The notes under the pieces: generated by a model
Seen by the model: only the letters and a program-made list of their open reading frames with translations
Databases searched by the model: none
Told to the model about the DNA's origin: nothing
From: Peptacetobacter sp.
GTDB lineage: Bacteria; Bacillota; Clostridia; Peptostreptococcales; Peptostreptococcaceae
DNA: 64,000 nucleotides
Direction of reading: 5' to 3'
NCBI RefSeq assembly: GCF_029264495.1
Contig: NZ_JARIBH010000007.1
Span: forward strand, 1,636 to 65,635
Part shown: one piece after another, positions 1 through 64,000 of the stretch
Layout of the letters: each line of letters starts with the position of its first letter
How positions within the stretch are numbered: the stretch's first letter is position 1
Position numbers and translations under genes: made by a program

Positions 1-1
1 G

Positions 2-190
2 TCTAAAAAGGAAGCTATGTATGCATATAACTTTGAAGGAAGAAGATATGATGTAGGTGATAAGCTAGGTTTCCTTGAAGCAACAGTTGATTTTGCATTA
101 AAAAGAGATGAATTAAAAGATGGATTTATCGATTATTTAAGAGATGTTTGTAAAAAATACGATTCAAAAAATAAAAAAATCGAAAAATAG
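2..190 (+). CDS. galU: UTP--glucose-1-phosphate uridylyltransferase, 3' end only (gene starts before the window)
   Basis: Frame from nt 2 reads ...MYAYNFEGRRYDVGDKLGFLEATVDFALKRDEL...IEK*, the typical GalU C-terminal YAYxFEGxRYDxGxKLG segment. Stop TAG at 188-190. Confidence 0.85.
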   Translation, partial: SKKEAMYAYNFEGRRYDVGDKLGFLEATVDFALKRDELKDGFIDYLRDVCKKYDSKNKKIEK

Positions 191-265
191 ATAAAAAATA
201 ATAATTATATAGTATAATAGATAATTAAATATAATATATAACTCTAAAATAAAGGAGTGATAATA

Positions 266-370
266 TTGGCAAATAAAAAATTAATGACAAAAGTAATAGC
301 GATAGGTGCTGCTGGAGTAATGGTACTTACAAGTATAACAGTATTATTATCTTTGATAGCTGGGGTATAA
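266..370 (+). CDS. 34-aa single-TM small protein (not in ORF track)
   Basis: AAAGGAG RBS at 251-257, TTG start at 266: MANKKLMTKVIAIGAAGVMVLTSITVLLSLIAGV*. Basic N-terminus followed by one hydrophobic helix. Ends just before the rho RBS. Confidence 0.6.
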   Translation: MANKKLMTKVIAIGAAGVMVLTSITVLLSLIAGV

Positions 371-395
371 AAGCTATTAGAGAGGAGGTTTAAGA

Positions 396-1793
396 TTGAG
401 TATAGATATGCAGCTAGAATCAAAAACTCTTAATGAGCTTAGAGAGACTGCTAAAGAATTAGGTATAAAATCAGTTACAAAGTATAAAAAAATAGAGTTG
501 ATTGAAAAAATATTTGAAAAAGTAAGAAATGAAAAGAATCAAAATAATAATGAGGATATTGATTTAAATAAAGATGTAGATAATAATACTTTACAAAACA
601 AAAATCAAGAAAATTATTATAAAGTTAATAAAGATGATAGAAATTTAGATACAAAACTCAAAGAAGAATCAAAAAATCCTGAAGATGATAGAGAAGATGC
701 AGAAGGTGTTTTAGAAATGTTACCGGACGGATTTGGTTTTTTAAGGGGTTCTAATTATTTATCTACACCAAACGATATATATGTATCTCCTTCACAAATA
801 AGAAGATTTAATATGAAAACAGGAGATAAGATAAAAGGAATTACAAGATTACCCAAAAATGGAGAAAAATTTAGAGCATTAATCTATGTAAAAAAAATCA
901 ATGATGAAAATCCTGAAACATCTAAAAATAGAAGAAATTTTGAACTACTTACACCGATTTATCCTGATGAAAGACTTACTCTTGAAACTACACAAAGCAA
1001 TATAGCAACTAGATTGATAGATTTGATATCTCCAATAGGGAAAGGTCAGAGAGGTCTAATTGTTGCACCACCTAAAGCTGGAAAAACTATGCTTTTAAAG
1101 AGTATAGCAAATAGTATAACTAAAAATAATCCAGATGTAGAGCTAATAGTACTTCTTATAGATGAAAGACCAGAAGAAGTAACAGATATTAGAGAATCTA
1201 TTGATGGAGATGTAATATATTCTACATTTGATCAAGTTGCAAGCCATCATGTAAAAGTTGCTGAAATGGTTCTTAATAGAGCAGAAAGATTAGTTGAACA
1301 TGGTAAGGATGTTGTAATACTACTTGATAGTATAACTAGATTAGCTAGAGCATATAATCTTACTATATCTCCAACGGGAAGAACTCTTTCTGGAGGGATA
1401 GACCCAGGTGCTCTTCATGGCCCTAAGAAATTCTTTGGTGCAGCTAGAAACATAAGACAAGGTGGTTCTTTAACAATATTAGGTACAGCACTTGTTGAAA
1501 CTGGTTCTAGAATGGATGATGTAATATATGAAGAATTTAAAGGTACAGGAAATATGGAGCTCCATCTAGATAGAAAGTTAGCAGAAAAAAGAATTTATCC
1601 AGCAGTGGATATATATAAATCGGGAACAAGAAGAGAGGATCTACTACTTACAGATGAAGAAAAATCAGCTCTATGGCAACTTAGAAGACAGATGAGCAAC
1701 GAATCTGTATTAGAAGTTACAGATAAAGTATTAGAATTATTGAAAAGAACAAAGAATAATAGTGAATTTATAAGTATGTTAAAGTCATTATAA
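396..1793 (+). CDS. rho: Transcription termination factor Rho
   Basis: Rho_N helices, RNA-binding DGFGFLR, Walker [41 protein letters not shown] and TTG start. Confidence 0.98.
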
Positions 1794-1800
1794 AATCTTC

Positions 1801-1829
1801 TTGAATCATACGATTAGTTGTGTTATACT
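1801..1829 (+). promoter_or_regulatory. sigmaA promoter of rpmE
   Basis: TTGAAT-17bp-TATACT with TG extension (TGtTATACT). Confidence 0.65.
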
Positions 1830-1895
1830 AATGTAGTTGATATTGTAAAAGACAAGTTTACATACTTATTAAAAATAAAGAAAGAGGTGAAATAA

Positions 1896-2096
1896 ATGAA
1901 AAAAGATATACAGCCAAACTACAAACCAGTTGAAGTTAGATGTGCATGTGGAAATACTTTCACAGCTGGATCAACTAAGGACGAAATAAGAGTTGAAATA
2001 TGTTCTGAATGCCACCCATTCTATACTGGAAAACAGAAAAACATAGAAAAAGGTGGAAGAATCGACAAATTCAAAAAAAGATTCAACATGGAATAA
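1896..2096 (+). CDS. rpmE: 50S ribosomal protein L31, zinc-binding (C+) type
   Basis: MKKDIQP..CACG...[15 protein letters not shown]; all four Zn cysteines present. Confidence 0.97.
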
Positions 2097-2120
2097 GAAT
2101 AATAGACATAGAGCTATCAG

Positions 2121-2185
2121 AAGGCAGATGTTTATATGTTTTCAATTTAAATTTGAAGATATATAAACATCTGCCTTTATTTTTA
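2121..2185 (+). terminator. Intrinsic terminator after rpmE
   Basis: Perfect 17-bp inverted repeat aaggcagatgtttatat (2121-2137) / atataaacatctgcctt (2161-2177), then a T-rich tail. Confidence 0.8.
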
Positions 2186-2271
2186 TTTATTTAAAATTAA
2201 TAAATAAATTAATAAAAAATAAAAAAACTTATGTTATAATACATTAAGATATATCATAAAGGGGGGATTTT

Positions 2272-3171
2272 ATGTCGTATAAAGCAGTTGGAGGACAAGC
2301 GGTTATAGAAGGTGTTATGATGCAGTCTGATAAGAAAAAGGCTATAGCTGTTAGAACCCCAAGTGGAGAAATTAAAGTGAAAACAAATCCTATAAACAGT
2401 TGGGTTAAAAATAAACATATAGATAAAATACCTTTTCTAAGGGGAATGTTTATTCTTATAGAAACCATGATAGATGGAATAAAAAGTCTAAATTATTCTT
2501 CAGATGTTTTTATACAAGAAACAGGAGAAGATGAAGAAGATGCGATAGATAAATTTATTAAAAAAATATTTGGAGATAGAGCAAATGATATATTAATAAT
2601 TATATCTATGATAATAGCGATAATTTTATCGGTTGGACTTTTTATAATGTTGCCTACTTTTATAGGAGGTATTTTTATAAAAATAACCGATAATAAAATA
2701 ATATTAAATCTGATAGAAGGAATTATAAGAATTTTAATATTATTTATGTATATATATTTAATATCTAAAAATAAAGATATAGAAAGAGTATACCAATATC
2801 ATGGAGCAGAACATAAAAGTATACATTGTTATGAAAGTGGAAAAGAACTTACTGTAGAAAATGCAAGGAAATTCAAACGATTACATCCTAGATGTGGTAC
2901 AAACTTTTTATTTATAGTAATGGCTACATCGATAATATTATTTGCATTTTTCGGTTGGCCAAATCCATTTTTAAGAATAGTTATGAGGATAGTATGTATA
3001 CCTATAGTAGCTGGAATTGCATATGAAATAATAAGATTGCTTGGGAAATATGATAATATAATTACAAAAATTATAGCTTATCCTGGGATGATGTTACAAT
3101 ATATGACAACAAAAGAACCAGATGATGAGCAATTAGAGGTTGCAATAGAATCATTAAAAGCAGTATTATAA
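2272..3171 (+). CDS. DUF1385 (YqhQ-like) membrane protein
   Basis: GGQAVIEGVMM, YHGAEHK, HPRCGTNF and TTKEPD motifs; usual position between rpmE and prmC. Confidence 0.9.
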   Translation: MSYKAVGGQAVIEGVMMQSDKKKAIAVRTPSGEIKVKTNPINSWVKNKHIDKIPFLRGMFILIETMIDGIKSLNYSSDVFIQETGEDEEDAIDKFIKKIFGDRANDILIIISMIIAIILSVGLFIMLPTFIGGIFIKITDNKIILNLIEGIIRILILFMYIYLISKNKDIERVYQYHGAEHKSIHCYESGKELTVENARKFKRLHPRCGTNFLFIVMATSIILFAFFGWPNPFLRIVMRIVCIPIVAGIAYEIIRLLGKYDNIITKIIAYPGMMLQYMTTKEPDDEQLEVAIESLKAVL

Positions 3172-3198
3172 TAACAAATAAAATATAAAGGTGATTTA

Positions 3199-4077
3199 AT
3201 GACTATAAGAGAGATTATTTTAAAATTTACAAATGAATTAAGTGACATAAGTGATACACCAAGATTAGATGTAGAAGTGATGCTTATGAATGTACTTGGA
3301 AAAGTAGATAAATTATATTTACACATGAATCTAAATAAAGAAATAGAAAAAGAATTATTAGAGAAACTTCAAAAAATGGTAAATGAAAGAAAATTAGGCA
3401 GACCAGTAGCATATATAGTTGGTAATAGAGAATTTATGGGACTTGATTTTTATGTACAAGAAGGAGTGCTTATTCCAAGACCAGATACAGAAATATTGGT
3501 AGAAGAAATTATAAATATTTGTGTAGAAGAAGAATATAGAAAAAAAGAAAGAATAGAAATTTTAGATATAGGAACAGGTTCAGGAGCGATAACTGTAAGT
3601 TTAGCACATTATATAAAAAATGGATTTTTGAAATCATTTGATATATCTGATATAGCTTTAAAAATAGGCAAAAAAAATGCAATAGATAATTCTGTTGAAG
3701 ATAAGATAGAATTTATAAAATCAGATGTATTTTCAGCTATGGAAGAAAAAGACTCTTTAAAGGAATTAAAATTTGATATAATAGTATCTAATCCTCCATA
3801 CATAAAAAAAGATGTAATACCAACTTTACACACACAAGTGAAAGATTTTGAGCCATATAATGCTTTAGAGGGTGGAGTAGATGGATTAGATTTTTATAGA
3901 AAAATAACAGAAGAATCTTCAAAATATATAAAAAAAGGTGGAGTTCTTGCATATGAAGTAGGACATGATCAAGCAGAAGATGTTTATAATATAATGAATA
4001 ATAATGGATTTGAAAAAATATATATAAAGAAGGATTTAGCTGGTATTGATAGAGTTGTTATAGGACTAAAACTATGA
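3199..4077 (+). CDS. prmC: Release factor glutamine methyltransferase
   Basis: VLIPRPDTE, SAM motif LDIGTGSG, SNPPY; adjacent to prfA. Confidence 0.95.
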   Translation: MTIREIILKFTNELSDISDTPRLDVEVMLMNVLGKVDKLYLHMNLNKEIEKELLEKLQKMVNERKLGRPVAYIVGNREFMGLDFYVQEGVLIPRPDTEILVEEIINICVEEEYRKKERIEILDIGTGSGAITVSLAHYIKNGFLKSFDISDIALKIGKKNAIDNSVEDKIEFIKSDVFSAMEEKDSLKELKFDIIVSNPPYIKKDVIPTLHTQVKDFEPYNALEGGVDGLDFYRKITEESSKYIKKGGVLAYEVGHDQAEDVYNIMNNNGFEKIYIKKDLAGIDRVVIGLKL

Positions 4078-4129
4078 TATAATGATAAATTGACGGAATA
4101 CGAGAATAATTGATGAGGTGAATATATAA

Positions 4130-5194
4130 ATGCTAAAAAAATTAGGTGTATTAGAAGATACATATAAAGATTTAACAGAAAAAATATCTGATCCAGAAAT
4201 AATAAATGATCAGAAAGTTTGGCAAAAGTACATGAAAGAACATGCAGATTTAGAGCCAATTATAATGAAATACAGAGAATACAAAACTGTATTAGACAGT
4301 ATTGCTGAATCTAAAGAAATTCTTCAAGAAGAATCAGATGAAGAATTAAGAGAATTAGCAAAAATGGAATTATCTGAAATGGAGTGTCAAGTAGAACCAT
4401 TAGAAGATGAGTTAAAATTACTTTTAGTTCCAAAAGACCCTAACGATGAAAAGAACGTTATAGTTGAAATAAGAGGTGGAGCAGGTGGAGATGAAGCTGC
4501 TTTATTTGCTGGGGACTTATTAAGAATGTATTCAAGATATGCAGAAAGAAGAGGATGGAAAGTATCTATGCTTAGTGCCAATGAAACTGGTGTTGGTGGA
4601 TACAAAGAGGTTTCATTCATGATAAAAGGTAAAGGTGCATATTCTAGATTAAAATATGAATCAGGTGTTCATAGAGTTCAGAGAATACCTTCTACTGAAT
4701 CAGGTGGTAGAATACATACTTCTACAGCGACAGTTGCTGTTTTACCAGAAGTAGAAGATGTAGAAGTAGAAATTAATGATAATGATATAAGAATAGATGT
4801 TTTCAGAGCTTCTGGAAATGGTGGTCAGTGTGTCAATACTACTGACTCAGCTGTAAGAATAACACATTTACCAACAGGTGAAGTTGTATCTTGTCAGGAT
4901 GAAAAATCACAGCTTAAAAATAAAGAAAAAGCAATGAAAGTTTTAAAAGCTAGACTTTACGATAGAGCTCTTGCAGATCAGCAAAAAGAAATATCAGCAG
5001 AAAGAAAAAGTCAGGTTGGTACTGGAGATAGATCTGAAAGAATAAGAACTTATAATTTCCCTCAAGGAAGAATAAGTGACCATAGAATAAATCTTACTCT
5101 ATATAAATTAGATTCATTCCTTGATGGAGATATAGATGAGATGATAGATGCTTTAATAACTGTTGATCAAACTGAAAAAATGACAGCTATATAA
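4130..5194 (+). CDS. prfA: Peptide chain release factor 1
   Basis: GGQ motif, RF1-type PxT (PST), [16 protein letters not shown]. Confidence 0.98.
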
Positions 5195-5243
5195 TTTAAT
5201 ATTATAAAAATAAAATAATATTTATTAGAAATTTGATGTAAAT

Positions 5244-5288
5244 AAAAGTGTCTTATTGGAATTAACTTCGAAATGAGACACTTTTTTT
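5244..5288 (+). terminator. Intrinsic terminator after prfA
   Basis: aaaagtgtcttatt / aatgagacactttt stem (one G-U) followed by a T run. Confidence 0.7.
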
Positions 5289-5332
5289 AGATATTTTTAT
5301 TTGATTATTAAGTAATAAAGGGGGAAAAAATT

Positions 5333-6016
5333 TTGATTATAAAAATAACTCTTATTGGGTTGATTATAGGAGTAATTGGAACAGGAATAGGTGGAATTCT
5401 TGCTGTAATATTTAATGAAAAAGCTTCTAAGTATATGAAATTTTTTATGGGATTATCTGGAGGGATAATGCTTTCAATAGTATCGTTTGATTTGATACCA
5501 GAAGCCACAGAGAGTATAGGGTTAACAAAATCGATACTATTAATTTTAATAGGAGCAGTATTAACAAAAATTATCAAAGAAAAAGTTAAGATTAATGGTG
5601 AAAATTCATCTGGATATTTAATGCTTCTAAGTATAATAATGCATAATTTACCAGAAGGACTTGCAATAGGAACAACTTTTTTAGCAGAACCAAAACGGGG
5701 AATTGCTATGGCAACAGCAATTGGTATACACAATTTACCAGAAGGATTAGCATTGGCACTTGGATTTATATGTAATAAAGCAAATAGAAAAAAAGCAATT
5801 ATAATGTCTATGATTGCCGGACTTCCAATAGCTGTTGGCTGCTTTGTTGGAGCAGCTTTTGGTAGTATTTTTGTTTCTATTACAGGAATATTATTATCTT
5901 TAGCAGCAGGAATGATGCTTTATGTAGTTTTAGATGAAATGATTCCAGAGTCAAAAAGTATATATACTATAGTAGGATTTTTAATAGGAATTATTATAGT
6001 CAATATGGTGATATAG
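5333..6016 (+). CDS. ZIP-family (ZupT/GufA-like) metal transporter
   Basis: Two HNLPEG motifs and about 8 hydrophobic segments; TTG start after GGGGA RBS. Confidence 0.85.
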   Translation: MIIKITLIGLIIGVIGTGIGGILAVIFNEKASKYMKFFMGLSGGIMLSIVSFDLIPEATESIGLTKSILLILIGAVLTKIIKEKVKINGENSSGYLMLLSIIMHNLPEGLAIGTTFLAEPKRGIAMATAIGIHNLPEGLALALGFICNKANRKKAIIMSMIAGLPIAVGCFVGAAFGSIFVSITGILLSLAAGMMLYVVLDEMIPESKSIYTIVGFLIGIIIVNMVI

Positions 6017-6058
6017 ATTTATAACTTAAATAAATTATAAAAGAAAGTTGGTAGATTT

Positions 6059-7117
6059 ATGGAAACAGTTATAAGAAAGATAGATGAAAATAATATAGAT
6101 ATAAATGTAATAAAAGAAATGGCTGAAAAGATAAAAAATGGAAAAACTGTTATATTTCCAACTGAAACAGTATATGGATTAGGTGCAGATGCCATGAATG
6201 AAGATGCCACAAAAAAGATATATGAAGCAAAAGGTCGTCCAAGCGATAATCCATTAATAGTTCATATAGCAGATATTAAAGATGTTGAAAAAATAGCTCT
6301 TGAAATAGGAGAAAAAGCGAAAATTGCAATGGAAAAATTTTGGCCAGGACCACTTACTATAATATTAAAGAAAAAAGATATTGTACCAAATGTGACTAGT
6401 GGTGGTTTAGAAACAGTTGCTATAAGAATGCCTTCAAATAAAATTGCAAATGCATTAATAAAAGAATCTAAAACACAAATAGCAGCACCTTCAGCAAATA
6501 TTTCAGGAAGACCATCTCCTACTAAGGCAGAACATGTTGTAAAAGAGATGGATGGAAGAGTATCAGGTATAATAATGGGTGGAGATTGTAATTTCGGACT
6601 TGAATCTACAGTTGTAGATTTTACAGAAGAAATACCCATGATATTAAGACCTGGAAGTATAACTAAAGAAATGCTAGAAGAAGTTTTAGGAAAAGTTGAA
6701 ATAGATCCATCTTTAAGTAAAAAAGAAGATAATAAAAAAGCAAAAGCACCTGGAATGAAATACAAACACTATTCTCCAAATGCACAAGTATATATAGTAA
6801 AAGGTGAAGAAAATAAAGTAGTGAAAAAAATGAATGAATTATACTTAAAAAATCATGCAGAATCAAAAAAAACTGGCATAATGTGTATGCATAAAGATAT
6901 TGATAAATTTAACTGCGAAAAGGTTATAGATTTAGGGGAAACATATGAAGAAGTAGCATCAAATTTATTTGCTGCACTTATAAAGATGGATGAATATGAA
7001 ATGGATATTGTATACTCAGTCAGTTTTGAAAATTATGGAGTTGGACAGGCAATAATGAACAGACTATTAAAATCTGCTGCATATAAAGTAATTGATGCAG
7101 ATGAAACTATTTTGTAA
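6059..7117 (+). CDS. sua5: L-threonylcarbamoyladenylate synthase (Sua5/YwlC type)
   Basis: FPTETVYGLGA, KGRPSDNPLIVH, AAPSANISG, plus C-terminal SUA5 domain (APGMKYKHYSP). Confidence 0.95.
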   Translation: METVIRKIDENNIDINVIKEMAEKIKNGKTVIFPTETVYGLGADAMNEDATKKIYEAKGRPSDNPLIVHIADIKDVEKIALEIGEKAKIAMEKFWPGPLTIILKKKDIVPNVTSGGLETVAIRMPSNKIANALIKESKTQIAAPSANISGRPSPTKAEHVVKEMDGRVSGIIMGGDCNFGLESTVVDFTEEIPMILRPGSITKEMLEEVLGKVEIDPSLSKKEDNKKAKAPGMKYKHYSPNAQVYIVKGEENKVVKKMNELYLKNHAESKKTGIMCMHKDIDKFNCEKVIDLGETYEEVASNLFAALIKMDEYEMDIVYSVSFENYGVGQAIMNRLLKSAAYKVIDADETIL

Positions 7118-7205
7118 TATACTATAAAATAAATTATGTTATAATTAAATAGTAAAGTCTATAAAATACAAATGTAAAAAATTACATCGATATGGAGGAT
7201 TTAAA

Positions 7206-7658
7206 ATGAAAATAGCATTAGCTTGTGACCATGGTGGTTATGATTTAAAAGTAGCTATAATAGCTCATCTTAAAGAAAGAGGTATAGAAGTAATAGATCT
7301 TGGAACAAATAATGGTACAGATTCTGTTAACTACCCAGAATATGGAGAAGCAGCAGCACTAAAAGTTGCTAATGGGGAAGCAGATTGCGGTATAGTTGTT
7401 TGTGGAACAGGAATAGGAATATCTTTAGCAGCAAATAAAGTTCCAGGAATAAGATGTGCTGTAGTAAGTGATACTTTCTCAGCTAGAATGACAAAAGCTC
7501 ATAATAATGCAAATATGCTTGCTATGGGTGGAAGAGTAGTAGGAGTAGGATTAGCACTTGATATAGTAGATGCATACCTTGATACAGAATTTGAAGGTGG
7601 AAGACATCAAAAAAGAATAGATATGTTAATGGATATAGAAAAAAAATACACAAAATAA
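7206..7658 (+). CDS. rpiB: Ribose-5-phosphate isomerase B
   Basis: ACDHGG, VCGTGIG, HNNAN, FEGGRH motifs. Confidence 0.95.
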   Translation: MKIALACDHGGYDLKVAIIAHLKERGIEVIDLGTNNGTDSVNYPEYGEAAALKVANGEADCGIVVCGTGIGISLAANKVPGIRCAVVSDTFSARMTKAHNNANMLAMGGRVVGVGLALDIVDAYLDTEFEGGRHQKRIDMLMDIEKKYTK

Positions 7659-7702
7659 ATCAATAAAAAAACTGCCTTTTTAAAGGCAGTTTTTTTATTG
7701 AT
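7659..7702. terminator. Long perfect hairpin terminator after rpiB
   Basis: 21-bp perfect inverted repeat atcaataaaaaaactgccttt-tt-aaaggcagtttttttattgat with A and T tracts on both sides. Confidence 0.9.
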
Positions 7703-7872
7703 AATTTAACAAATAAAGTAATTCTATTTGTTTCATCGTAGTATTTTATATAATAAATTTTAAATATAATTTACTTAACGATAAAAACTAATAATGCATA
7801 TATAAGAAAAATAGTATAATATAAACATATGACTTGATGATACAATAAATAATGGAAGAAGAGGTGCAATAT

Positions 7873-8322
7873 ATGAGACCATCTTGGGATGAATATTTTA
7901 TGGAAATAGCAGAAGTAGTAAAAAAAAGGTCTACATGCATAAGAAGACAAGTAGGAGCAATTATTGTAAAAGATAAACAAATTCTTACGACAGGATACAA
8001 TGGTGCTCCTAAAAATTTAGAACATTGTCAGAATATAGGATGTAAGAGACAGGAAATGAATATTCCATCTGGAGAAAGACATGAACTTTGTAGAGCATTG
8101 CATGCAGAACAAAATGCTATAATACAAGCTGCATATAATGGTGTAAGTATAAAAGATGCCACACTTTATGTAACAACAAGACCTTGTGTTTTATGTGCTA
8201 AGATGTGTATAAATGCAGGGATTAAAAAAATAATTTATAAGGGTGATTATCCGGATGAATTATCATCTGTTTTATTAAAAGAAGCAAATGTAGAAATGGT
8301 AAAATATCCAGAAGAATTATAA
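7873..8322 (+). CDS. dCMP deaminase family protein
   Basis: RPSWDEYFM start (RBS GAGGTG; ORF-track start at 7852 is probably too long), HAEQNA and PCVLC zinc deaminase motifs. Confidence 0.85.
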
Positions 8323-8679
8323 TATATTTAATATATCAATTATTGAAAATACATTAAAATATTTTTATATCTATAAAAAAATATTTTTGATGAAAATGAG
8401 AAAAATTTTAAATTAGATAGAATTTAGTTTGAAATTTCTTTGAAAATAAATTAATACTCTTGATAACTTAAAAAAAATATTCTATAATAAGTTAGTTTTC
8501 AAGAAGGTATATTCACAAATATGAAAAAAATAAATATTTTTTTTCAAAAAATATAAAAAATAATCTTGAATATTTAAAAATAAATTGTAAAATAAGATAT
8601 AAAATATATTAAATCTATTTTAGTTTAATTAATAAATAAAGCAATGAATTTAGAAGGAGCTTTAAAAGGATGTGATTTT

Positions 8680-9111
8680 ATGGATAAGAATATAATAAAA
8701 CAGATTAAAGCTGTTGTAAAAGGAATAGTAATTTTTGACATAGTAGTAATTATAGCTTTAGGAGTACATTCTAAAATAGCTCCAGAAGGAAATACTATTA
8801 TCAATAATGCTTTAAATTTAAATATTGCAGCTGTACTAGGGCTTTTAATAGGTAGTTTGGTTTCAATATTTAATTTTTATATGCTTGCATCATCAACAGA
8901 AAATATGGTGAATCAAGCAGGAAAAACAATGGTCCAATTAAAATTTGTTGGAGGATATTTTCTTCGATTTATGATATATGCTGTTGTATTATTTATATCA
9001 GCAAAATTGGACTCAATAAGCATGTTTACTGCAGTATTAGGACTTTTGAGTACACAAATAGTTTTATTAGTACAGAAAACAGCGGCTATTTTTATGAGAA
9101 AGGAGGCATAA
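8680..9111 (+). CDS. atpI: ATP synthase protein I
   Basis: Hydrophobic ~143-aa ORF first in the atp operon, with YFLRF motif. ATG 8680 follows AAAGGA. Confidence 0.75.
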   Translation: MDKNIIKQIKAVVKGIVIFDIVVIIALGVHSKIAPEGNTIINNALNLNIAAVLGLLIGSLVSIFNFYMLASSTENMVNQAGKTMVQLKFVGGYFLRFMIYAVVLFISAKLDSISMFTAVLGLLSTQIVLLVQKTAAIFMRKEA

Positions 9112-9114
9112 TGG

Positions 9115-9879
9115 ATGAATACACAGGCAAGATGGTTAGTAAATATTCATGGATTTAGAATAAGTGAAACAGTAATAGTTAGTTGGTTAATAATTGCAGG
9201 TCTTGCCCTAGCATCGTATTTTTTAACTAGAAATCTAAAAAAGATTCCAGAAAGTAAAGTTCAGGTATTCCTCGAATATGCTGTTCTCAAACTTTATAAT
9301 CTAGTCGAGACTACGATGGGAAAAGAGTTAGTTGAAAGGATACCGAATATAGTTCCTTACATAGGAAGTTTATTCATGTACTTTTTATGCTCAAATTTAG
9401 TTCCATTATTAGGTCTTAGATCGCCTACAGTTGATTTAGATACAACATTAGCATTATCAACTATAACAATTGTATTGATATATGCAGTATCTATAAGATT
9501 TAATGGTGGAGCATGCTTCAAAGATATGATAGAACCAACACCAATATTATTGCCAATAAACTTAGTTGGAGAGATAGCGAGACCTATTTCGTTGAGTTTC
9601 CGTCCATTTGGTAATATTTTAGGTGGAACACTTATAATGATGTTATTCTATCAGCTTATGGGATTTCTTTCTACACTAATACCTGGGGTGAATATACCTT
9701 TTGCACAATTTTTAGTGCCAGTACCACTTCATTTATACTTTGATATATTTGCAGGTACAATACAAGCATTTATATTTATAATGCTAACAATGGTATTTAT
9801 AAGTAACTCAGTAGATATTGGTTTATTAAAAGAAAGAGAATCTAAAAAATTAAAAAATAAAAATGCAAAACATGCATAG
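9115..9879 (+). CDS. atpB: F0 subunit a
   Basis: PTVDLDTT, RPISLSFR(P)FGN stator-Arg helix, IQAFIFIML. Confidence 0.95.
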   Translation: MNTQARWLVNIHGFRISETVIVSWLIIAGLALASYFLTRNLKKIPESKVQVFLEYAVLKLYNLVETTMGKELVERIPNIVPYIGSLFMYFLCSNLVPLLGLRSPTVDLDTTLALSTITIVLIYAVSIRFNGGACFKDMIEPTPILLPINLVGEIARPISLSFRPFGNILGGTLIMMLFYQLMGFLSTLIPGVNIPFAQFLVPVPLHLYFDIFAGTIQAFIFIMLTMVFISNSVDIGLLKERESKKLKNKNAKHA

Positions 9880-9978
9880 TGTAAAAAATATATGAAATTA
9901 AGTTTGAAAAATTGACTAAAAAATGTCAATAAAAAGTTTAGATAAAAATAAAAGGTGAAATCAGAGGAGGAAATTATT

Positions 9979-10230
9979 ATGGATATGGCTACAGCAATAG
10001 CAGTTGCAGGATCAGCAATAGGAGCAGGTATAGCAGTATTTACAGGTATAGGAGCAGGTTTAGGTCAAGGTTACGCAGCAGGTAAACTAGCAGAAGCAGT
10101 TGGTAATCAACCAGAAGCTAAAAGTGAAATAATGTCTTCATTTATAGTAGGTGCAGCAATAGCAGAATCAACAGCTATATACGGACTTATAATAGCAATA
10201 ATCCTTATATTCGTTAACCCATGGTTATAA
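9979..10230 (+). CDS. atpE: F0 subunit c, Na+-binding signature
   Basis: ATG 9979 after GAGGAGG; GxGxGxG helix; Q30, E63, S64, T65, Y68. Confidence 0.95.
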   Translation: MDMATAIAVAGSAIGAGIAVFTGIGAGLGQGYAAGKLAEAVGNQPEAKSEIMSSFIVGAAIAESTAIYGLIIAIILIFVNPWL

Positions 10231-10286
10231 AATAATAGAGTAATTTATATACTGTGATTATTTTCACAAAATAGGAGGTATAGAGT

Positions 10287-10787
10287 ATGGAATTTAAGCC
10301 ATTAGTTTCACTAACTTATGAGTACTTTTTCCAGTTGGCTAATGCAGTCGTAATATTCCTTATACTTAAACATCTATTATTTAAACCTGTTATGGCTATA
10401 ATAAAAGAAAGAGAAAATGATATAGCTATGGATGTACGGGAAGGTAAAAAGATAAAAGAAGAAGGAAAAGTCTTCAAAAAAGAATATGAAGAAAAACTTG
10501 GAAAAGTAGAAGAAGAAGGAAGAAATATAATAAATTCAGCGGTAGAATCTGCAAAAGAAAAATCGTATATGATAAAAGATGAAGCCAAAAAAGATGCTGA
10601 AATAATAAAAGAAAGAGCTAGACGTGAGTTAGAAGAAGAAAGAATCCAAGCTATGAATGATATGAAAGATGAAATGTCAGATCTTGTAATACTTGCAGCA
10701 TCTAAAGTAATAGAAAAAGAAATAGATAAACAAAAACATCAAGAACTGATAAATGAATTTATAGATAAAACAGGTGATATAGTATGA
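10287..10787 (+). CDS. atpF: F0 subunit b
   Basis: N-terminal TM ending LLFKP, long charged coiled coil, position in operon. Confidence 0.92.
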   Translation: MEFKPLVSLTYEYFFQLANAVVIFLILKHLLFKPVMAIIKERENDIAMDVREGKKIKEEGKVFKKEYEEKLGKVEEEGRNIINSAVESAKEKSYMIKDEAKKDAEIIKERARRELEEERIQAMNDMKDEMSDLVILAASKVIEKEIDKQKHQELINEFIDKTGDIV

Positions 10788-11323
10788 TGGATGAATCAAC
10801 TCCAATATATGCTAAAGCTATGTTTGATATAGCAGAAGAAACTGAAACTACAGATTTAATATTAAATCAGTTTTCAGATGTTGTAAAAACAATAAGAGAA
10901 AACAAGGATCTTTCAAATGTATTAAAAACTCCTTTTATAGATAATGATGATAAAAAAGCTATATTAGAAAAAGTCTTTTCGAATGACATAAGTATATATC
11001 TAACAAATTTTTTAAAAGTTTTAATAGACAGAAAAAAAATTAGATACATAGATGAAATACATACAAGATTTATAAAGTTAGTCGATGATAAAAATACTTT
11101 AGAAAAAGGTACAGTTTATAGTGTCGTAAAATTATCTGATTTAGAATTAAAAGAGTTAGAAGCAAAACTTTCTAAGAAATTAAGTAGAGTTATAGAATTA
11201 GAAAATAAAATAGATGAATCTCTAATGGGAGGAGTCTTTATAAAAATTGGAAATAAAGAAATAGACGGTACTGTTAGAAGTAGAATTAAAGGATTGAAAA
11301 AAGAACTGTCTAAAATGATATAA
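10784..11323 (+). CDS. atpH: F1 subunit delta
   Basis: YAKAMF, NFLKVLID, IDESLMGG...DGTVR; overlaps atpF stop by 4 nt. Confidence 0.9.
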   Translation: MMDESTPIYAKAMFDIAEETETTDLILNQFSDVVKTIRENKDLSNVLKTPFIDNDDKKAILEKVFSNDISIYLTNFLKVLIDRKKIRYIDEIHTRFIKLVDDKNTLEKGTVYSVVKLSDLELKELEAKLSKKLSRVIELENKIDESLMGGVFIKIGNKEIDGTVRSRIKGLKKELSKMI

Positions 11324-11341
11324 AGAAATGGCGGTGAGAGT

Positions 11342-12835
11342 ATGGGTTTAAATCCTGAAGAAATAAGCTCGATAATCAGACGGCAAATAAAAGATTATGA
11401 CAATAGAGTTGAATTATCTGACACTGGAAGAATATTCAATGTAGGTGATAATATAGCAAGTATTTACGGACTTGATGATGTAATGGCTGGAGAACTTCTT
11501 GAATTCCCTGGAGAAGTATATGGTATGGCTCTAAATCTAGAAAAAGAAACTGTTGGTGCAGTTCTTCTTGGAGATGAAGACGGTATAAAAGAAGACGATA
11601 TAGTAAAAAGAACAGGTAAGATAGTAGAAGTTCCAGTAGGAGATGCTTTAATAGGAAGAGTTGTAGATCCACTTGGAAATCCAATAGATGGAAGAGGTAG
11701 TATAAAGAGTGATAAAACTAGACCTATAGAAGCAGAAGCTCCTGGAATAATGGATAGAAAATCTGTATATCAGCCACTACAGACTGGAATAAAAGCAATA
11801 GATGCTATGGTTCCTATTGGTAAGGGACAAAGGGAACTTGTAATAGGTGATAAACAAACAGGTAAAACATCTATACTTACTGATACAATATTAAATCAAA
11901 AAGGAAAAGATATAATATGTATATATGTAGCTATAGGACAGAAAAAATCTACAGTTGCACAGTTAGTAAGTTCTCTTAGAGATTATGGTGCGATGGATTA
12001 TACAATAGTAGTGTCTGCAACAGCATCAGAATCAGCACCATTACAGTATTTAGCACCTTATGCAGGTACTGCAATGGGTGAAGAATTTATGTACCAAGGA
12101 AAAGATGTACTTATAATATATGATGATTTAAGTAAACATGCAGTTGCTTATAGAGAAATGTCATTATTATTAAGAAGACCACCAGGTCGTGAAGCATATC
12201 CTGGAGATGTATTCTATCTTCATTCAAGACTTTTAGAAAGATCTGCAAAACTTTCTGATGAACTTGGTGGAGGTTCAATGACAGCAATACCAGTAATAGA
12301 AACACAAGAAGGTGATGTTTCTTCATATATACCAACAAATGTTATATCAATAACAGATGGACAGATTTATCTACAGCCAGAATTATTCCACTCAGGAATA
12401 AGACCAGCAGTTGACCCTGGTATATCAGTTTCTAGGGTTGGTGGTGCAGCTCAGATAAAATCTATGAAAAGATTATCATCAGAATTAAAACTAGCGTATT
12501 CTCAGTATAGAGAATTAGTAGCATTCTCTCAATTTGGATCTGATCTAGATAATGATACTAAAACTAGATTAGAACAAGGAGAAAGAATAGTAGAAATATT
12601 AAAACAGGATGAACATAGACCTCTTCCAGTAGAAGAACAGGTTGTAACAGTTTATTCTGTACTTAATGGATTATTTGATGATGTAGAAATTAAAGAAATA
12701 CATAATTTTGAAAAAGAATTATGCTTCTATATAAGAAAAAATAAACCAAGCATATATGACAAAATTCTTAATGGAGAAGACTATGGAAAAGAACTCACTG
12801 AAGCAGTAAAAAGCTTTAAAAAAGAGGTGAGATAA
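11342..12835 (+). CDS. atpA: F1 subunit alpha
   Basis: GDKQTGKT P-loop, [30 protein letters not shown]. Confidence 0.98.
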
Positions 12836-13729
12836 ATGTCAGGAGTCGGAACTAAAGAGATAAAAAGAAGAAAAAATAGTATTGAAAATACTAGACAGAT
12901 AACAAGTGCAATGAACCTTGTTTCATCTTCTAAATTAATGAAAGCTAGAGAGAAGGCAGAAAAATCAAAGCCTTATGCATATGCACTATATGATATGATG
13001 ATAAATACTGGTGCAGATGTAAAAACATCTTGTAAAGAATTTGTTGAAAAAAGAGAAGTTAAGAAAAGATGCTTTATAGCTGTAGCTGGAGATAGAGGTC
13101 TTGCTGGTGGATATAATGTAAATATATTTAAATCAGTTATGGAACTTCGGGATAGCGATAAAGATATGGTTGTTCCTGTTGGGAAAAAAGCATGTGAATA
13201 TTTTACAAAAAAAGGATTTGAAATTCCTTATAAGATAGAAAGCACAGAACACTGTGTTTTTGAAGAAATGTATGATATAACACAAAATTTAATAAAGCTT
13301 TATGAAGATAAAGAAATAGATGAGATATACTTTATATATACAAAATTTAGATCTGCTCTTATACAGACAGTAAGATTTAAAAGATTATTTCCAATAGAAC
13401 TTGAAATGCTAAAGAAAGATGAAAAAAAATCAGAAGAAAGTAGTCGAAAAAAAGAAGTTAAAAAAGTTGAACCTAGAAGACAGTATCTTCCGTCTGCAGA
13501 AGCACTTTTCAAAAGACTTATTTCTGAATATACAGCATCTCAAGTATATAATGGAATAAGAGAATCTTTCGCATCTGAACAAGCTTCTAGAAGAAATGCA
13601 ATGCAGTCTGCAACTGAGAGTGCAGATGATATGTTAAATAAACTGGAAGCAGAATACAACAGAGCTAGACAGTCATCTATAACACGGGAAATAACAGAAA
13701 TAGCCGGTGGGGCAGAGGCTCTGAAGTAA
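12836..13729 (+). CDS. atpG: F1 subunit gamma
   Basis: QITSAM, GDRGLAG, SEQASRRNAM, NRARQSSITREITEI. Confidence 0.96.
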   Translation: MSGVGTKEIKRRKNSIENTRQITSAMNLVSSSKLMKAREKAEKSKPYAYALYDMMINTGADVKTSCKEFVEKREVKKRCFIAVAGDRGLAGGYNVNIFKSVMELRDSDKDMVVPVGKKACEYFTKKGFEIPYKIESTEHCVFEEMYDITQNLIKLYEDKEIDEIYFIYTKFRSALIQTVRFKRLFPIELEMLKKDEKKSEESSRKKEVKKVEPRRQYLPSAEALFKRLISEYTASQVYNGIRESFASEQASRRNAMQSATESADDMLNKLEAEYNRARQSSITREITEIAGGAEALK

Positions 13730-15139
<1,410 letters not shown>

Positions 15140-15169
15140 TATATCTACTTAGTAAAGGTAGGTGGAATA

Positions 15170-15433
15170 ATGGAAAACTCATTAAAACTTAAGATAATTA
15201 CACCTAATAGTATATTTTTTGATGGAGAAGTAGAATCTGTAATTGTAAGAACTACAGGTGGTGAAAGACAAATATTAAGAAATAGACGACCATTCTCTTC
15301 TGAAGTAGAAAAGGGAATTATCAAAGTTAAACTTGAAAATAAAATAGAATTAATTCATTCAGATGGTGGATTTATAACTTCAGAATACGAAAATGTAACA
15401 ATACTTACAAAATCAGCTGAATGGGAAAAATAA
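15170..15433 (+). CDS. atpC: F1 subunit epsilon, short form (N-terminal beta-sandwich only)
   Basis: LKIITP..FFDGEVESV...GGF...VTIL; 87 aa, stops where the C-terminal helical hairpin would begin. Confidence 0.85.
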   Translation: MENSLKLKIITPNSIFFDGEVESVIVRTTGGERQILRNRRPFSSEVEKGIIKVKLENKIELIHSDGGFITSEYENVTILTKSAEWEK

Positions 15434-15436
15434 TAC

Positions 15437-15500
15437 AAAAATAAACCAGTATAGAATATTTTTTTTAATAAAAAAAGATATACGCTGGTTTATTTTTTTT
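15437..15500 (+). terminator. Terminator of atp operon
   Basis: aaaataaaccag / ctggtttatttt stem followed by a long T run. Confidence 0.75.
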
Positions 15501-15600
15501 TAGTAGGTAAATAGCATTATAATATTAAAAAAAGTAGTCAAAACGAGTAATACCAATGCTTATTACATATTGTATACTTGGTGAAAAAATAACAAATAGC

Positions 15601-15657
15601 TTGATTATTTCGTAAAAATTGTTATATAATAAAGAAGTAGTGAATTTTCTAAACAAT
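15601..15657 (+). promoter_or_regulatory. sigmaA promoter and possible CodY box for the peptide transporter
   Basis: TTGATT-18bp-TATAAT (15601-15630); AATTTTCTAAACAAT at 15643-15657 has 3 mismatches to AATTTTCWGAAAATT. Confidence 0.4.
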
Positions 15658-15734
15658 TTATATATTTTAAAGATAGAGAATTTACTAAGACAAAAGCAAA
15701 GCTTTTATAAAAATAAATATAGGAGGATTTCGAA

Positions 15735-17114
15735 ATGGGAAATAGTTCAGTAAAACACCCTAAAGGGTTATACGCATGTGGAATAACATTCACTTGTGAA
15801 AGATTCGCTTACTACGGATCAAAATCGCTATTATTATTATTCTTAGCTACAACTGTTGCTCAAGGTGGATTAGGTGTAAATGCTGCTGATGCTGCTGTAA
15901 TCGGTGCAAACTTAATGGCATTCACTTACTTAGCACCAGTTATAGGTGGAGTTATATCAGACAGATGGTTAGGAGCTAGATATTGTGTTGTTATAGGTGC
16001 TCTTATAATGGCAGCAGGATGGATGATAGGATATTTTGCTACATCTGTAATGCATGTACATGCTTTAATCATAGTAGTTTCTATAGGAACTGGTTTATTC
16101 AAAGGTCAGTTAAACGCATTAGTTGGGGAATTATACGATGATAATAACCAAAAAGACTCTGCGTTCTCTATATTATATTCATTTGTAAATGTTGGTTCAT
16201 TCTTTGGATCATTAATATTAGGATTCTTATATGCTAATACTTTTGCAAAACAAGTTGATGGTCAATTAGTATTCGGATTTAAACAGTGCTTCGGTATATC
16301 TGGAATAATGATGATCGTTTGTGCTATAGTATTCGTACTAGGTTGGAAAGTATTAGGAGATGCTGGTAAATTACCTCAGAAAATGCTTCATCACAGTGAT
16401 GAAGGTGGTGAAAAAGTTGTTTCTGCAGAACAGGCAAATAGACCTTTAACAACTGCAGAAAAAAGAAGAGTTATAGCAATAGTTATAATATCTGCTTTCA
16501 CTATAATATTCTGGACAGCTTACTATCAGGCTTCTACTTCAGTTCTTCTTTACATGAACACTTATGTAAATATGAATGTTGGTAGCTTCCCAGTACCACC
16601 AGTATGGATAGAAACAACTCTTAACGGTTTACTATGTATAATACTTGGACCTGTTATGGCTGCTATATGGACTAAATTATCTAATAGACCACAAGGTGAC
16701 TTAACAATGATACAGAAAGTTTCTTTAGGATTCATATTCCTAGGTGTAGCATTCGTATTCATGGTTGGTGCAGAATTCACAAGAGGAATTGGTGCTCCAG
16801 AAACAGCTAAAGCTTCAGTTATGTGGTTAATAGGATTCACAGTATTCCAGACAATAGGTGAAATGTGCTTCTCTCCACTAGGAAACTCAATGGTTTCTAA
16901 ACATGCTCCAGCTAAATACTTAACAGTATTAATGGGTGTTTGGACATTAGCAACATTCTTCGCATCAAAAGCTTCTGGATATGTTCAGGGTATAATGGAC
17001 AAAATGGGTATGATGCAGGTATTCATAGCTATACCAGTTACTTTAATAGTATCAGCTGTAATACTTCTTGTATTCGATAAAAAACTTGAAGCAATGCTTA
17101 CTTCAAGAGACTAA
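15735..17114 (+). CDS. POT/PTR-family peptide MFS transporter
   Basis: HPKGL, ERFAYYG, GGVISDRWLG, GTGLFK, YSFVNVGS, GEMCFSP motifs. Confidence 0.92.
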   Translation: MGNSSVKHPKGLYACGITFTCERFAYYGSKSLLLLFLATTVAQGGLGVNAADAAVIGANLMAFTYLAPVIGGVISDRWLGARYCVVIGALIMAAGWMIGYFATSVMHVHALIIVVSIGTGLFKGQLNALVGELYDDNNQKDSAFSILYSFVNVGSFFGSLILGFLYANTFAKQVDGQLVFGFKQCFGISGIMMIVCAIVFVLGWKVLGDAGKLPQKMLHHSDEGGEKVVSAEQANRPLTTAEKRRVIAIVIISAFTIIFWTAYYQASTSVLLYMNTYVNMNVGSFPVPPVWIETTLNGLLCIILGPVMAAIWTKLSNRPQGDLTMIQKVSLGFIFLGVAFVFMVGAEFTRGIGAPETAKASVMWLIGFTVFQTIGEMCFSPLGNSMVSKHAPAKYLTVLMGVWTLATFFASKASGYVQGIMDKMGMMQVFIAIPVTLIVSAVILLVFDKKLEAMLTSRD

Positions 17115-17153
17115 TACAAACTTATTGAGATTAAAATTAAAGTTTATATAATT

Positions 17154-17189
17154 AAAACTGCCACGTATAAAATATGTGGCAGTTTTTTT
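17154..17189. terminator. Bidirectional terminator between POT transporter and gntR
   Basis: aaaactgccacgtat / atatgtggcagtttt stem between convergent genes. Confidence 0.85.
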
Positions 17190-17220
17190 ATAAAAAAATA
17201 GTACTTACAAAAAGTAAATA

Positions 17221-17970
17221 CTATTCATTGATATTATTAAATATGTTTAAATGCATTTTAAAAATATTTAAAGGAATATAATATTTTGTAACGATAATTA
17301 TATCACCATTCCCATCATAAAGACTTTCCATTACTAAAATAAACCTTTCATCATCAGAAAGTTCATATTTTATAGCAGTAAAATTACCTGTAGTAGTATG
17401 GCTAAATTCAAAAGTTGATTTTGAAGCTATAGAATAAACTCCATTTTCTAAAAAATCTTTTAAATTCTCAATATAATTTAAATCAATATTATTTTTAGAA
17501 ATTGTTTCAATAGGAATGAAACTAAGAGAATATCCTTTTGTCACATTTTCAGATTTATACCATCTATCAGATATAACAACTGCTGCTGATTTATGGCCTA
17601 AAATAGTAGAAATAGCATCTGTTGGAGGCTCTATTCTAAATTCTATTTCTATATCATCAATTTTTTCACTACAACAAGAATAAAAAGGTTGTTCAATTTT
17701 TTCTATACTAAAAGCATTACTCTTATTTTCAGATTCCTTAATATAATTTCCTTTTCCTTGTATATTAGATATAAGTCCATCTTCTTGTAAAAGAGCAAGA
17801 GCTCTTCTAAGAGTCATTCTACTAACTCCCATTTGTTCTGCAAGTGTTGGTTCTGATGGAAGTTTAGAACCTACAGGATAAAAGCCTTCTTGAATCTTTT
17901 TGAATAATTGATCGTATACTTTTACATGTTTTAATTTTTTTTCTTTTTCAGATGAAATCTCTGTTATCAT
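17221..17970 (-). CDS. GntR-family regulator (HutC-type, UTRA-like C-domain)
   Basis: KLPSEPTLAEQMGVSRMTLRRAL...QGKGNYI wHTH; about 250 aa; divergent from udp. Confidence 0.9.
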   Translation of the reverse strand: MITEISSEKEKKLKHVKVYDQLFKKIQEGFYPVGSKLPSEPTLAEQMGVSRMTLRRALALLQEDGLISNIQGKGNYIKESENKSNAFSIEKIEQPFYSCCSEKIDDIEIEFRIEPPTDAISTILGHKSAAVVISDRWYKSENVTKGYSLSFIPIETISKNNIDLNYIENLKDFLENGVYSIASKSTFEFSHTTTGNFTAIKYELSDDERFILVMESLYDGNGDIIIVTKYYIPLNIFKMHLNIFNNINE

Positions 17971-17990
17971 AATTCCTCTCCTAATCTAAA

Positions 17991-18222
17991 TTATACAAGT
18001 CGTATTATAAGTCTAAGAAAAGTTATTGTCAACACAATAAGAAAAAGCAAAATAAGATTCAAAACAATATTTAAAAGAAATTAGACAATTATAATACTTG
18101 TCTAAAAAAATTACTAATTTTTATTGAAAAAGTTAATAAAAAACGATTTTTAGTAAAAAAATAAGTGAAAAAAATCGAGAAAACGTATTGCAGATTAGAC
18201 AAGTATATGATATTATACAAGT
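17991..18222. promoter_or_regulatory. udp promoter and repeated TTA(G/T)ACAAGT operator sites
   Basis: Motif copies at 17991(+), 18081(+, one mismatch), 18096(-), 18195(+), 18213(+). Promoter TTGCAG(18188)-17bp-TATTAT(18211) with TG extension. cre-like GAGAAAACGTATTGCA at 18177-18192. Confidence 0.65.
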
Positions 18223-18290
18223 GAAAGAAATACATAACATAAAAATACAAATTAATATACAACTAAAACAATAAAAAGGAGATAAGAATT

Positions 18291-19076
18291 ATGCAAAATT
18301 ATTCAGGAGAAGTAGGTTTACAATATCATTTACAAATAAGACCAGGAGATGTTGGACGTTATGTTATACTTCCAGGAGATCCAAAAAGATGTGAAAAAAT
18401 AGCAAAATATTTTGATAATCCAGTATTAGTTGCTGATAGTAGAGAATATATAACATATACAGGTTATCTAGATGGTGAAAAGGTTAGTGTTACGTCAACA
18501 GGAATAGGAGGACCTTCAGCATCAATAGCTATGGAAGAACTTGTTCTTTGTGGAGCAGATACATTTATAAGAGTTGGAACATGTGGCGGAATAGATATAG
18601 ATGTAAAAGGTGGAGATATAGTAGTTGCTACAGGTGCAATAAGAATGGAAGGAACTTCTAGAGAATACGCTCCAATAGAATTCCCAGCTGTTGCAGATTT
18701 AGATGTAACAAATGCATTAGTTACAGCTTCAAAAAGTTTAGGATATACATATCATACAGGTGTTGTTCAATGTAAAGATGCTTTCTATGGACAACATGAG
18801 CCAGAAAGAATGCCAGTTAGTTATGAGCTTTTAAATAAATGGGAAGCATGGAAAAGATTAGGATGTAAAGCATCAGAAATGGAATCAGCAGCATTATTTA
18901 TAGCAGCTAGTCATTTAGGTGTTCGTTGTGGATCTAACTTCCTAGTTGTAGGAAATCAGGAAAGAAATGCAGCTGGATTAGAAAATCCAATAGTTCATGA
19001 TACAGATAGTGCTATAAAAGTTGGGATAGAAGCATTAAGAGTATTAATAAAAGAAGATAAAGAAAAAAATAAATAA
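18291..19076 (+). CDS. udp: Uridine phosphorylase
   Basis: [32 protein letters not shown]; PNP/UDP family. Confidence 0.9.
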
Positions 19077-19108
19077 ACTGATTTTCAGTAAATAAAGGAG
19101 AGAAATTT

Positions 19109-20311
19109 ATGAAGGCGATATTGAATTTACTGGGAATAGTTGTAGTATTAGGAATACTTTGGTTAATCTCATGGAAAAGAAAAGATGTATCATTCAAAAT
19201 GCTTATAAAAGGTGTTATAGCACAATTTGTTATAGCTTTAATATTAGTAAAAGTTCCAGCAGGAAGAATGGTAGTTTCAAAAATATCAGATGTAGTTACA
19301 GGTGTTATAAACTGTGGTTCTAATGGTCTTTCATTTGTATTTGGATCATTAGCGGATAGTTCGGCATCTACAGGAATGATATTTGCTATACAGGTATTAG
19401 GGAATATAGTATTTTTATCAGCACTTGTAAGTTTACTTTATTATATAGGAGTACTTAATTTTGTAGTAAAATGGATAGGAAAAGCAGTAGGTTGGATAAT
19501 GGGAAGTTCAGAAGTTGAAACTTTCGTAGCAGTTGCTAATATGTTTTTAGGACAGACAGATAGTCCAATATTAATAAGTAAATATCTAAATAAAATGACA
19601 GATAGTGAAATAATGGTTGTTTTAGTTTCAGGAATGGGAAGTATGTCTGTTTCAATACTTGGAGGATATACAGCACTTGGAATACCAATGGAATACTTAT
19701 TAATAGCAAGCGCATTAGTTCCAATAGGAAGTATAATGATTTCAAAGATAATATTACCTCAGACAGAAACAGTAAATGAAGTAGAAGATATACAGATGGA
19801 TAATAAAGGAAATAATGCCAATGTTATCGAAGCTATATCTGAAGGTGCTGTTACAGGTATGCAGATGGCACTATCTATGGGAGCTTCATTAATAGCAATG
19901 GTAGCATTAGTAGCTTTAATAAATAAAGCATTAGGATTTATGGGAATAAGTTTAGAACAAGTATTCTCATATGTATTTGCACCATTTGGAGCACTTATGG
20001 GATTAGATCCTTCTGAAATATTACTAGAAGGTAGACTTTTAGGAAGCAAATTAGTAATAAATGAATTTATAGCATTTGAACAATTAGGAGGAATAATATC
20101 AAATATGGATCCTAGAACAGCTATAATGGCAACAATATCACTTTGTGGATTTGCTAACTTCTCAAGTTTAGGTATATGTGTATCAGGAATAGGTATACTT
20201 TGCCCAGAAAAAAAGGGAACACTTGCAAGATTAGTGTTTAGAGCAATGATAGGTGGAGTTGCAGTAAGTTTATTAAGTGCTATGATAGTAGGATTTATAA
20301 TGTTATTCTAG
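19109..20311 (+). CDS. nupC: NupC/CNT nucleoside transporter
   Basis: FVFG, NMFLGQT, NEFIAF, LCGFANFSSLGI motifs. Confidence 0.93.
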   Translation: MKAILNLLGIVVVLGILWLISWKRKDVSFKMLIKGVIAQFVIALILVKVPAGRMVVSKISDVVTGVINCGSNGLSFVFGSLADSSASTGMIFAIQVLGNIVFLSALVSLLYYIGVLNFVVKWIGKAVGWIMGSSEVETFVAVANMFLGQTDSPILISKYLNKMTDSEIMVVLVSGMGSMSVSILGGYTALGIPMEYLLIASALVPIGSIMISKIILPQTETVNEVEDIQMDNKGNNANVIEAISEGAVTGMQMALSMGASLIAMVALVALINKALGFMGISLEQVFSYVFAPFGALMGLDPSEILLEGRLLGSKLVINEFIAFEQLGGIISNMDPRTAIMATISLCGFANFSSLGICVSGIGILCPEKKGTLARLVFRAMIGGVAVSLLSAMIVGFIMLF

Positions 20312-20359
20312 TATAGAAAATAGAGTATAATATAAATAAAAAAGAAGGAGTGAATATAA

Positions 20360-21544
20360 ATGAGTAAATATAAACGTATATTTGTCGTTGTTGTAGATTC
20401 ACTTGGTATAGGGGAAATGGCCGATGCAGGAGATTATGGAGATAATGGTGCAGATACTTTAGGTCATATAGTAGAACATAGAAAGATAAATATACCAAAT
20501 CTTCATAAACTTGGAATAGCCAATTTAAAAGATTTAAAAGGATTTGAGCCAATAGAAAATCCGATGGGAAGATATATGGCCTTAAATGAAAAAAGTATAG
20601 GTAAGGATACTATGACTGGGCATTGGGAAATGATGGGATTAAATGTAAAAACTCCATTTAAAACATTTACAGACACAGGATTTCCTGAAGAACTTATACA
20701 AGAATTAGAAAAAAGATGTGGTAGAAAAATAATAGGAAATAAAAGTGCAAGTGGAACAGCTATCATAGAAGAACTTGCAGAAGAAGAAATAGAAAAAGGA
20801 CATTTAATAGTTTATACATCAGCAGATTCTGTTTTACAGATTTGTGGTAATGAAGAAACTATGGGCCTTGAAAATTTATATAAATATTGTGAAATTGCAA
20901 GAGAACTTACATTAAAAGATGAATGGAAAGTTGGGAGAGTAATAGCTAGACCATACACAGGAATGAAAAAAGGTGAGTTTAAAAGAACTTCAAATAGACA
21001 TGACTATGCACTAAAACCTTTTGGAAAGACAGTTTTAAATGAACTTAAAGATAACGGATTTGATGTAATATCTGTTGGAAAAATAAATGATATATTTGAT
21101 GGAGAAGGTATAACAGAATCAAATCGCTCAAAATCATCAGTACATGGTATGGAACAGACAATTGAAATTTCTAATAGAGATTTTAATGGATTATGCTTCG
21201 TAAACTTAGTAGATTTTGATGCACTATGGGGACATAGAAGAAATCCACAAGGATATGGAGAAGAAATAGAAAGATTTGATGAAAAATTAGGAGAATTAAT
21301 GGGACACTTAAATAAAGAAGATTTATTGATAATAACAGCAGACCATGGAAATGATCCTACTTTTAAAGGAACTGATCACACTAGAGAGAGAGTACCATTT
21401 ATATCTTATTCACCATCATTTGAAAAAGGTGGAAAAATAGAAGATACTGATACATTTGCAGTTATTGGAGCAACAATAGCAGATAACTTCAATTTAAAAA
21501 TGCCTGAAAATACTATTGGATATTCAGTATTAGAGAATCTTTAG
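20360..21544 (+). CDS. deoB: Phosphopentomutase
   Basis: [39 protein letters not shown]...HTRE. Confidence 0.97.
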
Positions 21545-21578
21545 AAATCTTAATAAAAAATAAAAAGGAGATTTTAAA

Positions 21579-22214
21579 ATGGAACAGAGTAAAATAATAA
21601 AAATAGTAGACCATACATTATTAAAACAGACATCTACATGGGAACAGATAAAACAATTATGTGATGAAGGAATGAAAAGAGATGCAGCATCTGTATGTAT
21701 ACCACCATATTTTGTAAAAGCAGCAAGAGAGTATACTGAAGGTAAATTACCAATATGTACAGTAATAGGTTTCCCAAATGGAAATATGACAACAGCAGTA
21801 AAAGTATTTGAAACAGCAGATGCAGTAAAAAATGGTGCAGATGAAATAGATATGGTAATAAACATAGGACTAGTAAAAGAAGGAAAATACGATGAAGTTC
21901 TAAAAGAAATAAATGAAATAAAAGAAGCATGTGATGGTAAATTATTAAAAGTAATAATAGAAACATGTTTACTAACAGAAGAAGAAAAAATAAAAATGTG
22001 TGAAGTAGTAACAAAATCAAATGCTGAATATATAAAAACATCAACAGGATTTTCAACAGGAGGAGCTACAATAGAAGATGTAAAACTAATGAAAGAAAAT
22101 TGTGGTCCTAATTTAAAAATAAAAGCAGCAGGTGGAATAAAAACATTTGAAGATGCGGAAGAATTTATAAAAGCTGGTGCAGATAGACTTGGAACTAGTA
22201 GATTAGTAAAATAA
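21579..22214 (+). CDS. deoC: Deoxyribose-phosphate aldolase
   Basis: VDHTLL, GADEIDMVIN, LKVIIET, Schiff-base KTSTGF, KAAGGI. Confidence 0.97.
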   Translation: MEQSKIIKIVDHTLLKQTSTWEQIKQLCDEGMKRDAASVCIPPYFVKAAREYTEGKLPICTVIGFPNGNMTTAVKVFETADAVKNGADEIDMVINIGLVKEGKYDEVLKEINEIKEACDGKLLKVIIETCLLTEEEKIKMCEVVTKSNAEYIKTSTGFSTGGATIEDVKLMKENCGPNLKIKAAGGIKTFEDAEEFIKAGADRLGTSRLVK

Positions 22215-22281
22215 TAAATTTATAAAAAATAAAATATAAATTGGTAGTAATAAAGTTAACCTTATATAAATATATTAAATG

Positions 22282-22327
22282 AATAAAAAAATGAGATTTC
22301 TATTAAATGAAATCTCATTTTTTTATT
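22282..22327 (+). terminator. Terminator of udp-deoC operon
   Basis: Perfect 19-bp stem aataaaaaaatgagatttc / gaaatctcatttttttatt. Confidence 0.85.
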
Positions 22328-22511
22328 ATTGAAAAGTTAAATTATTATAATAATTATTAAATAGAATCTAAAAAATTAAATTAGTTTCTAATTATACTAC
22401 ATTTAAATAAAAATTGTAGTATAATTATAGCTATAAAGATGAATATAATAAAAGATAAATCTAAATTAAAAGGTTATATTTAAATTATATGAAATATGAC
22501 TATAACAAGGA

Positions 22512-22988
22512 GTGAGGATAATGATGAATGATTTAAAAGCAAAAGAAATAATGACAGTAGATGTAAAAACAGCAAAAAAAGATGATACAGTATCTGATGT
22601 AGCAAAAATGCTTTTACAAGATAAAATAGGTGGACTTCCAGTTGTTGATGAAGACAATAAAGTTATAGGCATAATTTCAGAAACAGATATATTAAAAAAA
22701 GAAAAATATATAGAACCACCTCGGGTAATAAATTTTTTACAAGGATTAATATTCTTAGATGATATGAAAAATCTTGAAAAAGATTTAAAAAAAATAGCCG
22801 CATATAAAGTAGTAGATCTTATGACAGAAGATATAGTAATTGTACATGAAGATGATAAGTTTGATGATATTGCAAATATAATGATAAAAAAATCTATAAA
22901 TAGAGTTCCGGTTGTAGATGATGAAGGAAAAATAAAAGGAATTATTTGTAGATACGATATAATAAAAGCACTTTATGCAGATAAATAA
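22512..22988 (+). CDS. CBS-domain pair protein
   Basis: Two CBS repeats (GGLPVVD..GIISETD; RVPVVD..GIICRYD). True start is probably ATG 22521 or 22524. Confidence 0.92.
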   Translation: MRIMMNDLKAKEIMTVDVKTAKKDDTVSDVAKMLLQDKIGGLPVVDEDNKVIGIISETDILKKEKYIEPPRVINFLQGLIFLDDMKNLEKDLKKIAAYKVVDLMTEDIVIVHEDDKFDDIANIMIKKSINRVPVVDDEGKIKGIICRYDIIKALYADK

Positions 22989-23002
22989 AAAGTAGGAGAT
23001 TT

Positions 23003-23377
23003 ATGGAAATATTTGGTATAGGAACAGATATTATAGAAATACATAGAATTAAAAAAAATATAGAAAATGAAAAATTTATAAAAAAAATATTTACTGAAAA
23101 CGAAATAGAGTACTTTAAAAAAAGAAAAATGAAACGGGAAAGTATAGCTGCAACATTTTCAGCAAAAGAAGCAGTGAGCAAATCAATAGGTACAGGAATA
23201 AGAGGATTTAACTTTATTGATATTGAAATTCTTAGAGATGAAAAAGGAAAACCATATGTAAAATCATATGGAGGTTTTAAGAAATTTTGTATAGATAATA
23301 ATATTTATGAAATAAAATTGACTTTGTCTCATTGTAAAGAATATGCAACAGCAACAGCAATAGCGTTAAGCAATTAA
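23003..23377 (+). CDS. acpS: Holo-ACP synthase
   Basis: GIGTDI, FSAKEAVSK, GKP, LTLSH motifs. Confidence 0.95.
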   Translation: MEIFGIGTDIIEIHRIKKNIENEKFIKKIFTENEIEYFKKRKMKRESIAATFSAKEAVSKSIGTGIRGFNFIDIEILRDEKGKPYVKSYGGFKKFCIDNNIYEIKLTLSHCKEYATATAIALSN

Positions 23378-23425
23378 AAATCATCTGTAATAGATTAACT
23401 ATTCTATTACAGATGATTTTTTTTG
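23376..23425. terminator. Bidirectional terminator acpS / fthC
   Basis: 19-bp stem aaaaatcatctgtaataga / tctattacagatgattttt. Confidence 0.85.
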
Positions 23426-24048
23426 AAATTAAATACCTCGTTTTCAGTTACTAAAATATCCATTTTTTTATCATGACTTTCAGGAAAAATATTATCTATC
23501 ACTTGAAAAGAAAATGCAAATCCTATTTTTATAGCATTTGTTTTTTCTAAGAACCTATCGTAGTATCCACCACCGTATCCTATTCTATATCCTGAAATAT
23601 CAAATACAGAACCTGGAACAACAACGACATCTAGTAAAGAAGGATCAATAGAACTAGAACTATAACTAGGTTCTAAAATTCCATAAGAACCAATTTTTAA
23701 GTCATTAAGAAAATTAACCCTTTTTGGAATAATTTTTTTTTCATCTTTTATTGTGATTGGTAGATAAACTTCTTTTTTATTTTTTATTAAAATTTCTATT
23801 ATTTCTCTTGTTTTAACTTCATTTCTAAAATCAGAATAGAGCATAAATTTAGAAGCGTTTTTTATGTCTTCAATTGCAAAGAAATTTTTTAAAATTTCAT
23901 TAGATAATATAGTTATTTTTTCTTCACTCAATGTATTTCTAATATCAATAATTGATTTTCTTAATTTGATTTTTTTATTTTTATTTTCCATATCTATATT
24001 TGTGAGTAAAAAATGATTCACAACCTCTCTAAAATTTAAATATTTCAT
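23407..24048 (-). CDS. 5-formyltetrahydrofolate cyclo-ligase
   Basis: KxxLRK, EVKT, GILEP, VVPGSVFD..GYRIGYGGGYYDR, HDKKMD. Start uncertain (possibly ATG 23991). Confidence 0.92.
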   Translation of the reverse strand: MKYLNFREVVNHFLLTNIDMENKNKKIKLRKSIIDIRNTLSEEKITILSNEILKNFFAIEDIKNASKFMLYSDFRNEVKTREIIEILIKNKKEVYLPITIKDEKKIIPKRVNFLNDLKIGSYGILEPSYSSSSIDPSLLDVVVVPGSVFDISGYRIGYGGGYYDRFLEKTNAIKIGFAFSFQVIDNIFPESHDKKMDILVTENEVFNFKKNHL

Positions 24049-24209
24049 AAAAAATTCTATAATATATGTTAAAATTAAGCTATTACAAATTAAATATTAA
24101 TTATACAATAAATATTAATAAAAAAATATAATGAAATATTTAAAAATAATATAGAATATATGACAAAAAAAGTCAATTATTAAATATCTAAAATAATGGT
24201 TATAAGGAG

Positions 24210-25373
24210 ATGGTCGTATTGAAATGTAAATTCAATAAAAATAAGATTATAACAATACTTTTGACTATAGTAATTACAGTATGTGCAACTATTTTAGGAG
24301 AGGTATCATTAGGATTAGTAACTGTAGTTCCTAAAGGAGATTATGAAAAGTACAAAAAATTCAATAAATTAATAGCAATGGAAGAAATGATAAATAAAAC
24401 ATACTATAAAAAAGTTAATGAACAAGACCTTATAGATGGAGCTATGAAAGGTTTATTTTTAGGAACAGGAGATTTATACTCTGGATATTTTACTAAAGAC
24501 GAGATGAAAAGTGTAATGGATTCATCTACAGGTAATTTTGTTGGAATAGGTGTAACGATATTATCAAATCCAGAAAATGGTGTTGTGACAATTGCAAAAT
24601 CTTGGGAAACAGGACCAGCATATAAAAGTGGAATAAGAGCAGGAGATGTACTTTATAAAGTTGATGATTTATATGTAACATATGATACAGTTGATAAGGC
24701 TGTAGCTATAATGAAGGGTAAAAAAGATTCTTATGTAGATGTATCAGTAAAAAGAGATGGAAAAATAAAGACTTTCAAAATAAAAAGAGCTGAGGTATCA
24801 GAACCTAGTGTTAGCTCAAAGATGCTTAAAGATAATATAGGATATATAGAGTTATCTACATTTGTAGAAAATACTCCAAAAGATTTCAATAAAGCATTAG
24901 ATAAATTAAAAAAAGAAAATATGAAAGCTCTTATTTTAGATTTAAGAGATAATGGTGGTGGACTTGTAGATAAATGCTGTGAAATAGCAGATACACTTAT
25001 AGGAAAAGGAACAATAGTATATACAGAAGATAGAAATGGAGATAGAAAAACAGAAGTATCAGATGAAAATAAATTGGGACTTCCTATAGTTATACTTACA
25101 AATGAAAATACAGCATCATCATCTGAAATCTTAACAGGAGCTATACTTGGAAATAAAGCAGGTATTTCAGTAGGAACAAAGACATTTGGAAAGGGAATAG
25201 TACAATCTGTTATAAGTTTAAAAGATGGAACTGGATATAAATTAACAACAGAGCAGTATTTTACACCAGATGGAAAAACAATACACAAAAAAGGAATAAA
25301 ACCAACTATAGAAGAAAAAAATAGAGAAAAACAGTTACAAAGAGCAGTTGAATATATAAATAATAAAAAATAA
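24210..25373 (+). CDS. S41 (CtpA-like) C-terminal processing protease with PDZ domain
   Basis: N-terminal TM, GIGV PDZ segment, DLRDNGGG, TASSSE (Ser), TFGKG (Lys). Confidence 0.93.
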   Translation: MVVLKCKFNKNKIITILLTIVITVCATILGEVSLGLVTVVPKGDYEKYKKFNKLIAMEEMINKTYYKKVNEQDLIDGAMKGLFLGTGDLYSGYFTKDEMKSVMDSSTGNFVGIGVTILSNPENGVVTIAKSWETGPAYKSGIRAGDVLYKVDDLYVTYDTVDKAVAIMKGKKDSYVDVSVKRDGKIKTFKIKRAEVSEPSVSSKMLKDNIGYIELSTFVENTPKDFNKALDKLKKENMKALILDLRDNGGGLVDKCCEIADTLIGKGTIVYTEDRNGDRKTEVSDENKLGLPIVILTNENTASSSEILTGAILGNKAGISVGTKTFGKGIVQSVISLKDGTGYKLTTEQYFTPDGKTIHKKGIKPTIEEKNREKQLQRAVEYINNKK

Positions 25374-25390
25374 ATTATTATAAATAAAAT

Positions 25391-25418
25391 AAAGGATAAT
25401 TTCTCAAATATATAGAAT
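25391..25418 (+). promoter_or_regulatory. sigmaH-type promoter upstream of the 39-aa ORF
   Basis: AAAGGATAA-12bp-ATAGAAT matches the RNAGGAWWW-(11-12)-RNNGAAT consensus. Confidence 0.5.
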
Positions 25419-25490
25419 AAAACAATTAAAGGGATTCGAAATTTATACTATTTGATTTTAATATTTTATATTGAATTAGGAAGTGAGCTT

Positions 25491-25610
25491 ATGGAAGAAT
25501 CTGAAAACAAAATTTTATATTTTGAGGAATATAAAAAGAAAAAGGAAAACTCTGAAGTGGATAGAAAAGAACTTTTAGAGCTTATTAAAAAGTATATAGA
25601 GAGTAAATAA
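25491..25610 (+). CDS. 39-aa charged small protein (not in ORF track)
   Basis: AGGAAG RBS, ATG 25491: MEESENKILYFEEYKKKKENSEVDRKELLELIKKYIESK*. Has its own promoter candidate and terminator. Confidence 0.55.
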   Translation: MEESENKILYFEEYKKKKENSEVDRKELLELIKKYIESK

Positions 25611-25612
25611 AT

Positions 25613-25648
25613 AAAGAACTGTCTACATTTTATATGTGACAGTTCTTT
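25613..25648 (+). terminator. Hairpin after the 39-aa ORF
   Basis: aaagaactgtc / gacagttcttt stem. Confidence 0.65.
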
Positions 25649-25699
25649 GACGTAAAGAAATATAACGAATAAATAAAAATAATTATTAGAGGTGATATA

Positions 25700-26746
25700 A
25701 TGCATTTATTAAGCAGTATTTCAAGAAATATTTATCCTTTGAATAATAGGAGTATGGATGCAGCAAAAAAAAGATGGGATACTCTTATACATCCAAAAGG
25801 AAGTCTAGGAAAAGTTGAAGATATATGTATACAAATTGCTGGTATATATGAAACAGAGAAATTTACAATACCTAAAAAAGCGATAATAGCTTTTGGAGCA
25901 GATCATGGAGTTTATGAAGAAGGAGTCGCTCCAAATTCACAAGAAATTACCAAAATTCAATTCCCTAATTTTAAAAAAGGAATATGTGGAGTTGGATCAC
26001 TTTCAAAATATGTAGGTTCAGATATTATAGCTGTTGATGTAGGTATAAACTGTGATGAAGAACTTGAAGGTGTGATAAACAGAAAAATAAGAAAAGGAAC
26101 ATCAAATATAGCAAAAGGACCAGCTATGACAAGAGAAGAGGCGGTAGAATCTATAGAAATAGGTATAGAAATTGCTGAAGAATGTATAGTAAAAGATTAT
26201 AAAATAATAGGTATAGGAGAAATGGGAATAGCGAATACTACACCTAGTACAGCAATAATTTCTGTTATGACTGGAAAATTACCAGAAGAGATAACAGGAA
26301 GTGGATCAGGTCTTTCTGAAGAAAAAATAAAACATAAGGCACAAGTTATAGGAAAAGCTATAGAGTTAAATAATCCAAATCCTACAGATGGAATAGAAGT
26401 GCTTGAAAAGATAGGTGGATTTGAAATAGGTGCTATGACAGGGGTTATAATGGGATGTGCAGCAAATAGAATACCTGTTGTTATAGATGGATTTATATCT
26501 TATGCAGCAGCACTTATAGCATACAAAATAAATCCTGGAACAAGAGATTATTTAATAGCATCTCATAAATCAAATGAACCTGGAAGTGATGCAGCACTTA
26601 AAATGTTGAATTTAGATCCAATATTAAATATGGATATGAGATTGGGAGAAGGTAGTGGAGCAGCTTTAGCGTTTAATATAATAGATGCATCTATATTTAC
26701 ATATAATAATATGGCTACTTTTGAAGAAGTCGGTATGAAAATTTAA
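25700..26746 (+). CDS. cobT: Nicotinate-nucleotide--dimethylbenzimidazole phosphoribosyltransferase
   Basis: PKGSLG, ADHGV, GEMGIANTT, DGFIS, MRLGEGSGA. Confidence 0.96.
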   Translation: MHLLSSISRNIYPLNNRSMDAAKKRWDTLIHPKGSLGKVEDICIQIAGIYETEKFTIPKKAIIAFGADHGVYEEGVAPNSQEITKIQFPNFKKGICGVGSLSKYVGSDIIAVDVGINCDEELEGVINRKIRKGTSNIAKGPAMTREEAVESIEIGIEIAEECIVKDYKIIGIGEMGIANTTPSTAIISVMTGKLPEEITGSGSGLSEEKIKHKAQVIGKAIELNNPNPTDGIEVLEKIGGFEIGAMTGVIMGCAANRIPVVIDGFISYAAALIAYKINPGTRDYLIASHKSNEPGSDAALKMLNLDPILNMDMRLGEGSGAALAFNIIDASIFTYNNMATFEEVGMKI

Positions 26747-26774
26747 GATTAAAAATTATTTTAGAGGTAGATAA

Positions 26775-27332
26775 ATGAGTAAAATTATTTTTGTAACAGG
26801 TGGTGCAAAATCAGGAAAAAGTGCATTTGCAGAATCAATTTGTGAAAAAAGAAAAGATAAAACAGTATACATAGCAACATCTATCCCATTTGATGAGGAA
26901 ATGAAAGAAAAAGTAAAAAAACACAAAGATAGAAGACCATCTGATTGGAAAACATATGAGGTATATGAAGATATATATAAATTAATAGAGAATATATCAA
27001 AAGAATGTAATACTGTTATGTTAGATTGTATTACACTTATGGTAAATAATCTTATGTTTAAGTTTGATATGAATCCTCAAGAACTTTCAAAAAAAGAATT
27101 AGAAAAAATGGAAAAATACATATTAGAGCAATTTATAAAATTAATTGAAATGATAAGAAAAACAGAGTTATATTTTGTGTTTGTAACAAATGAAATAGGT
27201 ATGGGGGTAGTTCCAGACAATAAGCTTACAAGAATATACTCAAATATTGCAGGGAAGGTTAATCAATATGTAGCTGAAAATAGTGATGAAGCGTATTTAA
27301 TTGTAAGTGGAATACCTATTAAGATAAAATAA
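26775..27332 (+). CDS. cobU: Adenosylcobinamide kinase / cobinamide-phosphate guanylyltransferase
   Basis: GGAKSGKS, YIAT, HKDRRPSDW, LDCIT, TNEIGMG. Confidence 0.95.
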   Translation: MSKIIFVTGGAKSGKSAFAESICEKRKDKTVYIATSIPFDEEMKEKVKKHKDRRPSDWKTYEVYEDIYKLIENISKECNTVMLDCITLMVNNLMFKFDMNPQELSKKELEKMEKYILEQFIKLIEMIRKTELYFVFVTNEIGMGVVPDNKLTRIYSNIAGKVNQYVAENSDEAYLIVSGIPIKIK

Positions 27333-27383
27333 AGGTTTGTATAATAAAATTTTAAAGAAGTATATCTGAAAGGAAGTAATGTA

Positions 27384-28175
27384 ATGAAAAGATTTTTAAA
27401 TACTTTACGGTTCTTAACTAGAATACCTGTTAGAACAAGTGGAGAATTTGATGAAGAATTTTACAAAGGAATGTACTATTTTCCACTAATAGGATTTATC
27501 ATCGGTTTAATAATGTATGTTGTAAGTTTATTATTGGGGATATTATTGCCAGGTGATGCACTTGTTATATCTATAATGGTCGTATTTTTAGAAGTAATTA
27601 TTACAGGTGGTCTTCATTTAGATGGATTGGGAGATACAGCAGATGCTTTTTTCAGTAATAGGGACAAAGAAAAGATGCTGGAAATTATGAAAGATTCCAG
27701 ATTAGGAACAAACTCTCTATTAGCAATATTATTCAATATACTTATAAAAGTGGGAATTATAACTACATTTTTAAATCGGGGGATGTCTTATATGATAGTT
27801 GCAATGCCGGCTATATCAAGACTTGTAGTTATTTTACTTGCAAAGAAAACAGAAAGTCCAAGAGAAAATGGAATGGGAAATGTATTTATAGGTAAGGCTA
27901 CAAATTCAATGATCATTATTGGATTTGTTTATACTATGATAATATTGGCAGGATTTTTATATCTAATAAATGGTATGCAAATAACTGGAATGTATGCTCC
28001 TATGGGATGTATATTTATAGGAATAGTAATAACTGCTTTAGTTGAAAGTTTAATAAAAAAGAGTTCAATTAAAAAAATTGGTGGAATAACAGGGGATGTT
28101 TTAGGATACGGAATAGAAGTTGCAGAGATAGTATTTATAATAGTCGTTTATATTTCTGCGGTATTATTATTCTAA
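27384..28175 (+). CDS. cobS: Adenosylcobinamide-GDP ribazoletransferase
   Basis: FLTRIP, TGGLHLDGLGDTAD, MKDSRLG, GGITGDVLG. Confidence 0.95.
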   Translation: MKRFLNTLRFLTRIPVRTSGEFDEEFYKGMYYFPLIGFIIGLIMYVVSLLLGILLPGDALVISIMVVFLEVIITGGLHLDGLGDTADAFFSNRDKEKMLEIMKDSRLGTNSLLAILFNILIKVGIITTFLNRGMSYMIVAMPAISRLVVILLAKKTESPRENGMGNVFIGKATNSMIIIGFVYTMIILAGFLYLINGMQITGMYAPMGCIFIGIVITALVESLIKKSSIKKIGGITGDVLGYGIEVAEIVFIIVVYISAVLLF

Positions 28176-28279
28176 ATATAGAATAATGTAATTAATAAGA
28201 TAAGAAATGTGGAGAGGATTTTCCTCTCTATATTTTTTATAAAGTATTATATTTCTTGGGAAATAAAATGGAGTTATAT

Positions 28280-28891
28280 ATGAAAAGATTAATATTAATA
28301 AGACACGCTACAACTATTTCAAATGAAAAAAAAGTTTTATCAGGTAGAATAGAAGCTAAAATAAGTGAAAAAGGGCTTTTAGAAATAGATAGTTTAAATA
28401 AAAAATTAGATGAGTTATTTTTAAAAAAAGGAATATCAATAGATAAAATATATACATCAAACTCTAAAAGAACGGAAGATACAATAAAAGAGTTTGCATG
28501 TAAAAATAATATACAAATAAAAAAAATAGAAGGCTTATCAGAAATTGATTTTGGAGATTTTGAAGGCAAGGATTTTGAATATATAAAAAAAGAATACCCT
28601 ATAGAATACAAGAAACTATGCGAGGAAGGATTTGAATATAAATATCCAAATGGAGAAAACGCAATAGATGCATATGAAAAAAATAAAAAAGCAATAGATT
28701 TTATAGTTGATGATATAATTGAAAATCAAACAGCTATAATATGCGCACATGGTGGAAGCATAAGAAACATATTATCATATTTGATAAATAAAACTTATAA
28801 AAATCATTGGAATTTTAAAATTAGTAATGCAAAGATTACAATAGTAGAAATAGATTTTGGTTTTCCAGTTTTAACCAAATTAAATTTATAA
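28280..28891 (+). CDS. cobC: Histidine phosphatase, probable alpha-ribazole phosphatase
   Basis: LIRHA, EIDFGDFEG, AHGG; last gene of the cob cluster. ATG 28280 follows GGAG. Confidence 0.8.
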   Translation: MKRLILIRHATTISNEKKVLSGRIEAKISEKGLLEIDSLNKKLDELFLKKGISIDKIYTSNSKRTEDTIKEFACKNNIQIKKIEGLSEIDFGDFEGKDFEYIKKEYPIEYKKLCEEGFEYKYPNGENAIDAYEKNKKAIDFIVDDIIENQTAIICAHGGSIRNILSYLINKTYKNHWNFKISNAKITIVEIDFGFPVLTKLNL

Positions 28892-28904
28892 AATATAAAT
28901 TAAA

Positions 28905-28952
28905 TAAATATAGATAAGGAGTAGTTAAATAACTACTCCTTATCTATATTTA
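28905..28952. terminator. Bidirectional terminator cobC / crp
   Basis: Perfect 22-bp stem taaatatagataaggagtagtt-aaat-aactactccttatctatattta. Confidence 0.9.
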
Positions 28953-29613
28953 TAGTAAATTTATTCTTTTTAAAAGAAATTAGTCCATCAGATTTCATTC
29001 TAGAAAGTTCTGAAGATAAAGCGCTTCTATCAACAGAGAGATAGTCTGCCAATTGTTCTCTATTAAAAGGGATTTCAAAAGAAGTAGAATTATTTTTTGA
29101 AGAAATATAATTCAGATAAGATAGTACTTTTTCTCTTGTGTTCTTTTGTGTAATATGTTCTAACTTTCTTGTAAAAGAGATGTTCTTCATAGCGAAAACA
29201 GATAACATATTTTTTATTAAAAAATTATGAAAAGAACAAGCAGATGGACATGTAGTAATAATTTTATTCATATTTATTGTTAGTATTTCACAATCTGATG
29301 TTGCAACAGCATCGACCATAAGAGGTTCGTTTACAACACAAGCATAACTTTCTGCAAAAATATCACTTGAAGATAAATTAGAAAATATTTTTCTTTTTCC
29401 CCAAATATCTGTATTTTCAATACTAACAGATCCAGATAAAATTAAACATAAATAATCTATACACTCGCCTTGATTTAAAATATATGTTCCTTTTCTATAA
29501 AATTTTTTTTGAGCAGATAAACAAGACATCATAGAAATTATATCTTTTTCATTTATTCCTCTAAATATAATTGACTTTTTTAAAGTTTCAATATTCTGTT
29601 TGTCTAAATTCAT
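28933..29613 (-). CDS. Crp/Fnr-family regulator (HcpR-like)
   Basis: cNMP-fold (FAES..C, VDAVA), HTH NREQLADYLSVDRSALSSELSRM. Start ATG 29613 after a GAGAGG RBS; the ORF-track start at 29721 is probably too long. Confidence 0.92.
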   Translation of the reverse strand: MNLDKQNIETLKKSIIFRGINEKDIISMMSCLSAQKKFYRKGTYILNQGECIDYLCLILSGSVSIENTDIWGKRKIFSNLSSSDIFAESYACVVNEPLMVDAVATSDCEILTINMNKIITTCPSACSFHNFLIKNMLSVFAMKNISFTRKLEHITQKNTREKVLSYLNYISSKNNSTSFEIPFNREQLADYLSVDRSALSSELSRMKSDGLISFKKNKFTINIDKE

Positions 29614-29702
29614 AAAATCAATCCTCTCTATTATCTTAAAAGTATTATATTCAATAAAAAATTTATAAACTATAAATAATATTATAAAAATAAAATATTT
29701 AT

Positions 29703-29750
29703 AATTACGTTGTAAAAACAACGTAATTTATTTCTATAATTTAATATAAT
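29703..29750 (+). promoter_or_regulatory. Crp/Fnr-type palindrome and -10 of the ferredoxin-hcp promoter
   Basis: Perfect AATTACGTTGT-aaaa-ACAACGTAATT (29703-29728); TATAAT at 29745-29750 places the palindrome centre at -41.5. Confidence 0.75.
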
Positions 29751-29814
29751 ATATTCACGAAATAAATTAAAGTAAAATATAAAAATATATAACTATAAAT
29801 TTTGGAGGAAGATT

Positions 29815-30582
29815 ATGATTAGAAGAATAATAAATATAAATCAAGAAAAATGTAATGGTTGTGGACTTTGTGCAGATGCTTGCCATGAGGGTGCAATAGG
29901 TATGATAAATGGTAAAGCAGAACTTTTAAGAGATGACTATTGTGATGGACTTGGGGATTGCCTTCCTGTATGTCCAACAGGAGCAATATCTTTTGAAGAA
30001 AGAGAAGCAGCAGAATACGATGAAGAAGCTGTAAAAAAAAGAATGGAAGAAAGAAAAAGAGAAAAATCAATTATAAATAATAAACAAGGAGAAAAATTAC
30101 CTTGTGGATGTCCTGGAAGTCAAAGTAAAGCTATAAAAAGAGACAGTATACTTGAAAATAAACCTAATAGAGTAGAGCTAAATGTCAAAAGAAATGTATC
30201 TAACTTAGAAGAATCAGTTAGTGCTTTATCACAATGGCCAGTTCAAATAAAATTGGCACCTATAAATGCACCTTATTTCGATGGAGCAAAACTGCTTATA
30301 GCTGCAGATTGTACTGCTTATGCATATGCAAAATTCCATGAAGATTTTATAAAAGGTCATATAACACTAATAGGATGTCCAAAATTAGATGAAGGTGACT
30401 ACTCTGAAAAATTAACTGAGATAATAAAAAATAATGATATAAAAAGTGTGAAAATAGTAAAAATGGAAGTACCTTGTTGTAAAGGGATAGAAAGAGCTGC
30501 AATAGCTGCTATGAAAGGTAGTGGTAAATTTATACCTTGGCAGGTAGTCACTATAAGTACTGATGGATTTATAATTGAGTAA
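29815..30582 (+). CDS. 4Fe-4S dicluster (ferredoxin-like) protein associated with hcp
   Basis: CNGCGLCADAC, CDGLGDCLPVCP, CGCPGS, QWPVQ, AADC, GCPKLD, MEVPCC. Confidence 0.88.
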   Translation: MIRRIININQEKCNGCGLCADACHEGAIGMINGKAELLRDDYCDGLGDCLPVCPTGAISFEEREAAEYDEEAVKKRMEERKREKSIINNKQGEKLPCGCPGSQSKAIKRDSILENKPNRVELNVKRNVSNLEESVSALSQWPVQIKLAPINAPYFDGAKLLIAADCTAYAYAKFHEDFIKGHITLIGCPKLDEGDYSEKLTEIIKNNDIKSVKIVKMEVPCCKGIERAAIAAMKGSGKFIPWQVVTISTDGFIIE

Positions 30583-30663
30583 ATAAATAATAATTATAAA
30601 TACAAAAATAAAAATTTAAAATAAAAATATTATAAAAAATAGATAATATGATAGGAGAAAAAT

Positions 30664-32310
30664 ATGAAAACAATAGATAGTAAAATGTTTTGTTTCCAAT
30701 GTCAGGAAACAGCAGGATGTTCAGGATGTAAAATAAATGGAGTTTGTGGGAAAAAAGCATCTACAGCAAACCTTCAAGATTTATTAATATATGTTACTAA
30801 AGGAATATCTGAAGTTACAACAGAAATGAGAAAAAAAGGGAAAATAGTAGATAAGAAAATAGATAGAATGATTAGGGATTCGCTATTTACAACAATAACA
30901 AATGCAAATTTTGATGATAAAGTAATAATAAATAAAATAAAAAATATAATAGATGAAAAAGAATTATTGATATCTGAATTAGAAGATAAATCATCTCTTT
31001 CAAAATATGCTATTTATAATGAAAAAGATGATGAAAAATTAAAAATTAAATCTGAAAATGTCGGTATATTAGATACAGAAGATGAGAATATAAGAAGTCT
31101 TAGAGAACTTATAATATACGGATTAAAAGGAATGGCAGCATATTTAAAACATGCAGGTGTATTAGGATTTGAAAAAGAAGAAATAGATGCATTTTTACAG
31201 AAAACACTTAGAGATACTACAGATGATAAATTAACACAAGAAGAATTAATAAATTTAGTTATGGAAACTGGAAAATATGGTGTAGAAGCTATGGCACTTT
31301 TAGATAATGCGAATACAAGCACTTATGGAAATCCAGAAATAACAAAAGTAAACATAGGTGTTAGAAATAATCCTGCAATATTAGTATCAGGACATGATTT
31401 AAAAGATATAGAGCAGTTATTAAAACAGACTGAAGGAACAGGCGTAGATGTGTATACACATTCTGAAATGTTACCAGCAAATTACTATCCAGCATTTAAA
31501 AAATATGACCACTTTGTAGGAAACTATGGAAATGCTTGGTGGAAACAGAAAGAAGAGTTTGAATCATTTAATGGTCCAATACTTCTTACTACAAACTGTT
31601 TAGTACCACCATCAGAAAGTTATAAAGAAAGAGTATATACTACAAGTGCTGTTGGATTTGAAGGATGTAAACACATAGAAGGTGGATATGGGGAAGTAAA
31701 AGATTTTACAGAAATAATCGAGCATGCAAAAAGATGTAATCCTCCAAAAGAAATAGAAAATGGAGAAATAGTTGGTGGATTTGCACATAATCAGGTTATG
31801 CAATTAGCGGACAAAGTTGTAGATGCAGTTAAGTCTGGTGCAATCAAAAAATTTGTAGTTATGGCAGGATGTGATGGTAGACAAAAAGGAAGAAGTTATT
31901 ATACAGAATTTGCAAAAGCTCTACCAAAAGATACAGTGATACTTACAGCGGGATGTGCAAAATATAGATATAATAAATTAGACTTAGGAGATATAGGTGG
32001 AATACCGAGAGTATTAGATGCTGGACAATGTAATGATTCTTATTCACTTGCAGTAATAGCAATGAAATTACAGGAAGTATTTGGACTTGAAGATATAAAT
32101 GACCTTCCAATAGTATATAATATAGCTTGGTATGAACAAAAAGCTGTAATAGTATTATTAGCTCTTTTATATTTAGGAGTAAAAAATATACACTTAGGTC
32201 CAACTCTACCAGCATTTTTAACTGAAGATACTGCTAAATTCCTTGTAGATAATTTTGGAATAGCTGGAATAGGAACAGTAGAAGAAGATATAGAAAATTT
32301 AATAAAATAA
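30664..32310 (+). CDS. hcp: Hybrid cluster protein (hydroxylamine/NO reductase)
   Basis: [11 protein letters not shown]...GVCGK, SGHDL, YTHSEM, TTNC, AGCDG, DAGQCND, WYEQKA. Confidence 0.98.
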
Positions 32311-32336
32311 ATTTAAGAGAATAATCTAAGTAAAAG

Positions 32337-32390
32337 AAGAGGATATAATATACAAAATATTACTTAATATGTATATAATATCCTCTTTTT
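32337..32390. terminator. Terminator between hcp and the convergent membrane gene
   Basis: aagaggatat / atatcctctt arms followed by a T run. Confidence 0.7.
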
Positions 32391-32392
32391 GT

Positions 32393-33058
32393 TTATAAAG
32401 TTTTTAGTGATATGGCTATGATAGGAGTACCAATTATACTATAATATTCTGTTATATCGGCTTCATATAGTACATTATCTATTTTTAATTTAGTTGGTAT
32501 ACCTAAAGATATATATTCCACATTTTCAAATTGCAAACAATATCTATCTAGTTCTTCTAAAAACTCATCTACAGAATTTATCTTTTTATTTAGCTCTATA
32601 TAAATAGTTTTATATTTTTTAGAAGAATTAAAAGTATTTAAGTCATTTGCAGTATTTTTTAGATATAAGTATTCTAAAAACCACATAGATAGAATTGTAA
32701 CTATTGTAGAATTTATAAATAATTTAAATATAAAAGGAGTAATAATAGATAAAACAGGAATAAAGAATGTAATTATCATAATCCAGTAAATTCCACTAAT
32801 ACCATTTAAGATATTGTAATTATATCGAATATCTTGATTTATATTTCTAAAAAATATAATAAAGAATCCAATAGTTAAAGATAAAATAAAAAATATTGGA
32901 GCTAAACTTTGATTAGATACAACATTTTCAATATTCATTATAAAAACTAAAAGCATAAAAATTGAAAATATAATAAAGCCTAAATAAGAACCATAGATAA
33001 TAGAATTTTTTATATACTCTTTATAATTATTTTTGATTAAATATAATGTATTCTTCAT
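32393..33058 (-). CDS. 4-TM membrane protein with C-terminal soluble domain; partner of the LytTR regulator
   Basis: Four hydrophobic segments, then WFLEYLYLKNTANDLN (reminiscent of the DUF3021 C-terminus) and about 75 extra residues. Starts 1 nt after the LytTR stop. Confidence 0.75.
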   Translation of the reverse strand: MKNTLYLIKNNYKEYIKNSIIYGSYLGFIIFSIFMLLVFIMNIENVVSNQSLAPIFFILSLTIGFFIIFFRNINQDIRYNYNILNGISGIYWIMIITFFIPVLSIITPFIFKLFINSTIVTILSMWFLEYLYLKNTANDLNTFNSSKKYKTIYIELNKKINSVDEFLEELDRYCLQFENVEYISLGIPTKLKIDNVLYEADITEYYSIIGTPIIAISLKTL

Positions 33059-33059
33059 T

Positions 33060-33509
33060 TTATTTTCCTCCAGATAAAAATTCTTTTACTTTTTTTACAT
33101 AGTGTCTAGAAATATAAACATCTTTATTATTTATAAGTTTAGCCTTCATAAGTCCACTTGGAGCAGGTTTATATATTTTTACAAACTTTAAGTTTAAAAT
33201 AGTAGATTTAGAAATCCTAGAAAAATGCTTTGGAAGTATCTTTTCTAGTTCATATAATCTTTTGCTACAATTATAAGAATTTGTCTGAGTATGTACTATT
33301 TGTATATTTTTATAACTTTCTATAAAAACTATCTCAAAAAAAGGAATATAATGAAATTTTCCATCCTTTGTACAGACAATAGTTTCCATTCTAAAATTTT
33401 CTTTTTCTAAAAAGGATACAATTTCATCAGAATATTTATTTGATTTATGCAAATTTAAAATAGCATTTTCTTCAAAAATTTCATCTATATTATTAACTTT
33501 AACTTTCAA
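33060..33509 (-). CDS. LytTR-only transcriptional regulator (no receiver domain)
   Basis: IVFIES, RLYELEKILP..FSRISKSTILN, ISRHYVKKVKEFL. TTG start 33509 after GGAGGT; 149 aa. Confidence 0.9.
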   Translation of the reverse strand: MKVKVNNIDEIFEENAILNLHKSNKYSDEIVSFLEKENFRMETIVCTKDGKFHYIPFFEIVFIESYKNIQIVHTQTNSYNCSKRLYELEKILPKHFSRISKSTILNLKFVKIYKPAPSGLMKAKLINNKDVYISRHYVKKVKEFLSGGK

Positions 33510-33546
33510 AATAAGACCTCCGTAAAAGTAATTATGATTTGAGATA

Positions 33547-33619
33547 ATCATAACTTAAAGATAAATCTATGTCCATAAAAAATAAATAAGAGGTAAGAAA
33601 ATTATGTATAAGAGGTAAG
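33547..33619 (-). promoter_or_regulatory. LytTR operator direct repeats and promoter
   Basis: Two identical 12-mers CTTACCTCTTAT on the minus strand (33608-33619, 33586-33597; 22-bp period), then TGGACA(33575-33570)-17bp-TATGAT(33552-33547). Confidence 0.8.
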
Positions 33620-33788
33620 TATTTGGATTAGAAGATAAATATATAAATGAATGTAAAACATTTATAATAATTCTTAAAAGTGGAATAAGAAATTTAATTA
33701 AGGTATAATATTGAGAGTATACAAATAAATTAAATTATATTTAAAAATTTATATTTTAGTATAGATATATTTTGGAAAGGAGCTATAG

Positions 33789-34400
33789 ATGGAAGAAAGT
33801 ATTATAGAAGTAATAAATGAATTTGGATATATAGGAATATTATTTTTAATGGCGATAGAAAATATTTTTCCACCGATACCATCAGAAATAGTATTGGCAT
33901 TTGGAGGTTTTTCTACAACATATACAAGTATTAAAAAATTTGGAGTTATATTAGCTGCTACACTAGGTTCTTTGATTGGAGCAATAATATTGTATTATAT
34001 AGGATATTTGATAAGTGCTGAAAGAATAAATACTCTAATAAATAGTAAATTAGGGAGAACTTTGAGATTAAAAAGAGAAAACTTAAAAAAGGCTGAAAAT
34101 TGGTTCAAAAGACATGGGTATAGAACAGTATTTTTTGCTAGATTTGCACCAATAGTAAGAAGTATAATATCAGTTCCAGCGGGAACATCTAAGATGAAAC
34201 TCGGAAAATTTTTATTGTTTACAGCAGCAGGGACAATAATATGGAATACGGTTCTTGTTCAAGTTGGAAGTATGCTTGGAAATACATGGAATAGAATTGT
34301 AAAATATATGGATATGTATTCTCTTATTATATTTAGTTTAATACCTATTGTTTTAATAATATTTTCATTCATATTTTATAAAAATAAGAATAAGATATAG
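33789..34400 (+). CDS. DedA family membrane protein
   Basis: ENIFPPIPSE, GSLIG, FARFAPIVRSIISVPAG. Confidence 0.93.
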   Translation: MEESIIEVINEFGYIGILFLMAIENIFPPIPSEIVLAFGGFSTTYTSIKKFGVILAATLGSLIGAIILYYIGYLISAERINTLINSKLGRTLRLKRENLKKAENWFKRHGYRTVFFARFAPIVRSIISVPAGTSKMKLGKFLLFTAAGTIIWNTVLVQVGSMLGNTWNRIVKYMDMYSLIIFSLIPIVLIIFSFIFYKNKNKI

Positions 34401-34425
34401 ATAGACCAGAGTAAAATATCAATAC

Positions 34426-34482
34426 ACATTGACGTATATCGATATAAAATGTATAATTTAAAATATCGATATATATCAATGT
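34426..34482 (+). promoter_or_regulatory. sigmaA promoter with overlapping inverted-repeat operator
   Basis: TTGACG(34429)-17bp-TATAAT(34452). Arms 34426-34445 and 34463-34482 are inverted (18/20), each containing the palindrome ATATCGATAT. Confidence 0.7.
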
Positions 34483-34496
34483 ATGAGGTGGAATAT

Positions 34497-35426
34497 ATGA
34501 AAACAAAACTATATTTATTTACAGGATTTTTAGGTTCAGGAAAGACAACTATTCTTCTTGAAATGTTAAAAAAACTTGAGAATAATAAAATTGGTGTTAT
34601 ACAAAATGAGATAGGTAAAATAAGCATAGATGGCGAAATATTAAAAAAAGATGGAATTCAAATGGTAGAATTGAATAGAGGTTCTATATTTTGCTCTTGT
34701 TTAAAATTAAATTTTGTACAAGCTCTTTCAGATATGAGTGAAAATAATTTTGAATATATGTTTGTAGAAAGTTCTGGAATAGGAGATCCATCAAATTTAG
34801 ATGAAATTTTAAAAGCTGTAAAAGTTGTTGCAGGTGATAAATATGATTTTAGAGGATCTATATGTATAGTTGATGCTTTAAATTTAGATAATCAATTAAA
34901 AGAAGATGAGACAGTTGAAAGACAGATAAAACATTGTAATATGGCAGTAATAACTAAAACTGATATATGTGGAGATGAAAAATTCGATACGATTTTTGAA
35001 AAAATAAAAGAAATAAATCCTATTTGTAAAATTGAAAAAAGTGTAAATGGAATAATGGATTATTCCTTTTTAGAAGAAGATTTAATGAAATACAAATGGG
35101 CAGAATCTGAAGAATCTATAAATTCTATAGATACAAAACCGAAGACATTATTTTTAAACTTTGAGGGAGAAATAGAAAAAACAAAATTAACACAATTTCT
35201 TGAAGAGATGACAGAAGATGTGTATAGGATGAAAGGCTTCTTTAAAATTAAAGAATATGGATGGAATCAAGTCGATGTAGTTGGAAAGAAAATAGATTAT
35301 AAAACTTGTACAGATAAAGGAAGTTCTCAACTTGTATTTATATCAAAAAAAGGTCCAACTATAATAAGAAAAATTTTTTCTAGCTGGGAAAAAATAGTTG
35401 GATTAGAAATGAAATTAAAAAACTAA
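34497..35426 (+). CDS. CobW/COG0523-like G3E GTPase (metallochaperone)
   Basis: TGFLGSGKTT, QNEIG, GSIFCSCL, VESSG, TKTD, RMKGF. ATG 34497 after GAGGTG. Confidence 0.88.
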   Translation: MKTKLYLFTGFLGSGKTTILLEMLKKLENNKIGVIQNEIGKISIDGEILKKDGIQMVELNRGSIFCSCLKLNFVQALSDMSENNFEYMFVESSGIGDPSNLDEILKAVKVVAGDKYDFRGSICIVDALNLDNQLKEDETVERQIKHCNMAVITKTDICGDEKFDTIFEKIKEINPICKIEKSVNGIMDYSFLEEDLMKYKWAESEESINSIDTKPKTLFLNFEGEIEKTKLTQFLEEMTEDVYRMKGFFKIKEYGWNQVDVVGKKIDYKTCTDKGSSQLVFISKKGPTIIRKIFSSWEKIVGLEMKLKN

Positions 35427-35460
35427 TTTAGAATTGGAAAAGATGCAGAAATAATACTAT

Positions 35461-35510
35461 TAAAAGAGACTGTTATCAATTATTTTAATTGTAGTAATGG
35501 TCTCTTTTTA
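35461..35510 (+). terminator. Terminator after the CobW-like gene
   Basis: aaaagagactgtta / taatggtctctttt stem with G-U pairs and a T tail. Confidence 0.65.
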
Positions 35511-35570
35511 TATGAAAAACAATGATATATAATAAAATTAATTATAAATATCATAAAGGTGGCGATTGTA

Positions 35571-36296
35571 TTGAAAAAGTTTTTATTCAAAGAGGATTTA
35601 GAGCAATTTTTAAGGGAAAATAGAAGAGATAAAAAAGAAAAAATAGATTTAAAAAATACGATATTTGAAGAATTAGATTTAACAGGAATGGATTTGAGCA
35701 ATATAGATTTTGAATGGTCTGACTTTAAAAATGTAAGATTATCTCATGTAAATTTTGAAAATTCTAATTTAAGTAATGTTTTTTTAGAAAATGCAGATTT
35801 ATCCAATTCTAATTTTAAAAATTGTACAATGCATGGAACAAATTTAAGATATACAAATCTAGAAAATATAGATTTATCTGGAGCAGATATATTTTGTGCA
35901 AATTTGGAAGAAGCAAAAATGGATGGAATAAAAACAGATGAAAATACAAAGCATTATAAAATGATTTGTCCAGAAACAGGAGCTTTTTTAGGATGGAAAA
36001 CTTGTTTTAATAAAAGACTTGTTAGGCTTTTGATTCCAGCAGATGCAAGAAGAACTAGTTCAACAATGAATACTTGTAGATGTGATAAGGCAAAAGTTAT
36101 AAGTATATCTGATTCAGATGAAAAAGAAAAATTTGATGAAGCTGTATCTTATGTAGATGGGGATTTTGTATATAAAGTTGGAGAAATGGTATATGCAAAA
36201 GGATTCAATCCTGATAGATGGAGAGATTCTACAGGTGGAATTCATTTTTTTATGACTAAAGAAGAAGCTCTTGGATATTTAATGAGTATAAGTTAG
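35571..36296 (+). CDS. Pentapeptide-repeat protein with DUF5758-like C-terminal domain
   Basis: xDLxx/xNLxx pentad repeats over about 100 aa, then PETGAFLGWK...LLIPADARR...CRCDKAKV...GGIHFF. TTG 35571 after AAAGGTGG. Confidence 0.8.
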   Translation: MKKFLFKEDLEQFLRENRRDKKEKIDLKNTIFEELDLTGMDLSNIDFEWSDFKNVRLSHVNFENSNLSNVFLENADLSNSNFKNCTMHGTNLRYTNLENIDLSGADIFCANLEEAKMDGIKTDENTKHYKMICPETGAFLGWKTCFNKRLVRLLIPADARRTSSTMNTCRCDKAKVISISDSDEKEKFDEAVSYVDGDFVYKVGEMVYAKGFNPDRWRDSTGGIHFFMTKEEALGYLMSIS

Positions 36297-36425
36297 GATT
36301 AAGATAAGTTATAAAGTTTATCAGAAATTAATAGTTAAAATTGATGTAGTTTAATTTATATAATAGACATAGTAGCTATAATATGTTAATATATAATTCG
36401 AGTTGCTATGAAAGGTGGATAAAAG

Positions 36426-36599
36426 ATGAACACAATAATAATGTTGAAAAGACTTTTTGCTATATGTATATTATGTTTAGCTTCAAATATGATTGTTGAT
36501 AAAATAAATAAAGATTTAAAACTTTCAAAAGTTATGAAAAGAGTACTTTTAATAGTTTTCTATATTGGAGTAGTAGCTCTTGTAACATGGTTATTTTAA
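36426..36599 (+). CDS. 57-aa two-TM small membrane protein (not in ORF track)
   Basis: GAAAGGTGG RBS, ATG 36426: MNTIIMLKRLFAICILCLASNMIVDKINKDLKLSKVMKRVLLIVFYIGVVALVTWLF*. Confidence 0.65.
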   Translation: MNTIIMLKRLFAICILCLASNMIVDKINKDLKLSKVMKRVLLIVFYIGVVALVTWLF

Positions 36600-36654
36600 G
36601 TACAAATACATAAATTGATTTTAATTATTAAAAATTAGATATAAAATTGCCTAA

Positions 36655-36709
36655 AAAGCGTTGAGTGCTGCTTCAAATAAATGACGGTACTTGACGCTTT
36701 ATTTTTATT
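36655..36709 (+). terminator. GC-rich hairpin/terminator after the 57-aa ORF
   Basis: aaagcgttgagtgct / ggtacttgacgcttt: 15 bp with four G-U pairs valid only on + strand RNA; T-rich tail. Confidence 0.7.
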
Positions 36710-36834
36710 AAAAAATATTATCTTTAAAAAAAGAGGAATTAGTAATATAAAAATGGAAATATATAAAATACACTTCAAATATACAATTTATGAACTATAT
36801 TTTAAATTAATTGAATTTTGAGACTTTAAAATTG

Positions 36835-37004
36835 AAAATACGAATAAAAATTATAAAATATCGCTATAAACACCAAAAACACGAACAATAATCACTTGAA
36901 TTTTAAAAAATTTTTAATTATTTCAAAAAAAAACAAAAAATATATTGATAATATATGGATATTAATATAATATTTATATATAATAGTTCGTATAATGATA
37001 CGAA
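36835..37004. promoter_or_regulatory. PurBox-like sites upstream of the pur operon
   Basis: AAACACGAACAATA (36877-36890), AAAATACGAATAAA (36835-36848), and palindrome TTCGTAT-aatg-ATACGAA (36987-37004); CGAA cores as in Bacillus PurR boxes. Confidence 0.55.
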
Positions 37005-37050
37005 TTTTTGACTGAGATTAAAAGAGAGATATAAAGGAGAGGGAAGAATA

Positions 37051-37527
37051 ATGAAAGTTGCAGTAATAATGGGATCTAAATCAGATTTTCCAAAAGTAGA
37101 AGAAGGAATAAAAGTATTAAAAGAATTTGGTATAGAAGTAGTAGTCAGAGCTTTATCTGCTCATAGAACACCGGTTCAGTTAACAGAATGTTTAGAAGGG
37201 CTAGAAGACAATACAGATGTAATAATAGCAGCAGCTGGTAAAGCAGCACATCTTCCAGGTGTTATAGCAGCACAGACATTAATTCCAGTAGTTGGGCTTC
37301 CAATAAAATCATCAACTATGGATGGACTAGATTCGCTATTATCAATAGTTCAAATGCCAAAAGGTATACCAGTAGCTACAGTAGCTATAGATGGTGGTTT
37401 AAACTCTGCATTAATGGCTATACAGATGATGTCATTAAAATATCCTAAATTAAAAGAACAGTTAAAATCATACAGAGATGAAATGGCTAAAAAAGTTCTT
37501 GAAGATGATGAAAGCTTAAATATATAA
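37051..37527 (+). CDS. purE: N5-CAIR mutase / AIR carboxylase
   Basis: MGSKSD, SAHRTP, AGKAAHLPG, QMPKGIPVATV. Confidence 0.97.
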   Translation: MKVAVIMGSKSDFPKVEEGIKVLKEFGIEVVVRALSAHRTPVQLTECLEGLEDNTDVIIAAAGKAAHLPGVIAAQTLIPVVGLPIKSSTMDGLDSLLSIVQMPKGIPVATVAIDGGLNSALMAIQMMSLKYPKLKEQLKSYRDEMAKKVLEDDESLNI

Positions 37528-37624
37528 TTAAAAAATTTAGAGTTATAAATTGAGAAATAATTAAAAATTAAAAATAGAAAGTAATAAAAATTTTAAAATA
37601 GATATTTATAAAAGGAGTGAGTGT

Positions 37625-38980
37625 ATGAGCGGAATAGTAGGTATTTACTCAGATAATAAAGTATCAAAAGAGCTATATTATGGAATTTATTCTATGCAAC
37701 ATAGAGGTCAAGAAAGTTGTGGTATGGCTGTTTACGATTCTGAGAAAAAAGAAATAGTTTATAAAAAAGAAAAAGGTTTAGTTGGAGATGCTTTTAAAGA
37801 AGACGAATTAAAAAATTATAATGGAAATCTTGGGATAGCACACGTTAGATCTTCTTCAGTTGGACACAATCACATTGCAAATACACAGCCATTCGTAGGA
37901 AGCTGTAGAAATAGAAATCTTGCAATAGTTGATAATGGAAGTTTAGTTAATGCAAATTATCTTAGAGAAACAATGGAAGAAGAAGGATTTATGTTCCAAA
38001 CTAATTCAGATGCAGAGGTTATACTTCACATTCTAGCTAGATATTATAAAGGTGATATAGTTGAAGCTGTAAAAGTTACTATGGATTATATAAAAGGGTC
38101 TTATACATTAGCTATAATATGTGATGATTCTCTAGTTGCAGTTAGAGATCCTCATGGATTTAGATCACTTCTTTTAGGTAAAAAAGGAAATGAATATTTA
38201 ATTGCTTCTGAAAATAGTGCAATAGAAATACTAGGTGGAGAAGTAATAAGAGATGTTGAACCAGGAGAAATAATAGTTATAAAAGATGGAGAATTAAAAT
38301 CTTACAATTATTCAGATACATATAAACCAGTTAAAAAAAGCTGTATATTTGAACACATATATATAGCTAGAAATGATGCAACATTAGATGATTTAAACGC
38401 ATATGAATTTAGAATAAATTGTGGTGCTTATCTTGCAAAAGATGAAGATGTAAAAGCTGATTGTGTTGTTCCAGTTCCTGATTCAGGTTGGGCAGGTGCT
38501 ATTGGTTATGCAAATGCCAGTGGCTTACAGTTAAGTGAAGGATTAGTAAAAAATAGATATGTTGGTAGAACTTTTATAAAACCAACACAAGAAGAAAGAG
38601 AAATAGCTGTTAGAATAAAATTAAACCCACTAGTACCAGCATTAAAAGGTAAATCTATAATATTAGTAGATGACTCAATTGTAAGAGGTACAACTTCTAA
38701 ACAGCTAGTTAAATCATTAAGACAGGCGGGAGTTAAGGAAGTTCATTTAAGAATAACTTCACCTCCAGTAAAATATCCTTGTTATTATGGAATAGATACA
38801 CCAACAAGAGAAAGTTTACTTGCATCAGATCATTCAGTAGAAGAAATGAGAGAATACATAGGATGTGATACATTAAAATTCATATCTTCTGAAGGAATGA
38901 AGGAAGCAGCTAAAGGAATGAATACATTCTGTAAAGCTTGTTTTGATGGAGATTATGCAGTAAAAAAAATAGATAAATAA
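37625..38980 (+). CDS. purF: Amidophosphoribosyltransferase with degenerate glutaminase domain
   Basis: QHRGQES, VPDSG, KNRYVGRTFI, VDDSIVRGTT and Fe-S cysteines present. N-terminus is MSG rather than MCG. Confidence 0.95.
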   Translation: MSGIVGIYSDNKVSKELYYGIYSMQHRGQESCGMAVYDSEKKEIVYKKEKGLVGDAFKEDELKNYNGNLGIAHVRSSSVGHNHIANTQPFVGSCRNRNLAIVDNGSLVNANYLRETMEEEGFMFQTNSDAEVILHILARYYKGDIVEAVKVTMDYIKGSYTLAIICDDSLVAVRDPHGFRSLLLGKKGNEYLIASENSAIEILGGEVIRDVEPGEIIVIKDGELKSYNYSDTYKPVKKSCIFEHIYIARNDATLDDLNAYEFRINCGAYLAKDEDVKADCVVPVPDSGWAGAIGYANASGLQLSEGLVKNRYVGRTFIKPTQEEREIAVRIKLNPLVPALKGKSIILVDDSIVRGTTSKQLVKSLRQAGVKEVHLRITSPPVKYPCYYGIDTPTRESLLASDHSVEEMREYIGCDTLKFISSEGMKEAAKGMNTFCKACFDGDYAVKKIDK

Positions 38981-39038
38981 GTGAAAGTTTTAAAGTCGGT
39001 TTTGGTAAATAAAAAGCAAATCTAGGAGGAAATTAATA

Positions 39039-40115
39039 ATGCTAACATACAAAGCTTCAGGAGTAAATATAGACGAAGGTAATAGAGCAGTAGACCTAAT
39101 AAAAGGAAAAATAAAAGAAACATATGATGATAATGTAATAGGAGATTTAGGTAACTTCAGTGGTCTTTATAGTATAGCTGAATTTTCAGGAATGAAAGAA
39201 CCAGTTATAATGGGAGCAACAGATGGAGTTGGAACAAAATTAAAAATAGCTCAGATGATGGACATACATCATACAGTTGGTATAGATTTAGTTGCAATGA
39301 GTGTTAATGACCTTATATGCCAAGGTGCTAGACCATTATTCTTCCTTGACTATATAGCTCTTGGAAAATTAGTTCCAGAACATATAGAAAAAATAGTTGA
39401 AGGTGTAGCGAATGGATGTAAAATGTCTGGCTGTGCATTAATCGGTGGCGAAACTGCTGAAATGCCAGGAATGTACGGAGAAGAAGATTACGACTTAGCA
39501 GGATTTGCTGTTGGTATAGCAGATAAATCAAAAGTTGTAACTGGTAAAGATGTAAAAGCTGGAGACGTTTTAGTAGGTATAACTTCAAGTGGTATACATT
39601 CAAATGGATTCTCATTTATAAGAAAAATATTCTTAGAAGAATTTAAATATGATATGGATCAATATGTTGAAGAATTAGGAATGACAGTAGGTGAAGCACT
39701 ACTTACTCCAACAAAAATATATGTTAAATTAGCACTAGATTTAATAGAAAAACACAATATAAAAGCAATATCACATATAACTGGTGGTGGTGTTATAGAA
39801 AATATAACAAGAGTTATACCAAAAGGATTAGGACTTAATATAAACACTAAATCATGGGAAAAACCACCAATATTCAAAATGATAGAAGGATTCAATGCTG
39901 TTGAGCAGAGAGAATTACACAAAAGTTTCAATATGGGTATAGGACTTGTTCTTATAGTGAACAAAGAAGATGCTCAAAGTGTTGTAGATTACATAAATGC
40001 TAGACCAAGCGATAATAAATGCTTTGTTGAAGAAAAATATGCTGACCTTATGGAAGATAATGCATATATTATAGGTGAAGTTGTAGATACTCATGAAGGA
40101 GTAGAATTATGCTAA
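39039..40115 (+). CDS. purM: Phosphoribosylformylglycinamidine cyclo-ligase
   Basis: YKASGVNID, DGVGTKL, GGETAEMPG, HSNGFS, HITGGG, FNMGIG. Confidence 0.97.
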   Translation: MLTYKASGVNIDEGNRAVDLIKGKIKETYDDNVIGDLGNFSGLYSIAEFSGMKEPVIMGATDGVGTKLKIAQMMDIHHTVGIDLVAMSVNDLICQGARPLFFLDYIALGKLVPEHIEKIVEGVANGCKMSGCALIGGETAEMPGMYGEEDYDLAGFAVGIADKSKVVTGKDVKAGDVLVGITSSGIHSNGFSFIRKIFLEEFKYDMDQYVEELGMTVGEALLTPTKIYVKLALDLIEKHNIKAISHITGGGVIENITRVIPKGLGLNINTKSWEKPPIFKMIEGFNAVEQRELHKSFNMGIGLVLIVNKEDAQSVVDYINARPSDNKCFVEEKYADLMEDNAYIIGEVVDTHEGVELC

Positions 40116-40705
40116 AAAATATTGCTGTTTTAGTATCAGGTGGAGGAACAAATCTTCAATCAATAATAGATGCAACAGAAAATGGAGAAATAAATGGTCA
40201 GATAAAAGTAGTAATTTCTAATAAAGAAAATGCGTATGGTCTTGAGAGAGCGAGAAAACATAACATAGAAGCTATTTTTGAAAATGATGAAAAAAAAGTA
40301 ATAGAGATATTAAAAGAAAAAGAAATAGATGTAATAGTAATGGCTGGATATTTAAAAATAATTAGCTCAGAATTTGTAAATGAATTTAGCAATAAAATAG
40401 TAAATATTCACCCTTCTCTAATACCTTCTTTCTGCGGAAAGGGGTATTATGGGAAAAGAGTTCATCAAGGAGTTTTAGATTATGGAGCAAAAGTTACTGG
40501 AGCTACAGTTCACTTTGTAACAGAAGGAGCAGATGAGGGTCCAATAATAATGCAAGAAGCTGTAATAGTAGAACAAAATGATGATGCAGATACTCTAGCT
40601 GCTAGAGTACTTAAAGTAGAACATAAGATACTTAAAAAAAGTGTAGCACTTTTATGTGAAGACAAAATAAAAGTTGATGGAAGGAGAGTATATATAAATG
40701 AGTAA
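40109..40705 (+). CDS. purN: Phosphoribosylglycinamide formyltransferase
   Basis: SGGGTNLQS, LAGY-like MAGY, NIHPSLIP, GATVHFV..D.GPII, EH. Confidence 0.97.
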   Translation: MLKNIAVLVSGGGTNLQSIIDATENGEINGQIKVVISNKENAYGLERARKHNIEAIFENDEKKVIEILKEKEIDVIVMAGYLKIISSEFVNEFSNKIVNIHPSLIPSFCGKGYYGKRVHQGVLDYGAKVTGATVHFVTEGADEGPIIMQEAVIVEQNDDADTLAARVLKVEHKILKKSVALLCEDKIKVDGRRVYINE

Positions 40706-42233
40706 GAGAGCTTTAATAAGCGTAACAGACAAAACAGGAGTAGTTGAATTTGCAAAAGCATTAAATGAACTTGATTTTGAAATAATTTCTACAGGTAATA
40801 CATTTAAAATCCTAAAAGAAAATGGAGTAAATGTAATGCAGGTTGAAGATGTTACTAAATTTCCAGAAATATTAGATGGTAGAGTAAAAACTTTAAATCC
40901 ATTTATACATGGTGGAATACTTTACAGAAGAGATTTAGAATCTCATGTAGAAACAGTAAAAGAACATAAAATAAATTCAATAGATCTTGTATGTGTTAAC
41001 CTTTATGATTTTGAAGGAACTTTAAAAGCAGGAAAAAGCCACGATGAAATGATAGAAAATATAGATATCGGTGGACCTTCAATGATAAGATCTGCTGCAA
41101 AAAATTATAAAGATGTTATAGTTGTTACAGACATAAAAGATTATGATCTTATAATAGAAGAGCTTAGAAAAGGTGAATTATCAGAAGAAGAGAGAAGAAA
41201 ATTAGCATATAAAGCATTTTCAACTACAGGAAGATATGACGCAATGATATCAACTTACTTTGCTGAACAAGTTGGAGAAGAATATCCAGAGTTCTTAAAT
41301 CTTACTTTCCAAAAAGAACAGACTTTAAGATATGGTGAAAATCCACATCAAAATGGAATACTATACTCTCAGCCAAATGCTAAAAATCCAATATTAAACT
41401 ATGAACAGTTAAATGGAAAAGAATTATCTTTCAACAATTTAAATGACTTACATGGATGCTTAGAAGTTATGAGAGAGTTTAAAGATAGCAAAGAAGTAGC
41501 TGCAGTAGCTATAAAACACACAAATCCATGTGGAGTTGCGTTAGGAGAAACAGCATTAGAAGCATACACAAAATGCTATGAAGCTGATAAAACTTCTATA
41601 TTCGGAGGAATAGTTGGTATAACTTCTACAGTTGATAAAGCTACAGCTGAAGAACTTCATAAAATATTCCTTGAAATAGTAGTTGCATATGATTTTACAG
41701 ATGAAGCTTTAGAAGTTTTAAGAACTAAGAAAAATCTTAGAGTATTAAAACTTGCTAAAATAGAAGATAGCAAACAAAAATATGAAATGAAATATCTTGA
41801 TGGAAAACTTTTAATTCAAGATAAAGATGTTAAATTAGCAGATAAATATGAAACAGTAACTAAATTAGAACCAACAGAAAAAGAATTAGAAGATATGAAA
41901 TTTGGTATGAAAATAGTTAAAAATATGAAATCAAATGCTATAGCAGTTGTTAAAGATGGTCAGACTCTTGCATTAGGTTGTGGTCAGACTTCAAGAATAT
42001 GGGCATTAAAAAATGCATTAGAAAATAATAAAGATGAAAAAGACTTTACAGGAGCAGTATTAGCTTCAGATGCATTCTTCCCATTTGATGATTGCGTAAC
42101 ATTGGCTCATGAATTTGGAATAAAAGCTATTGTACAACCAGGTGGATCAATAAGAGATAATGATTCAATAGAAGCTTGTGACAAATTTGATATGTCTATG
42201 GTATTTACAGGAGTAAGACACTTTAAACACTAA
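40698..42233 (+). CDS. purH: Bifunctional AICAR transformylase / IMP cyclohydrolase
   Basis: RALISVTDKTG, GRVKTL, IDIGGPSM, LRYGENPHQ, KHTNPCG, SDAFFPF, RHFKH. Confidence 0.97.
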   Translation: MSKRALISVTDKTGVVEFAKALNELDFEIISTGNTFKILKENGVNVMQVEDVTKFPEILDGRVKTLNPFIHGGILYRRDLESHVETVKEHKINSIDLVCVNLYDFEGTLKAGKSHDEMIENIDIGGPSMIRSAAKNYKDVIVVTDIKDYDLIIEELRKGELSEEERRKLAYKAFSTTGRYDAMISTYFAEQVGEEYPEFLNLTFQKEQTLRYGENPHQNGILYSQPNAKNPILNYEQLNGKELSFNNLNDLHGCLEVMREFKDSKEVAAVAIKHTNPCGVALGETALEAYTKCYEADKTSIFGGIVGITSTVDKATAEELHKIFLEIVVAYDFTDEALEVLRTKKNLRVLKLAKIEDSKQKYEMKYLDGKLLIQDKDVKLADKYETVTKLEPTEKELEDMKFGMKIVKNMKSNAIAVVKDGQTLALGCGQTSRIWALKNALENNKDEKDFTGAVLASDAFFPFDDCVTLAHEFGIKAIVQPGGSIRDNDSIEACDKFDMSMVFTGVRHFKH

Positions 42234-42247
42234 TCAATAAGGAGAGT

Positions 42248-43504
42248 ATGGATATGAAAATACTTGTTGTAGGCGGTGGCGGAAGAGAACACGCTATATG
42301 TTGGAAATTAAAACAAGAAAAAGATGTTGAAAAAATATATTGTGCTCCAGGAAATGCAGGAATAGCAGATTCAGCAGAATGTGTTGATATAAAAGATAAT
42401 GATATAGAAAACCTAGTTAAATTTGCAAAAGATAATTCTATAGACCTTACAGTTGTAGGACCAGAAGTTCCACTTGTAATGGGAATAGTAGATGCTTTTG
42501 AAAAAGAAAATTTAAGAATATTTGGTCCAAATAAACAATGCGCTACTTTTGAAGGAAGTAAAGCATTTTCTAAAGATTTTATGATAAGAAATGATATACC
42601 AACTGCTAAATATAAAGAATATACTTCTTTAGATGAAGCTATATCAGAAATAGATAGCTTTGGATATCCAGTAGTTATAAAAGCAGATGGTCTTGCTGCA
42701 GGAAAAGGTGTTGTAATACCAGAAAATAGAGAAGATGCTATAAATACTTTAAAAGAAATGATGGAAGATAGAAAATTTGGAGATGCTGGAGATAAAGTTG
42801 TAATAGAAGAATTTTTAACAGGTATAGAAACTTCAATACTAGCATTTGTAGATAACAATACTATTGTTCCTATGGAAAGTGCAAAAGACCATAAAAAAGT
42901 AAATAATGGAGAAAAAGGACTAAATACAGGTGGAATGGGAACATTCTCTCCAAGTGAATTATGGACAGAGGAACTAGCAAATGATATAAAAGTTAATGTA
43001 CTTGATAAAACTCTTAAAGGATTCCAAAATGATGGATTAGATTATAGAGGAATATTATTTGTTGGAATTATGATTACAAAAGAAGGAATAAAAGTACTTG
43101 AATACAATGTTAGATTTGGAGATCCAGAAACACAGTCAGTTCTTTTCAGATTAGAAACAGACTTAAACAAAATAATGAATGCTGTAATAGATAATAAACT
43201 TTCTGAAGTTGAGATTAAATACACAGATGAAGAAGCAATATGTGTTATGTTAACATCAGGAGGCTATCCAGAAGCCTATGAAAAAGGCAAAGAAATAAAA
43301 GGTCTTGACAAATTAGATGAAGAAATAGTAGTATTCCACAGTGGAACTAAAATGTCAGATGGTAAATTAGTTACAAACGGCGGTAGGGTTATAGGTATAA
43401 CTGCTAAGGCAAAAAATGTATCTGAAGCTGCCGATAAAGTTTATGAAAATATAAAAAGAATAAACTTTGAAGGAATGCACTACAGAACTGATATAGGTCT
43501 GTAA
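42248..43504 (+). CDS. purD: Phosphoribosylamine--glycine ligase
   Basis: GGGGREH, VVGPE, KADGLAAGKGV, NTGGMG, RFGDPE, HSGT, YRTDIG. Confidence 0.97.
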   Translation: MDMKILVVGGGGREHAICWKLKQEKDVEKIYCAPGNAGIADSAECVDIKDNDIENLVKFAKDNSIDLTVVGPEVPLVMGIVDAFEKENLRIFGPNKQCATFEGSKAFSKDFMIRNDIPTAKYKEYTSLDEAISEIDSFGYPVVIKADGLAAGKGVVIPENREDAINTLKEMMEDRKFGDAGDKVVIEEFLTGIETSILAFVDNNTIVPMESAKDHKKVNNGEKGLNTGGMGTFSPSELWTEELANDIKVNVLDKTLKGFQNDGLDYRGILFVGIMITKEGIKVLEYNVRFGDPETQSVLFRLETDLNKIMNAVIDNKLSEVEIKYTDEEAICVMLTSGGYPEAYEKGKEIKGLDKLDEEIVVFHSGTKMSDGKLVTNGGRVIGITAKAKNVSEAADKVYENIKRINFEGMHYRTDIGL

Positions 43505-43535
43505 AATTTCCGAAAAAAAATTTGGAGGAAGAGAA

Positions 43536-46500
43536 ATGGATAAAAACGTCAAAAGAGTACTAGTCGAAAAAAGAAACGGCTTTGATCTTGAAGCAAGAGC
43601 TCTTAAAAAAGACATTGTTGAAAGTCTTCATATTGACTCTGTAGATTCTTTAAGAGTACTAAATAGATATGATGTAGAAGGCATATCTGAAGAAGTTTAC
43701 CAAAATGCAGCAAACTCAATATTTTCAGAACCAAATATTGATGTTACTTATTTTGAAGAAATTCCAAATCTTAAAGATGAAAGAGTATTTGCCGTTGAAT
43801 ATCTTCCAGGACAGTATGACCAGAGAGCCGATTGGGCTGCTCAGTGTATACAGATATTAAATCAGGGAATGAGACCTGAATTAAAATCTGCTAAAGTATA
43901 TATACTTTCTGGAAATATAACAGATGAAGAGTTCGACAGAATTAAAGGGTATATAATAAACCCTGTAGACAGTAGAGAATCTGATTTGGCAAAACCAGAA
44001 ACACTTGCGATGGTTACAGAAATACCAACAGAAGTAGCTACACTAGATGGATTTATAGAACTAGATGAATCAGGACTTGAAGACTTTGTAAAATCTCAAG
44101 GATTAGCGATGACTCTAGAAGATTTAAAACATGTTCAAGTTTACTTTAGAGATGAAGAACATAGAAATCCAACTATAACAGAAATAAAAGTTTTAGATAC
44201 TTATTGGTCAGACCATTGTAGACACACTACTTTCATGACAGAACTTGAAAATGTAGAAATAGCTGAAGGTAAATATACTGATGCTATAAAAGACACTTTC
44301 GAAGACTACATGAATACTAGAAAAGAAATTTATGTAGACAGAAAAAAAGATGTTTGCTTAATGGACATAGCTACTTTAGCAATGAAAAAACTAAAGAAAG
44401 AAGGAAAATTAGCAGACCTTGATGAAAGTGAAGAAATAAATGCTTGTTCAATAAATGTAGATGTAGAAATCGACGGAAAAAATGAACAATATTTAGTAAT
44501 GTTTAAAAATGAAACACACAACCATCCGACAGAAATAGAACCATTTGGAGGAGCAGCTACTTGTTTAGGTGGAGCAATAAGAGACCCATTATCAGGAAGA
44601 TCTTATGTTTACCAAGCAATGCGTGTAACTGGTGCTGCAGATCCAAGAACTTCATTAGAAGATACACTACCAGGAAAATTAATGCAGAAAAAAATAGTTA
44701 CAGAAGCAGCAAATGGTTATAGTTCTTACGGAAACCAGATAGGTTTAACAACTGGTCAAGTAGCAGAAGTATACGATGAAGATTTCGTAGCTAAGAGAAT
44801 GGAAATAGGTGCTGTAATAGCAGCAGCTCCAAAAGAAAATGTAGTAAGAAAAAGACCAGAAGCTGGAGATGTAATAGTTTTACTTGGTGGTAAAACAGGT
44901 AGAGATGGTTGCGGTGGAGCAACTGGATCTTCAAAAGAACACAGTGAAGAATCAATAAATACTTGCTCAGCTGAAGTTCAAAAAGGTGATGCACCTAATG
45001 AAAGAAAAATCCAAAGATTCTTTAGAAATAAAGAAGCAGCTCAAATGATAAAAAGATGTAATGACTTTGGTGCTGGTGGAGTATGTGTTGCTATAGGTGA
45101 AATTGCAGAAAGTTTAGATATAAACTTAGATTTAGTTCCTAAAAAATATGATGGACTTGATGGAACAGAACTTGCAATCTCAGAATCACAAGAACGTATG
45201 GCAGTTGCAATAGATGCTGCTAATAAAGATAGATTTATAGAATTAGCAAGAATAGAAAATCTTGAAGCTACTCATGTTGCTACAGTTACTGATACAGGAT
45301 ATATGAGATTATTCTGGAATGGTAAAACAATAGTTGACTTAAAAAGAGCATTCTTAGATACTAATGGTGCTAAACAAAAAACTAATGTAGTAGTCGAAAA
45401 AGTAGATGAAGAAAATACATTCTTTGATAATACAGATATAGTAGAAGGTGCTGAAACTGTAAAAGAAAAATTCCATAAAGCATTATCAGATTTAAATGTT
45501 TGTTCTCAGAAAGGACTAGTTGAAAAATTTGATAATACTATAGGTGGTAATACAGTTGTAATGCCATTTGGTGGAAAATATCAGGCAACTCCAGAACAAG
45601 GTATGGTTGCAAAAATACCAGTACTTGGAGGAGAAACTAATACTTCTACAATAATGACTTATGGATATAATCCTAAAATAGGTAAATGGTCTCCATACCA
45701 TGGTGCACTATATGCAGTAGTTGAATCTGTTGCTAAATTAGTTGCTCTTGGAGGAAATTATGCTACTACAAGACTTACATTCCAAGAATACTTTGAAAGA
45801 CTTGGAAAATCTCCAGAAAGATGGGGTAAACCATTTGCAGCTTTACTTGGTGCATACTATGCTCAAGAACAATTTGAAATACCTGCAATAGGTGGTAAAG
45901 ACTCTATGTCAGGAACATTTAAAGATATAGATGTACCTCCAACATTAGTTTCATTTGCAGTTGATACTGTAGATGCTAAAAATGTAGTTACTTCAGAATT
46001 TAAAAAAGCTGGATCAAAAGTAGTTAAAATATCAGCAGCTACTTTAGATAATGGAGTAGTAGACTTTGATGAATTAAAGAAAAATCTTACAAAAGTAAGA
46101 GAATTAATATTAGAAGGAAAAGTGCTTTCAAGTTATGCACTTGGATTTGCTGGTGTTGGTGAAGCTATAGCTAAAATGGGATTTGGTAACCAAATAGGAT
46201 TCAAATTCAGTGAAGAAGCTGTAGAAGCTTATGAAAATACAGATGATTTATTTGCTGCAGATTATGGAACAATAATATTAGAATTAGCTGAAGATGATTT
46301 ATCATCATTAAAAGGATATAGATGCATATTACTTGGAGAAACAACAGAAACTCCTGCGATAGAATTTGCTGATGAAAAAGTATGCCTAGGTGACTTATAT
46401 AAATCACATTGTAATACTTTAGAAACTATATACCCAACAAAATCTACTGAAATAAAATCAGAAGTTAAAAATATAAGCTATGTTAGAACTGGTTCTCCAG

Positions 46501-47321
46501 CAAAATCTTCATTAAGTATAGTAAAACCTAAAATATTAATTCCAGCATTCCCTGGAACAAACTGTGAATATGATTCTGCTAGAGCTTTTGAAAGAGCTGG
46601 TGGAGAAGCTAATATAAAAGTATTCAGAAACTTATCTTATAAAGATATAGAAGAATCAATAGATATAATGGTTGAAGAAATCAAAAAATCACAGATAATA
46701 ATGCTTCCTGGTGGATTCAGTGCTGGAGATGAACCAGATGGTTCTGCTAAATTTATAGCAACAGTATTTAGAAATCCAAAAATGAAAGAAGCTGTTCATG
46801 AATTCTTAAATGAAAGAGATGGATTAATGCTAGGTATCTGTAATGGATTCCAGGCTCTTATAAAACTTGGCTTAGTTCCATATGGAAAAATAATAGAGCC
46901 TTGTGAAGAAGCTCCAACTCTTACTTACAACAATATAGGTCGTCATCAGGCCAAAGTTGTAAATACTAGAATAGCATCAAATAAATCTCCATGGCTTGCT
47001 CAGACAGAAGTTGGAGATATACACAGTATACCAATATCACATGGAGAAGGTAGATTCGTTGCAAGTGAAGAAGTAATGAAAAAACTTATAGAAAACGGAC
47101 AGATAGCTACTCAGTACGTAGACTTCAATGGAAATGCTACATATGATATAGAACACAATCCAAATGGTTCATTCTATGCAGTAGAAGGTATAACAAGTGA
47201 AGATGGTAGAGTATTTGGTAAAATGGGTCACTCAGAAAGATTAAGTGACAATGTTACTAAAAACATACCAGGAGAAAAAGATCAGAAAATATTCGAATCT
47301 GGAGTTCTTTACTTCAAATAG
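43536..47321 (+). CDS. purL: Phosphoribosylformylglycinamidine synthase (large fused type)
   Basis: WSDHCRH, ETHNHP, DFGAGG, ESQERM; intact glutaminase triad LGICNGFQ / GHSE. Confidence 0.97.
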   Translation: MDKNVKRVLVEKRNGFDLEARALKKDIVESLHIDSVDSLRVLNRYDVEGISEEVYQNAANSIFSEPNIDVTYFEEIPNLKDERVFAVEYLPGQYDQRADWAAQCIQILNQGMRPELKSAKVYILSGNITDEEFDRIKGYIINPVDSRESDLAKPETLAMVTEIPTEVATLDGFIELDESGLEDFVKSQGLAMTLEDLKHVQVYFRDEEHRNPTITEIKVLDTYWSDHCRHTTFMTELENVEIAEGKYTDAIKDTFEDYMNTRKEIYVDRKKDVCLMDIATLAMKKLKKEGKLADLDESEEINACSINVDVEIDGKNEQYLVMFKNETHNHPTEIEPFGGAATCLGGAIRDPLSGRSYVYQAMRVTGAADPRTSLEDTLPGKLMQKKIVTEAANGYSSYGNQIGLTTGQVAEVYDEDFVAKRMEIGAVIAAAPKENVVRKRPEAGDVIVLLGGKTGRDGCGGATGSSKEHSEESINTCSAEVQKGDAPNERKIQRFFRNKEAAQMIKRCNDFGAGGVCVAIGEIAESLDINLDLVPKKYDGLDGTELAISESQERMAVAIDAANKDRFIELARIENLEATHVATVTDTGYMRLFWNGKTIVDLKRAFLDTNGAKQKTNVVVEKVDEENTFFDNTDIVEGAETVKEKFHKALSDLNVCSQKGLVEKFDNTIGGNTVVMPFGGKYQATPEQGMVAKIPVLGGETNTSTIMTYGYNPKIGKWSPYHGALYAVVESVAKLVALGGNYATTRLTFQEYFERLGKSPERWGKPFAALLGAYYAQEQFEIPAIGGKDSMSGTFKDIDVPPTLVSFAVDTVDAKNVVTSEFKKAGSKVVKISAATLDNGVVDFDELKKNLTKVRELILEGKVLSSYALGFAGVGEAIAKMGFGNQIGFKFSEEAVEAYENTDDLFAADYGTIILELAEDDLSSLKGYRCILLGETTETPAIEFADEKVCLGDLYKSHCNTLETIYPTKSTEIKSEVKNISYVRTGSPAKSSLSIVKPKILIPAFPGTNCEYDSARAFERAGGEANIKVFRNLSYKDIEESIDIMVEEIKKSQIIMLPGGFSAGDEPDGSAKFIATVFRNPKMKEAVHEFLNERDGLMLGICNGFQALIKLGLVPYGKIIEPCEEAPTLTYNNIGRHQAKVVNTRIASNKSPWLAQTEVGDIHSIPISHGEGRFVASEEVMKKLIENGQIATQYVDFNGNATYDIEHNPNGSFYAVEGITSEDGRVFGKMGHSERLSDNVTKNIPGEKDQKIFESGVLYFK

Positions 47322-47388
47322 AATAACGGAAAAAATCATATCGTTAAATTAAATATAAAAAAGTAAAATCGTGAATTAAATATATAAG

Positions 47389-47446
47389 AAGGACTAAATT
47401 CTTAAAAGACTACCCGCTCAAATGTCTAAAGAATTTGGTCCTTTTT
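47389..47446 (+). terminator. Terminator after purL
   Basis: aaggactaaattctt / aagaatttggtcctt stem, inner agac/gtct pairing, T tail. Confidence 0.75.
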
Positions 47447-47571
47447 AATATTTTATTTATAAATATAATAAATAAAAAAAGAGAATTAAAATTATAAAAT
47501 TAATTAAACAATAATGTTATATTTGTAGTATAATTTTAATAGATAAATTATATTTTATAAGGAGGGCAAAT

Positions 47572-48306
47572 ATGAATATAGAAAACTTTACAAAAGAGAC
47601 TTTAGAGAGCCTTCAAAAAGAATTAAGTAGTACAATAGAAAGTATAAGAAAAATAAAATTCAACGGAAATACGCTTTATATAGTAATAGATAAAGAAGAA
47701 ATAAGTCCTGAGATAATAGATATTATGAAAACATATATTATAACAAAATCAGGAATAAGCTATGGAATAAATATAGTATTTTTAAATGAAAGTGATTTAA
47801 TTGATCTTGGTCTTAGAAAAATAGCTGAAATACAAATGTCTAAGAATTTTTCAGAAGATGATAAAGAAGAAAAAGAAAGTACTATAGAAGTAAAAAGACC
47901 TGATGAAGAAAGTTCAAAATCTGAAGAAAAAGAAGAATATAAAGAAGAAGCAGATATAAATAGAATAGATGCTATGGATGTTTGGAAAGTTATGCTAGGA
48001 AGAATACAAGAACTTATAAGTCCAGCAGTATATAAAGCATTATTTAAAGATAGCAAACAAATAGATTATAAAATGGGGATAGTTTATATATTAGTTGGTG
48101 ATACTAGAGTTGTACAGATAATGGAAACACAATATTTAAGATTTTTACAAGATGTTTCAGAAGATTTATTTGGAATTAGGTTATCATTTAGATTTGTTGT
48201 AGATGAAAAAGAAAATATAAATAAAAATGATGAAGAAGTGTATCCAGCTAGTATGAATGATTTAAATGATTTTTTTACTTTTTTAAATAATATATATAAT
48301 AAATAA
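47572..48306 (+). CDS. Hypothetical protein with a DnaA N-terminal (domain I)-like module
   Basis: Residues 134-211 (VWKVMLGRIQELISPAVYKALFK...VYILVG...METQYLRFLQ...FRFVV) follow the DnaA_N pattern. No AAA+ or HTH domain; acidic linker. Confidence 0.6.
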   Translation: MNIENFTKETLESLQKELSSTIESIRKIKFNGNTLYIVIDKEEISPEIIDIMKTYIITKSGISYGINIVFLNESDLIDLGLRKIAEIQMSKNFSEDDKEEKESTIEVKRPDEESSKSEEKEEYKEEADINRIDAMDVWKVMLGRIQELISPAVYKALFKDSKQIDYKMGIVYILVGDTRVVQIMETQYLRFLQDVSEDLFGIRLSFRFVVDEKENINKNDEEVYPASMNDLNDFFTFLNNIYNK

Positions 48307-48349
48307 GGTATAAATCTAAAATACAGTTTACATAAAATTTAAGGTTGAT

Positions 48350-48406
48350 TATAGAGAAAGAGAATACTAAATTTTACAGCAGAGATTAGTATTCTCTTTT
48401 TCTATA
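48350..48406 (+). terminator. Terminator after the DnaA-N-like gene
   Basis: tatagagaaagagaatactaa / ttagtattctctttttctata, 21-bp stem with one G-U. Confidence 0.75.
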
Positions 48407-48548
48407 TAAAAAATATAATAAACTTTAAATTTAATAAATGTTCAAAGTATCTTCATTGAATAAAAAAAATTAACTGATATACTTAGTATATAAGAAAATA
48501 ATAGCTTGTTATTAATTAAAATAGACTTTTAGAAATGGGGCGAAAATA

Positions 48549-49682
48549 ATGGAATTTAATTACAATTTACCAGTAAATATTATATTTGGTCGAGGAAAAG
48601 TAAATGAATTAGGAAAAAGAAGCATAAAATATGGGAACAAAGCATTAGTAGTAACAGGAAAAAATAGTTCTAAAAAATCAGGACTCCTTGATAAATCAAT
48701 AAAACTTTTAGAAAAAGAAGGTATAGAAACTATTATATTTGATAAAGTAACTAAAAATCCATTAATATCTACAGTTGAAGAAGGTGCAACTATTATAAAA
48801 TCTGAAAAATGTGATATGGTTGTAGCTATCGGAGGGGGTAGTATAATGGATGCAGCAAAGGCAATTGCTTTTATAGCTGTAAATGAAGGAAATATAAAGG
48901 ATTATATGTATGGAGAAAAAGAATCAGATAAAGCACTTCCAATTATATTAGTTCCAACAACATCAGGAACAGGTAGTGAAGGGAATTGTTATTCTGTTTT
49001 AACAGATGAAACAAACAATGATAAAAAATCTCTTAGAACACCAGCGATATATGCAAAAGAATCTATAGTAGATCCAGAGCTTATGATAACTATGCCTAAA
49101 AAAGTAAAATCAGCGGTAATATTTGATGCAGCTGCACATGCTATGGAAGCCGCAGTTAGTAAGAAGAGAAATCCACTTTCAGATATGTATTCACTTTATG
49201 CTATGAAACTTATAGCAGATAACGCAGAAAATGCAGTAAATGATGAAAATATAGATTACGATATATGGGAAAAAATAACTTTAGGAAGTACTTTAGCAGG
49301 CATGGCGATAGGTTGTTCAAGTTGTGCATTACCTCATGCACTAGAACATCCTGCAAGTGGACTTAAAGATATTGTACATGGAGAAGGATTAGCAGCTATA
49401 ACTCCAACTATTATTGAATTATCATGGGAAAGTGATCCAGAAAGATACGCAGCTATATCAGCTCTTTTAGGAGGAAATAGTGCATTAGATTGTGCAGATA
49501 GAGTAAGAGATTTCTTAAAAAGAATAGATTTAGATGTTACTCTAAAAGATTTAGGGATAGAAGAAAAAGATGTAGATTGGATGGTAGAAAATGCTTTTAA
49601 AGTTTCAGCAGGAAATATAGCTAATCATCCAAAAAAATTTAGTAAAGAAGAGATAAAAGAAATATACTTAAAATCTCTTTAA
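48549..49682 (+). CDS. Iron-containing alcohol dehydrogenase
   Basis: GGGSIMDAAK, PTTSGTGSE, DAAAHAME, HALEH, HGEG metal ligands. Confidence 0.93.
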   Translation: MEFNYNLPVNIIFGRGKVNELGKRSIKYGNKALVVTGKNSSKKSGLLDKSIKLLEKEGIETIIFDKVTKNPLISTVEEGATIIKSEKCDMVVAIGGGSIMDAAKAIAFIAVNEGNIKDYMYGEKESDKALPIILVPTTSGTGSEGNCYSVLTDETNNDKKSLRTPAIYAKESIVDPELMITMPKKVKSAVIFDAAAHAMEAAVSKKRNPLSDMYSLYAMKLIADNAENAVNDENIDYDIWEKITLGSTLAGMAIGCSSCALPHALEHPASGLKDIVHGEGLAAITPTIIELSWESDPERYAAISALLGGNSALDCADRVRDFLKRIDLDVTLKDLGIEEKDVDWMVENAFKVSAGNIANHPKKFSKEEIKEIYLKSL

Positions 49683-49720
49683 AATAAATATCAAATTAAA
49701 ATTTAAAAACAAAATACAAT

Positions 49721-49764
49721 ATAAAACTCCTTATTAAATAGATATTCTAATTAAGGAGTTTTAT
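49721..49764 (+). terminator. Terminator after the ADH gene
   Basis: ataaaactcctta / taaggagttttat stem. Confidence 0.75.
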
Positions 49765-49885
49765 CTTATATACAATTAAATTTGAGAAACTAACTAAATA
49801 TATTCAAAAGTATTAGTATAAATTAAGGTGTATATAAGAATTTATATATATTATAATAAGATATATATAAGAAAGAAGGTATTTT

Positions 49886-50743
49886 ATGTTTGGGTATGTA
49901 AAAATAAATAAAATGGATTTGACATTTAGAGAATATGAATATTATAAAAGTTACTACTGTGGTCTTTGTAAAACATTGAAAAAAAATCATGGAGAAGTAT
50001 CTAGGTTTTCTTTAAACTACGACATTACTTTTTTAATAGTGCTTTTATCAGCTATATATAATCCAGAATCAGAGATTACAGAAGAAGTGTGTATAGCAAA
50101 TCCAATAAAAAAGAAAAAGGTTCAAAAAAATGAAATAACAGAATATGCAGCAGCTATGAATGTTTTACTAGCATATTTTAAATTAAAAGATAATGTAAAA
50201 GATGAAAGAAGAATAAAAGATAAAATAGCGTATAATATGTATAAAGGAAGTTTAAAAGATACAAAAAATAAGTATAAATATAAAGCAGAATATATAGAAA
50301 AATGTTTATATGAACTAGAAGTTTTGGAAGCTGAAGATTCTATAGATTTAGATGATGTATCAAATACTTTTGGAAAATTAATGGGAGAAATTTTTGCATA
50401 CAAAAAAGATGAGTATGAAGAAATTCTTAGAAATATAGGATTTAATATAGGTAAATATGTTTACATATTAGATGCTTATGAAGATTTACCTGAAGACATA
50501 GAAAAAAATAGATATAATCCATTTAAAGAATATAAACCCAAGAGTGAAGAATTAAAGAAAAAAGTAGATAGAATAATATCGATGAGTTTAGGAATGCTTG
50601 GTAGAAATATAGATATGTTAAATCTCAAAAGAAATGTAGGTATAATAGAAAATATAATATATTCTGGTGTATACTTAAGATATAAAAATATATTATATGG
50701 AGATGGTAAGGATAAAAATGGAGATGTAAGTCATATAAACTAA
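49886..50743 (+). CDS. DUF5685 family protein
   Basis: MFGYV, YYCGLC, LNYDITF, KLKDNVKDE, YILDAYEDL..D..KNRYNP. Confidence 0.85.
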   Translation: MFGYVKINKMDLTFREYEYYKSYYCGLCKTLKKNHGEVSRFSLNYDITFLIVLLSAIYNPESEITEEVCIANPIKKKKVQKNEITEYAAAMNVLLAYFKLKDNVKDERRIKDKIAYNMYKGSLKDTKNKYKYKAEYIEKCLYELEVLEAEDSIDLDDVSNTFGKLMGEIFAYKKDEYEEILRNIGFNIGKYVYILDAYEDLPEDIEKNRYNPFKEYKPKSEELKKKVDRIISMSLGMLGRNIDMLNLKRNVGIIENIIYSGVYLRYKNILYGDGKDKNGDVSHIN

Positions 50744-50767
50744 TAAAAATAGAAAGGAATGTAAATT

Positions 50768-51208
50768 ATGTACGGTGAAGCTATAAATAGAAATACATAC
50801 AATGAAGCTAGAAGATTAATATCTAATGGAAAATTTTCTGAAGCATATAGAATTTTAAAAGAAGTAATTTCAAGTGATAGAACTGCTGAATGGTTTTTCT
50901 TAACAGGAATGGCAGCTATGAAAATGGGTAGATATGATGAAGGTGAAGATTATATAAAAAGAGCAAGATTTATGGATCCAGAAAATAGAGAATATGATGA
51001 AGCGTATAATCAATTTAGTTCATATAGAAATGATTATGATAATAGAGCTAGATACTACAATGAAAGAAGAAGATATGATTCTGGTGGATGCTGTTGCAAT
51101 CCTTGTTGCTGTTGTTGTGGAGACGATTGTGCGAATACATGCTGTCAGTTATGGTGTTTAGATTCATGCTGTGAATGTATGGGTGGAGATTTTATAACTT
51201 GTTGTTAA
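50768..51208 (+). CDS. TPR protein with cysteine-rich C-terminal tail
   Basis: AEWFFLTG...ARFMDPENREY TPR; 17 Cys in the last 39 aa, ending FITCC. Confidence 0.85.
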   Translation: MYGEAINRNTYNEARRLISNGKFSEAYRILKEVISSDRTAEWFFLTGMAAMKMGRYDEGEDYIKRARFMDPENREYDEAYNQFSSYRNDYDNRARYYNERRRYDSGGCCCNPCCCCCGDDCANTCCQLWCLDSCCECMGGDFITCC

Positions 51209-51236
51209 AATATAAAATTGAAATGGAAGTTTTCAT

Positions 51237-51743
51237 ATGGATAATATAAATAAAAAAATATCTCTAGGTGGAATGTTATTGGCCATAGAATCTATTATAT
51301 TTATGCTAATAAATTTTATTCCTTCGAATACAATTTTTTTAATGGTAATTGCTTCTTTTATATCTTCAATACTTATATATGAGTATGGTGAAAAAATAGG
51401 TGTTGTATTTACTATTGCATCAATAATTTTATCTTTTTTTATAATAAGTAATAAGATACATTGGTTTTTATATGCAATATCATTTTCAATATATGGATTA
51501 ATCAAATCTATTATTGAAAGAGGAAGAAGTAGAATAGTTGAATATGGAATGAAATTTGTATTTGCAAATATAATATTTTTAATAATAGTATATGTACTAA
51601 AAAGTTTTATACAATTTGATTTTAAAATAATAATGTTTTTATTTTTAAATATACTATTTTTAGTATATGATATTTTCTATAGCCAATTTATAAGATTTTA
51701 TAAAAATAATATAAGAAATAAGATAATTAAATATATAGAATAG
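51237..51743 (+). CDS. Multi-TM membrane protein (DUF2232/ECF S-component-like pattern)
   Basis: SLGGMLLA start, about 5-6 TM segments, YGLIKSIIE; third gene of the triplet. Confidence 0.65.
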   Translation: MDNINKKISLGGMLLAIESIIFMLINFIPSNTIFLMVIASFISSILIYEYGEKIGVVFTIASIILSFFIISNKIHWFLYAISFSIYGLIKSIIERGRSRIVEYGMKFVFANIIFLIIVYVLKSFIQFDFKIIMFLFLNILFLVYDIFYSQFIRFYKNNIRNKIIKYIE

Positions 51744-51745
51744 TT

Positions 51746-51783
51746 AAAAAGTATCTCTAATAATTTTAGAGATACTTTTTTTT
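51746..51783 (+). terminator. Terminator after the DUF5685 triplet
   Basis: aaaaagtatctcta / tagagatacttttt perfect stem and T run. Confidence 0.85.
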
Positions 51784-51945
51784 ATGAAAGAATATAAAAG
51801 ATTTATTATGATAGTGATAAAAATTGCACTTTAAGATGTATAACTTGAAGTTTTTATTCTTATGATAAGAGATTATAATTTAAATATAGGGATTGGGAAA
51901 ACATTTTTAAACTTATGATATATAATTTATATGGGAGGTGTAAAG

Positions 51946-53817
51946 GTGAGAACTTTAAAGATAATAAAAGAATTATCGAGCACAAATAAGTACTTATCAA
52001 TAGATTATTTTATAAATAAATTATCTATATCAAAAAGAACTATTCAAAAAGAACTTTCTTATATAAATAAAATAAGTAAAAAAAATGGTTTTGATTTAAT
52101 ACAAAAAAGAGGAAAAGGATATTTATTGCGAATAGATGATACAGAAAAATTTGGAAATTTCCTCAAAGAACTTGATTATTATGAAATAAAAGAATTTACA
52201 ATTGATAATCTTATAGCATATCTATCTATACAAAATAATTATGTAGTAACAGAAGATATAGCGAATTATTTTGAAGTCAGTGTATCAAGTATTAGAAATC
52301 AAGTTAGAAAAATAGACTTTTATTTAGAAAAATTTAATTTGAGTATAGATAGAAAAGCTCATTATGGTTTAAAAATAAAAGAAGAATTAATAAATAGAAA
52401 AAATCTAATAAATCAACTTTTAAGTAAGAAAAATAAAATTATACTTGAAGAAATGAATGATACATTCAGTGATAGATTTAAAAATTTAAAAAGAATAATA
52501 TCAAATTATATAAAAGAGAAAGAATATTCAATAAATGATTCAGAAAGAGAAAAAATTATAAATAACATTAAAGTCATTCTATATATAAATAAGAAAAATG
52601 AAATATTAAAAAGACAATCTTACAAAGATAAATATATAAATGATATACAAGACTATTATGAAATAGGAATTTCATTAAACGATTATAAAGAAATAACAAA
52701 TACATTTGATAAATTTGTAATAAATAAAGAAAAATCAGAAAGTAAAATAACAATAGAAAATCTAAAAAAAGATATTAATATTTTTATAAAAGAAATTGAT
52801 AAAGAATATAATACTAATTTTTATAAGGATGAAGACTTTAAAAGGTTACTTACAACTCATGTATCATTACTTATAGAAAGATTGAGGTTGAAAGTATCTT
52901 ATACAAATGTTTTAATAGAAGAAATTTTAATAAGGTACCCTATGATATTTAATATAGCTATTAAATTTGCGAATATGATTTCAGAGAAATATGAAGTAAT
53001 TATTACAGAGGAAGAGGTTGGATTCATAGCAACACATTTTTGTGTTCATATGGAAAAGGAAGGATATAGAAATTATCTAAATATAGAGAAAATAGCAATA
53101 GTTTGTTCTAGTGGAGGAGGCAGTTCCTACTTACTACAGATGAAAATAATTAATTTATTTAAAAATTCAAATATAAAGACATTCTCATTTTATGATATTA
53201 AATCTATTGAAGAATTTGAACCAGATATTATTTTTTCTATAAAAGAATTAGATTTAAGTATAAGTGTTCCAGTAATAATAATAAAAGAATTTTTAGATGA
53301 TAATGATATGTTAAATATAAAAAAATTATTACTATTTACAGATAGAGATAAACAAGTTTCTTTAAATGAAACAAAGAATGTATTTATAAAAAATATATTG
53401 AAAAAAGAATATTTTAGCATAGATTATACAAATGAAAATTATATAGATATAATATCAGAAATGGCAGAAGAAATAGAAAAAGATGGTATAGGTGGAGCAG
53501 AATATAAAAATAGAGTATTAGAAAGAGAGAGTTATGTTTCAACCATTTATACAAATGGAATAGCAATTCCACATCCAATAGAAATGGGATCAAATGAAGA
53601 TTTAGTATCTATAAAAATATTAAAAAATGAAGTTTTTTATAAAGATAAAAAAGTAAATATAATTTTTATGGTTTCATTACAAAAAAAGAATTATGAGTTA
53701 CAAAAAGAAATTACAAAAAGTTTATATAATTTAATACAAGATATAGAAATTATAAAAAAATTGCATAAAGCAAAGACATATGAGGAGTTTATAGCAATTA
53801 TAGAACCATTTATATAG
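51946..53817 (+). CDS. PRD-containing PTS-regulated activator (LicR/MtlR/ManR type)
   Basis: Two HTH segments, PRD (GFIATHF), EIIB-like VCSSGGGSS, EIIA-like GIAIPH. GTG 51946 after GGAGGT (ORF track starts at 51931). Confidence 0.9.
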   Translation: MRTLKIIKELSSTNKYLSIDYFINKLSISKRTIQKELSYINKISKKNGFDLIQKRGKGYLLRIDDTEKFGNFLKELDYYEIKEFTIDNLIAYLSIQNNYVVTEDIANYFEVSVSSIRNQVRKIDFYLEKFNLSIDRKAHYGLKIKEELINRKNLINQLLSKKNKIILEEMNDTFSDRFKNLKRIISNYIKEKEYSINDSEREKIINNIKVILYINKKNEILKRQSYKDKYINDIQDYYEIGISLNDYKEITNTFDKFVINKEKSESKITIENLKKDINIFIKEIDKEYNTNFYKDEDFKRLLTTHVSLLIERLRLKVSYTNVLIEEILIRYPMIFNIAIKFANMISEKYEVIITEEEVGFIATHFCVHMEKEGYRNYLNIEKIAIVCSSGGGSSYLLQMKIINLFKNSNIKTFSFYDIKSIEEFEPDIIFSIKELDLSISVPVIIIKEFLDDNDMLNIKKLLLFTDRDKQVSLNETKNVFIKNILKKEYFSIDYTNENYIDIISEMAEEIEKDGIGGAEYKNRVLERESYVSTIYTNGIAIPHPIEMGSNEDLVSIKILKNEVFYKDKKVNIIFMVSLQKKNYELQKEITKSLYNLIQDIEIIKKLHKAKTYEEFIAIIEPFI

Positions 53818-53848
53818 AAAAGATAATTATAAAAAGGAGGAGATAAAA

Positions 53849-54865
53849 ATGGATAAAAAATTTTTAGAAGAATTATGTGAAATAGATGGAATAGCCTCTA
53901 ATGAATTTGATGTTGCGTTTAAACTAAAAAATAAATTTAAAAATGCAGATAGAATGTTAATTGATGGATTAGGTAGTCAAATATTTGAATACTCAAGTGA
54001 AGGACCCAAAATTATGTTTGCAGCACACATGGATGAAGTTGGTTTTATGATAAAAAATATTAGAGAGAATGGTCTAATAGATTTAATACCTATTGGCGGA
54101 GTAAAAGAAACTGCAAAAGGATTTCAAAAAGCTAGAATCACAACATCTGAAGGAAGTAAAATTATAGGATTAATAAATTCTACAGATGATAAATTGTATA
54201 TGGATATTGGTGTAGATAGTGATAAATCAGTTGAAAATCTAGGAATAGATATAGGAGATATGGTGTGTTTTGCTAGTAAATCTGAATGGTTAAATGAAGA
54301 TATTTTAATGGCAAAAGCATTAGATGATAGAATAGGAAATTTTATATTATCAGAAGTAGCAAAAGAAATAAATAATCTAAAAGAAAGAAAAAATAGTATA
54401 TATTTATGTAATACAGTGCAAGAAGAAGTAGGCACAAGAGGTGGTAAATGTAGCACAGATATAATAAAACCAGATGTATTTTTTGCTATAGATGTTGCAA
54501 CAGCACCAGATTTAAATAGAGGTTGTGATAATCATAGAAAAATAGGAAATGGTTTTATGATATTACATTATGACAAAACTATGATCCCCAATAAGAAATT
54601 TTTGAATTATATAAAAAATTTAGCAAAAGAAAATAATATAATTTTTCAAAAAGATATGTTTGGTGGAGGTGGAACTGATGCAGGTAATGCACATTTAGTT
54701 AGCGGAGGTAGACTTGCAATAGTTCTTGGAGTGCCATTAAGATATTGCCACGGAAATTATTCTATGGTGAATATGAAAGATGTAGAATCGCTTATAAAGT
54801 TTATAGTTGAAATAATAAAAGATTTAGATACTGATAAACTTAAAGATATAAAAAAATATGTTTAA
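53849..54865 (+). CDS. M42 family aminopeptidase (FrvX/YpdE-like)
   Basis: AAHMDEVG, KALDDRIG, QEEVG, AIDV, GGTDAG, RYCH; all metal ligands present. Confidence 0.92.
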   Translation: MDKKFLEELCEIDGIASNEFDVAFKLKNKFKNADRMLIDGLGSQIFEYSSEGPKIMFAAHMDEVGFMIKNIRENGLIDLIPIGGVKETAKGFQKARITTSEGSKIIGLINSTDDKLYMDIGVDSDKSVENLGIDIGDMVCFASKSEWLNEDILMAKALDDRIGNFILSEVAKEINNLKERKNSIYLCNTVQEEVGTRGGKCSTDIIKPDVFFAIDVATAPDLNRGCDNHRKIGNGFMILHYDKTMIPNKKFLNYIKNLAKENNIIFQKDMFGGGGTDAGNAHLVSGGRLAIVLGVPLRYCHGNYSMVNMKDVESLIKFIVEIIKDLDTDKLKDIKKYV

Positions 54866-54882
54866 ATTTAGTGGAGGTTTAA

Positions 54883-55194
54883 ATGAACGAATTAGAACAA
54901 AAAATAATAGGAATAATTTCATCTGCCGGAGAAAGTAAGGCAAAAGCATTTGAAGCACTTAGAAAAGTAAAAGATAGAGATTTTGAAGCAGCGAAAAAAC
55001 TTATGGAAGAATCAAAAGAAATAGATTTAGAAGCACATAAAATTCAAACTGAATTAATAGTTGCTGAAATGCAAGAAGATAAAGAAAATAAACCTGAAAT
55101 AAGTTTATTAATGGTACATGCACAAGATCACTACATGACTTCTCAATTAGCAAGAGATATTGTAGATGTTCTGATAGATATATTTGATAATTAG
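54883..55194 (+). CDS. PTS lactose/cellobiose-family EIIA
   Basis: AGESK, AHKIQTELI, LLMVHAQDHYMT. Confidence 0.95.
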   Translation: MNELEQKIIGIISSAGESKAKAFEALRKVKDRDFEAAKKLMEESKEIDLEAHKIQTELIVAEMQEDKENKPEISLLMVHAQDHYMTSQLARDIVDVLIDIFDN

Positions 55195-55206
55195 GAGGAA
55201 TTAAAA

Positions 55207-55533
55207 ATGAGAATAGTATTATGTTGCGCAGGTGGTTTTTCAACAACAATGTTAATGGAAAACATGAAAAAAACAGTAAAAGAAAGTAAAAAATTAGATG
55301 AAAGTAAATTTGACTTTATAGCTATACCAGTTGATACATTATCTCAAGAAATTGATAATTGTGATGTATTAGTTATAGGTCCTCAAATAGCACACAAATT
55401 AGAATCTTTAAAACCTATGTTAGAAGAAAAGAAAGTTCCATATACAGTAATTGATAGAGATACTTACGGTAAAATGGATGGAGCAACAGCTTTCAAAATG
55501 GCTCTTATAGCTCACAAAAAAGCTAATATGTAA
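55207..55533 (+). CDS. PTS lactose/cellobiose-family EIIB
   Basis: CCAGGFSTTML phosphorylation loop, GPQI, YGKMDG. Confidence 0.95.
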   Translation: MRIVLCCAGGFSTTMLMENMKKTVKESKKLDESKFDFIAIPVDTLSQEIDNCDVLVIGPQIAHKLESLKPMLEEKKVPYTVIDRDTYGKMDGATAFKMALIAHKKANM

Positions 55534-55562
55534 TAATTATAAATTGGGAGGAGAATTTATAT

Positions 55563-56891
55563 ATGTTCAAAAAGATAGAAAGTTTTATGAATAAATATCT
55601 ACTACCACTTGCACATAAAGTAGATAAACAAAAACATCTTAGTGCAATAAAAAAATCTATGGTAGCAATGACACCATTAATAATGATAGGGAGTTTATGT
55701 CTAATACCAGAAGCTATACCTAATCTTATAGGGCAAGAAAATCCTATTTCAGTATGGATAATGAATAATTTAGATACTATATATTTACCATTTACATATG
55801 GTATGGGATTCATGAGTTTATATGTTGCAGCTAGTATTGCTTATAATTTAGGTAAATCATACAATATGAATATACCTGGATGTTTAAGTATGGGAATAAT
55901 AGCATTTTTATTAGTTACTTTATATAATGATCCTGAAACAGGAGAATTATCAGTTAAATATCTAAGTACAAAAGGTCTTATAATGGGTATGCTAGCTCCA
56001 ATGTTAGCAGTTGAATTATATAGATGGTGTCTAAAAAAGAAATTCACAATTAAGATGCCAGAAGGTGTTCCAGATTTTGTTTCAAGTTCATTTGAAATGA
56101 TACCAGTTTCTGTAATAGTAATAGGTTCATTCCTTGCATTTAGATTATTCTCAGTTAATGTTTTAGGATGCATGCCACCAGAAATATTGACGCCAGTATT
56201 AGCTCCATTATTAGGTGCATTAGATAGTCCGTTTGGATTCTTTGTAAACCAGTTCTTATCTTGTTTATTATTCTTCTTTGGGATACATCCATCTGTAATG
56301 AGTCCGGTAACAAGTCCTATATCAAATCAGTTTTTAGCAGAAAATCAGGCTGCACATATGGCTGGACAGGCGTTACCTCATTTCTATACAGGAGGAATGG
56401 TATCTCCATTTGCTAACTTTACAGGAACAGGTATAACAATTGGTTTAGTTATATGGTGTTTAAGATCTAGAGCTAAGTCTCAGAGAACAGTTGGTAAAGT
56501 ATCATTAATTCCAACTTTATTTGGTATAAATGAACCAATATTATTCGGTGCACCAATAGTATTAAACCCAATATTCTTTATACCATATGTTATAGGTGGA
56601 TCAATATTAGGTTCTATTCCAGCATTTATGATGCACTTTGGATTACTTAATAAATCTTGGTTCAACCCACCATATGTTGGGGTATTCTTAGAAGGATTTT
56701 TAGCTACAGGAGACTGGAGAGCAATAATAGCAAACCTAATACAACTTGTTGGTTCGATAATAATTTGGTATCCGTTCTTTAAATTATATGAAAAAGAAGA
56801 ATTAAAAGCAGAAAAATCAAATACAGAGGAAATTCAAGCAATAAGTAAAGAAGATGAAGCATTACTTGATGATTTGGATTTAGATTTCTAA
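55563..56891 (+). CDS. PTS cellobiose-family EIIC
   Basis: HLSAIK, KMPEGVPDFVSSSFE, FFGIHP, GTG, FGINEPILFGAPIVLNP. Confidence 0.95.
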   Translation: MFKKIESFMNKYLLPLAHKVDKQKHLSAIKKSMVAMTPLIMIGSLCLIPEAIPNLIGQENPISVWIMNNLDTIYLPFTYGMGFMSLYVAASIAYNLGKSYNMNIPGCLSMGIIAFLLVTLYNDPETGELSVKYLSTKGLIMGMLAPMLAVELYRWCLKKKFTIKMPEGVPDFVSSSFEMIPVSVIVIGSFLAFRLFSVNVLGCMPPEILTPVLAPLLGALDSPFGFFVNQFLSCLLFFFGIHPSVMSPVTSPISNQFLAENQAAHMAGQALPHFYTGGMVSPFANFTGTGITIGLVIWCLRSRAKSQRTVGKVSLIPTLFGINEPILFGAPIVLNPIFFIPYVIGGSILGSIPAFMMHFGLLNKSWFNPPYVGVFLEGFLATGDWRAIIANLIQLVGSIIIWYPFFKLYEKEELKAEKSNTEEIQAISKEDEALLDDLDLDF

Positions 56892-56901
56892 TAATTATTT
56901 T

Positions 56902-56930
56902 AAGGACAGGCATAGCCTGTCCTTTATTTA
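56902..56930 (+). terminator. Intra-operon GC-rich hairpin after EIIC
   Basis: aaggacaggc-ata-gcctgtcctt followed by tattta. Confidence 0.6.
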
Positions 56931-56944
56931 AAAGGAGTATTAAT

Positions 56945-58033
56945 ATGAACTTATTTATAGAAAAAATGAGAAAAGATTTAAAAGAAAATGAAGCAATACT
57001 TGCAAAATCTAAAGATATAAAAAAATATTTAAATACTCTAGAGGGTAGTGGGGTAGAAATACTAATATTAAAAAAGAAAATATATTTGATTATGGATGGA
57101 AGATATATTGAAGATGCAAAACAAAGATATTACAATAATAAAAATATTTACATATTGAAAAATGATAAAAAAACAAATATAGAAATAATCAAAGAAATAT
57201 GTAAAAATGATAAAATAAATAAATTAAAAGTTGAATATAATGCATATAAAATAAAAGAGTATATGAATTTAGAGAAATTGAAACTGGAATTAGAAAATTT
57301 TGATGAAGAATTTAAAAAAATAAGAATGATTAAAACGAAAAATGAGATAGAAATTATAATGGAAGCTTGTGAGATAACAGATAAAGTATTTGAAAATGTA
57401 ATAAATAATATAAAAATAGGAATGACTGAAAGAGAAATAAGTGCTTTAGTTCAATATTATTCTATAAAATTTGGAGCAAGTAAAATGTCATTTGATCCGG
57501 TTATATCATCTGGCAAAAGAACAGCATATCCACATGCAAGACCAAGTGATAAAAAAATAGAAAAAAATGATTTTATAATGTTAGATTTTGGCATTGAATA
57601 CAGAGGGTATCAATCAGATATGACAAGAATGATATTTATAGGAAAACCAAATAAAAAGATTGAAGAAATATATAATATAGTTTTAAATGCACAATTGGAA
57701 GCGATAAAAAATATAAAAATAGGGGAAAAATGTAAAAATATAGATAAAATATCTAGAGATATAATAAAAAAGTTTGGATATGGGGATTATTTTGTACATG
57801 GTCTAGGACATGGAATAGGTATAAATAATGGAGATGAATATCCAAAATTAAATAAAGAAAGCGAAATGATTTTACAAGAAGGTATGATTATGTCATGTGA
57901 ACCAGGAATATATCTTCCTAATATAGGTGGTATAAGAATAGAAGATGATGTGTGTATAATTAATGGAAAAGCAGTTTCATTAAATAAAACAACAAAAAAA
58001 ATTATAGTATTGGAGAATAAAGATGAAATATAA
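56945..58033 (+). CDS. M24B Xaa-Pro aminopeptidase (YpdF/YqhT-like)
   Basis: LDFG..YRGYQSDMTR, HGLGHGIG, EPGIY, GIRIEDD ligands intact. Confidence 0.92.
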   Translation: MNLFIEKMRKDLKENEAILAKSKDIKKYLNTLEGSGVEILILKKKIYLIMDGRYIEDAKQRYYNNKNIYILKNDKKTNIEIIKEICKNDKINKLKVEYNAYKIKEYMNLEKLKLELENFDEEFKKIRMIKTKNEIEIIMEACEITDKVFENVINNIKIGMTEREISALVQYYSIKFGASKMSFDPVISSGKRTAYPHARPSDKKIEKNDFIMLDFGIEYRGYQSDMTRMIFIGKPNKKIEEIYNIVLNAQLEAIKNIKIGEKCKNIDKISRDIIKKFGYGDYFVHGLGHGIGINNGDEYPKLNKESEMILQEGMIMSCEPGIYLPNIGGIRIEDDVCIINGKAVSLNKTTKKIIVLENKDEI

Positions 58034-59198
58034 TTTTGATAAAATAAATAATAGAAAAGGTACATACTGTACACAGTGGGATTATATACAAGATAGATTT
58101 GGTGTAGAAGATATTTTACCATTTTCAATATCAGATACTGATTTTATAGTTCCTTATGAAGTTACAGAAAAATTAAAATCAGTTTTAGAACATCAAATTT
58201 TTGGATATACGAGATGGAATCATGATGATTTTAAAAATAGTATAGTTAATTTCTTTAAAAAAAGATTTGATACAGAAGTTAAAAAAGATTGGGTTATATA
58301 CAGCCCTAGTGTAATGTATTCAGTATCATTACTTATAAAATTATTATCTAAGGATAATGATATAGTTGCAACATTTAATCCTATGTATGATGCATTTTTT
58401 AATGTAATAGAAGGTAATAATAGAAAAATAGGTAAAGTAGATTTAATAGAAAAAGATGGAAAATTTTATATAGATTTTAATAAACTAGAGGAAATGTTAA
58501 AAAAATCAAAACTTCTTCTCCTTTGTTCACCACATAACCCAACAGGTAAAGTTTTTACAGAAAAAGAGCTTGTAAAAATAGTTAAACTGTGTAAAAAATA
58601 TAGTATAAAGATAATATCTGATGAAATACACATGGATATAATTCTAGGTGAAAAAAAACATAATCCTATAATAAAATTTTTGAAAGAATACAATGATTTA
58701 TATTTAGTGTCATCAGGATCAAAAACATTTAATTATCCCGCATTAATTTGTTCATATGCAATTATTCCAAATGATAATATAAAAGAAGAATTTTTAACTA
58801 CTACTAGAAAAAAAGAATTTTTAAATTCAGCAAGTATACCTGGTATGTATGCTACAATGATTTCATATAATGAATGCGATGATTATATAGAAGAATTAGT
58901 TGCATATATAAATAAAAATATGGATTATGTAGAAAAATATATAAAAGAAAATATAAAGGATTTAAAATTTAAAAAGCCAGAAGGAACATATTTAGCATGG
59001 ATAGATTGTAGAAAACTTAAATACTCTTCTGAAGAATTACAAGATGTGCTTGTAAATATCGGAAAAGTTGGTATTATGAAAGGAGAAGTATATGGTGGGG
59101 AAAAATATCTTCGATTAAATTGTGGATGCAGTATAGAAAAATTAAAATTAGGTCTTGAAAAATTGAAAAATAGTATAGAATATTTAAAACTTAAATAG
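58023..59198 (+). CDS. MalY/PatB-family PLP-dependent beta C-S lyase
   Basis: PFSISDTDF, FGYT, LCSPHNPTG, SDEIH, SGSKTFN (PLP Lys), PEGTYLAWID, RLNCG. Confidence 0.92.
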   Translation: MKYNFDKINNRKGTYCTQWDYIQDRFGVEDILPFSISDTDFIVPYEVTEKLKSVLEHQIFGYTRWNHDDFKNSIVNFFKKRFDTEVKKDWVIYSPSVMYSVSLLIKLLSKDNDIVATFNPMYDAFFNVIEGNNRKIGKVDLIEKDGKFYIDFNKLEEMLKKSKLLLLCSPHNPTGKVFTEKELVKIVKLCKKYSIKIISDEIHMDIILGEKKHNPIIKFLKEYNDLYLVSSGSKTFNYPALICSYAIIPNDNIKEEFLTTTRKKEFLNSASIPGMYATMISYNECDDYIEELVAYINKNMDYVEKYIKENIKDLKFKKPEGTYLAWIDCRKLKYSSEELQDVLVNIGKVGIMKGEVYGGEKYLRLNCGCSIEKLKLGLEKLKNSIEYLKLK

Positions 59199-59235
59199 CA
59201 AAAGAAATGAATATTAGTATATATCAAAAATAAAG

Positions 59236-59276
59236 TAATAAAAAAGAGGAGATTTAAAAATCTCCCTTTTTTATTA
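59236..59276. terminator. Bidirectional terminator PTS operon / HAD gene
   Basis: taataaaaaagaggagatt / aatctcccttttttatta stem between convergent genes. Confidence 0.8.
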
Positions 59277-59283
59277 TAATATT

Positions 59284-60033
59284 CTATTCAGATAAATCGT
59301 CATAAGAAAGAACTTGAACATCAGGTTTAAGTTTATATAAAATATCTTTTCGCTCAACTATTATGTCAGCATTATTTTTTAAAATATCATCTTCTCTCAA
59401 CTTAGTTAATAGTTCATTAGTTGGATTGATTGCAATAGGGTGTCCAACTCTTTTAAGCATATTTATATCACCATTTGTATCACCATATGCATATGACTTA
59501 GATAAATCTATATCGTACTTTTCTACAAGTTCTGTAATAGCATTATTTTTGCTCTCAGAATCCCACATTGGAACAAGTTCTCCAGTAAAATATCCATTTT
59601 CTATTATATATTTACTTCCTATATAATTTGTAACATGATATTTTTCAGCCATTTTTTTTACTAAAAAATCGGGACTTCCAGAAATAAAAATTACAATATC
59701 GCCAGCTTTTAAATGTCTTTCTATCTGAGAACGAGTATATTTATATACTCTATCAGCCTTTGTTTTTATAACTTGATCAGCAGCAAATTCGATGCTATGC
59801 CAATCAACGCCTTTCAAAGAATCTACATATAAGTCACATACCTCTAATAAATAATCATCATAATTACCTTGTCTTTTATCCCAATTTAAAAATGTATTTC
59901 TAGCATGTTCCATCCAAGCTTTTTCATCTATAACTTCGTATTTAATTAATTTTTTAAAATGTTCTACCATAAGTGAATCTCTATAAAGAGTTCCATCAAT
60001 ATCAAAAAATGCCGCTCTTTTTTTCATAAGCAT
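59284..60033 (-). CDS. HAD-IB (SerB-like) hydrolase
   Basis: FFDIDGTL, ISGSP, K in ESKNNAI, AYGDTNGD, AINP. Confidence 0.9.
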   Translation of the reverse strand: MLMKKRAAFFDIDGTLYRDSLMVEHFKKLIKYEVIDEKAWMEHARNTFLNWDKRQGNYDDYLLEVCDLYVDSLKGVDWHSIEFAADQVIKTKADRVYKYTRSQIERHLKAGDIVIFISGSPDFLVKKMAEKYHVTNYIGSKYIIENGYFTGELVPMWDSESKNNAITELVEKYDIDLSKSYAYGDTNGDINMLKRVGHPIAINPTNELLTKLREDDILKNNADIIVERKDILYKLKPDVQVLSYDDLSE

Positions 60034-60198
60034 TACCCCCTATCTTGATATATATTTCTACTAGTATACAGCAAATATTTAAAATAGTACAGTAAAAATT
60101 CTATCAATAAAACTTTTCGTGATATATAATAAATATTGATATATTATAAAAGATAGAAAGGAGGATAGATAATTTTAATAGTTATCTATTGAAGATAT

Positions 60199-61302
60199 AT
60201 GAATTTGAAATTTAATTTTGCAAAACTTACTCAATCAAGACTTATGGGAAGTATGGGAATGATTGTAGATAGTACAGATGAAAGTGGAAATAATATAAAA
60301 CAGTATTTTTTATTGGATTCAGAGGGATTAGGACTTTGTGATTATGTGAAATTAATAAATCCATCAGAAAAAAGAGCATATATGGAAGAAGAAAGATTGA
60401 TGGGAGGACTTGGTTCAGATAGGATAGAAATATCAGAAGAAGAATCTAAATTTTTAATAAAGCATTTTGGAAGTAGAAATATAAAATATGAAAAAGAATT
60501 AGCAGGAGAAGTAGAAGATTATATAGATATAATAAATAATTTCAAAACAAATATTTGTATATATGATTTATATCCTAAAATTTGTAAAGAAGTAAAAGAA
60601 GAAGTAGAATTTGTAAATTATATGGTTATGAGACTTGTTGCGTGGGATAGAGAGGCTTTGACTTACTATTCTGGTAGTGAAGAAATAGGTAGTATGCATA
60701 TAACAAATATAAATGGAACGCTTCTAAAAACAAATATAGTTTCTAGAGGAAATGGAAAATATATTTCAGAAACAATTTATGAAGATAATGATGGATACTA
60801 TATTTGTAAGATAGCGCTTAGTATAGAAAAAATAAATGACAACTTCAAATTAAAATCAATGGTCGTATCTGAATCAGAGCCAATATATGATTTTGAAGTT
60901 TTTGATGAGATTTCTAAAGAAGAGTTTGTTGATATATATACTATTGATAATGAAGAACAATTTTTAGAAAAATTCTATGAAGATAATCCTTTTGTTATGA
61001 AAAGTGATATGGAGGAAGATACTGTATTATTTACAAGATTTAATTTTAATAATGACCATGTAAAAGCGAACTCATATGTTATAAATAATGATATAAAAGC
61101 TATATATTATAGCAATGCAGGTATGTTTTTTGTTGGAACTTATTCAGAAAAAGACAGAAAATATATAAATGGATTATTAAGTGTAAATTACTCGGAATTT
61201 TTAACATATCAAGATTCTATGTTCTTTGAACAAAATGCATTATATGATTTTGTAGAATCTGGAAATGATGATTTTTATGATTTTTTAGATGATGAAGAAT
61301 AA
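60199..61302 (+). CDS. Acidic hypothetical protein
   Basis: Long ORF with normal codon use and its own terminator; no motif recognised. Confidence 0.8.
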   Translation: MNLKFNFAKLTQSRLMGSMGMIVDSTDESGNNIKQYFLLDSEGLGLCDYVKLINPSEKRAYMEEERLMGGLGSDRIEISEEESKFLIKHFGSRNIKYEKELAGEVEDYIDIINNFKTNICIYDLYPKICKEVKEEVEFVNYMVMRLVAWDREALTYYSGSEEIGSMHITNINGTLLKTNIVSRGNGKYISETIYEDNDGYYICKIALSIEKINDNFKLKSMVVSESEPIYDFEVFDEISKEEFVDIYTIDNEEQFLEKFYEDNPFVMKSDMEEDTVLFTRFNFNNDHVKANSYVINNDIKAIYYSNAGMFFVGTYSEKDRKYINGLLSVNYSEFLTYQDSMFFEQNALYDFVESGNDDFYDFLDDEE

Positions 61303-61336
61303 AGAATAAAAAATAAGAAAAATTAAAATGTAAAGG

Positions 61337-61384
61337 AAAAGCTATTAAGATTCTATTAATAAAATTGAATTTTGATAGCTTTTA
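61337..61384 (+). terminator. Terminator after the hypothetical gene
   Basis: aaaagctattaagattc / gaattttgatagctttt stem with two G-U pairs. Confidence 0.65.
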
Positions 61385-61444
61385 TTTTAATAAAAAATAT
61401 AAATAGAATATAGTAAGAATGATATAAAGGATTATTTTAAAGAT

Positions 61445-61536
61445 ATATATGAATATTTGTTCATATATTTGTAAAAAAGTATTGCAAAAAATATGATCTA
61501 AGATTATAATGAATACATGAACAGATATTCATATAT
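61445..61536 (+). promoter_or_regulatory. cadC promoter with two ArsR/SmtB-type operators
   Basis: TTGCAA(61482)-17bp-TATAAT(61505), flanked by ATATATGAATA-tt-TGTTCATATAT (61445-61468) and ATACATGAACA-ga-TATTCATATAT (61513-61536). Confidence 0.85.
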
Positions 61537-61557
61537 TCATATATAAGGAGGTAAAAT

Positions 61558-61929
61558 ATGATAAATAAAAAGATAGAATGTTGTACAGAAAATAGAGTAC
61601 ATGAGAATATAGTAAATAAAATAAAGGAAAAAATGCCAGATGAAGAGGTATTGGCAGATTTAGCAGATTTATTTAGAGTATTTGGAGATACAACAAGGGT
61701 TAAGATAATTTTTGCATTATTTTCAAATGAAATGTGTGTATGTGATATAGCAGAACTTTTAGGAATGACACAATCAGCTATATCTCATCAACTAAGAGTT
61801 TTAAAAAATGCACGACTTGTAAAATTTAGAAAAGAAGGAAAGACTGTATTTTATTCTCTAGATGATGAACATATAAGTGGAATATTAGAACGTGGTTTAG
61901 AACATATAAATGAAGAATATAAAAGATAA
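61558..61929 (+). CDS. ArsR/SmtB (CadC-like) metalloregulator
   Basis: N-terminal CC...H, FRVFGDTTR, CVCDIA, QSAISHQLRVLK, LDDEHI. Confidence 0.93.
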   Translation: MINKKIECCTENRVHENIVNKIKEKMPDEEVLADLADLFRVFGDTTRVKIIFALFSNEMCVCDIAELLGMTQSAISHQLRVLKNARLVKFRKEGKTVFYSLDDEHISGILERGLEHINEEYKR

Positions 61930-61967
61930 TTACAGAGAATATAAACTATAAAAAGAAGGTGAATTTT

Positions 61968-64000
61968 ATGGCAAAAAGAATAGATTTCTTATTAGAAGGA
62001 TTAAATTGTGCACATTGTGCTGAAAAAATAAACGATAAAGTATCTAAAGTAAATTATGTTGAAAATAGTAATATGAATTTTGTTGCAAAAAAACTATCTG
62101 TTTTCATGGAAGATAAGGATATAACAAGAGAAAATGTATCAAAAATAGCTAAAATAGTACATGAAACAGAAAGTGGAATAACAGTAAGTCTATTAAAAAA
62201 TAAAATATTAGGTGAATTACAATTTGATAATAAAGGAAATATTTTAGAAAATATCAGTGGACAAAATAAAAAACAAATGGTTGATATAAATTCTTTATAC
62301 AATAATCATAATCACGATGAACATTGCAATTGTGGAGGAGAACATGAGCATAGTGATTGCTGTAGTTCTCATCATGAACACAGTCATAACCATAGTCATA
62401 ACCATGAACAAGTTAATGTAAAATCTGAAAAAAATAAAGAATCAGTATTAAACTCAAATCTAATAAAAATTATAATAGGAGTGGCTGTTTATATATTTGG
62501 TATCTATGAATCAGCAGTTGGTAACACAGGAATATTTGGAATGGTTATATTCTTAGCAGCATATATTTTAATAGGTGGAGATGTTTTATTAAAAGCAATA
62601 AAGAACTTATTTAGAGGACAAGTTTTAGATGAAAACTTTTTAATGTCAATAGCTACAGTAGGAGCAATAGCAATAGGTGAATATTCTGAAGCAGTTGGAG
62701 TTATGTTATTTTATAAAATAGGTGAATATTTACAGCAAAAAGCAGTTGGGAAATCTAGAAAATCAATATCTGCTCTTATGGAAATAAAAGCAGAATTTGC
62801 AAATTTAGTTAAAAATGGAACTATGCAAAAAGTTGATCCAGAAGATGTAAATGTAGGTGATATAATAGCTGTTAAGCCAGGGGAAAAAATTCCACTAGAT
62901 GGAATTGTTACAGATGGAGAAGCTATGTTAGATACTTCTGCTATAACAGGTGAATCTGTGTTAAGAGATGTAAAATCAGGAGATGAAGTTGTATCAGGAA
63001 CAATAAATACTAATTCTCTTATATATATTAAAGTTACAAAGGAATATAGTGAATCAACAGTTGCTAAAATTTTAGATATGGTTGAAAATGCAGGAAGTAG
63101 AAAATCACAAACAGAAAACTTTATTTCAAAATTCTGTAGATATTATACACCAATAGTTGTAATTTTAGCATTAGCAGTTGCGTTTATTCCTCCTATAGTA
63201 ATAGAAGGAGCTTCATTTAGAGATTGGATATATAGAGGTCTTATATTCTTAGTAGTTTCTTGTCCTTGTGCATTAGTACTTTCAATACCTCTAAGTTTCT
63301 TTGGTGGAATAGGGACAGCATCAAAAAATGGAATACTTATAAAAGGAAGTAACTATTTAGAAGCTATGAGAAATGTAAATACTGTAGTTTTAGATAAGAC
63401 AGGAACAATAACTAAAGGTGTCTTTAAAGTTACAGAAATAATTTCTAATGATGTAGATAAAGATGAAGTATTAAAATTTGCAGCTATTGCAGAGGCAAAT
63501 TCAAATCATCCTATAGCAAAATCTATAATGGAAAGTTATAAAAAAGAATTCAAAGAAGAAATAAATTTAAATGAAATAGATAAATATGAAGAAATAGCAG
63601 CATATGGAATAAAAGCAAAATATCAAGGAAAAACTATACTTGCAGGAAGTTCAAAACTTTTAGATAGTGAAAATATAGTATATAGAAAAAATGATGAACA
63701 AGGAACTACAGTATATATAGCTGTTGATGGAAAATATATTGGTTCTATAATTATATCAGATGAATTGAAAGAAGATAGTAAAAAAGCAATTGAAGATATG
63801 AAAAAATCAGGAATATCAAATATAATAATGCTTACAGGAGATAATGAGTCAGCAGCATCTAAAATAGCAAAAGAAGTTGGAATAGATAAATACTATTCAG
63901 GACTTTTACCAAATGAAAAAGTAGAAATGCTTGAAAATATAGCGAATGAAAATATAAAAGGAAATACAGCATTTATTGGAGATGGTATAAATGATGCACC
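61968..64000 (+). CDS. cadA: P1B-type Zn/Cd/Pb-exporting ATPase, truncated by the window end (not in ORF track)
   Basis: ATG 61968 after GAAGGTG; HMA LNCAHC, His/Cys-rich linker, DENFLM, TGES, SCPCAL, DKTGT, MLTGD, GDGINDAP at the edge. Confidence 0.95.
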   Translation, partial: MAKRIDFLLEGLNCAHCAEKINDKVSKVNYVENSNMNFVAKKLSVFMEDKDITRENVSKIAKIVHETESGITVSLLKNKILGELQFDNKGNILENISGQNKKQMVDINSLYNNHNHDEHCNCGGEHEHSDCCSSHHEHSHNHSHNHEQVNVKSEKNKESVLNSNLIKIIIGVAVYIFGIYESAVGNTGIFGMVIFLAAYILIGGDVLLKAIKNLFRGQVLDENFLMSIATVGAIAIGEYSEAVGVMLFYKIGEYLQQKAVGKSRKSISALMEIKAEFANLVKNGTMQKVDPEDVNVGDIIAVKPGEKIPLDGIVTDGEAMLDTSAITGESVLRDVKSGDEVVSGTINTNSLIYIKVTKEYSESTVAKILDMVENAGSRKSQTENFISKFCRYYTPIVVILALAVAFIPPIVIEGASFRDWIYRGLIFLVVSCPCALVLSIPLSFFGGIGTASKNGILIKGSNYLEAMRNVNTVVLDKTGTITKGVFKVTEIISNDVDKDEVLKFAAIAEANSNHPIAKSIMESYKKEFKEEINLNEIDKYEEIAAYGIKAKYQGKTILAGSSKLLDSENIVYRKNDEQGTTVYIAVDGKYIGSIIISDELKEDSKKAIEDMKKSGISNIIMLTGDNESAASKIAKEVGIDKYYSGLLPNEKVEMLENIANENIKGNTAFIGDGINDA

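Follow-up and report, generated by a model that had tools for sequence, protein, structure and literature searches.

In textbooks PurF is the glutamine amidotransferase by which PRPP is committed to purine synthesis, and in its canonical form a cysteine, Cys1, occupies the N-terminal nucleophile position. The stretch of DNA analysed here (the window, 64,000 nucleotides) comes from a Peptacetobacter-like Peptostreptococcaceae, which fits the gut anaerobe presumed when the sequence was first read, and it encodes a PurF homologue with serine in that place. The locus raises the question of where such an enzyme obtains its nitrogen: from glutamine, with serine as a substitute nucleophile, or from free ammonia, or whether it has lost its role in the pathway altogether.

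The purF gene and its operon

The pur locus comprises the following features.

36877..36994, strand as given for each: two PurBox-like sequences 5' of purE, AAACACGAACAAT on the + strand and TATACGAACTAT on the - strand, both matching the consensus
37051..37527, + strand: purE (TIGR01162), adjoining purF upstream with no purC between
37611..37617, + strand: AAAGGAG, ribosome-binding site of purF, 7 nt 5' of the ATG
37625..38980, + strand: purF, an amidophosphoribosyltransferase homologue of the B. subtilis type with Fe-S cysteines; ORF of 451 aa
39039..47321, + strand: purM, purN, purH, purD and purL, each above its family cutoff
43536-47321, + strand: purL, with Cys1102, His1232 and Glu1234 kept

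The genes run in the order purE-purF-purM-purN-purH-purD-purL, with purF in its normal place. The PurBox-like sequences, which match the PurBox consensus, are possible PurR operator sites; no riboswitch was found upstream of the operon by Rfam. The Cys-His-Glu triad of PurL is kept, as the sequence-only reading had stated: the cysteine lies in GICNGFQ, the histidine and glutamate in GHSE. Searches for purC found no copy in the window or within about 10 kb in any locus encoding a Cys-less PurF; a genome scan gave no Peptacetobacter locus among the matches listed, and in a protein search the matches listed were all at least 83% identical. Downstream of purL lies a fast-evolving ORF of 244 aa, for which no family match was obtained. 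The window contains no second purF, and a scan of three Peptacetobacter genomes, which included the conserved peptide FIKPTQEE and detects the Peptostreptococcales type only, located one purF in each. Peptide transport and peptidases are also encoded in the window.

The start codon of purF, ATG at 37625, is sound. Equivalent ribosome-binding sites precede the start in the loci L001, L002, L003 and L038, and no other ATG, GTG or TTG occurs in frame once the preceding stop codon has been passed. A TGT codon is found in frame immediately 5' of the ATG, within the spacer that follows the ribosome-binding site, and is absent from L003 and L038. A cysteine hidden behind an upstream start or a propeptide was considered and ruled out, as there is no upstream start and the TGT is unconserved.

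The encoded protein scores 472 bits against the TIGR01134 profile (cutoff 350) over residues 3-444, contains the Pfam domains GATase_7, GATase_6 and Pribosyltran, and has 1ao0 and 1gph as its closest PDB sequence matches. Its AlphaFold model (pLDDT 84.9) superposes with a TM score of 0.91 on B. subtilis PurF (1ao0) and of 0.89-0.90 on E. coli PurF, a predicted two-domain architecture in which an N-terminal Ntn amidotransferase fold is followed by a C-terminal type I PRTase fold. Profile, architecture, motifs and operon place the protein in the PurF family (TIGR01134, EC 2.4.2.14), from whose description it departs in the missing N-terminal Cys nucleophile. Glutamine-dependent formation of phosphoribosylamine is predicted to be absent.

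Substitutions in the glutaminase domain

Six sites in the protein bear on the question.

37628..37630, + strand: serine codon AGC where canonical PurF has its N-terminal nucleophile, Cys1; purF opens ATG AGC GGA (Met-Ser-Gly)
37841..37858, + strand: HVRSSS (residues 73-78), start of the loop closing over glutamine; Arg73 kept, Tyr74 replaced by Ser and Thr76 by Ser
37928..37945, + strand: VDNGSL (residues 102-107); His before the oxyanion hole replaced by Asp, Asn101-Gly102 kept, Asn103 replaced by Ser
38003..38020, + strand: NSDAEV; Asp127, to which the glutamine alpha-amino group binds, kept, and the following Thr replaced by Ala
38156..38170, + strand: GFRSL (residues 178-182); conserved Pro (Pro189) replaced by Ser
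38363..38365, + strand: Ile247 where a Phe is conserved (E. coli Phe259 of the mature protein, or Phe260 if Met is counted)

Serine at the nucleophile position and the HVRSSS, VDNGSL and RS changes had all been noted beforehand and are confirmed. The AGC codon is a single base from TGC, and removal of the initiator Met is to be expected where Ser follows it, as in this protein. The oxyanion-hole Asn and Gly and the glutamine-binding Arg and Asp are present (N104, G105, R75 and D129 in window numbering; Asn101, Gly102, Arg73 and Asp127), and the flanks of the glutamine site are altered at Tyr74, Thr76, His100 and Asn103. The subclade to which the window belongs keeps Arg26 and Gly27 in addition to these four residues, and the change of Thr76 to Ser is conservative; this largely kept pocket may still accommodate glutamine or a ligand like it. 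Tyr74 is the residue that couples the glutaminase and PRTase sites.

Two sets of sequences served for comparison: 70 related Peptostreptococcales Cys1 PurFs and 133 cluster representatives of the Cys1 type. Cysteine occupies the nucleophile position without exception (70/70 and 133/133), and the related set displays the canonical motifs MCG, HVRYST, xHNGNL and GFRPL. Tyr74 is found in 70/70 related and 129/133 Cys1 sequences, and the Pro of GFRPL in 70/70 and 132/133, respectively. At positions 100 and 101 the related enzymes have His and Asn, each in 69/70, and none of the 133 representatives has Asp at either position. Changes at otherwise conserved positions number 12/87 in the glutaminase domain versus 1/98 in the PRTase domain (Fisher p = 8e-4), a concentration that exceeds chance, and 9 of the 13 new residue states are invariant throughout the clade of Ser1 enzymes described below.

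The PRTase domain displays two further features of importance.

38552..38584, + strand: flexible loop of the PRTase, NRYVGRTFIKP; Arg gate intact, as are Phe and Ile of the channel
38666..38695, + strand: VDDSIVRGTT (residues 348-357), the PRPP-binding motif, intact

VPDSG (residues 284-288) is likewise intact and the four Fe-S cysteines are all present (C240, C386, C436 and C439), in agreement with the sequence-only reading. The phenylalanine replaced by Ile247 has been assigned a part in ammonia traffic: in a molecular-dynamics study this residue (E. coli Phe259) flips, and NH3 then exits via a side channel gated by Arg333 (PMC12017579).

Age of the Ser1 clade and selection on its two domains

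The window PurF and seven sequences from independent assemblies, drawn from Peptacetobacter and a sister group, constitute a Ser1 clade of eight to which the changes are common. Serine is present in 8/8, encoded by AGC in six members and by AGT in two. The clade, whose mapping by orthologue comparison had been proposed as a check, is monophyletic in 50/50 bootstraps with the full-length protein and in 49/50 with the PRTase domain alone, all PurF trees being neighbour-joining only. One member, L081, lacks the oxyanion hole, its Asn101 being replaced by Asp. A search with the sister-subclade sequence P0091 disclosed no members of that subclade besides P0073, P0091 and P0093. Contigs from three independent cetacean metagenome runs, ~97% identical, carry the Ser1, HVRSSS and VDNGSL codons unchanged, and independent reads and contigs showed no TGC variant of the Ser1 codon. 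The seven other assemblies and the three metagenome runs agree, and a sequencing error behind Ser1, already doubted on the strength of several coincident changes, is ruled out by them. The substitutions are genuine and old.

The ratio dN/dS lies at about 0.04-0.12 for the glutaminase domain and at 0.06-0.085 for the PRTase domain and equals that of Cys1 relatives; the estimates are rough because dS is high (0.7-1.5). This per-domain comparison, suggested together with the clade mapping, indicates strong purifying selection on both domains. The relative divergence of glutaminase and PRTase domains is raised solely between the two subclades (1.2-1.6 versus ~1.0). Relaxed selection, with decay of the N-terminal domain, was considered as an explanation and ruled out, since the glutaminase-domain dN/dS equals that of Cys1 enzymes. 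The glutaminase domain, originally described as inactivated, is better called remodelled: it is not decaying, it is constrained as in Cys1 enzymes, and it keeps Arg73, Asp127 and Asn101-Gly102.

Loss of Cys1 in other lineages

Operon-encoded PurFs without Cys1 occur elsewhere: Filifactor has Ala1, Anaerosphaera multitolerans has Gly1, and Tissierellaceae have Ser1 in 18/18 genomes together with a change of the oxyanion Asn to Asp. Further lineages also lack Cys1. Within the Filifactor lineage, Ser1 (P0121) and Ala1 are found in proteins that are 81% identical. The losses in Filifactor, A. multitolerans, Tissierellaceae and the Ser1 clade have independent origins. Neither Ala1 nor Gly1 can act as a nucleophile, and the case for ammonia as the sole nitrogen source is thereby strengthened.

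In every Cys-less lineage examined purF occupies its canonical operon position. Like the window PurF, the enzymes of Tissierellaceae, Filifactor and A. multitolerans have lost Cys1, are encoded in the main pur operon and have a conserved N-terminal domain, and some secondary changes are held in common: Asp at 100 or 101, an altered His100, and Phe259 replaced by Leu or Ile. Some of the secondary changes of the window PurF are found in Ala1 and Gly1 lineages. Asp stands at position 100 or 101 in about 7/12 Cys-less lineages. In most of the other Cys-less PurFs Asp has replaced Asn101 and Tyr74 remains; in the window's clade Asn101 remains, Asp occupies position 100 and Tyr74 is gone. Arg73 has been lost in older Cys-less lineages. 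Most of the Cys-less lineages, named from record titles, belong to Peptostreptococcales or Tissierellales, orders whose members ferment peptides and amino acids. High ammonia is to be expected from such fermentation, and the lifestyle of these taxa suggests a fit with ammonia use.

Comparison with known enzymes

The window PurF resembles the B. subtilis-type enzyme (1AO0, 1GPH) in fold, PRPP motif, flexible loop, the four Fe-S cysteines, Arg73, Asn101, Gly102 and Asp127, operon position and TIGR01134 membership. It differs in having Ser1, Ser74, Ser76, Asp before the oxyanion hole, Ser103, Ser189 and Ile259, and in lacking a propeptide. The closest experimental counterparts are the E. coli C1S and C1A mutants of Mei & Zalkin 1989, for which PMC3261824 gives undetectable glutamine-dependent activity and retention of NH3-dependent activity. 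These data match the premise from which the sequence-only reading had started, that Cys1 is needed for glutamine use and dispensable for ammonia use. The position-1 substitution is the same, and the behaviour of the mutants amounts to a prediction for the window PurF. Unlike the laboratory mutants, the window enzyme is natural, is fixed across genus-level divergence and differs at roughly a dozen more positions of its glutaminase domain, by changes that are conserved.

A natural replacement of the Cys nucleophile by Ser in a PurF homologue is also found in Mlab_0150. That protein, however, is a second copy of recent date that accompanies a canonical PurF, and the authors of the report on it judged that it was not the real purF, whereas the Ser form of the window is the operon's purF and the sole copy detected. 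Use of free ammonia has parallels in AsnA as against AsnB and in the single-domain NH3-dependent NadE, and beta-lactam synthetase has an inactive Ntn domain. The logic is the same, free ammonia or an inactive Ntn domain retained, but the families are different. A literature search for a bacterial Cys-less PurF found no description of one, and no natural ammonia-only bacterial PurF is known to be on record.

An ammonia-dependent PurF and the alternatives

Operon position, dN/dS and a confident PurF-like model point to a functional gene. The window protein is probably the operon's working PurF, an ammonia-dependent phosphoribosylamine synthase that does not hydrolyse glutamine; the loss of glutamine use, the use of NH3 and its route are all inferred. 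With Ser for Cys1, Tyr74 changed to Ser and His to Asp near the oxyanion hole, the glutaminase chemistry would be lost, and PRPP would react with free ammonia to give phosphoribosylamine. The retained interdomain channel or the side gate would admit NH3 to the intact PRTase site. The N-terminal domain would be kept as part of the channel, of the active-site enclosure and of the oligomer, and selection would have reshaped its glutamine pocket instead of letting it decay. The shift to free ammonia, proposed from the first, draws support from the clade, the selection, the operon and the published mutants, and each of the proposed checks that was run gave the predicted outcome. According to PMC12017579, NH3-dependent synthesis of phosphoribosylamine plays a part in vivo and varies with ammonium concentration.

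The most substantial competitor to an ammonia-dependent enzyme, though rather unlikely, is one in which Ser1 still acts as N-terminal nucleophile of a Ser-type Ntn hydrolase, helped by Asp100, and the enzyme depends on glutamine or hydrolyses a related amide. In Ntn hydrolases the side chain of an N-terminal Cys, Ser or Thr attacks the amide and the residue's own alpha-amino group is the base; some, such as penicillin G acylase, do use serine. The Ntn superfamily has non-Cys nucleophiles, for example a catalytic Thr, and for the class II amidotransferase family Cys is given as the catalytic residue (PMC9140057). Serine is invariant in the clade despite switches between AGC and AGT, and in 18 Tissierellaceae genomes; the four glutamine-site residues Arg73, Asn101, Gly102 and Asp127 are kept, and strong purifying selection acts on the glutaminase domain. 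Yet the laboratory C1S enzyme, as summarised in PMC3261824, is without detectable glutamine activity, Tyr74 is lost, the oxyanion Asn has become Asp in L081 and all Tissierellaceae sequences, Ala1 and Gly1 lineages have some of the same secondary changes, and Ser and Ala interchange inside the Filifactor lineage. Moreover, Ser and Gly are the sole small residues one base from Cys, so that mutation explains why Ser is prevalent. The kept glutamine-binding residues, the conserved new residue states and selection as strong as in active enzymes would also suit an N-terminal domain that serves as a ligand sensor, binding glutamine or another amino acid without hydrolysis and tuning an NH3-dependent PRTase allosterically, or as a dock for a separate NH3-supplying glutaminase. 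This is unlikely: no conserved candidate partner gene adjoins the operon, the ORF 3' of purL being fast-evolving and without a family match, the coupling residue Tyr74 is replaced, and Arg73 is lost in older Cys-less lineages.

That the window PurF is dead or redundant, with phosphoribosylamine supplied by a second canonical PurF, by another enzyme or by a non-enzymatic reaction of ribose-5-phosphate with ammonia, is very unlikely. The absence of purC near the operon and the restriction of the second-purF scan to Peptostreptococcales-type copies leave some room for it, but dN/dS of about 0.05-0.1 in both domains across genus-level divergence, an intact PRPP motif, flexible loop and set of Fe-S cysteines, the canonical place of purF in the operons of all Cys-less lineages examined, and a single Peptostreptococcales-type purF in each of three Peptacetobacter genomes speak against it. 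An error of sequencing or assembly, or a mis-called start concealing a true Cys1, is scarcely credible: the in-frame TGT next to the ATG invites the idea, but it lies in the spacer and is missing from L003 and L038, no start codon exists further upstream, and seven other assemblies and three metagenome runs are concordant.

For the ammonia-dependent enzyme, the strict conservation of Ser (8/8 in the clade, 18/18 in Tissierellaceae) means that the Ser1 hydroxyl may have a role. A tentative and on balance doubtful extension is that the glutamine pocket has turned into an ammonium-capture site, in which Ser1 and the new Asp at 100 or 101 would bind and deprotonate NH4+, NH3 then passing down the retained channel, aided by the replacement of Phe259; such enzymes would form a distinct class of ammonia-dependent phosphoribosylamine synthases that evolved repeatedly in high-ammonia anaerobes. 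The incidence of Asp in about 7/12 Cys-less lineages versus 0/133 Cys1 representatives argues for it. Against this, no replacement of Asn is more conservative than Asp, and the pattern could be tolerated drift following the loss.

Implications

Cys-less PurFs are carried in databases as ordinary EC 2.4.2.14 enzymes. If the ammonia-dependent reading holds for these lineages of gut, oral and digester anaerobes, metabolic models are mistaken about the nitrogen source of this step, and purine N9 has a different origin. Glutamine-analogue inhibitors directed at Cys1 would be expected to be inactive on this PurF. The window PurF is one case of a recurrent pattern of Cys1 loss in anaerobes, and these repeated losses constitute a natural experiment on the residues that are retained or altered in an amidotransferase after loss of its glutaminase, with a bearing on ammonia channels and interdomain coupling.

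The purF gene and its product

At the codon for Cys1, the canonical N-terminal nucleophile of PurF, the purF gene of the window encodes Ser. The 5' end of the gene is defined by the following features.

37625-38980, + strand: purF, an ORF of 451 aa with the N-terminus MSGIVGIY
7 nt upstream of the purF ATG, + strand: ribosome-binding site AAAGGAG, read from the sequence
37622-37624, + strand: TGT (Cys) codon, in frame and directly 5' of the purF ATG, within the spacer

The start codon is secure, and upstream in the same frame a stop comes before any ATG, GTG or TTG. The TGT triplet was considered as a hidden Cys1 and rejected, as no start lies upstream of it and it is missing from two of the loci compared (L003 and L038); it appears to be coincidental.

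In a profile search the protein scores 472 bits against the PurF equivalog TIGR01134 (cutoff 350), and its Pfam matches comprise class II amidotransferase domains and the PRTase domain. Among solved structures the closest are 1AO0 and 1GPH, both of the B. subtilis enzyme, and those of the Arabidopsis and E. coli PurFs. With 43 homologues as input, AlphaFold gave a confident model (pLDDT 84.9, pTM 0.84), which superposes on 1AO0 with a TM of 0.91; confidence is weak only in residues 308-321, to which the PRTase flexible loop (VKNRYVGRTFIKP) aligns.

The sequence-only reading had described a PurF whose glutaminase domain is inactivated, and the substitutions that it listed are all in place: Ser at the nucleophile position (AGC, 37628-37630), HVRSSS instead of HVRYST (37841-37858), VDNGSL instead of AHNGNL (37928-37945) and the change from RP to RS, as GFRSL (38156-38170). 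As it also stated, the PRTase motifs VPDSG and VDDSIVRGTT are unaltered, all four Fe-S cysteines are present and PurL keeps its triad (Cys1102 in GICNGFQ, His1232 and Glu1234 in GHSE).

The pur operon and its surroundings

purF is the second gene of an operon with the order purE-purF-purM-purN-purH-purD-purL, whose other members all exceed their own family cutoffs. Two PurBox-like sequences lie upstream of purE.

36877-36889, + strand: PurBox-like sequence AAACACGAACAAT
36983-36994, - strand: PurBox-like sequence TATACGAACTAT

An Rfam search of the whole window returned no purine or ZTP riboswitch. In C. difficile purC sits between purE and purF (L004:9291-9986); the operon of those Ser1 loci that include upstream sequence lacks it (37528-37624 in the window), and no purC was found in the whole window or within about 10 kb. 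Downstream of purL an acidic 244-aa ORF (47572-48306) without Pfam or NCBIfam match occurs solely in Peptacetobacter loci, among which it diverges fast, with identity falling from 76% to 44%.

A nucleoside salvage and catabolism cluster at 17221-22214 (uridine phosphorylase, NupC-family transporter, phosphopentomutase and deoxyribose-phosphate aldolase), adjoined by a divergent GntR-type regulator, indicates that the organism is also able to scavenge nucleosides. A ferredoxin-like protein and a hybrid-cluster protein (hydroxylamine reductase) are encoded at 29815-32310, about 5 kb upstream of the pur operon; no link between these genes and purF was seen. The window also carries a dipeptide permease, several peptidases and a C-S lyase.

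Relatives and age of the Ser1 clade

The nearest public proteins and genomes belong to Peptacetobacter (sp. AB845, 94% identity; P. hominis, 89%), and all of these closest sequences share MSG, HVRSSS, VDNGSL and GFRSL. Since AB845 reaches only 94%, the window's own species is absent at or above that level from the genome collection searched. The nearest public reads are contigs from three cetacean metagenome runs (X1-X3), about 97% identical to the window over 37500-38300, and in all three the codons of Ser1, HVRSSS and VDNGSL are unchanged. Since the motifs recur in related genomes and the codons in these runs, the substitutions are neither a sequencing error, as argued earlier, nor peculiar to one genome. 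A Peptostreptococcaceae MAG and two metagenome contigs supply three more sequences, with MSG, HVRSSS or HVRSAS, and CDNGAL or VNDGSL. The remaining Peptostreptococcaceae, which include C. difficile, Romboutsia, Paraclostridium, Terrisporobacter and Intestinibacter, have MCG, HVRYST, xHNGNL and GFRPL, barring occasional single-residue variants.

When orthologues are aligned, the eight Ser1 sequences are monophyletic in neighbour-joining trees, with 50/50 bootstraps at full length and 49/50 when only the PRTase domain is used; the grouping is thus not accounted for by N-terminal convergence. Divergence of the PRTase domain within the clade reaches 23-28%, similar to between-genus values in the family. 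Because the clade is monophyletic and purE directly precedes purF in every Ser1 locus that includes upstream sequence, the change in the window's clade is, on this comparative evidence, one old event.

Constraint and residue changes

Both domains of the Ser1 enzymes show low dN/dS; the Nei-Gojobori pairwise values are rough, as dS is 0.7-1.5.

Pairwise dN/dS of the two PurF domains
Within Peptacetobacter (Ser1): glutaminase domain 0.04-0.12; PRTase domain 0.06-0.085
Comparable Cys1 pairs: glutaminase domain 0.02-0.09; PRTase domain 0.03-0.12

The ratio of glutaminase to PRTase amino-acid divergence is 0.9-1.04 in Cys1 pairs and 0.8-1.0 among the window and the three closest Peptacetobacter genomes, rising to about 1.2-1.5 when L083, the more distant member, is compared and to 1.2-1.6 across the two Ser1 subclades. 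These ratios indicate a moderate burst of change in the glutaminase domain rather than drift. Of the positions at least 93% conserved among 70 Cys1 relatives, 87 fall in the glutaminase domain, where the Ser1 clade departs at 12, and 98 in the PRTase domain, where it departs at one (Fisher p = 8e-4). Numbered as in mature E. coli PurF, these substitutions are C1S, L20I, M48K, Y74S, T76S, G79H/S/T, S80N, H100D/N, N103S/C/A, A166S, V170A, P189S and F259I. Most of the residues concerned belong to the glutamine site of the E. coli structures or to its surroundings, namely position 1, loop 73-84, which closes over glutamine, and the oxyanion-hole strand; Thr76 belongs to the glutamine pocket, and Tyr74 couples the two active sites. 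Nine of the 13 new states are invariant throughout the clade, which fits a shift to new constraints rather than a loss of constraint. Arg26, Gly27, Arg73, Gly102 and Asp127 are retained, as is Asn101 except in L081, a member of the clade. Judged by its sequence, the window's purF is a functional gene whose N-terminal domain is not decaying.

Independent losses of Cys1

Cys1 is, by the same kind of comparison, independently lost in other operon-encoded PurFs. In Filifactor alocis and F. villosus a TTG-GCN start gives Ala1 (L068:5223-6554, L075:10001-11332), with the motifs GNVRYAM, VNDGAL and VYLAR, and Ser and Ala interchange within the Filifactor lineage, where Ser1 occurs in a protein that shares 81% identity with the Ala1 enzymes. 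Anaerosphaera multitolerans has Gly1 (ATG-GGT; L072:8381-9721); its sister A. aminiphila (L080) retains Cys1. A Filifactoraceae MAG (L059:4069-5397) encodes Cys1 together with HVQYST (Arg73 to Gln) and ANNGSL (His to Asn, Asn103 to Ser), which could be an intermediate or a weakened glutamine site.

Among 1.84 billion cluster representatives searched, 150 relatives were listed, of which 133 have Cys1 and about 9-11 have an intact N-terminus but no Cys. The nearest PRTase-domain neighbours of most Cys-less representatives are Cys1 proteins, which points to separate origins for most of them. One representative led to the Tissierellaceae, where all 18 genome loci (L167-L177, L179-L184, L186) start with (M/L)SG, many from TTG, and have Asp for the oxyanion Asn (xHDG). 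The match lies at about 8001-9341 in most loci; purE and purM flank purF (purL-purE-purF-purM...) in 17, and the 18th contig ends inside purF. N-terminal divergence is only 1.15 times that of the PRTase domain (17 full-length sequences). In three 'Alistipes' MAG contigs (L187, L188, L190) the PurF encoded in the pur operon begins with MSVLGVYG and has GHVLY (Arg73 to Leu); these contigs may represent another Cys-less lineage or be mis-binned. Three Cys-less representatives (P0212, P0248 and P0211) have B. subtilis-like N-terminal extensions (…EE|GG…, …EE|SG…) and presumably cannot self-process the propeptide, as Cys is absent.

Other residues change together with Cys1. Asn101 is present in 133/133 Cys1 representatives, and most Cys-less lineages have Asp in its place; in the window's clade the Asp stands at position 100 instead, and the clade member L081 has Asn100-Asp101. 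Phe occupies position 259 in 70/70 related and 125/133 representative Cys1 sequences; all members of the window's clade have Ile there, and Filifactor and some others have Leu.

Function of a Cys-less PurF

The most economical reading, drawn from sequence and analogy and agreeing with the probable ammonia-only enzyme proposed earlier, is that the window's PurF would be an ammonia-using phosphoribosylamine synthase. Its substrates would be PRPP and free ammonia and its product phosphoribosylamine, and the N-terminal domain would be kept for the channel, enclosure of the PRTase site and assembly. By record titles, most Cys-less lineages are Peptostreptococcales or Tissierellales, which are amino-acid fermenters and hence expected in ammonia-rich settings; this taxonomic distribution suggests a fit with ammonia use. 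Replacement of Cys1 by Ser or Ala in E. coli PurF is reported to abolish glutamine use and to leave NH3-dependent synthesis (published work summarised in PMC3261824). Ambient NH3 is a PurF substrate, and a part in purine synthesis in vivo has been ascribed to the NH3-dependent activity, which varies with ammonium concentration (PMC12017579). In simulations of the E. coli enzyme NH3 exits by a side channel after a flip of Phe260, with Arg333 as gate (PMC12017579); the residue numbered Phe260 there is the one that is Ile in the window's PurF, and Arg333 is kept.

Because Ser1 is strictly conserved and the window's subclade retains the glutamine-binding residues, the pocket may possibly have a residual or new role, with Ser as nucleophile, in ligand sensing or in ammonium capture. 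The Ala1 and Gly1 lineages, which have no possible N-terminal nucleophile, share several secondary changes with the Ser1 clade, which makes it more likely that the glutaminase was simply lost than that Ser was retuned as a nucleophile. Possibly, too, a distant second purF lies elsewhere in the genome.

Homology, fold and context identify the window protein as a PurF, but it lacks the defining catalytic feature of the family, the N-terminal Cys. Its closest precedents are two laboratory mutants, C1S and C1A, and Mlab_0150, an archaeal paralogue with Ser for Cys, which was dismissed by the authors as not the real purF (PMC3261824). The searchable literature yielded no description of bacterial PurFs that lack Cys1 and are encoded in the operon. 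The interest of a Cys-less PurF lies in a pattern that is recurrent, conserved and simple to test.

Follow-up and report, generated by a model that had tools for sequence, protein, structure and literature searches.

The window, a stretch of 64,000 nucleotides from Peptacetobacter sp., encodes a stand-alone protein with a DnaA domain I-like module. Judging by profile, sequence and predicted-fold matches, residues 134-211 of this protein are genuinely homologous to, and diverged from, DnaA domain I, the hub for regulating the start of replication in bacteria. The gene is genuine, conserved and under purifying selection (dN/dS of 0.14 for the whole gene against Peptacetobacter sp. AB845), and belongs to the core chromosome of Peptacetobacter, a gut genus. 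Read directly from the sequence, the open reading frame starts with the ATG at 47572 and ends with the stop codon at 48304-48306 on the plus strand, and it encodes 244 amino acids; a preliminary description of this DNA had placed it at exactly these positions (47572-48306). The gene and the parts of its product are as follows:

47572..48306, plus strand: coding sequence of a soluble, strongly acidic cytoplasmic protein of 244 amino acids (pI 4.6, net charge -17)
47572..47853, plus strand: N-terminal domain, residues 1-94, alpha-beta-beta-alpha-beta-alpha, from an AlphaFold2 model of this domain by itself (pLDDT 87.6)
47854..47970, plus strand: disordered acidic linker rich in Glu, Lys and Ser, residues 95-133 (pLDDT 23-30, net charge -10)
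47971..48204, plus strand: DnaA domain I-like domain (C-domain), residues 134-211, from profile, sequence and fold matches
48205..48303, plus strand: C-terminal tail, residues 212-244, comprising a short charged spacer, a VYP motif and a predicted amphipathic helix at 228-242 (DLNDFFTFLNNIY)

The NCBIfam profile TIGR00362 (DnaA) aligns through its positions 1-90 to residues 138-226 (E 9.8e-5), with a score for the whole protein of 21.6 bits against a cut-off of 343.9. A phmmer search against the PDB sequences identifies only B. subtilis DnaA (4tps_B and 8btg_A, E 0.013-0.016, residues 134-211), and an hmmsearch with a profile of six family C-domains likewise finds DnaA only, with 4tps_B at E 8.4e-4. 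The comparison of the family C-domain profile with a set of bona fide DnaA_N sequences yields a probability of 98.7% in hhalign (E 3.9e-16, 79 columns). In a library of 1.8e9 proteins, the profile of the whole family retrieves the N-terminus of a Cloacimonetes DnaA (P0057, E 1.2e-5), which itself matches Pfam DnaA_N with an E of 7.7e-15; a wider, word-indexed search with a profile of the C-domain plus bridging sequences finds only Cloacimonetes DnaA N-terminal fragments. Given that, library-wide, no DnaA save one fragment reaches E <= 0.001, the divergence from DnaA is either old or fast. The window protein has no match to Pfam DnaA_N (PF11638) at the gathering score of 24.6 bits, and the orthologues P0055 (12.7 bits, C-domain) and P0053 (21.8 bits, N-domain) also stay below this cut-off.

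In the AlphaFold2 model, residues 137-210 form an alpha-alpha-beta-beta-alpha-beta arrangement (pLDDT ~80) that consists of alpha1 (137-148), alpha2 (151-157), beta1 (162-167), beta2 (170-175), alpha3 (178-200) and beta3 (205-210). The best Foldseek matches are to B. subtilis DnaA domain I (4tps_B and 4tps_D, TM 0.86-0.87, rmsd 2.6 A, E 6e-7), with the H. pylori domain also among the best and 2wp0 at TM 0.71-0.73. The C-domain and the B. subtilis domain I (residues 1-82; 4TPS, 8BTG) share the same fold, with a TM of 0.86, and detectable sequence homology, the identity to DnaA domain I being only 22-23%. The shared residues include the alpha1 Trp (W138, equivalent to B. subtilis W8), the Glu and Tyr of alpha3 (E185 and Y188, the latter equivalent to B. 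subtilis Y58) and the F-x-F-V motif of beta3 (F206-x-F208-V-V, equivalent to B. subtilis IKFVI). The preliminary description had proposed a DnaA_N match at residues 134-211, with this order of secondary structure elements and these landmark residues, and had suggested comparing each half with DnaA_N by HHpred and Foldseek; for the C-terminal half, both a profile match and a structural match are found, and the proposal holds in each of these respects, with Pfam DnaA_N staying below its gathering score.

Unlike in DnaA, the module is C-terminal and is accompanied by neither the AAA+ domain III nor the DNA-binding domain IV. The absence of both, noticed previously, is borne out by Pfam and NCBIfam: there is no Pfam hit to Bac_DnaA or Bac_DnaA_C, and the protein ends 33 residues past the domain I-like module. 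Lacking an ATPase and a DNA-binding domain, the protein cannot itself be an initiator. The remaining matches in Pfam and PHROGs, to TORC_C (E 5e-3) and phrog_24632 (E 0.03), were set aside as chance hits of a coiled or low-complexity region.

Of all parts of the protein, the DnaA domain I-like domain is under the tightest constraint (dN/dS of 0.07, compared to 0.14-0.20 for the N-domain and 0.41-0.50 for the linker), and within it alpha1 is the most DnaA-like segment, nearly invariant and the best conserved in the family: all positions of M135-P151 except 137 and 148 are invariant. In E. coli, the dimerisation patch of domain I consists of L5, W6, Q8, C9 and L10 of alpha1 (PMC5448010), with which V137, W138, V140, M141 and L142 align; for Firmicute DnaA, dimerisation of domain I is unsettled (PMC5448010). 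The invariant W138 corresponds to the Trp of the self-association face (E. coli W6, B. subtilis W8), and its conservation may be partly structural.

Through the other face of domain I, formed by alpha2 and alpha3, DnaA recruits DnaD or DnaB, and SirA, DiaA and HobA dock at the same place. In B. subtilis DnaA, T26, W27 and F49 are essential for DnaD binding and form the SirA site (PMC10201431, PMC4285326), and the alpha2/alpha3 face of E. coli domain I binds DnaB (PMC5448010). Unlike in DnaA domain I, this DnaD/SirA/DiaA/DnaB patch is replaced in the window protein, with B. subtilis T26, W27, N47, F49 and A50 corresponding to A156, L157, D177, R179 and V180, respectively, and the partner patch (E21, W25 and F46 in E. 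coli) not retained. For comparison, the patch Trp is kept in all six and the Phe in five of six diverse DnaA_N sequences. The remodelled face is as invariant within the family as alpha1, e.g., the block D177-x-R179-x-x-QIMETQY is unchanged in lineages that are only 45% identical overall. Both the retention of alpha1 and the divergence of the patch were judged against the DnaA of B. subtilis, E. coli, T. maritima and Cloacimonetes rather than against the DnaA of the host itself. Because T26, W27 and F49 are replaced by A, L and R, simple competition for partners of the DnaD or SirA type is unlikely, which weakens one version of the decoy or adaptor role in replication initiation that the preliminary description had put forward and that is otherwise plausible. 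The nearly invariant alpha1 and the replaced patch together favour a modulator that would pair with DnaA domain I or with a new partner, rather than a mere decoy for DnaD.

The N-domain is less clear. Its AlphaFold2 core, alpha-beta-beta-alpha-beta, is compatible with the DnaA_N topology. The comparison with the C-domain plus bridging sequences gives a probability of 21% in hhalign (E 1e-3, 63 ordered columns), the family-only comparison of the two domains 1.7%, and the comparison with genuine DnaA_N sequences 4%. In the P. hominis orthologue, residues 30-61 of the N-domain match Pfam DnaA_N at a sub-threshold E of 1.5e-4. Foldseek searches of PDB and BFVD identify nothing significant, with DnaA domain I absent from the top 50 and weak matches to the C-terminal domains of MamM/CDF proteins, to RbfA and to KH domains (E >= 0.047, TM <= 0.47). 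For the earlier suggestion that the N-domain may be a second KH-like module speak the compatible fold, the 21% comparison and the P. hominis match; the Foldseek results and the 4% comparison speak against it. The evidence for a second DnaA_N-like module is suggestive only; the N-domain is possibly a degenerate second copy of DnaA_N and/or an oligomerisation domain.

The acidic linker reported previously is real (about residues 93-133, pLDDT below 50) and, with a length that varies among orthologues, is analogous to DnaA domain II; an acidic flexible linker adjoins the domain in both proteins, here preceding it and in DnaA following domain I. The terminal amphipathic helix, also noticed previously, is predicted at 228-242 with low pLDDT, a hydrophobic moment of 0.45 (range 0.34-0.52) and no net positive charge; V223, Y224, P225, D230, N232, F234 and L238 of the tail are invariant. 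A membrane-targeting role of this helix was considered and appears unlikely, given that its charge is acidic to neutral, without the basic residues found in MinD- and FtsA-type helices. As a conceivable beta-clamp-binding or PIP-like motif, the [MI]-x-D-[LI]-N-x-F-[FL] pattern of the helix fits the bacterial QL[SD]LF consensus poorly.

The order purL, this gene, Fe-ADH, DUF5685 is fixed in four Peptacetobacter lineages, and each of the 54 homologues has the full-length architecture. Among 1.8 billion representative proteins, no full-length relative was found outside Peptacetobacter. The confinement of the family to one genus implies that its function is dispensable in related bacteria. The neighbours are genes of purine biosynthesis and alcohol dehydrogenase; dnaA, oriC and replication genes are not nearby, which, like the restriction to one genus, speaks against the role in replication initiation proposed below. 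An origin from a mobile element was considered and rejected: tblastn detects no relatives in 50,697 phage and 72,556 plasmid records, the neighborhood is of the housekeeping type with fixed synteny, and there is no sharp compositional boundary.

Taken together, the features of the domain suggest, tentatively and at somewhat less than even chances, that the protein is a mimic of domain I that plugs into the replication-initiation protein network and modulates the start of replication. The alpha1 face would most likely pair either with the domain I of the host's DnaA or with a second copy of itself, because the Trp and hydrophobic residues of self-association lie on alpha1, which is nearly invariant. 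The alpha2/alpha3 face, being remodelled and yet invariant in the family, would be either inert towards DnaD or engaged with a partner specific to the lineage. Oligomerisation or a second docking site could come from the N-domain and the tail helix, as in YabA or DiaA, and the net effect would be to modulate, and in the simplest case to damp, DnaA oligomer assembly or helicase loading at oriC. When over-expressed on its own, domain I of DnaA is reported to block initiation in vivo (cited in PMC13270200); this dominant-negative E. coli fragment, which like the window protein lacks the other DnaA domains, is an experimental precedent for damping of initiation by such a protein (cited in PMC13270200). 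The over-expressed fragment is artificial and identical to domain I of its host, whereas the window protein is a natural, diverged paralogue with an additional N-domain and tail.

With YabA, DiaA and HobA, the protein shares small size, cytoplasmic location and the lack of enzymatic activity, as well as a structured, possibly oligomerising N-domain, a flexible linker and a C-terminal interaction domain. These proteins and SirA bind DnaA, whereas the window protein imitates a part of it, and neither the Pfam, NCBIfam and PDB-sequence searches nor Foldseek revealed any similarity to SirA, DiaA, HobA or YabA. To our knowledge, every characterised regulator of DnaA (SirA, DiaA, HobA, YabA and Hda among them) is an unrelated protein that binds it, and mimicry of domain I is so far known only from artificial over-expression. 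A natural, selected stand-alone domain I, if a regulator, would thus represent a new principle, mimicry or a dominant-negative subunit. A more elaborate and doubtful version of the domain I mimic, drawn from the architecture of the protein, is a natural 'anti-initiator' encoded on the chromosome, in which two diverged copies of domain I in tandem, connected by an acidic linker resembling domain II, would cap or cross-link DnaA domain I via alpha1, with a dead or re-targeted partner face, and would set the initiation frequency in a spore-forming clostridial lineage without SirA. If true, this would be the first DnaA regulator that mimics the N-terminus of DnaA instead of binding it by an unrelated fold. 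A natural stand-alone domain I that acts as a regulator would also offer a handle on whether and how Firmicute domain I self-associates and on the range over which the alpha2/alpha3 face can be re-targeted. The restriction to one genus limits the general impact. On the practical side, P. hiranonis, which converts bile acids in the gut of dogs, cats and humans, is an important commensal, and genus-specific growth-control genes are of interest.

Several other functions have to be considered. It is somewhat unlikely, but well within reach, that the protein is an exapted protein-protein scaffold outside replication, i.e., a drifted duplicate of domain I with a lineage-specific job tied, e.g., to the neighbouring Fe-alcohol dehydrogenase or DUF5685 genes, to sporulation or to the cell envelope; if so, it would be a clean case of exaptation of the DnaA_N fold. 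The low identity to DnaA domain I, the remodelled partner patch, the single DnaA fragment retrieved library-wide at E <= 0.001, the genus-restricted distribution and the fixed synteny with Fe-ADH and DUF5685 all speak for such drift, and in P. hominis the gap of 18 nt to Fe-ADH suggests co-transcription. However, the DnaA-like alpha1 is the best-conserved segment, a strong terminator lies between the gene and Fe-ADH in three of the four lineages, and every occurrence of this fold that we know of (DnaA, DciA, the C-terminus of tau) acts in replication.

It is less probable, and on balance doubtful, that the protein is an adaptor that contacts the helicase or DnaD/DnaB(Bs)/DnaI through its KH-like fold and assists or competes in helicase loading or replication restart, without binding DnaA. 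The N-domain of DciA (DUF721) and the C-domain of tau (DnaX) share the KH-like, DnaA_N-type fold, which is used in replication contacts; DciA contacts DnaB through it, and the C-terminal DnaA_N-like modules of some phage initiators presumably do likewise. Foldseek lists DciA with weak scores (8a3v, E 9e-3; 7ykm, E 1.2e-2, TM 0.59), and the distant relative P0058 shows a match (3.5e-9) to the C-terminal end of phrog_26369, a phage 'replication initiation protein' which, like the window protein, carries a C-terminal DnaA_N-like module outside DnaA. The window protein itself, however, does not hit this PHROG and has no phage or plasmid relatives and no origin-binding domain. The DciA and tau matches (E ~1e-2; TM 0.41-0.59 for DciA) are far weaker than those to DnaA domain I and come with no sequence signal; DUF721 is not matched, so that the DciA-like alternative raised in the preliminary description is weak, a resemblance at the level of the fold only (TM 0.4-0.6). 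Furthermore, Firmicutes use the DnaD/DnaB/DnaI loaders rather than DciA, and the gene is not linked to replication genes. The alpha2/alpha3 face, by which E. coli domain I binds DnaB (PMC5448010), is strongly conserved in the family, but its residues are unlike the DnaB and DnaD contacts of characterised DnaAs. Binding of ssDNA or RNA by two tandem KH-II-like modules is very unlikely: domain I does resemble KH, the E. coli domain binds ssDNA weakly (PMC5448010), and both domains of the window protein show weak Foldseek matches to RbfA, the uS3 KH domain and KhpB, but the matches to KH and RbfA fall short of significance (E >= 0.06, TM <= 0.5), a GXXG-type loop is absent, and the acidity of the protein (N-domain pI 4.9, C-domain neutral) argues against a nucleic-acid binder. 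That the gene is what is left of a duplicated, decaying dnaA, or that its open reading frame is spurious and due to AT-rich DNA, is scarcely credible. The gene's G+C content of 24%, below the 30-33% of the pur genes, and the lack of an above-threshold Pfam hit would fit such an origin, but the selection analysis effectively refutes it (dN/dS 0.07-0.14, with indels among orthologues that are in-frame and confined to the linker); moreover, the gene is intact in four lineages, both domains fold confidently in prediction, and the promoter, ribosome-binding site and terminator are conserved.

The predicted signals that flank the gene are as follows:

47385..47452, plus strand: intrinsic terminator of the upstream purL and pur operon (hairpin 47385-47447, -25.9 kcal/mol, z -6.4, followed by a U-run)
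47505..47534, plus strand: predicted sigma-A-type (sigma-70-like) promoter, TAAACA, 18 nt, TATAAT (10/12 match)
47559..47566, plus strand: ribosome-binding site AAGGAGGG, 5 nt before the ATG, from reading of the sequence
48350..48406, plus strand: the gene's own intrinsic terminator (hairpin -26.6 kcal/mol, z -6.9, followed by a U-run)

The predicted purL terminator, whose hairpin is also conserved in the loci L006 and L007, isolates the gene from read-through. The -10 block TTTG[TA]AGTATAAT and a TTGAAA/TTAAAC-like -35 element align in all five loci from four lineages, and the ribosome-binding site is kept as aaGGaGg at the orthologous loci. Downstream of the orthologues, hairpins equivalent to the gene's own terminator occur in L007 (z -5.6) and L001 (z -3.9); in P. 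hominis, the terminator is absent after the orthologue, and the Fe-ADH gene begins after 18 nt. Thus, the flanking terminators and the sigma-70-like promoter support, for the source species, the earlier view of a monocistronic gene with its own terminator. DnaA, Spo0A and LexA boxes and a CodY-like motif are absent from -450 to +300 at every orthologous locus, with the exception of an intragenic TGTCGAA in L001, and expression would be constitutive from the sigma-A-type promoter, with no tie to sporulation or SOS. A search for non-coding RNA near the gene yields only chance matches of miRNA models to the terminator hairpin.

The RNA runs examined for the window sequence contain no matching reads, and run X4 gives only short chance pieces. 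The 'transcriptomic' canine metagenome runs X25 and X26 were considered as evidence of transcript boundaries and discarded because their depth is uniform over genes and spacers alike. RNA-Seq cDNA contigs, which come from small libraries and are unstranded and assembled, with DNA carry-over possible, lie inside the P. hiranonis-like orthologue and at its 3' end, where they stop in the terminator region, so that the orthologue appears to be transcribed.

The gene under study encodes a protein whose C-terminal part is homologous to DnaA domain I. The predicted boundaries agree exactly with those of the preliminary description, and the features of the gene and its product are as follows:

47505-47534: candidate sigma-70-type promoter, a motif match conserved across orthologues
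5 bases upstream of ATG 47572 (+): putative ribosome-binding stretch AAGGAGGG, read from the sequence
ATG 47572 to stop 48304-48306 (+): the gene, an ORF of 244 aa
residues 1-94: N-domain, predicted alpha-beta-beta-alpha-beta-alpha, modelled confidently when folded alone (pLDDT 87.6)
residues 95-133: linker, Glu/Lys/Ser-rich, net charge -10, pLDDT 23-30
residues 134-211: C-domain, DnaA domain I-like module
residues 212-244: tail, a charged spacer and an invariant V-Y-P, then a predicted amphipathic helix (228-242)

A Pfam search of the 244-aa protein reports TORC_C alone, which was judged a chance match, and the score of the C-domain lies below the curated threshold of Pfam DnaA_N. Other methods agree on the DnaA_N assignment that had been proposed for residues 134-211. 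The NCBIfam DnaA equivalog TIGR00362 aligns its positions 1-90 with residues 138-226 (E 9.8e-5), and a phmmer search of all PDB sequences matches 2 chains, both B. subtilis DnaA, without gaps over residues 134-211. A profile of six family C-domains identifies B. subtilis domain I (4tps_B, E 8.4e-4), DnaA being the sole significant target in PDB, and hhalign pairs the family C-domains with a few bona fide DnaA_N sequences at a probability of 98.7% (E 3.9e-16, 79 columns). The whole-family profile, compared with 1.84 billion representative proteins, retrieves the N-terminus of a Cloacimonetes DnaA (P0057; E 1.2e-5 library-wide), which itself matches Pfam DnaA_N with E 7.7e-15. The fold predicted for residues 137-210 has the expected order alpha-alpha-beta-beta-alpha-beta (pLDDT about 80), and its top Foldseek matches in PDB are B. 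subtilis DnaA domain I (E 6e-7, TM 0.86-0.87, rmsd 2.6 A), followed by the H. pylori domain; DciA and the NMR models of domain I from E. coli and M. genitalium score far more weakly. The landmarks noted earlier are also in place: W138 and Y188 align with W8 and Y58 of B. subtilis DnaA, and strand beta3 reads F-x-F-V-V. Thus, by remote homology and predicted fold, the C-domain falls within the DnaA_N/domain I superfamily. With domains III and IV absent, the protein does not qualify as a DnaA; it is, as described, a stand-alone module that lacks AAA+ and DNA-binding domains, and the canonical partner patch of domain I is missing as well.

The N-domain, which had been described as a possible second KH-like module, shares its predicted core topology with DnaA domain I if alpha1 and alpha2 are fused into a single long helix. 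An hhalign comparison with the C-domain plus bridging sequences aligns 63 columns with the elements in order, but the probability is only 21%, and drops to 4% against genuine DnaA_N and to 1.7% for N versus C within the family alone. Positions 32-64 of Pfam DnaA_N match the beta2-alpha3 stretch of the P. hominis orthologue (its residues 30-61, E 1.5e-4). Foldseek finds nothing significant for this domain in PDB and BFVD, the best matches being C-terminal domains of CDF transporters and RbfA/KH domains (E >= 0.047, TM <= 0.47). An ancient internal duplication, which would make the N-domain a second DnaA_N-like module, is therefore at most plausible. The acidic linker and the terminal amphipathic helix are both present as described; the linker varies in length among orthologues through in-frame indels, and the helix keeps its hydrophobic positions conserved, with a single basic residue, the C-terminal Lys244. 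Given pI 4.6, net charge -17 and a search of the 244 residues that found neither a signal peptide nor a hydrophobic segment, the product is probably a cytoplasmic, protein-binding protein and not a nucleic-acid binder.

The two surfaces of the C-domain were mapped by gap-free alignment to B. subtilis DnaA, which serves as a proxy for the host's own DnaA. The alpha1 face (MDVWKVMLGRIQELISP; B. subtilis counterpart LDLWNQALAQIEKKLS) is the most DnaA-like stretch of the protein, and M135-P151 is invariant except for conservative changes at positions 137 and 148 among orthologues that are 45% identical overall. In E. coli, alpha1 with W6 and its hydrophobic neighbours forms the self-association patch of domain I (PMC5448010). 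The alpha2/alpha3 face binds DnaB and DiaA in E. coli (PMC5448010); in B. subtilis both the binding and the recruitment of DnaD require it, each of T26A, W27A and F49A being lethal with loss of the DnaD interaction (PMC10201431), and it forms the SirA interface, with T26, W27 and F49 as the core and N47, A50, D52 and others as the rim (PMC4285326). The core positions are A156, L157 and R179 here, and N47 and A50 correspond to D177 and V180; substitutions that render B. subtilis DnaA blind to SirA include N47D and A50V (PMC4285326). Since diverse aligned DnaA_N sequences retain the Trp in 6/6 and the Phe in 5/6 cases, the change of the patch appears specific to this Peptacetobacter family. The remodelled face (D-x-R-x-x-QIMETQY) is invariant within the family, which shows constraint rather than decay.

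Comparison with Peptacetobacter sp. AB845 gives dN/dS of 0.14 overall, 0.07 for the C-domain, 0.14 for the N-domain and 0.41 for the linker; synonymous sites are saturated in more distant pairs. This selection analysis refutes a pseudogene or spurious ORF with hardly any residual doubt. A 98-aa antisense ORF with many Ser, Leu, Ile and Phe residues (47760..48056, - strand) lies within the gene; it shows no sign of being a gene and most likely arises only because the coding strand is AT-rich and Glu/Lys-rich. The promoter block TTTG[TA]AGTATAAT and the -35 element align in 5/5 loci from four lineages. The description of the gene as monocistronic with its own terminator is supported in the window, where strong terminators lie before (-25.9 kcal/mol, z -6.4) and after it (-26.6 kcal/mol, z -6.9). 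In P. hominis the next gene begins just 18 nt downstream, so that the transcription unit is not identical in all species. Equivalent downstream terminators are found in the orthologous loci L007 and L001, where, as in the window (48307..48548), a long spacer precedes the Fe-alcohol dehydrogenase gene; in the P. hominis contig L004 (8711..8730) the 18-nt gap before that gene holds no terminator. No reads matching the window were found in the RNA runs searched. Contigs from two small RNA-Seq cDNA libraries fall inside a P. hiranonis-like orthologue and over its 3' end, where they stop within the terminator region, at depths resembling those of purL and Fe-ADH; they are weak evidence that the orthologue is transcribed, since they carry no strand information and may include DNA carry-over. 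No DnaA, Spo0A or LexA boxes were found around the orthologues at any locus, and no known ncRNA near the gene. The conservation of the sigma-A-like promoter suggests a modulator that is always present and acts by dosage, not a switch induced by sporulation or SOS.

The same full-length architecture is found in all 54 word-indexed homologues, and those named come from P. hiranonis, about 75% identical, and P. hominis, 45% identical and labelled 'DnaA N-terminal domain-containing protein' in UniRef. An exhaustive HMM search places the full-length relatives in just three clusters at 50% identity and adds three marginal DnaA_N-only matches, and a search of one genome per GTDB species yields three loci, all in Peptacetobacter. 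The gene order purL, gene under study, Fe-alcohol dehydrogenase, DUF5685 is kept in every lineage. The window is core chromosome (rho, prmC, prfA, sua5, the atp operon, purEFMNHDL and PTS genes), with almost all genes on the leading (+) strand, positive GC skew throughout, and neither dnaA nor other replication genes within its 64 kb. The gene has 24% G+C and is AT-richer than the pur genes, as are its downstream neighbours; given this and the absence of relatives from the phage and plasmid sequences searched, mobile-element cargo is ruled out and the gene is a genus-specific chromosomal invention.

The product is thus an acidic protein of the cytoplasm, kept under selection and served by its own promoter, that contains a homologue of DnaA domain I and lacks any catalytic or DNA-binding module. 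Tentatively, and at somewhat less than an even chance, it is a domain I mimic that takes part in the replication-initiation protein network. Most likely, alpha1 would pair with DnaA domain I or with itself, a re-targeted alpha2/alpha3 face would be presented, and the N-domain and tail helix might supply oligomerisation or a second docking site. According to PMC13270200 and the references given there, overproduced isolated DnaA domain I blocks initiation in vivo; this dominant-negative fragment is the nearest analogue in possible way of working. A scaffold exapted to a role unrelated to replication, possibly tied to its conserved neighbours Fe-ADH and DUF5685, is a doubtful yet serious candidate. 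It is unlikely that the protein is a helicase- or loader-binding adaptor comparable to DciA or to the DnaA_N-like modules at the C-terminus of phage initiators, even with DciA among the weaker Foldseek matches and with the DnaA_N domain of the metagenomic relative P0058 matching the C-terminus of the phage initiator family phrog_26369. A KH-like nucleic-acid binder is highly improbable, being disfavoured by the charge of the protein.

The protein recalls YabA in architecture (structured N-domain, flexible linker, interaction domain); it is unrelated to SirA, DiaA, HobA and YabA, and is not a DciA. A full-text literature search of incomplete coverage found no characterised stand-alone or 'domain I-like' DnaA_N protein. 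If mimicry holds, it would interest replication specialists, within the limits of a single-genus distribution. P0058 (243 aa) combines a coiled-coil-like N-half with a DnaA_N domain at its C-terminus (Pfam E 8.7e-13), and this domain matches positions 270-330 of 347 in phrog_26369, 'replication initiation protein' (E 3.5e-9); judging by this match, some phage initiators carry DnaA_N modules C-terminally.

Directly 3' of the DUF5685 gene (49886..50743) lies a gene (50768..51208, +) whose 146-aa product combines a TPR N-half with a tail exceptionally rich in Cys (…GGCCCNPCCCCCGDDCANTCCQLWCLDSCCECMGGDFITCC). The pair of DUF5685 and a gene of ~145 aa recurs in the other Peptacetobacter loci, L001, L004 and L005, and could be a metal-binding, spore-associated or peptide-precursor pair. 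In P. hominis ZHW00191 (L005, 10051..13176), three additional genes, encoding an aminotransferase, a protein without assigned function and ribulose-phosphate 3-epimerase, separate Fe-ADH from DUF5685; the metagenomic contig L004, syntenic apart from this, lacks them. The purEFMNHDL cluster begins with purE, and the 750-nt spacer before it (36297..37050) gives no Rfam match even when E <= 1 is allowed; the 64-kb window as a whole has none at gathering score, so that no recognisable purine riboswitch controls the pur operon. Just 5' of the cluster lies a gene (35559..36296, +) for a pentapeptide-repeat protein fused to DUF5758.

What the first reader, a model, noticed from the sequence alone, without database searches (positions are those of the whole stretch)
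51946..59198. Lac/Cel-family PTS operon with two aminopeptidases and a PLP beta-lyase but no glycosidase: candidate glycopeptide or glyco-amino-acid pathway
Seen: PRD activator, M42 aminopeptidase, EIIA-EIIB-EIIC, Xaa-Pro aminopeptidase and MalY/PatB lyase in one unit closed by a single terminator, with the recognised catalytic motifs intact. There is no GH1/GH4 phospho-glycosidase, kinase, isomerase or epimerase. Established: Lac/Cel PTS operons normally carry a 6-phospho-beta-glycosidase; M42/M24 peptidases occur beside fructose-type PTS genes in E. coli (frvX, ypdEF) with unresolved substrates; PatB/MalY catalyse beta-elimination of beta-substituted amino acids. Inference: the PTS imports and phosphorylates a sugar attached to an amino acid or short peptide, for example O-HexNAc-Ser/Thr from Pro/Thr/Ser-rich mucin or S-glycosyl-Cys. 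The peptidases would trim it, including at Pro, and the lyase would free the sugar-6-P by beta-elimination in place of a glycosidase.
Basis: partly seen in the sequence, partly recalled or inferred. Interest (0 to 1): 0.8.

Follow-up and report, generated by a model that had tools for sequence, protein, structure and literature searches.

The report
PTS operon with peptidases and lyase
A sugar-uptake (PTS) operon that always travels with two peptidases and a MalY-type PLP lyase but never with a glycosidase is conserved across many gut Firmicutes, and it most likely breaks down a sugar attached to an amino acid or short peptide, though no experiment has yet named the substrate.

Summary
Window 51931-59198 (+) encodes a PRD/LicR-type activator, an M42 aminopeptidase, Lac/Cel-type EIIA, EIIB and EIIC, an M24B Xaa-Pro peptidase and a PatB/MalY-family lyase. 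The genes are tightly packed between two terminator hairpins, and all catalytic residues are intact.

The gene set is a discrete, conserved module. I found 27 Lac-type loci in at least 8 families of Bacillota. The same enzyme trio is also paired with a Fru-family PTS in 2 loci. An RDD membrane protein is often an eighth gene.

No cluster contains a phospho-glycosidase. By contrast, 49 of 55 conventional Lac/Cel EIIC loci have GH1, GH4 or GH170 within 8 kb.

The lyase groups with E. coli MalY (bootstrap 100/100). A second PatB lineage fills the same slot in a sister clade. A related PTS+RDD+M42 cluster carries a glycosylasparaginase and a PepV-like peptidase instead of the lyase, which points to glycopeptide catabolism as the shared theme.

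The same cluster was drawn, but not interpreted, in a 2018 L. sakei paper. Its lyase showed only weak C-S lyase and racemase activity.

The parts
51746..51780 (+). Terminator hairpin plus U-run that closes the upstream membrane-protein gene. It marks the 5' boundary of the module.
   Evidence: -17 kcal/mol, z -5.8, 0 of 200 shuffles fold as well; homology to P. hominis begins at 51930.
51931..53817 (+). LicR/MtlR-class PRD transcriptional activator (HTH_11, Mga, PRD, EIIB-like and EIIA-Mtl/Fru-like domains). The likely true start is GTG 51946.
   Evidence: Pfam domains. (GGGAGG RBS upstream of GTG 51946). Present as the first gene in all complete clusters.
53849..54865 (+). M42 (TET-type) metallo-aminopeptidase of the YpdE/FrvX kind.
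   Evidence: PF05343, 256 bits. NF007421, 385.8 bits, below the 412 cutoff; best PDB match 1YLO; 36% identity to YpdE, 32% to FrvX; ligands H60, D62, D159, E192, E193, D215, H301 invariant.
54883..55194 (+). PTS EIIA, Lac/Cel family.
   Evidence: PF02255, 95.5 bits. The HAQDH phospho-His motif is visible in the translation.
55207..55533 (+). PTS EIIB, Lac/Cel family.
   Evidence: PF02302. An N-terminal Cys motif, LCCAGG, is present.
55563..56891 (+). PTS EIIC, Lac/Cel family. It belongs to a distinct clade that has clade-specific charged residues.
   Evidence: TIGR00410, 263 bits against a cutoff of 236; aligns over 413 residues with ChbC (3QNQ). H242 and E324 invariant. K137, E178, R194, D221, H273 and E377 are clade-specific, and W25, W244 and W370 of conventional EIICs are lost.
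56844..56888 (+). Conserved acidic C-terminal tail of the EIIC (SKEDEALLDDLDLDF-COOH). Function unknown; possibly a docking peptide.
   Evidence: present in 26 of 26 EIICs of lyase-type clusters, in a similar form in 2 of 2 glycosylasparaginase-type EIICs, and in 0 of 49 conventional EIICs.
56945..58033 (+). M24B Xaa-Pro peptidase (prolidase/YpdF-like).
   Evidence: PF00557, 223 bits; best PDB matches are the P. furiosus prolidase 1PV9 and YpdF 5CNX; 34% identity to YpdF. D214, D225, H289, E319, E333 conserved. Absent only in Granulicatella.
58023..59198 (+). PLP-dependent lyase of the PatB family, MalY subfamily.
   Evidence: TIGR04350, 345.9 bits against a cutoff of 340; best PDB match E. 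coli MalY 1D2F, E 7.8e-92; forms a clade with MalY, bootstrap 100/100. K234, Y122, D200, N172, R364 invariant; signature residues shared with MalY.
59240..59272 (.). Bidirectional intrinsic terminator shared with the convergent HAD-IB gene. It marks the 3' boundary of the module.
   Evidence: -13.1 kcal/mol, z -4.2; homology to P. hominis ends at 59203.

Best explanation
The operon is a self-contained, horizontally mobile catabolic module for a sugar that is covalently attached to an amino acid or short, probably Pro-containing, peptide.

Proposed sequence of events:
1. The substrate induces the operon through the PRD activator.
2. The Lac/Cel-type EIIABC imports the conjugate and phosphorylates its sugar.
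3. The M42 aminopeptidase removes N-terminal residues. The M24B peptidase cleaves Xaa-Pro bonds, for example glycosyl-Ser/Thr-Pro, leaving a free phospho-glycosyl amino acid.
4. The MalY-type PLP lyase breaks the bond between the sugar and the amino-acid side chain by alpha,beta-elimination. The most plausible substrate is O-glycosyl-Ser/Thr, and S-glycosyl-Cys is the alternative.
5. The products are sugar-6-phosphate plus pyruvate or 2-oxobutyrate plus ammonia, so no glycosidase is needed.

Shown here: the gene content, intact catalytic residues, strict co-inheritance of the genes, clade-specific absence of glycosidases, retention of the enzyme trio across two PTS families, and MalY-clade membership of the lyase.

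Inferred: that the substrate is a glyco-amino acid or glycopeptide, the order of the steps, and that the lyase (rather than M42) cleaves the sugar linkage. I give about 0.6 to 'PTS pathway for a sugar-amino acid/peptide conjugate' and about 0.3-0.35 to 'the lyase replaces the glycosidase by beta-elimination of O-/S-glycosyl amino acids'. The confidence below is a compromise for the composite statement.
For: (a) Co-inheritance. Eleven of 11 genome loci with an EIIC at 54% identity or more carry reg-M42-IIA-IIB-IIC-M24-lyase in the same order, and 0 of 55 distant EIIC loci carry M42, M24 or PatB. More genera show the same arrangement, as does a sister clade with EIICs at 49-53% and an E. raffinosus megaplasmid with a different gene order.

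(b) Discrete unit. Within 8 kb only these genes plus RDD recur. Homology to the nearest genome stops exactly at the operon ends. The cluster is a strain-specific ~8 kb insertion in L. sakei (PMC5845896), and ICE-like genes lie beside it in T. ramosa.

(c) No glycosidase. None of 29 clusters contains one, against 49 of 55 conventional Lac/Cel loci, or 38 of 39 loci of at least 12 kb.

(d) PTS swap. Breznakia and a Lachnospiraceae MAG pair a FryC-like Fru-family EIIABC with M24, M42 and a lyase 57% and 49% identical to the window's.

(e) Same slot, two lineages. The sister clade's last gene is a PatB-family lyase (355-365 bits) that is only ~30% identical and forms a separate clade.

(f) A predicted M24-lyase fusion protein exists.

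(g) Parallel chassis. The L184 and L167 clusters have a Lac-type PTS, RDD and two M42 genes, plus an Ntn hydrolase whose best PDB match is glycosylasparaginase (9e-54, against ~1e-35 for isoaspartyl peptidases), plus a PepV-like M20. L184 also has a GH170 (MupG family) gene. This mirrors the experimentally proven L. casei GlcNAc-Asn pathway genes pepV and asnA2 (PMC6960285) and the chitobiose PTS with GH170 (PMC12791066).

(h) Chemical precedent. LmbF is a fold-type-I PLP enzyme that beta-eliminates an S-glycosyl-L-cysteine (PMC11794154). Alkaline beta-elimination of O-glycans from Ser/Thr is standard glycochemistry (own knowledge).

(i) The lyase and EIIC differ from generic relatives at positions consistent with a different, more polar or charged ligand. 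In the lyase these are W35 to S/T, the R64-W65 insertion, and basic residues at 25 and 262. In the EIIC, charged residues are gained and tryptophans lost.

(j) All catalytic residues are invariant, so these are enzymes and not only regulators.
Against: - No PatB/MalY-family enzyme has been shown to act on O-glycosyl-Ser/Thr. All characterised members are C-S lyases.
- The only purified lyase from such a cluster (L. sakei MalY) showed beta-lyase activity on L-Cys (Km 11.5 mM), cystine and cystathionine, and broad racemase activity (Km for Ala 169 mM). No glycosylated substrate was tried.
- No PTS of the Lac/Cel family is known to carry a zwitterionic glyco-amino acid.
- The E. coli ypd and frv clusters have the peptidase(s) but no lyase, and Granulicatella lacks M24, so the enzymes are not all obligatory.
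- M42, not the lyase, is the universal partner of such PTS systems, which fits the rival in which M42 cleaves the conjugate.
- The placement of the signature residues in the active site is inferred from fold-type-I topology and was not verified on coordinates.
- No expression or induction data exist. Only DNA runs from cetacean metagenomes hold this sequence.
- Two clusters have a glycosidase in an adjacent, separate unit: a GH4 in L158 and a GH1 in L244.
Confidence: 0.45

Rival explanations
1. The substrate is a sugar-amino acid or sugar-peptide conjugate, but the sugar linkage is an amide or ester to an amino sugar or sugar hydroxyl (an aminoacyl or peptidyl sugar), and it is cleaved by the M42 peptidase. 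The MalY-type lyase then acts downstream on the released amino acid, for example by desulfhydrating Cys or a Cys S-conjugate, or by racemisation. The lyase is not the deglycosylating enzyme.
For: M42 is the one enzyme common to all PTS-peptidase clusters. E. coli frvABXR has only M42, sgc has M42 without M24 or a lyase, and ypd has M42+M24 without a lyase. The L184 and L167 clusters have two M42 genes. All biochemistry so far for MalY/PatB enzymes is C-S lyase or racemase activity on free amino acids. The PDB neighbours are cysteine-S-conjugate beta-lyases.
Against: It gives no role to a Xaa-Pro peptidase. It does not explain why two separate PatB lineages are recruited to the same slot, or why the lyase carries MalY-specific signature residues that differ from stand-alone C-S lyases. 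Abundant natural aminoacyl-sugars that would yield a central sugar phosphate without a further glycosidase are hard to name; bacillithiol, for example, would still need a glycosidase (own reasoning).
Confidence: 0.2
2. This is an ordinary beta-glycoside or disaccharide PTS whose phospho-glycosidase is encoded elsewhere. The peptidases and lyase are merely co-regulated, either for amino-acid supply under the same conditions or with a MalY-like moonlighting role as a protein regulator.
For: The EIIABC are canonical in domain content and catalytic residues. E. coli MalY is a known anti-activator of MalT (annotation; PMC5845896). Two clusters have a GH4 or GH1 in a neighbouring unit.
Against: The contrast of 0 of 29 against 49 of 55 for a linked glycosidase. 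The seven or eight genes move as a block into unrelated contexts. The enzyme trio persists when the PTS family is exchanged. The catalytic residues of all three enzymes are invariant. According to the L. sakei authors, no MalT homologue exists in L. sakei.
Confidence: 0.12
3. The transported molecule is a cysteine S-conjugate or thioether peptide whose S-substituent carries the phosphorylatable hydroxyl (a sugar or polyol). This would be analogous to the Cys-Gly-conjugate, dipeptidase and PatB route of skin staphylococci. The lyase performs its classical C-S cleavage and the thiol product is released or detoxified.
For: The peptidase-plus-PatB logic matches the known thioalcohol pathway (the PDB neighbour 6QP3, and the NCBIfam family name 'Cys-Gly-3M3SH dipeptidase' seen). 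It requires the least new chemistry for the lyase. LmbF is a precedent for S-glycosyl-Cys cleavage.
Against: S-glycosyl or S-polyol cysteine peptides are rare in nature (own knowledge). This sits poorly with a module that is abundant in gut Erysipelotrichaceae; for example, the Longicatena EIIC is indexed in more than 2000 blocks of the collection. The product would be a thio-sugar phosphate, which is not a central metabolite, yet no further enzyme travels with the module.
Confidence: 0.1

Closest known systems
E. coli fryBC-ypdFE-fryA cluster (also frvABXR and sgcX-BC)
   Same: It has PTS permease genes directly linked to an M42 aminopeptidase (YpdE, FrvX, SgcX) and, in ypd, an M24B peptidase (YpdF). 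The window proteins are 36% identical to YpdE and 34% to YpdF, and the best PDB hits are 1YLO and 5CNX. The substrates are unknown there too.
   Different: The E. coli systems use Fru- or Gat-family permeases and have no lyase. Firmicute Fru-type versions (Breznakia, a Lachnospiraceae MAG) do include the MalY-type lyase. The window proteins score below the curated equivalog cutoffs for the best NCBIfam aminopeptidase equivalog models, NF007421 and NF007310.
E. coli malX-malY
   Same: A MalY lyase is encoded next to a PTS permease. The window lyase is 39% identical to MalY, MalY is its best PDB match, and the two form a clade with 100/100 support and shared signature residues.
   Different: MalX is a Glc-family EIICB and there are no peptidases. 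MalY's known role is MalT antagonism plus cystathionase side activity, and its physiological substrate is unknown.
L. sakei LT-13 LACBS_00568-00576 cluster (Kato & Oikawa 2018, PMC5845896)
   Same: By its published gene list this is the same cluster: PRD protein(s), aminopeptidase, Lac/Cel IIA, IIB and IIC, RDD, aminopeptidase, malY. Its MalY is a PLP enzyme with essential K233 and Y123, which correspond to K234 and Y122 here.
   Different: Only the lyase was studied, and only on free amino acids. The authors proposed no pathway. I could not compare sequences directly because the LT-13 genome is not in the collections I searched.
L. casei alf-2 pathway for fucosyl-GlcNAc-Asn (PMC6960285) and the PTS+RDD+M42+glycosylasparaginase clusters found here (L184, L167)
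   Same: Both handle dedicated uptake and intracellular breakdown of a glyco-amino acid, using a peptidase plus an enzyme specific for the linkage. L184 and L167 share a Lac-type PTS, RDD, M42 and the acidic EIIC tail with the window-type clusters.
   Different: alf-2 uses an MFS permease and a kinase. In those systems the linkage enzyme is an Ntn-hydrolase glycosylasparaginase, suited to N-linked conjugates, whereas here it would be a PLP lyase. The EIICs are only ~31% identical.
LmbF of lincomycin biosynthesis (PMC11794154)
   Same: It is a fold-type-I PLP enzyme that carries out beta-elimination on an S-glycosyl-L-cysteine.
   Different: It is biosynthetic rather than catabolic. It was not among the PDB sequence hits at E<=1e-20, so it is not a close relative. 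Its substrate is not phosphorylated.
Mannose-family PTS for glucoselysine and fructoselysine (gfr, Salmonella and Enterococcus; own knowledge, not checked here)
   Same: It shows that a PTS can import a sugar-amino acid conjugate, which is then cleaved as the 6-phosphate.
   Different: It belongs to a different PTS family, cleavage is by SIS-domain deglycases, and no peptidases or lyase are involved.

Membership tests
PTS Lac/Cel family (TC 4.A.3) EIIABC | The EIIC matches the family model above its curated cutoff, and separate EIIA (PF02255) and EIIB (PF02302) proteins are present. | tested here: met
   TIGR00410, 263.4 bits against a cutoff of 236. PF02255 95.5 bits, PF02302 45.7 bits, PF02378 165 bits.
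PTS Lac/Cel family (TC 4.A.3) EIIABC | The conserved His and Glu of the EIIC sugar site are present (H250 and E334 in ChbC; residue numbers from my own knowledge of the ChbC structure paper). | tested here: met
   In the alignment to 3QNQ, GIH and INE align. H242 and E324 are invariant in 18 clade sequences.
PTS Lac/Cel family (TC 4.A.3) EIIABC | The usual operon partner, a 6-phospho-glycosidase (GH1, GH4 or GH170), is present. | tested here: not met
   49 of 55 conventional loci have one, and 0 of 25 clusters of this type contain one. add 4 more clusters without one inside.
PTS Lac/Cel family (TC 4.A.3) EIIABC | PEP-dependent phosphorylation of a beta-glycoside. | not testable with these tools
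   This needs a transport or phosphorylation assay.
PatB/MalY C-S lyase family (TIGR04350) | The score is above the curated cutoff, and the PLP-binding Lys and stacking Tyr are present. | tested here: met
   345.9 bits against a cutoff of 340, so only just above. K234 and Y122 are invariant, matching K233 and Y121/Y123 of Ec-MalY and Ls-MalY.
MalY subfamily (E. coli MalY clade) | It is monophyletic with E. coli MalY to the exclusion of stand-alone PatBs. | tested here: met
   NJ tree of 100 sequences, A+MalY split recovered in 100 of 100 bootstraps; shared signature residues (T17, Q18, R25, S/T35, S37, R64, W65, S96, P239, S271, M352, K373).
PatB/MalY C-S lyase family (TIGR04350) | beta C-S lyase activity on cystathionine, cystine or Cys S-conjugates. 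| not testable with these tools
   Shown only for the lyase from the L. sakei cluster (PMC5845896), with mM Km values.
M42 (TET) aminopeptidases | The Pfam model is matched and the di-metal ligand set (His, Asp, Glu-Glu, Asp, His) is present. | tested here: met
   PF05343, 256 bits. H60, D62, D159, E192, E193, D215, H301 are invariant across 24 sequences that include YpdE, FrvX and SgcX.
E. coli aminopeptidase equivalogs NF007421 (M42) and NF007310 (M24) | The score reaches the curated equivalog cutoff. | tested here: not met
   385.8 bits against 412 for NF007421, and 235.8 bits against 393 for NF007310. The window proteins are relatives, not equivalogs.
M24B Xaa-Pro peptidases (prolidase / aminopeptidase P) | The pita-bread domain with the five metal ligands D, D, H, E, E, and the N-terminal creatinase-like domain. 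| tested here: met
   PF00557, 223 bits. D214, D225, H289, E319, E333 conserved. Creatinase_N is annotated on the orthologues; top PDB hits are prolidases.
LicR/MtlR/ManR-class PRD activators | N-terminal HTH and Mga-like DNA-binding domains, PRD(s), and EIIB-like and EIIA(Mtl/Fru)-like domains. | tested here: met
   HTH_11, Mga, PRD, PTS_IIB and PTS_EIIA_2, in that order. Pfam detects only one PRD.
Glyco-amino acid / glycopeptide catabolic systems | Demonstrated growth on, induction by, or cleavage of a glycosylated amino acid or peptide. | not testable with these tools
   The only support is comparative: the parallel glycosylasparaginase clusters.

The most novel reading that the evidence does not exclude
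MalY-type PLP lyases are 'glycosyl-Ser/Thr (or Cys) lyases'. They would remove a phosphorylated sugar from an amino-acid side chain by beta-elimination, a way of deglycosylating that needs no glycosidase. PTS permeases of at least two families (Lac/Cel and Fru), together with M42 and M24 peptidases, would then form a previously unrecognised class of glycopeptide uptake systems. This would also give a physiological role to the long-cryptic E. coli genes malY, ypdEF, frvX and sgcX, and possibly to the conserved acidic EIIC tail as a docking site that assembles a transporter-peptidase complex.
Probability: 0.3. Interest if true: 0.9.

Novelty: new variant of a known kind. Interest (0 to 1): 0.72.

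Why it matters
If the reading is right, it would define a new substrate class for the bacterial PTS (glycopeptides or glyco-amino acids). It would also define a new enzymatic route for removing O-linked sugars: PLP beta-elimination instead of hydrolysis.

The module is common in gut Erysipelotrichaceae (Longicatena, Amedibacterium, Thomasclavelia, Faecalicoccus, Massilimicrobiota), clostridia, enterococci and lactobacilli. It could therefore be a significant route for harvesting host or dietary glycoproteins.

It would make a decades-old question directly testable: what the E. coli MalY lyase and the PTS-linked peptidases YpdE, YpdF, FrvX and SgcX are for.

Even if the exact chemistry differs, the comparative result stands. 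A seven- to eight-gene module, with its enzyme trio kept across PTS families and no glycosidase, gives a clear and tractable target in cultured species.

Tried and rejected
- **Literature.** Nine full-text searches (M42/PTS/C-S lyase; ypdE/ypdF/frvX/sgcX; PatB/MalY/PTS; glycopeptide/beta-elimination/PTS; LmbF; glycosylasparaginase/PTS; glycoamino acid/PTS; M42/PTS/glycopeptide; MalY/MalX) found no functional assignment. The only mention is the L. sakei cluster drawing. Two proteomics papers that mention M42 and PTS were irrelevant. The MalY structure paper (PMC305623) is not held, so I could not place the signature residues on coordinates.
- **Scan with the lyase as query.** The genome scan used window-specific peptide patterns and returned mostly PatBs at 38% identity or less, in Bacteroidales and clostridia without PTS context. 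It served only as an outgroup.
- **Adjacent Glc-family PTS units.** Such units lie next to the lyase in Longicatena and Breznakia, reminiscent of malXY. They are only ~31% identical to each other and absent elsewhere, so I treated them as incidental.
- **Acidic tail and Fru-type EIICs.** I tested whether Fru-type EIICs of the swapped clusters share the acidic tail. They do not.
- **Sequencing runs.** Only DNA runs from cetacean metagenomes (~45% of words) and one other organism hold this sequence. There are no RNA data, so there is no expression evidence.
- **Ideas considered and set aside.**
  - Amadori or fructosamine substrates: no deglycase is present.
  - Muropeptides: there is no amidase and the N-terminus is blocked.
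  - GlcNAc-Asn for this cluster: there is no glycosylasparaginase, and a PatB-type lyase cannot cleave the Cbeta-Cgamma bond.
  - Bacillithiol-like Cys-GlcN conjugates: they still need a glycosidase and give M24 no role.
  - M42 acting as a 'cellulase': this is a historical misannotation (own knowledge).
- **First phylogeny script.** It timed out and was replaced by a faster implementation.

Full report
**1. What is in the window**

Between an AT-rich terminator hairpin (51746-51780; -17 kcal/mol, z -5.8) and a bidirectional terminator (59240-59272; -13.1 kcal/mol, z -4.2) lie seven + strand genes. They are separated by 12-53 nt, and the last two overlap by 11 nt.

Pfam and NCBIfam assign them as follows:
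- A LicR/MtlR-class PRD activator with HTH_11, Mga, PRD, EIIB-like and EIIA-2 domains.
- An M42 aminopeptidase.
- Lac/Cel-family EIIA, EIIB and EIIC. The EIIC scores 263 bits on TIGR00410 (cutoff 236).
- An M24B Xaa-Pro peptidase.
- A PatB-family PLP lyase, scoring 345.9 bits on TIGR04350 (cutoff 340).

Catalytic residues are present and conserved among relatives:
- M42: H60, D62, D159, E192, E193, D215, H301.
- M24: D214, D225, H289, E319, E333.
- Lyase: K234, Y122, N172, D200, R364.
- EIIC: H242, E324.

The rest of the window is housekeeping or unrelated: rho, ATP synthase, purine synthesis, transporters, Fe-ADH, DUF5685, ArsR. The 18 window ORFs outside the operon that I tested, which include all of the GH1/GH4-sized ones, contain no glycosidase. 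The window has about 27% G+C. Its nearest genome is Peptacetobacter hominis, whose EIIC is 88% identical.

**2. The gene set is a conserved, discrete module**

The EIIC search found a well-separated clade.
- All 11 genome loci with an EIIC at 54% identity or more have the same seven genes in the same order. One of them is cut by a contig end. None of the 55 loci with EIICs at 35% or less has an M42, M24 or PatB gene.
- Further look-ups found the same cluster in Longicatena, Amedibacterium, Massilimicrobiota, Faecalicoccus, Thomasclavelia ramosa, Clostridium intestinale and Ca. Stoquefichus.
- Granulicatella has the cluster without M24.
- A sister clade with EIICs at 49-53% keeps the architecture. 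It includes Terrisporobacter, Clostridium sp., Pseudolactococcus raffinolactis, two enterococci and C. thermobutyricum.
- The E. raffinosus and E. gilvus megaplasmids carry EIICs at 43% identity. The annotated E. raffinosus record shows a rearranged version, reg-IIA-IIB-IIC-M24-M42-lyase.
- An RDD-family membrane protein is a frequent eighth gene.

I clustered all ORFs within 8 kb of 14 loci. Nothing else recurs in three or more species.

Even against P. hominis, similarity begins at 51930 and ends at 59203, and the flanks are unrelated. In L. sakei the cluster is a strain-specific ~8 kb insertion (PMC5845896). In T. ramosa it lies beside ICE-like genes. The module therefore moves as a unit.

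**3. The missing glycosidase is real and clade-specific**

I used E. coli AscB (GH1), ChbF (GH4), a GH4 from L158 and a GH170 from L184 as probes. Of the 55 conventional Lac/Cel EIIC loci, 49 have such an enzyme within 8 kb, and so do 38 of the 39 loci that are at least 12 kb long. None of 25 clusters of the present type contains one. The four clusters added later do not either.

Two clusters have a glycosidase in a neighbouring, separately organised unit. L158 has a GH4 behind a Glc-family PTS with its own antiterminator. L244 has a GH1 at the end of the upstream operon.

**4. The enzymes stay together when the transporter changes**

With the M42 protein as query, all nine relatives at 39% identity or more are PTS-linked or, on short contigs, linked to M24 and the lyase.

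Breznakia pachnodae and a Lachnospiraceae MAG carry the following genes:
- a PRD activator;
- Fru-type EIIA and EIIB;
- a FryC-like EIIC, 62% and 57% identical to E. coli FryC;
- a YpdF-like M24;
- a YpdE-like M42;
- a lyase 57% and 49% identical to the window's.

So M42+M24+lyase is the conserved core, and the PTS family is interchangeable. E. coli's own fryBC-ypdFE-fryA, frvABXR and sgc clusters are reduced relatives without a lyase. The window proteins are 36% identical to YpdE, 32% to FrvX, 27% to SgcX and 34% to YpdF.

**5. The lyase**

Its best solved relative is E. coli MalY (1D2F, E 7.8e-92, 39% identity).

I built a neighbour-joining tree from 16 cluster lyases, MalY, 6 sister-clade lyases and 77 stand-alone PatBs. 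The cluster lyases plus MalY form a clade in 100 of 100 bootstraps. The sister-clade lyases form a separate clade, also 100 of 100. Those sister-clade lyases still score above the PatB family cutoff, at 355-365 bits. Two different PatB lineages have therefore been recruited to the same operon position. That argues for a required catalytic function rather than chance linkage. A predicted M24-lyase fusion protein exists on one contig.

Compared with stand-alone PatBs, MalY-type lyases have several signature changes:
- the Trp of the N-terminal W-x-A-D-M-D-F motif is replaced by Ser or Thr;
- Arg-Trp is inserted two residues after the inter-subunit Tyr62;
- basic residues sit at positions 25 and 262, where generic PatBs have gaps, hydrophobic or acidic residues.

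Three positions are shared by both PTS-linked lineages and MalY but not by generic PatBs: D123, Y245 and S269.

From the general topology of fold-type-I enzymes these segments should border the substrate's distal group. I could not verify that on coordinates.

The only biochemistry for a lyase from such a cluster is L. sakei MalY. It contains PLP, has beta-lyase activity on L-Cys (Km 11.5 mM), cystine and cystathionine, and has broad racemase activity (Km for Ala 169 mM). K233 and Y123 are essential. These look like side activities. No glycosylated compound was tested.

**6. A parallel cluster points to glycopeptides**

A Lachnospiraceae MAG (L184) and a Bulleidia MAG (L167) carry these genes:
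- a PRD activator;
- one or two RDD genes;
- Lac-type EIIA, EIIB and EIIC;
- a small GrdB-like protein;
- two M42 genes;
- an Asparaginase_2 protein whose best PDB matches are true glycosylasparaginases (9e-54, against about 1e-35 for isoaspartyl peptidases);
- a PepV-like M20 dipeptidase.

L184 also has a MupG-family (GH170) 6-phospho-glycosidase. L167 has CutC downstream and an amidohydrolase upstream that may be NagA-like.

PepV plus glycosylasparaginase is the enzyme pair of the proven L. casei pathway for fucosyl-GlcNAc-Asn (PMC6960285). A cellobiose-type PTS with a GH170 enzyme is the proven chitobiose system of L. paracasei (PMC12791066). These clusters therefore look like PTS routes for N-glycopeptide cores.

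They share the PTS+M42+RDD chassis with the window-type cluster. They also share a feature I did not expect, an acidic, hydrophobic C-terminal tail on the EIIC:
- Lyase-type EIICs (26 of 26) end ...S.EDEALL.DLDLDF.
- N-glyco-type EIICs (2 of 2) end ...DELDDLSFDDL.LD.
- None of 49 conventional EIICs has such a tail, and neither do the Fru-type EIICs.

What differs between the two cluster types is the linkage-specific enzyme, an amidase for Asn-linked sugar against a PLP lyase here.

The EIICs of the two types are only ~31% identical, so this is an argument from shared architecture and not from orthology.

**7. Most likely mechanism**

The module imports and phosphorylates a sugar that is bound to an amino acid or short peptide. 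M42 trims the N-terminus. The M24B enzyme deals with Xaa-Pro bonds; as a prolidase it would free glycosyl-Ser/Thr from a C-terminal Pro. The MalY-type lyase then eliminates the sugar phosphate from the beta-carbon, giving sugar-6-P, pyruvate or 2-oxobutyrate, and ammonia. All products are central metabolites, which fits a module that carries no further catabolic genes.

Two points make beta-elimination chemically reasonable:
- LmbF performs it on an S-glycosyl-cysteine (PMC11794154).
- Base-catalysed beta-elimination is the standard way to release O-glycans from Ser/Thr (own knowledge).

The lyase would recognise the amino-acid end of the molecule, so it could serve permeases with different sugar specificities. 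That would explain the Lac/Fru swap (inference).

No GalNAc-6-P pathway genes accompany the module. Examples are O-beta-GlcNAc- or O-beta-Glc-Ser/Thr for the Lac/Cel type, and possibly O-Man for the Fru type.

**8. Rivals**

- M42 is the enzyme that splits the conjugate (an aminoacyl or peptidyl sugar), and the lyase only processes the released amino acid. This fits M42 being the universal PTS partner and fits known PatB chemistry. It leaves M24 and the double recruitment of PatB lineages unexplained.
- An ordinary glycoside PTS with a trans-acting glycosidase. This is contradicted by the 0/29 against 49/55 contrast, the block inheritance and the PTS swap.
- A Cys S-conjugate route with classical C-S cleavage. 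This needs the least new chemistry, but such substrates are rare and the product would be a dead-end thio-sugar phosphate.

**9. Novelty and verdict**

The cluster has been drawn once in the literature, in L. sakei in 2018, without interpretation. I found no paper that assigns a function to it, to ypdEF, frvX or sgcX, or to MalY's physiological substrate.

It is a new variant of a known kind, a PTS catabolic operon with an unprecedented enzyme complement. If the lyase chemistry is confirmed it would be a new way of deglycosylating.

Noticed in passing
window 56844-56888 (EIIC residues 428-442); also the EIIC C-termini in L001-L011, L067, L070, L156-L162, L236-L245, L167 and L184: A conserved acidic, hydrophobic C-terminal tail (…S·EDEALL·DLDLDF-COOH) is present on all 26 EIICs of lyase-type clusters. 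A similar tail is present on the 2 glycosylasparaginase-type EIICs. It is absent from 49 conventional Lac/Cel EIICs and from the Fru-type EIICs. It resembles protein-docking tails such as the SSB C-terminus. Its function is unknown.
   Followed up: partly
L184 2685-13213 and L167 959-12925: These are undescribed PTS clusters with RDD, Lac-type EIIABC, a GrdB-like selenium-free protein, two M42 peptidases, a glycosylasparaginase-like Ntn hydrolase and a PepV-like M20. L184 also has a GH170/MupG-family enzyme, and L167 has CutC and an amidohydrolase. They are probably a PTS route for N-glycan core glycopeptides.
   Followed up: partly
L158 3843-11221 and L161 (Breznakia pachnodae; Lachnospiraceae MAG): These are Firmicute versions of the E. 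coli fry/ypd cluster (Fru-type EIIA, EIIB, FryC-like EIIC, YpdF-like and YpdE-like peptidases) that also carry a MalY-type lyase. This links the E. coli cryptic genes ypdEF and malY into one putative pathway.
   Followed up: partly
L245 5246-7264 (P0236); P0182: There is a predicted fusion of the M24 peptidase and the lyase (672 aa), and a predicted fusion of the lyase with the RDD protein (614 aa). Each is seen on a single metagenomic contig. They could be real fusions or frameshift artefacts of overlapping genes.
   Followed up: no
RDD genes: L004-L010, L067, L237-L239, L242, L244 (after the lyase; between IIC and M24 in L009): An RDD-family small membrane protein is a recurrent eighth gene of the module. 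It is also present, once or twice, in the glycosylasparaginase-type clusters. It is absent from the window, P. hominis, C. baratii, C. intestinale and Granulicatella. Its role is unknown.
   Followed up: partly
L242 1-2424 and 12228-12407 (Thomasclavelia ramosa): The cluster is flanked by Rep_trans, FtsK/SpoIIIE and DUF961 genes and a resolvase fragment. This suggests carriage on, or insertion next to, an integrative conjugative element.
   Followed up: no
window 50768-51208 and 49886-50743: There is a small protein with an N-terminal TPR region and an extremely Cys-rich C-terminus (…GGCCCNPCCCCCGDDCANTCCQLWCLDSCCECMGG…). It lies directly after a DUF5685 gene. Function unknown.
   Followed up: no
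window 60199-61302: A 367-aa acidic protein with no Pfam or NCBIfam match lies downstream of the convergent HAD-IB phosphatase gene (59284-60033, - strand). Neither gene is conserved next to the module in other genomes.
   Followed up: no
L067 14867-18004 and L158 11390-15837: In Longicatena and Breznakia an EIIA-Glc gene, a BglG-type antiterminator and a MalX-like EIICB (33-34% identical to E. coli MalX) follow the module, plus a GH4 in Breznakia. This is reminiscent of malX-malY, but the two units are only ~31% identical to each other, so the adjacency is probably incidental.
   Followed up: yes
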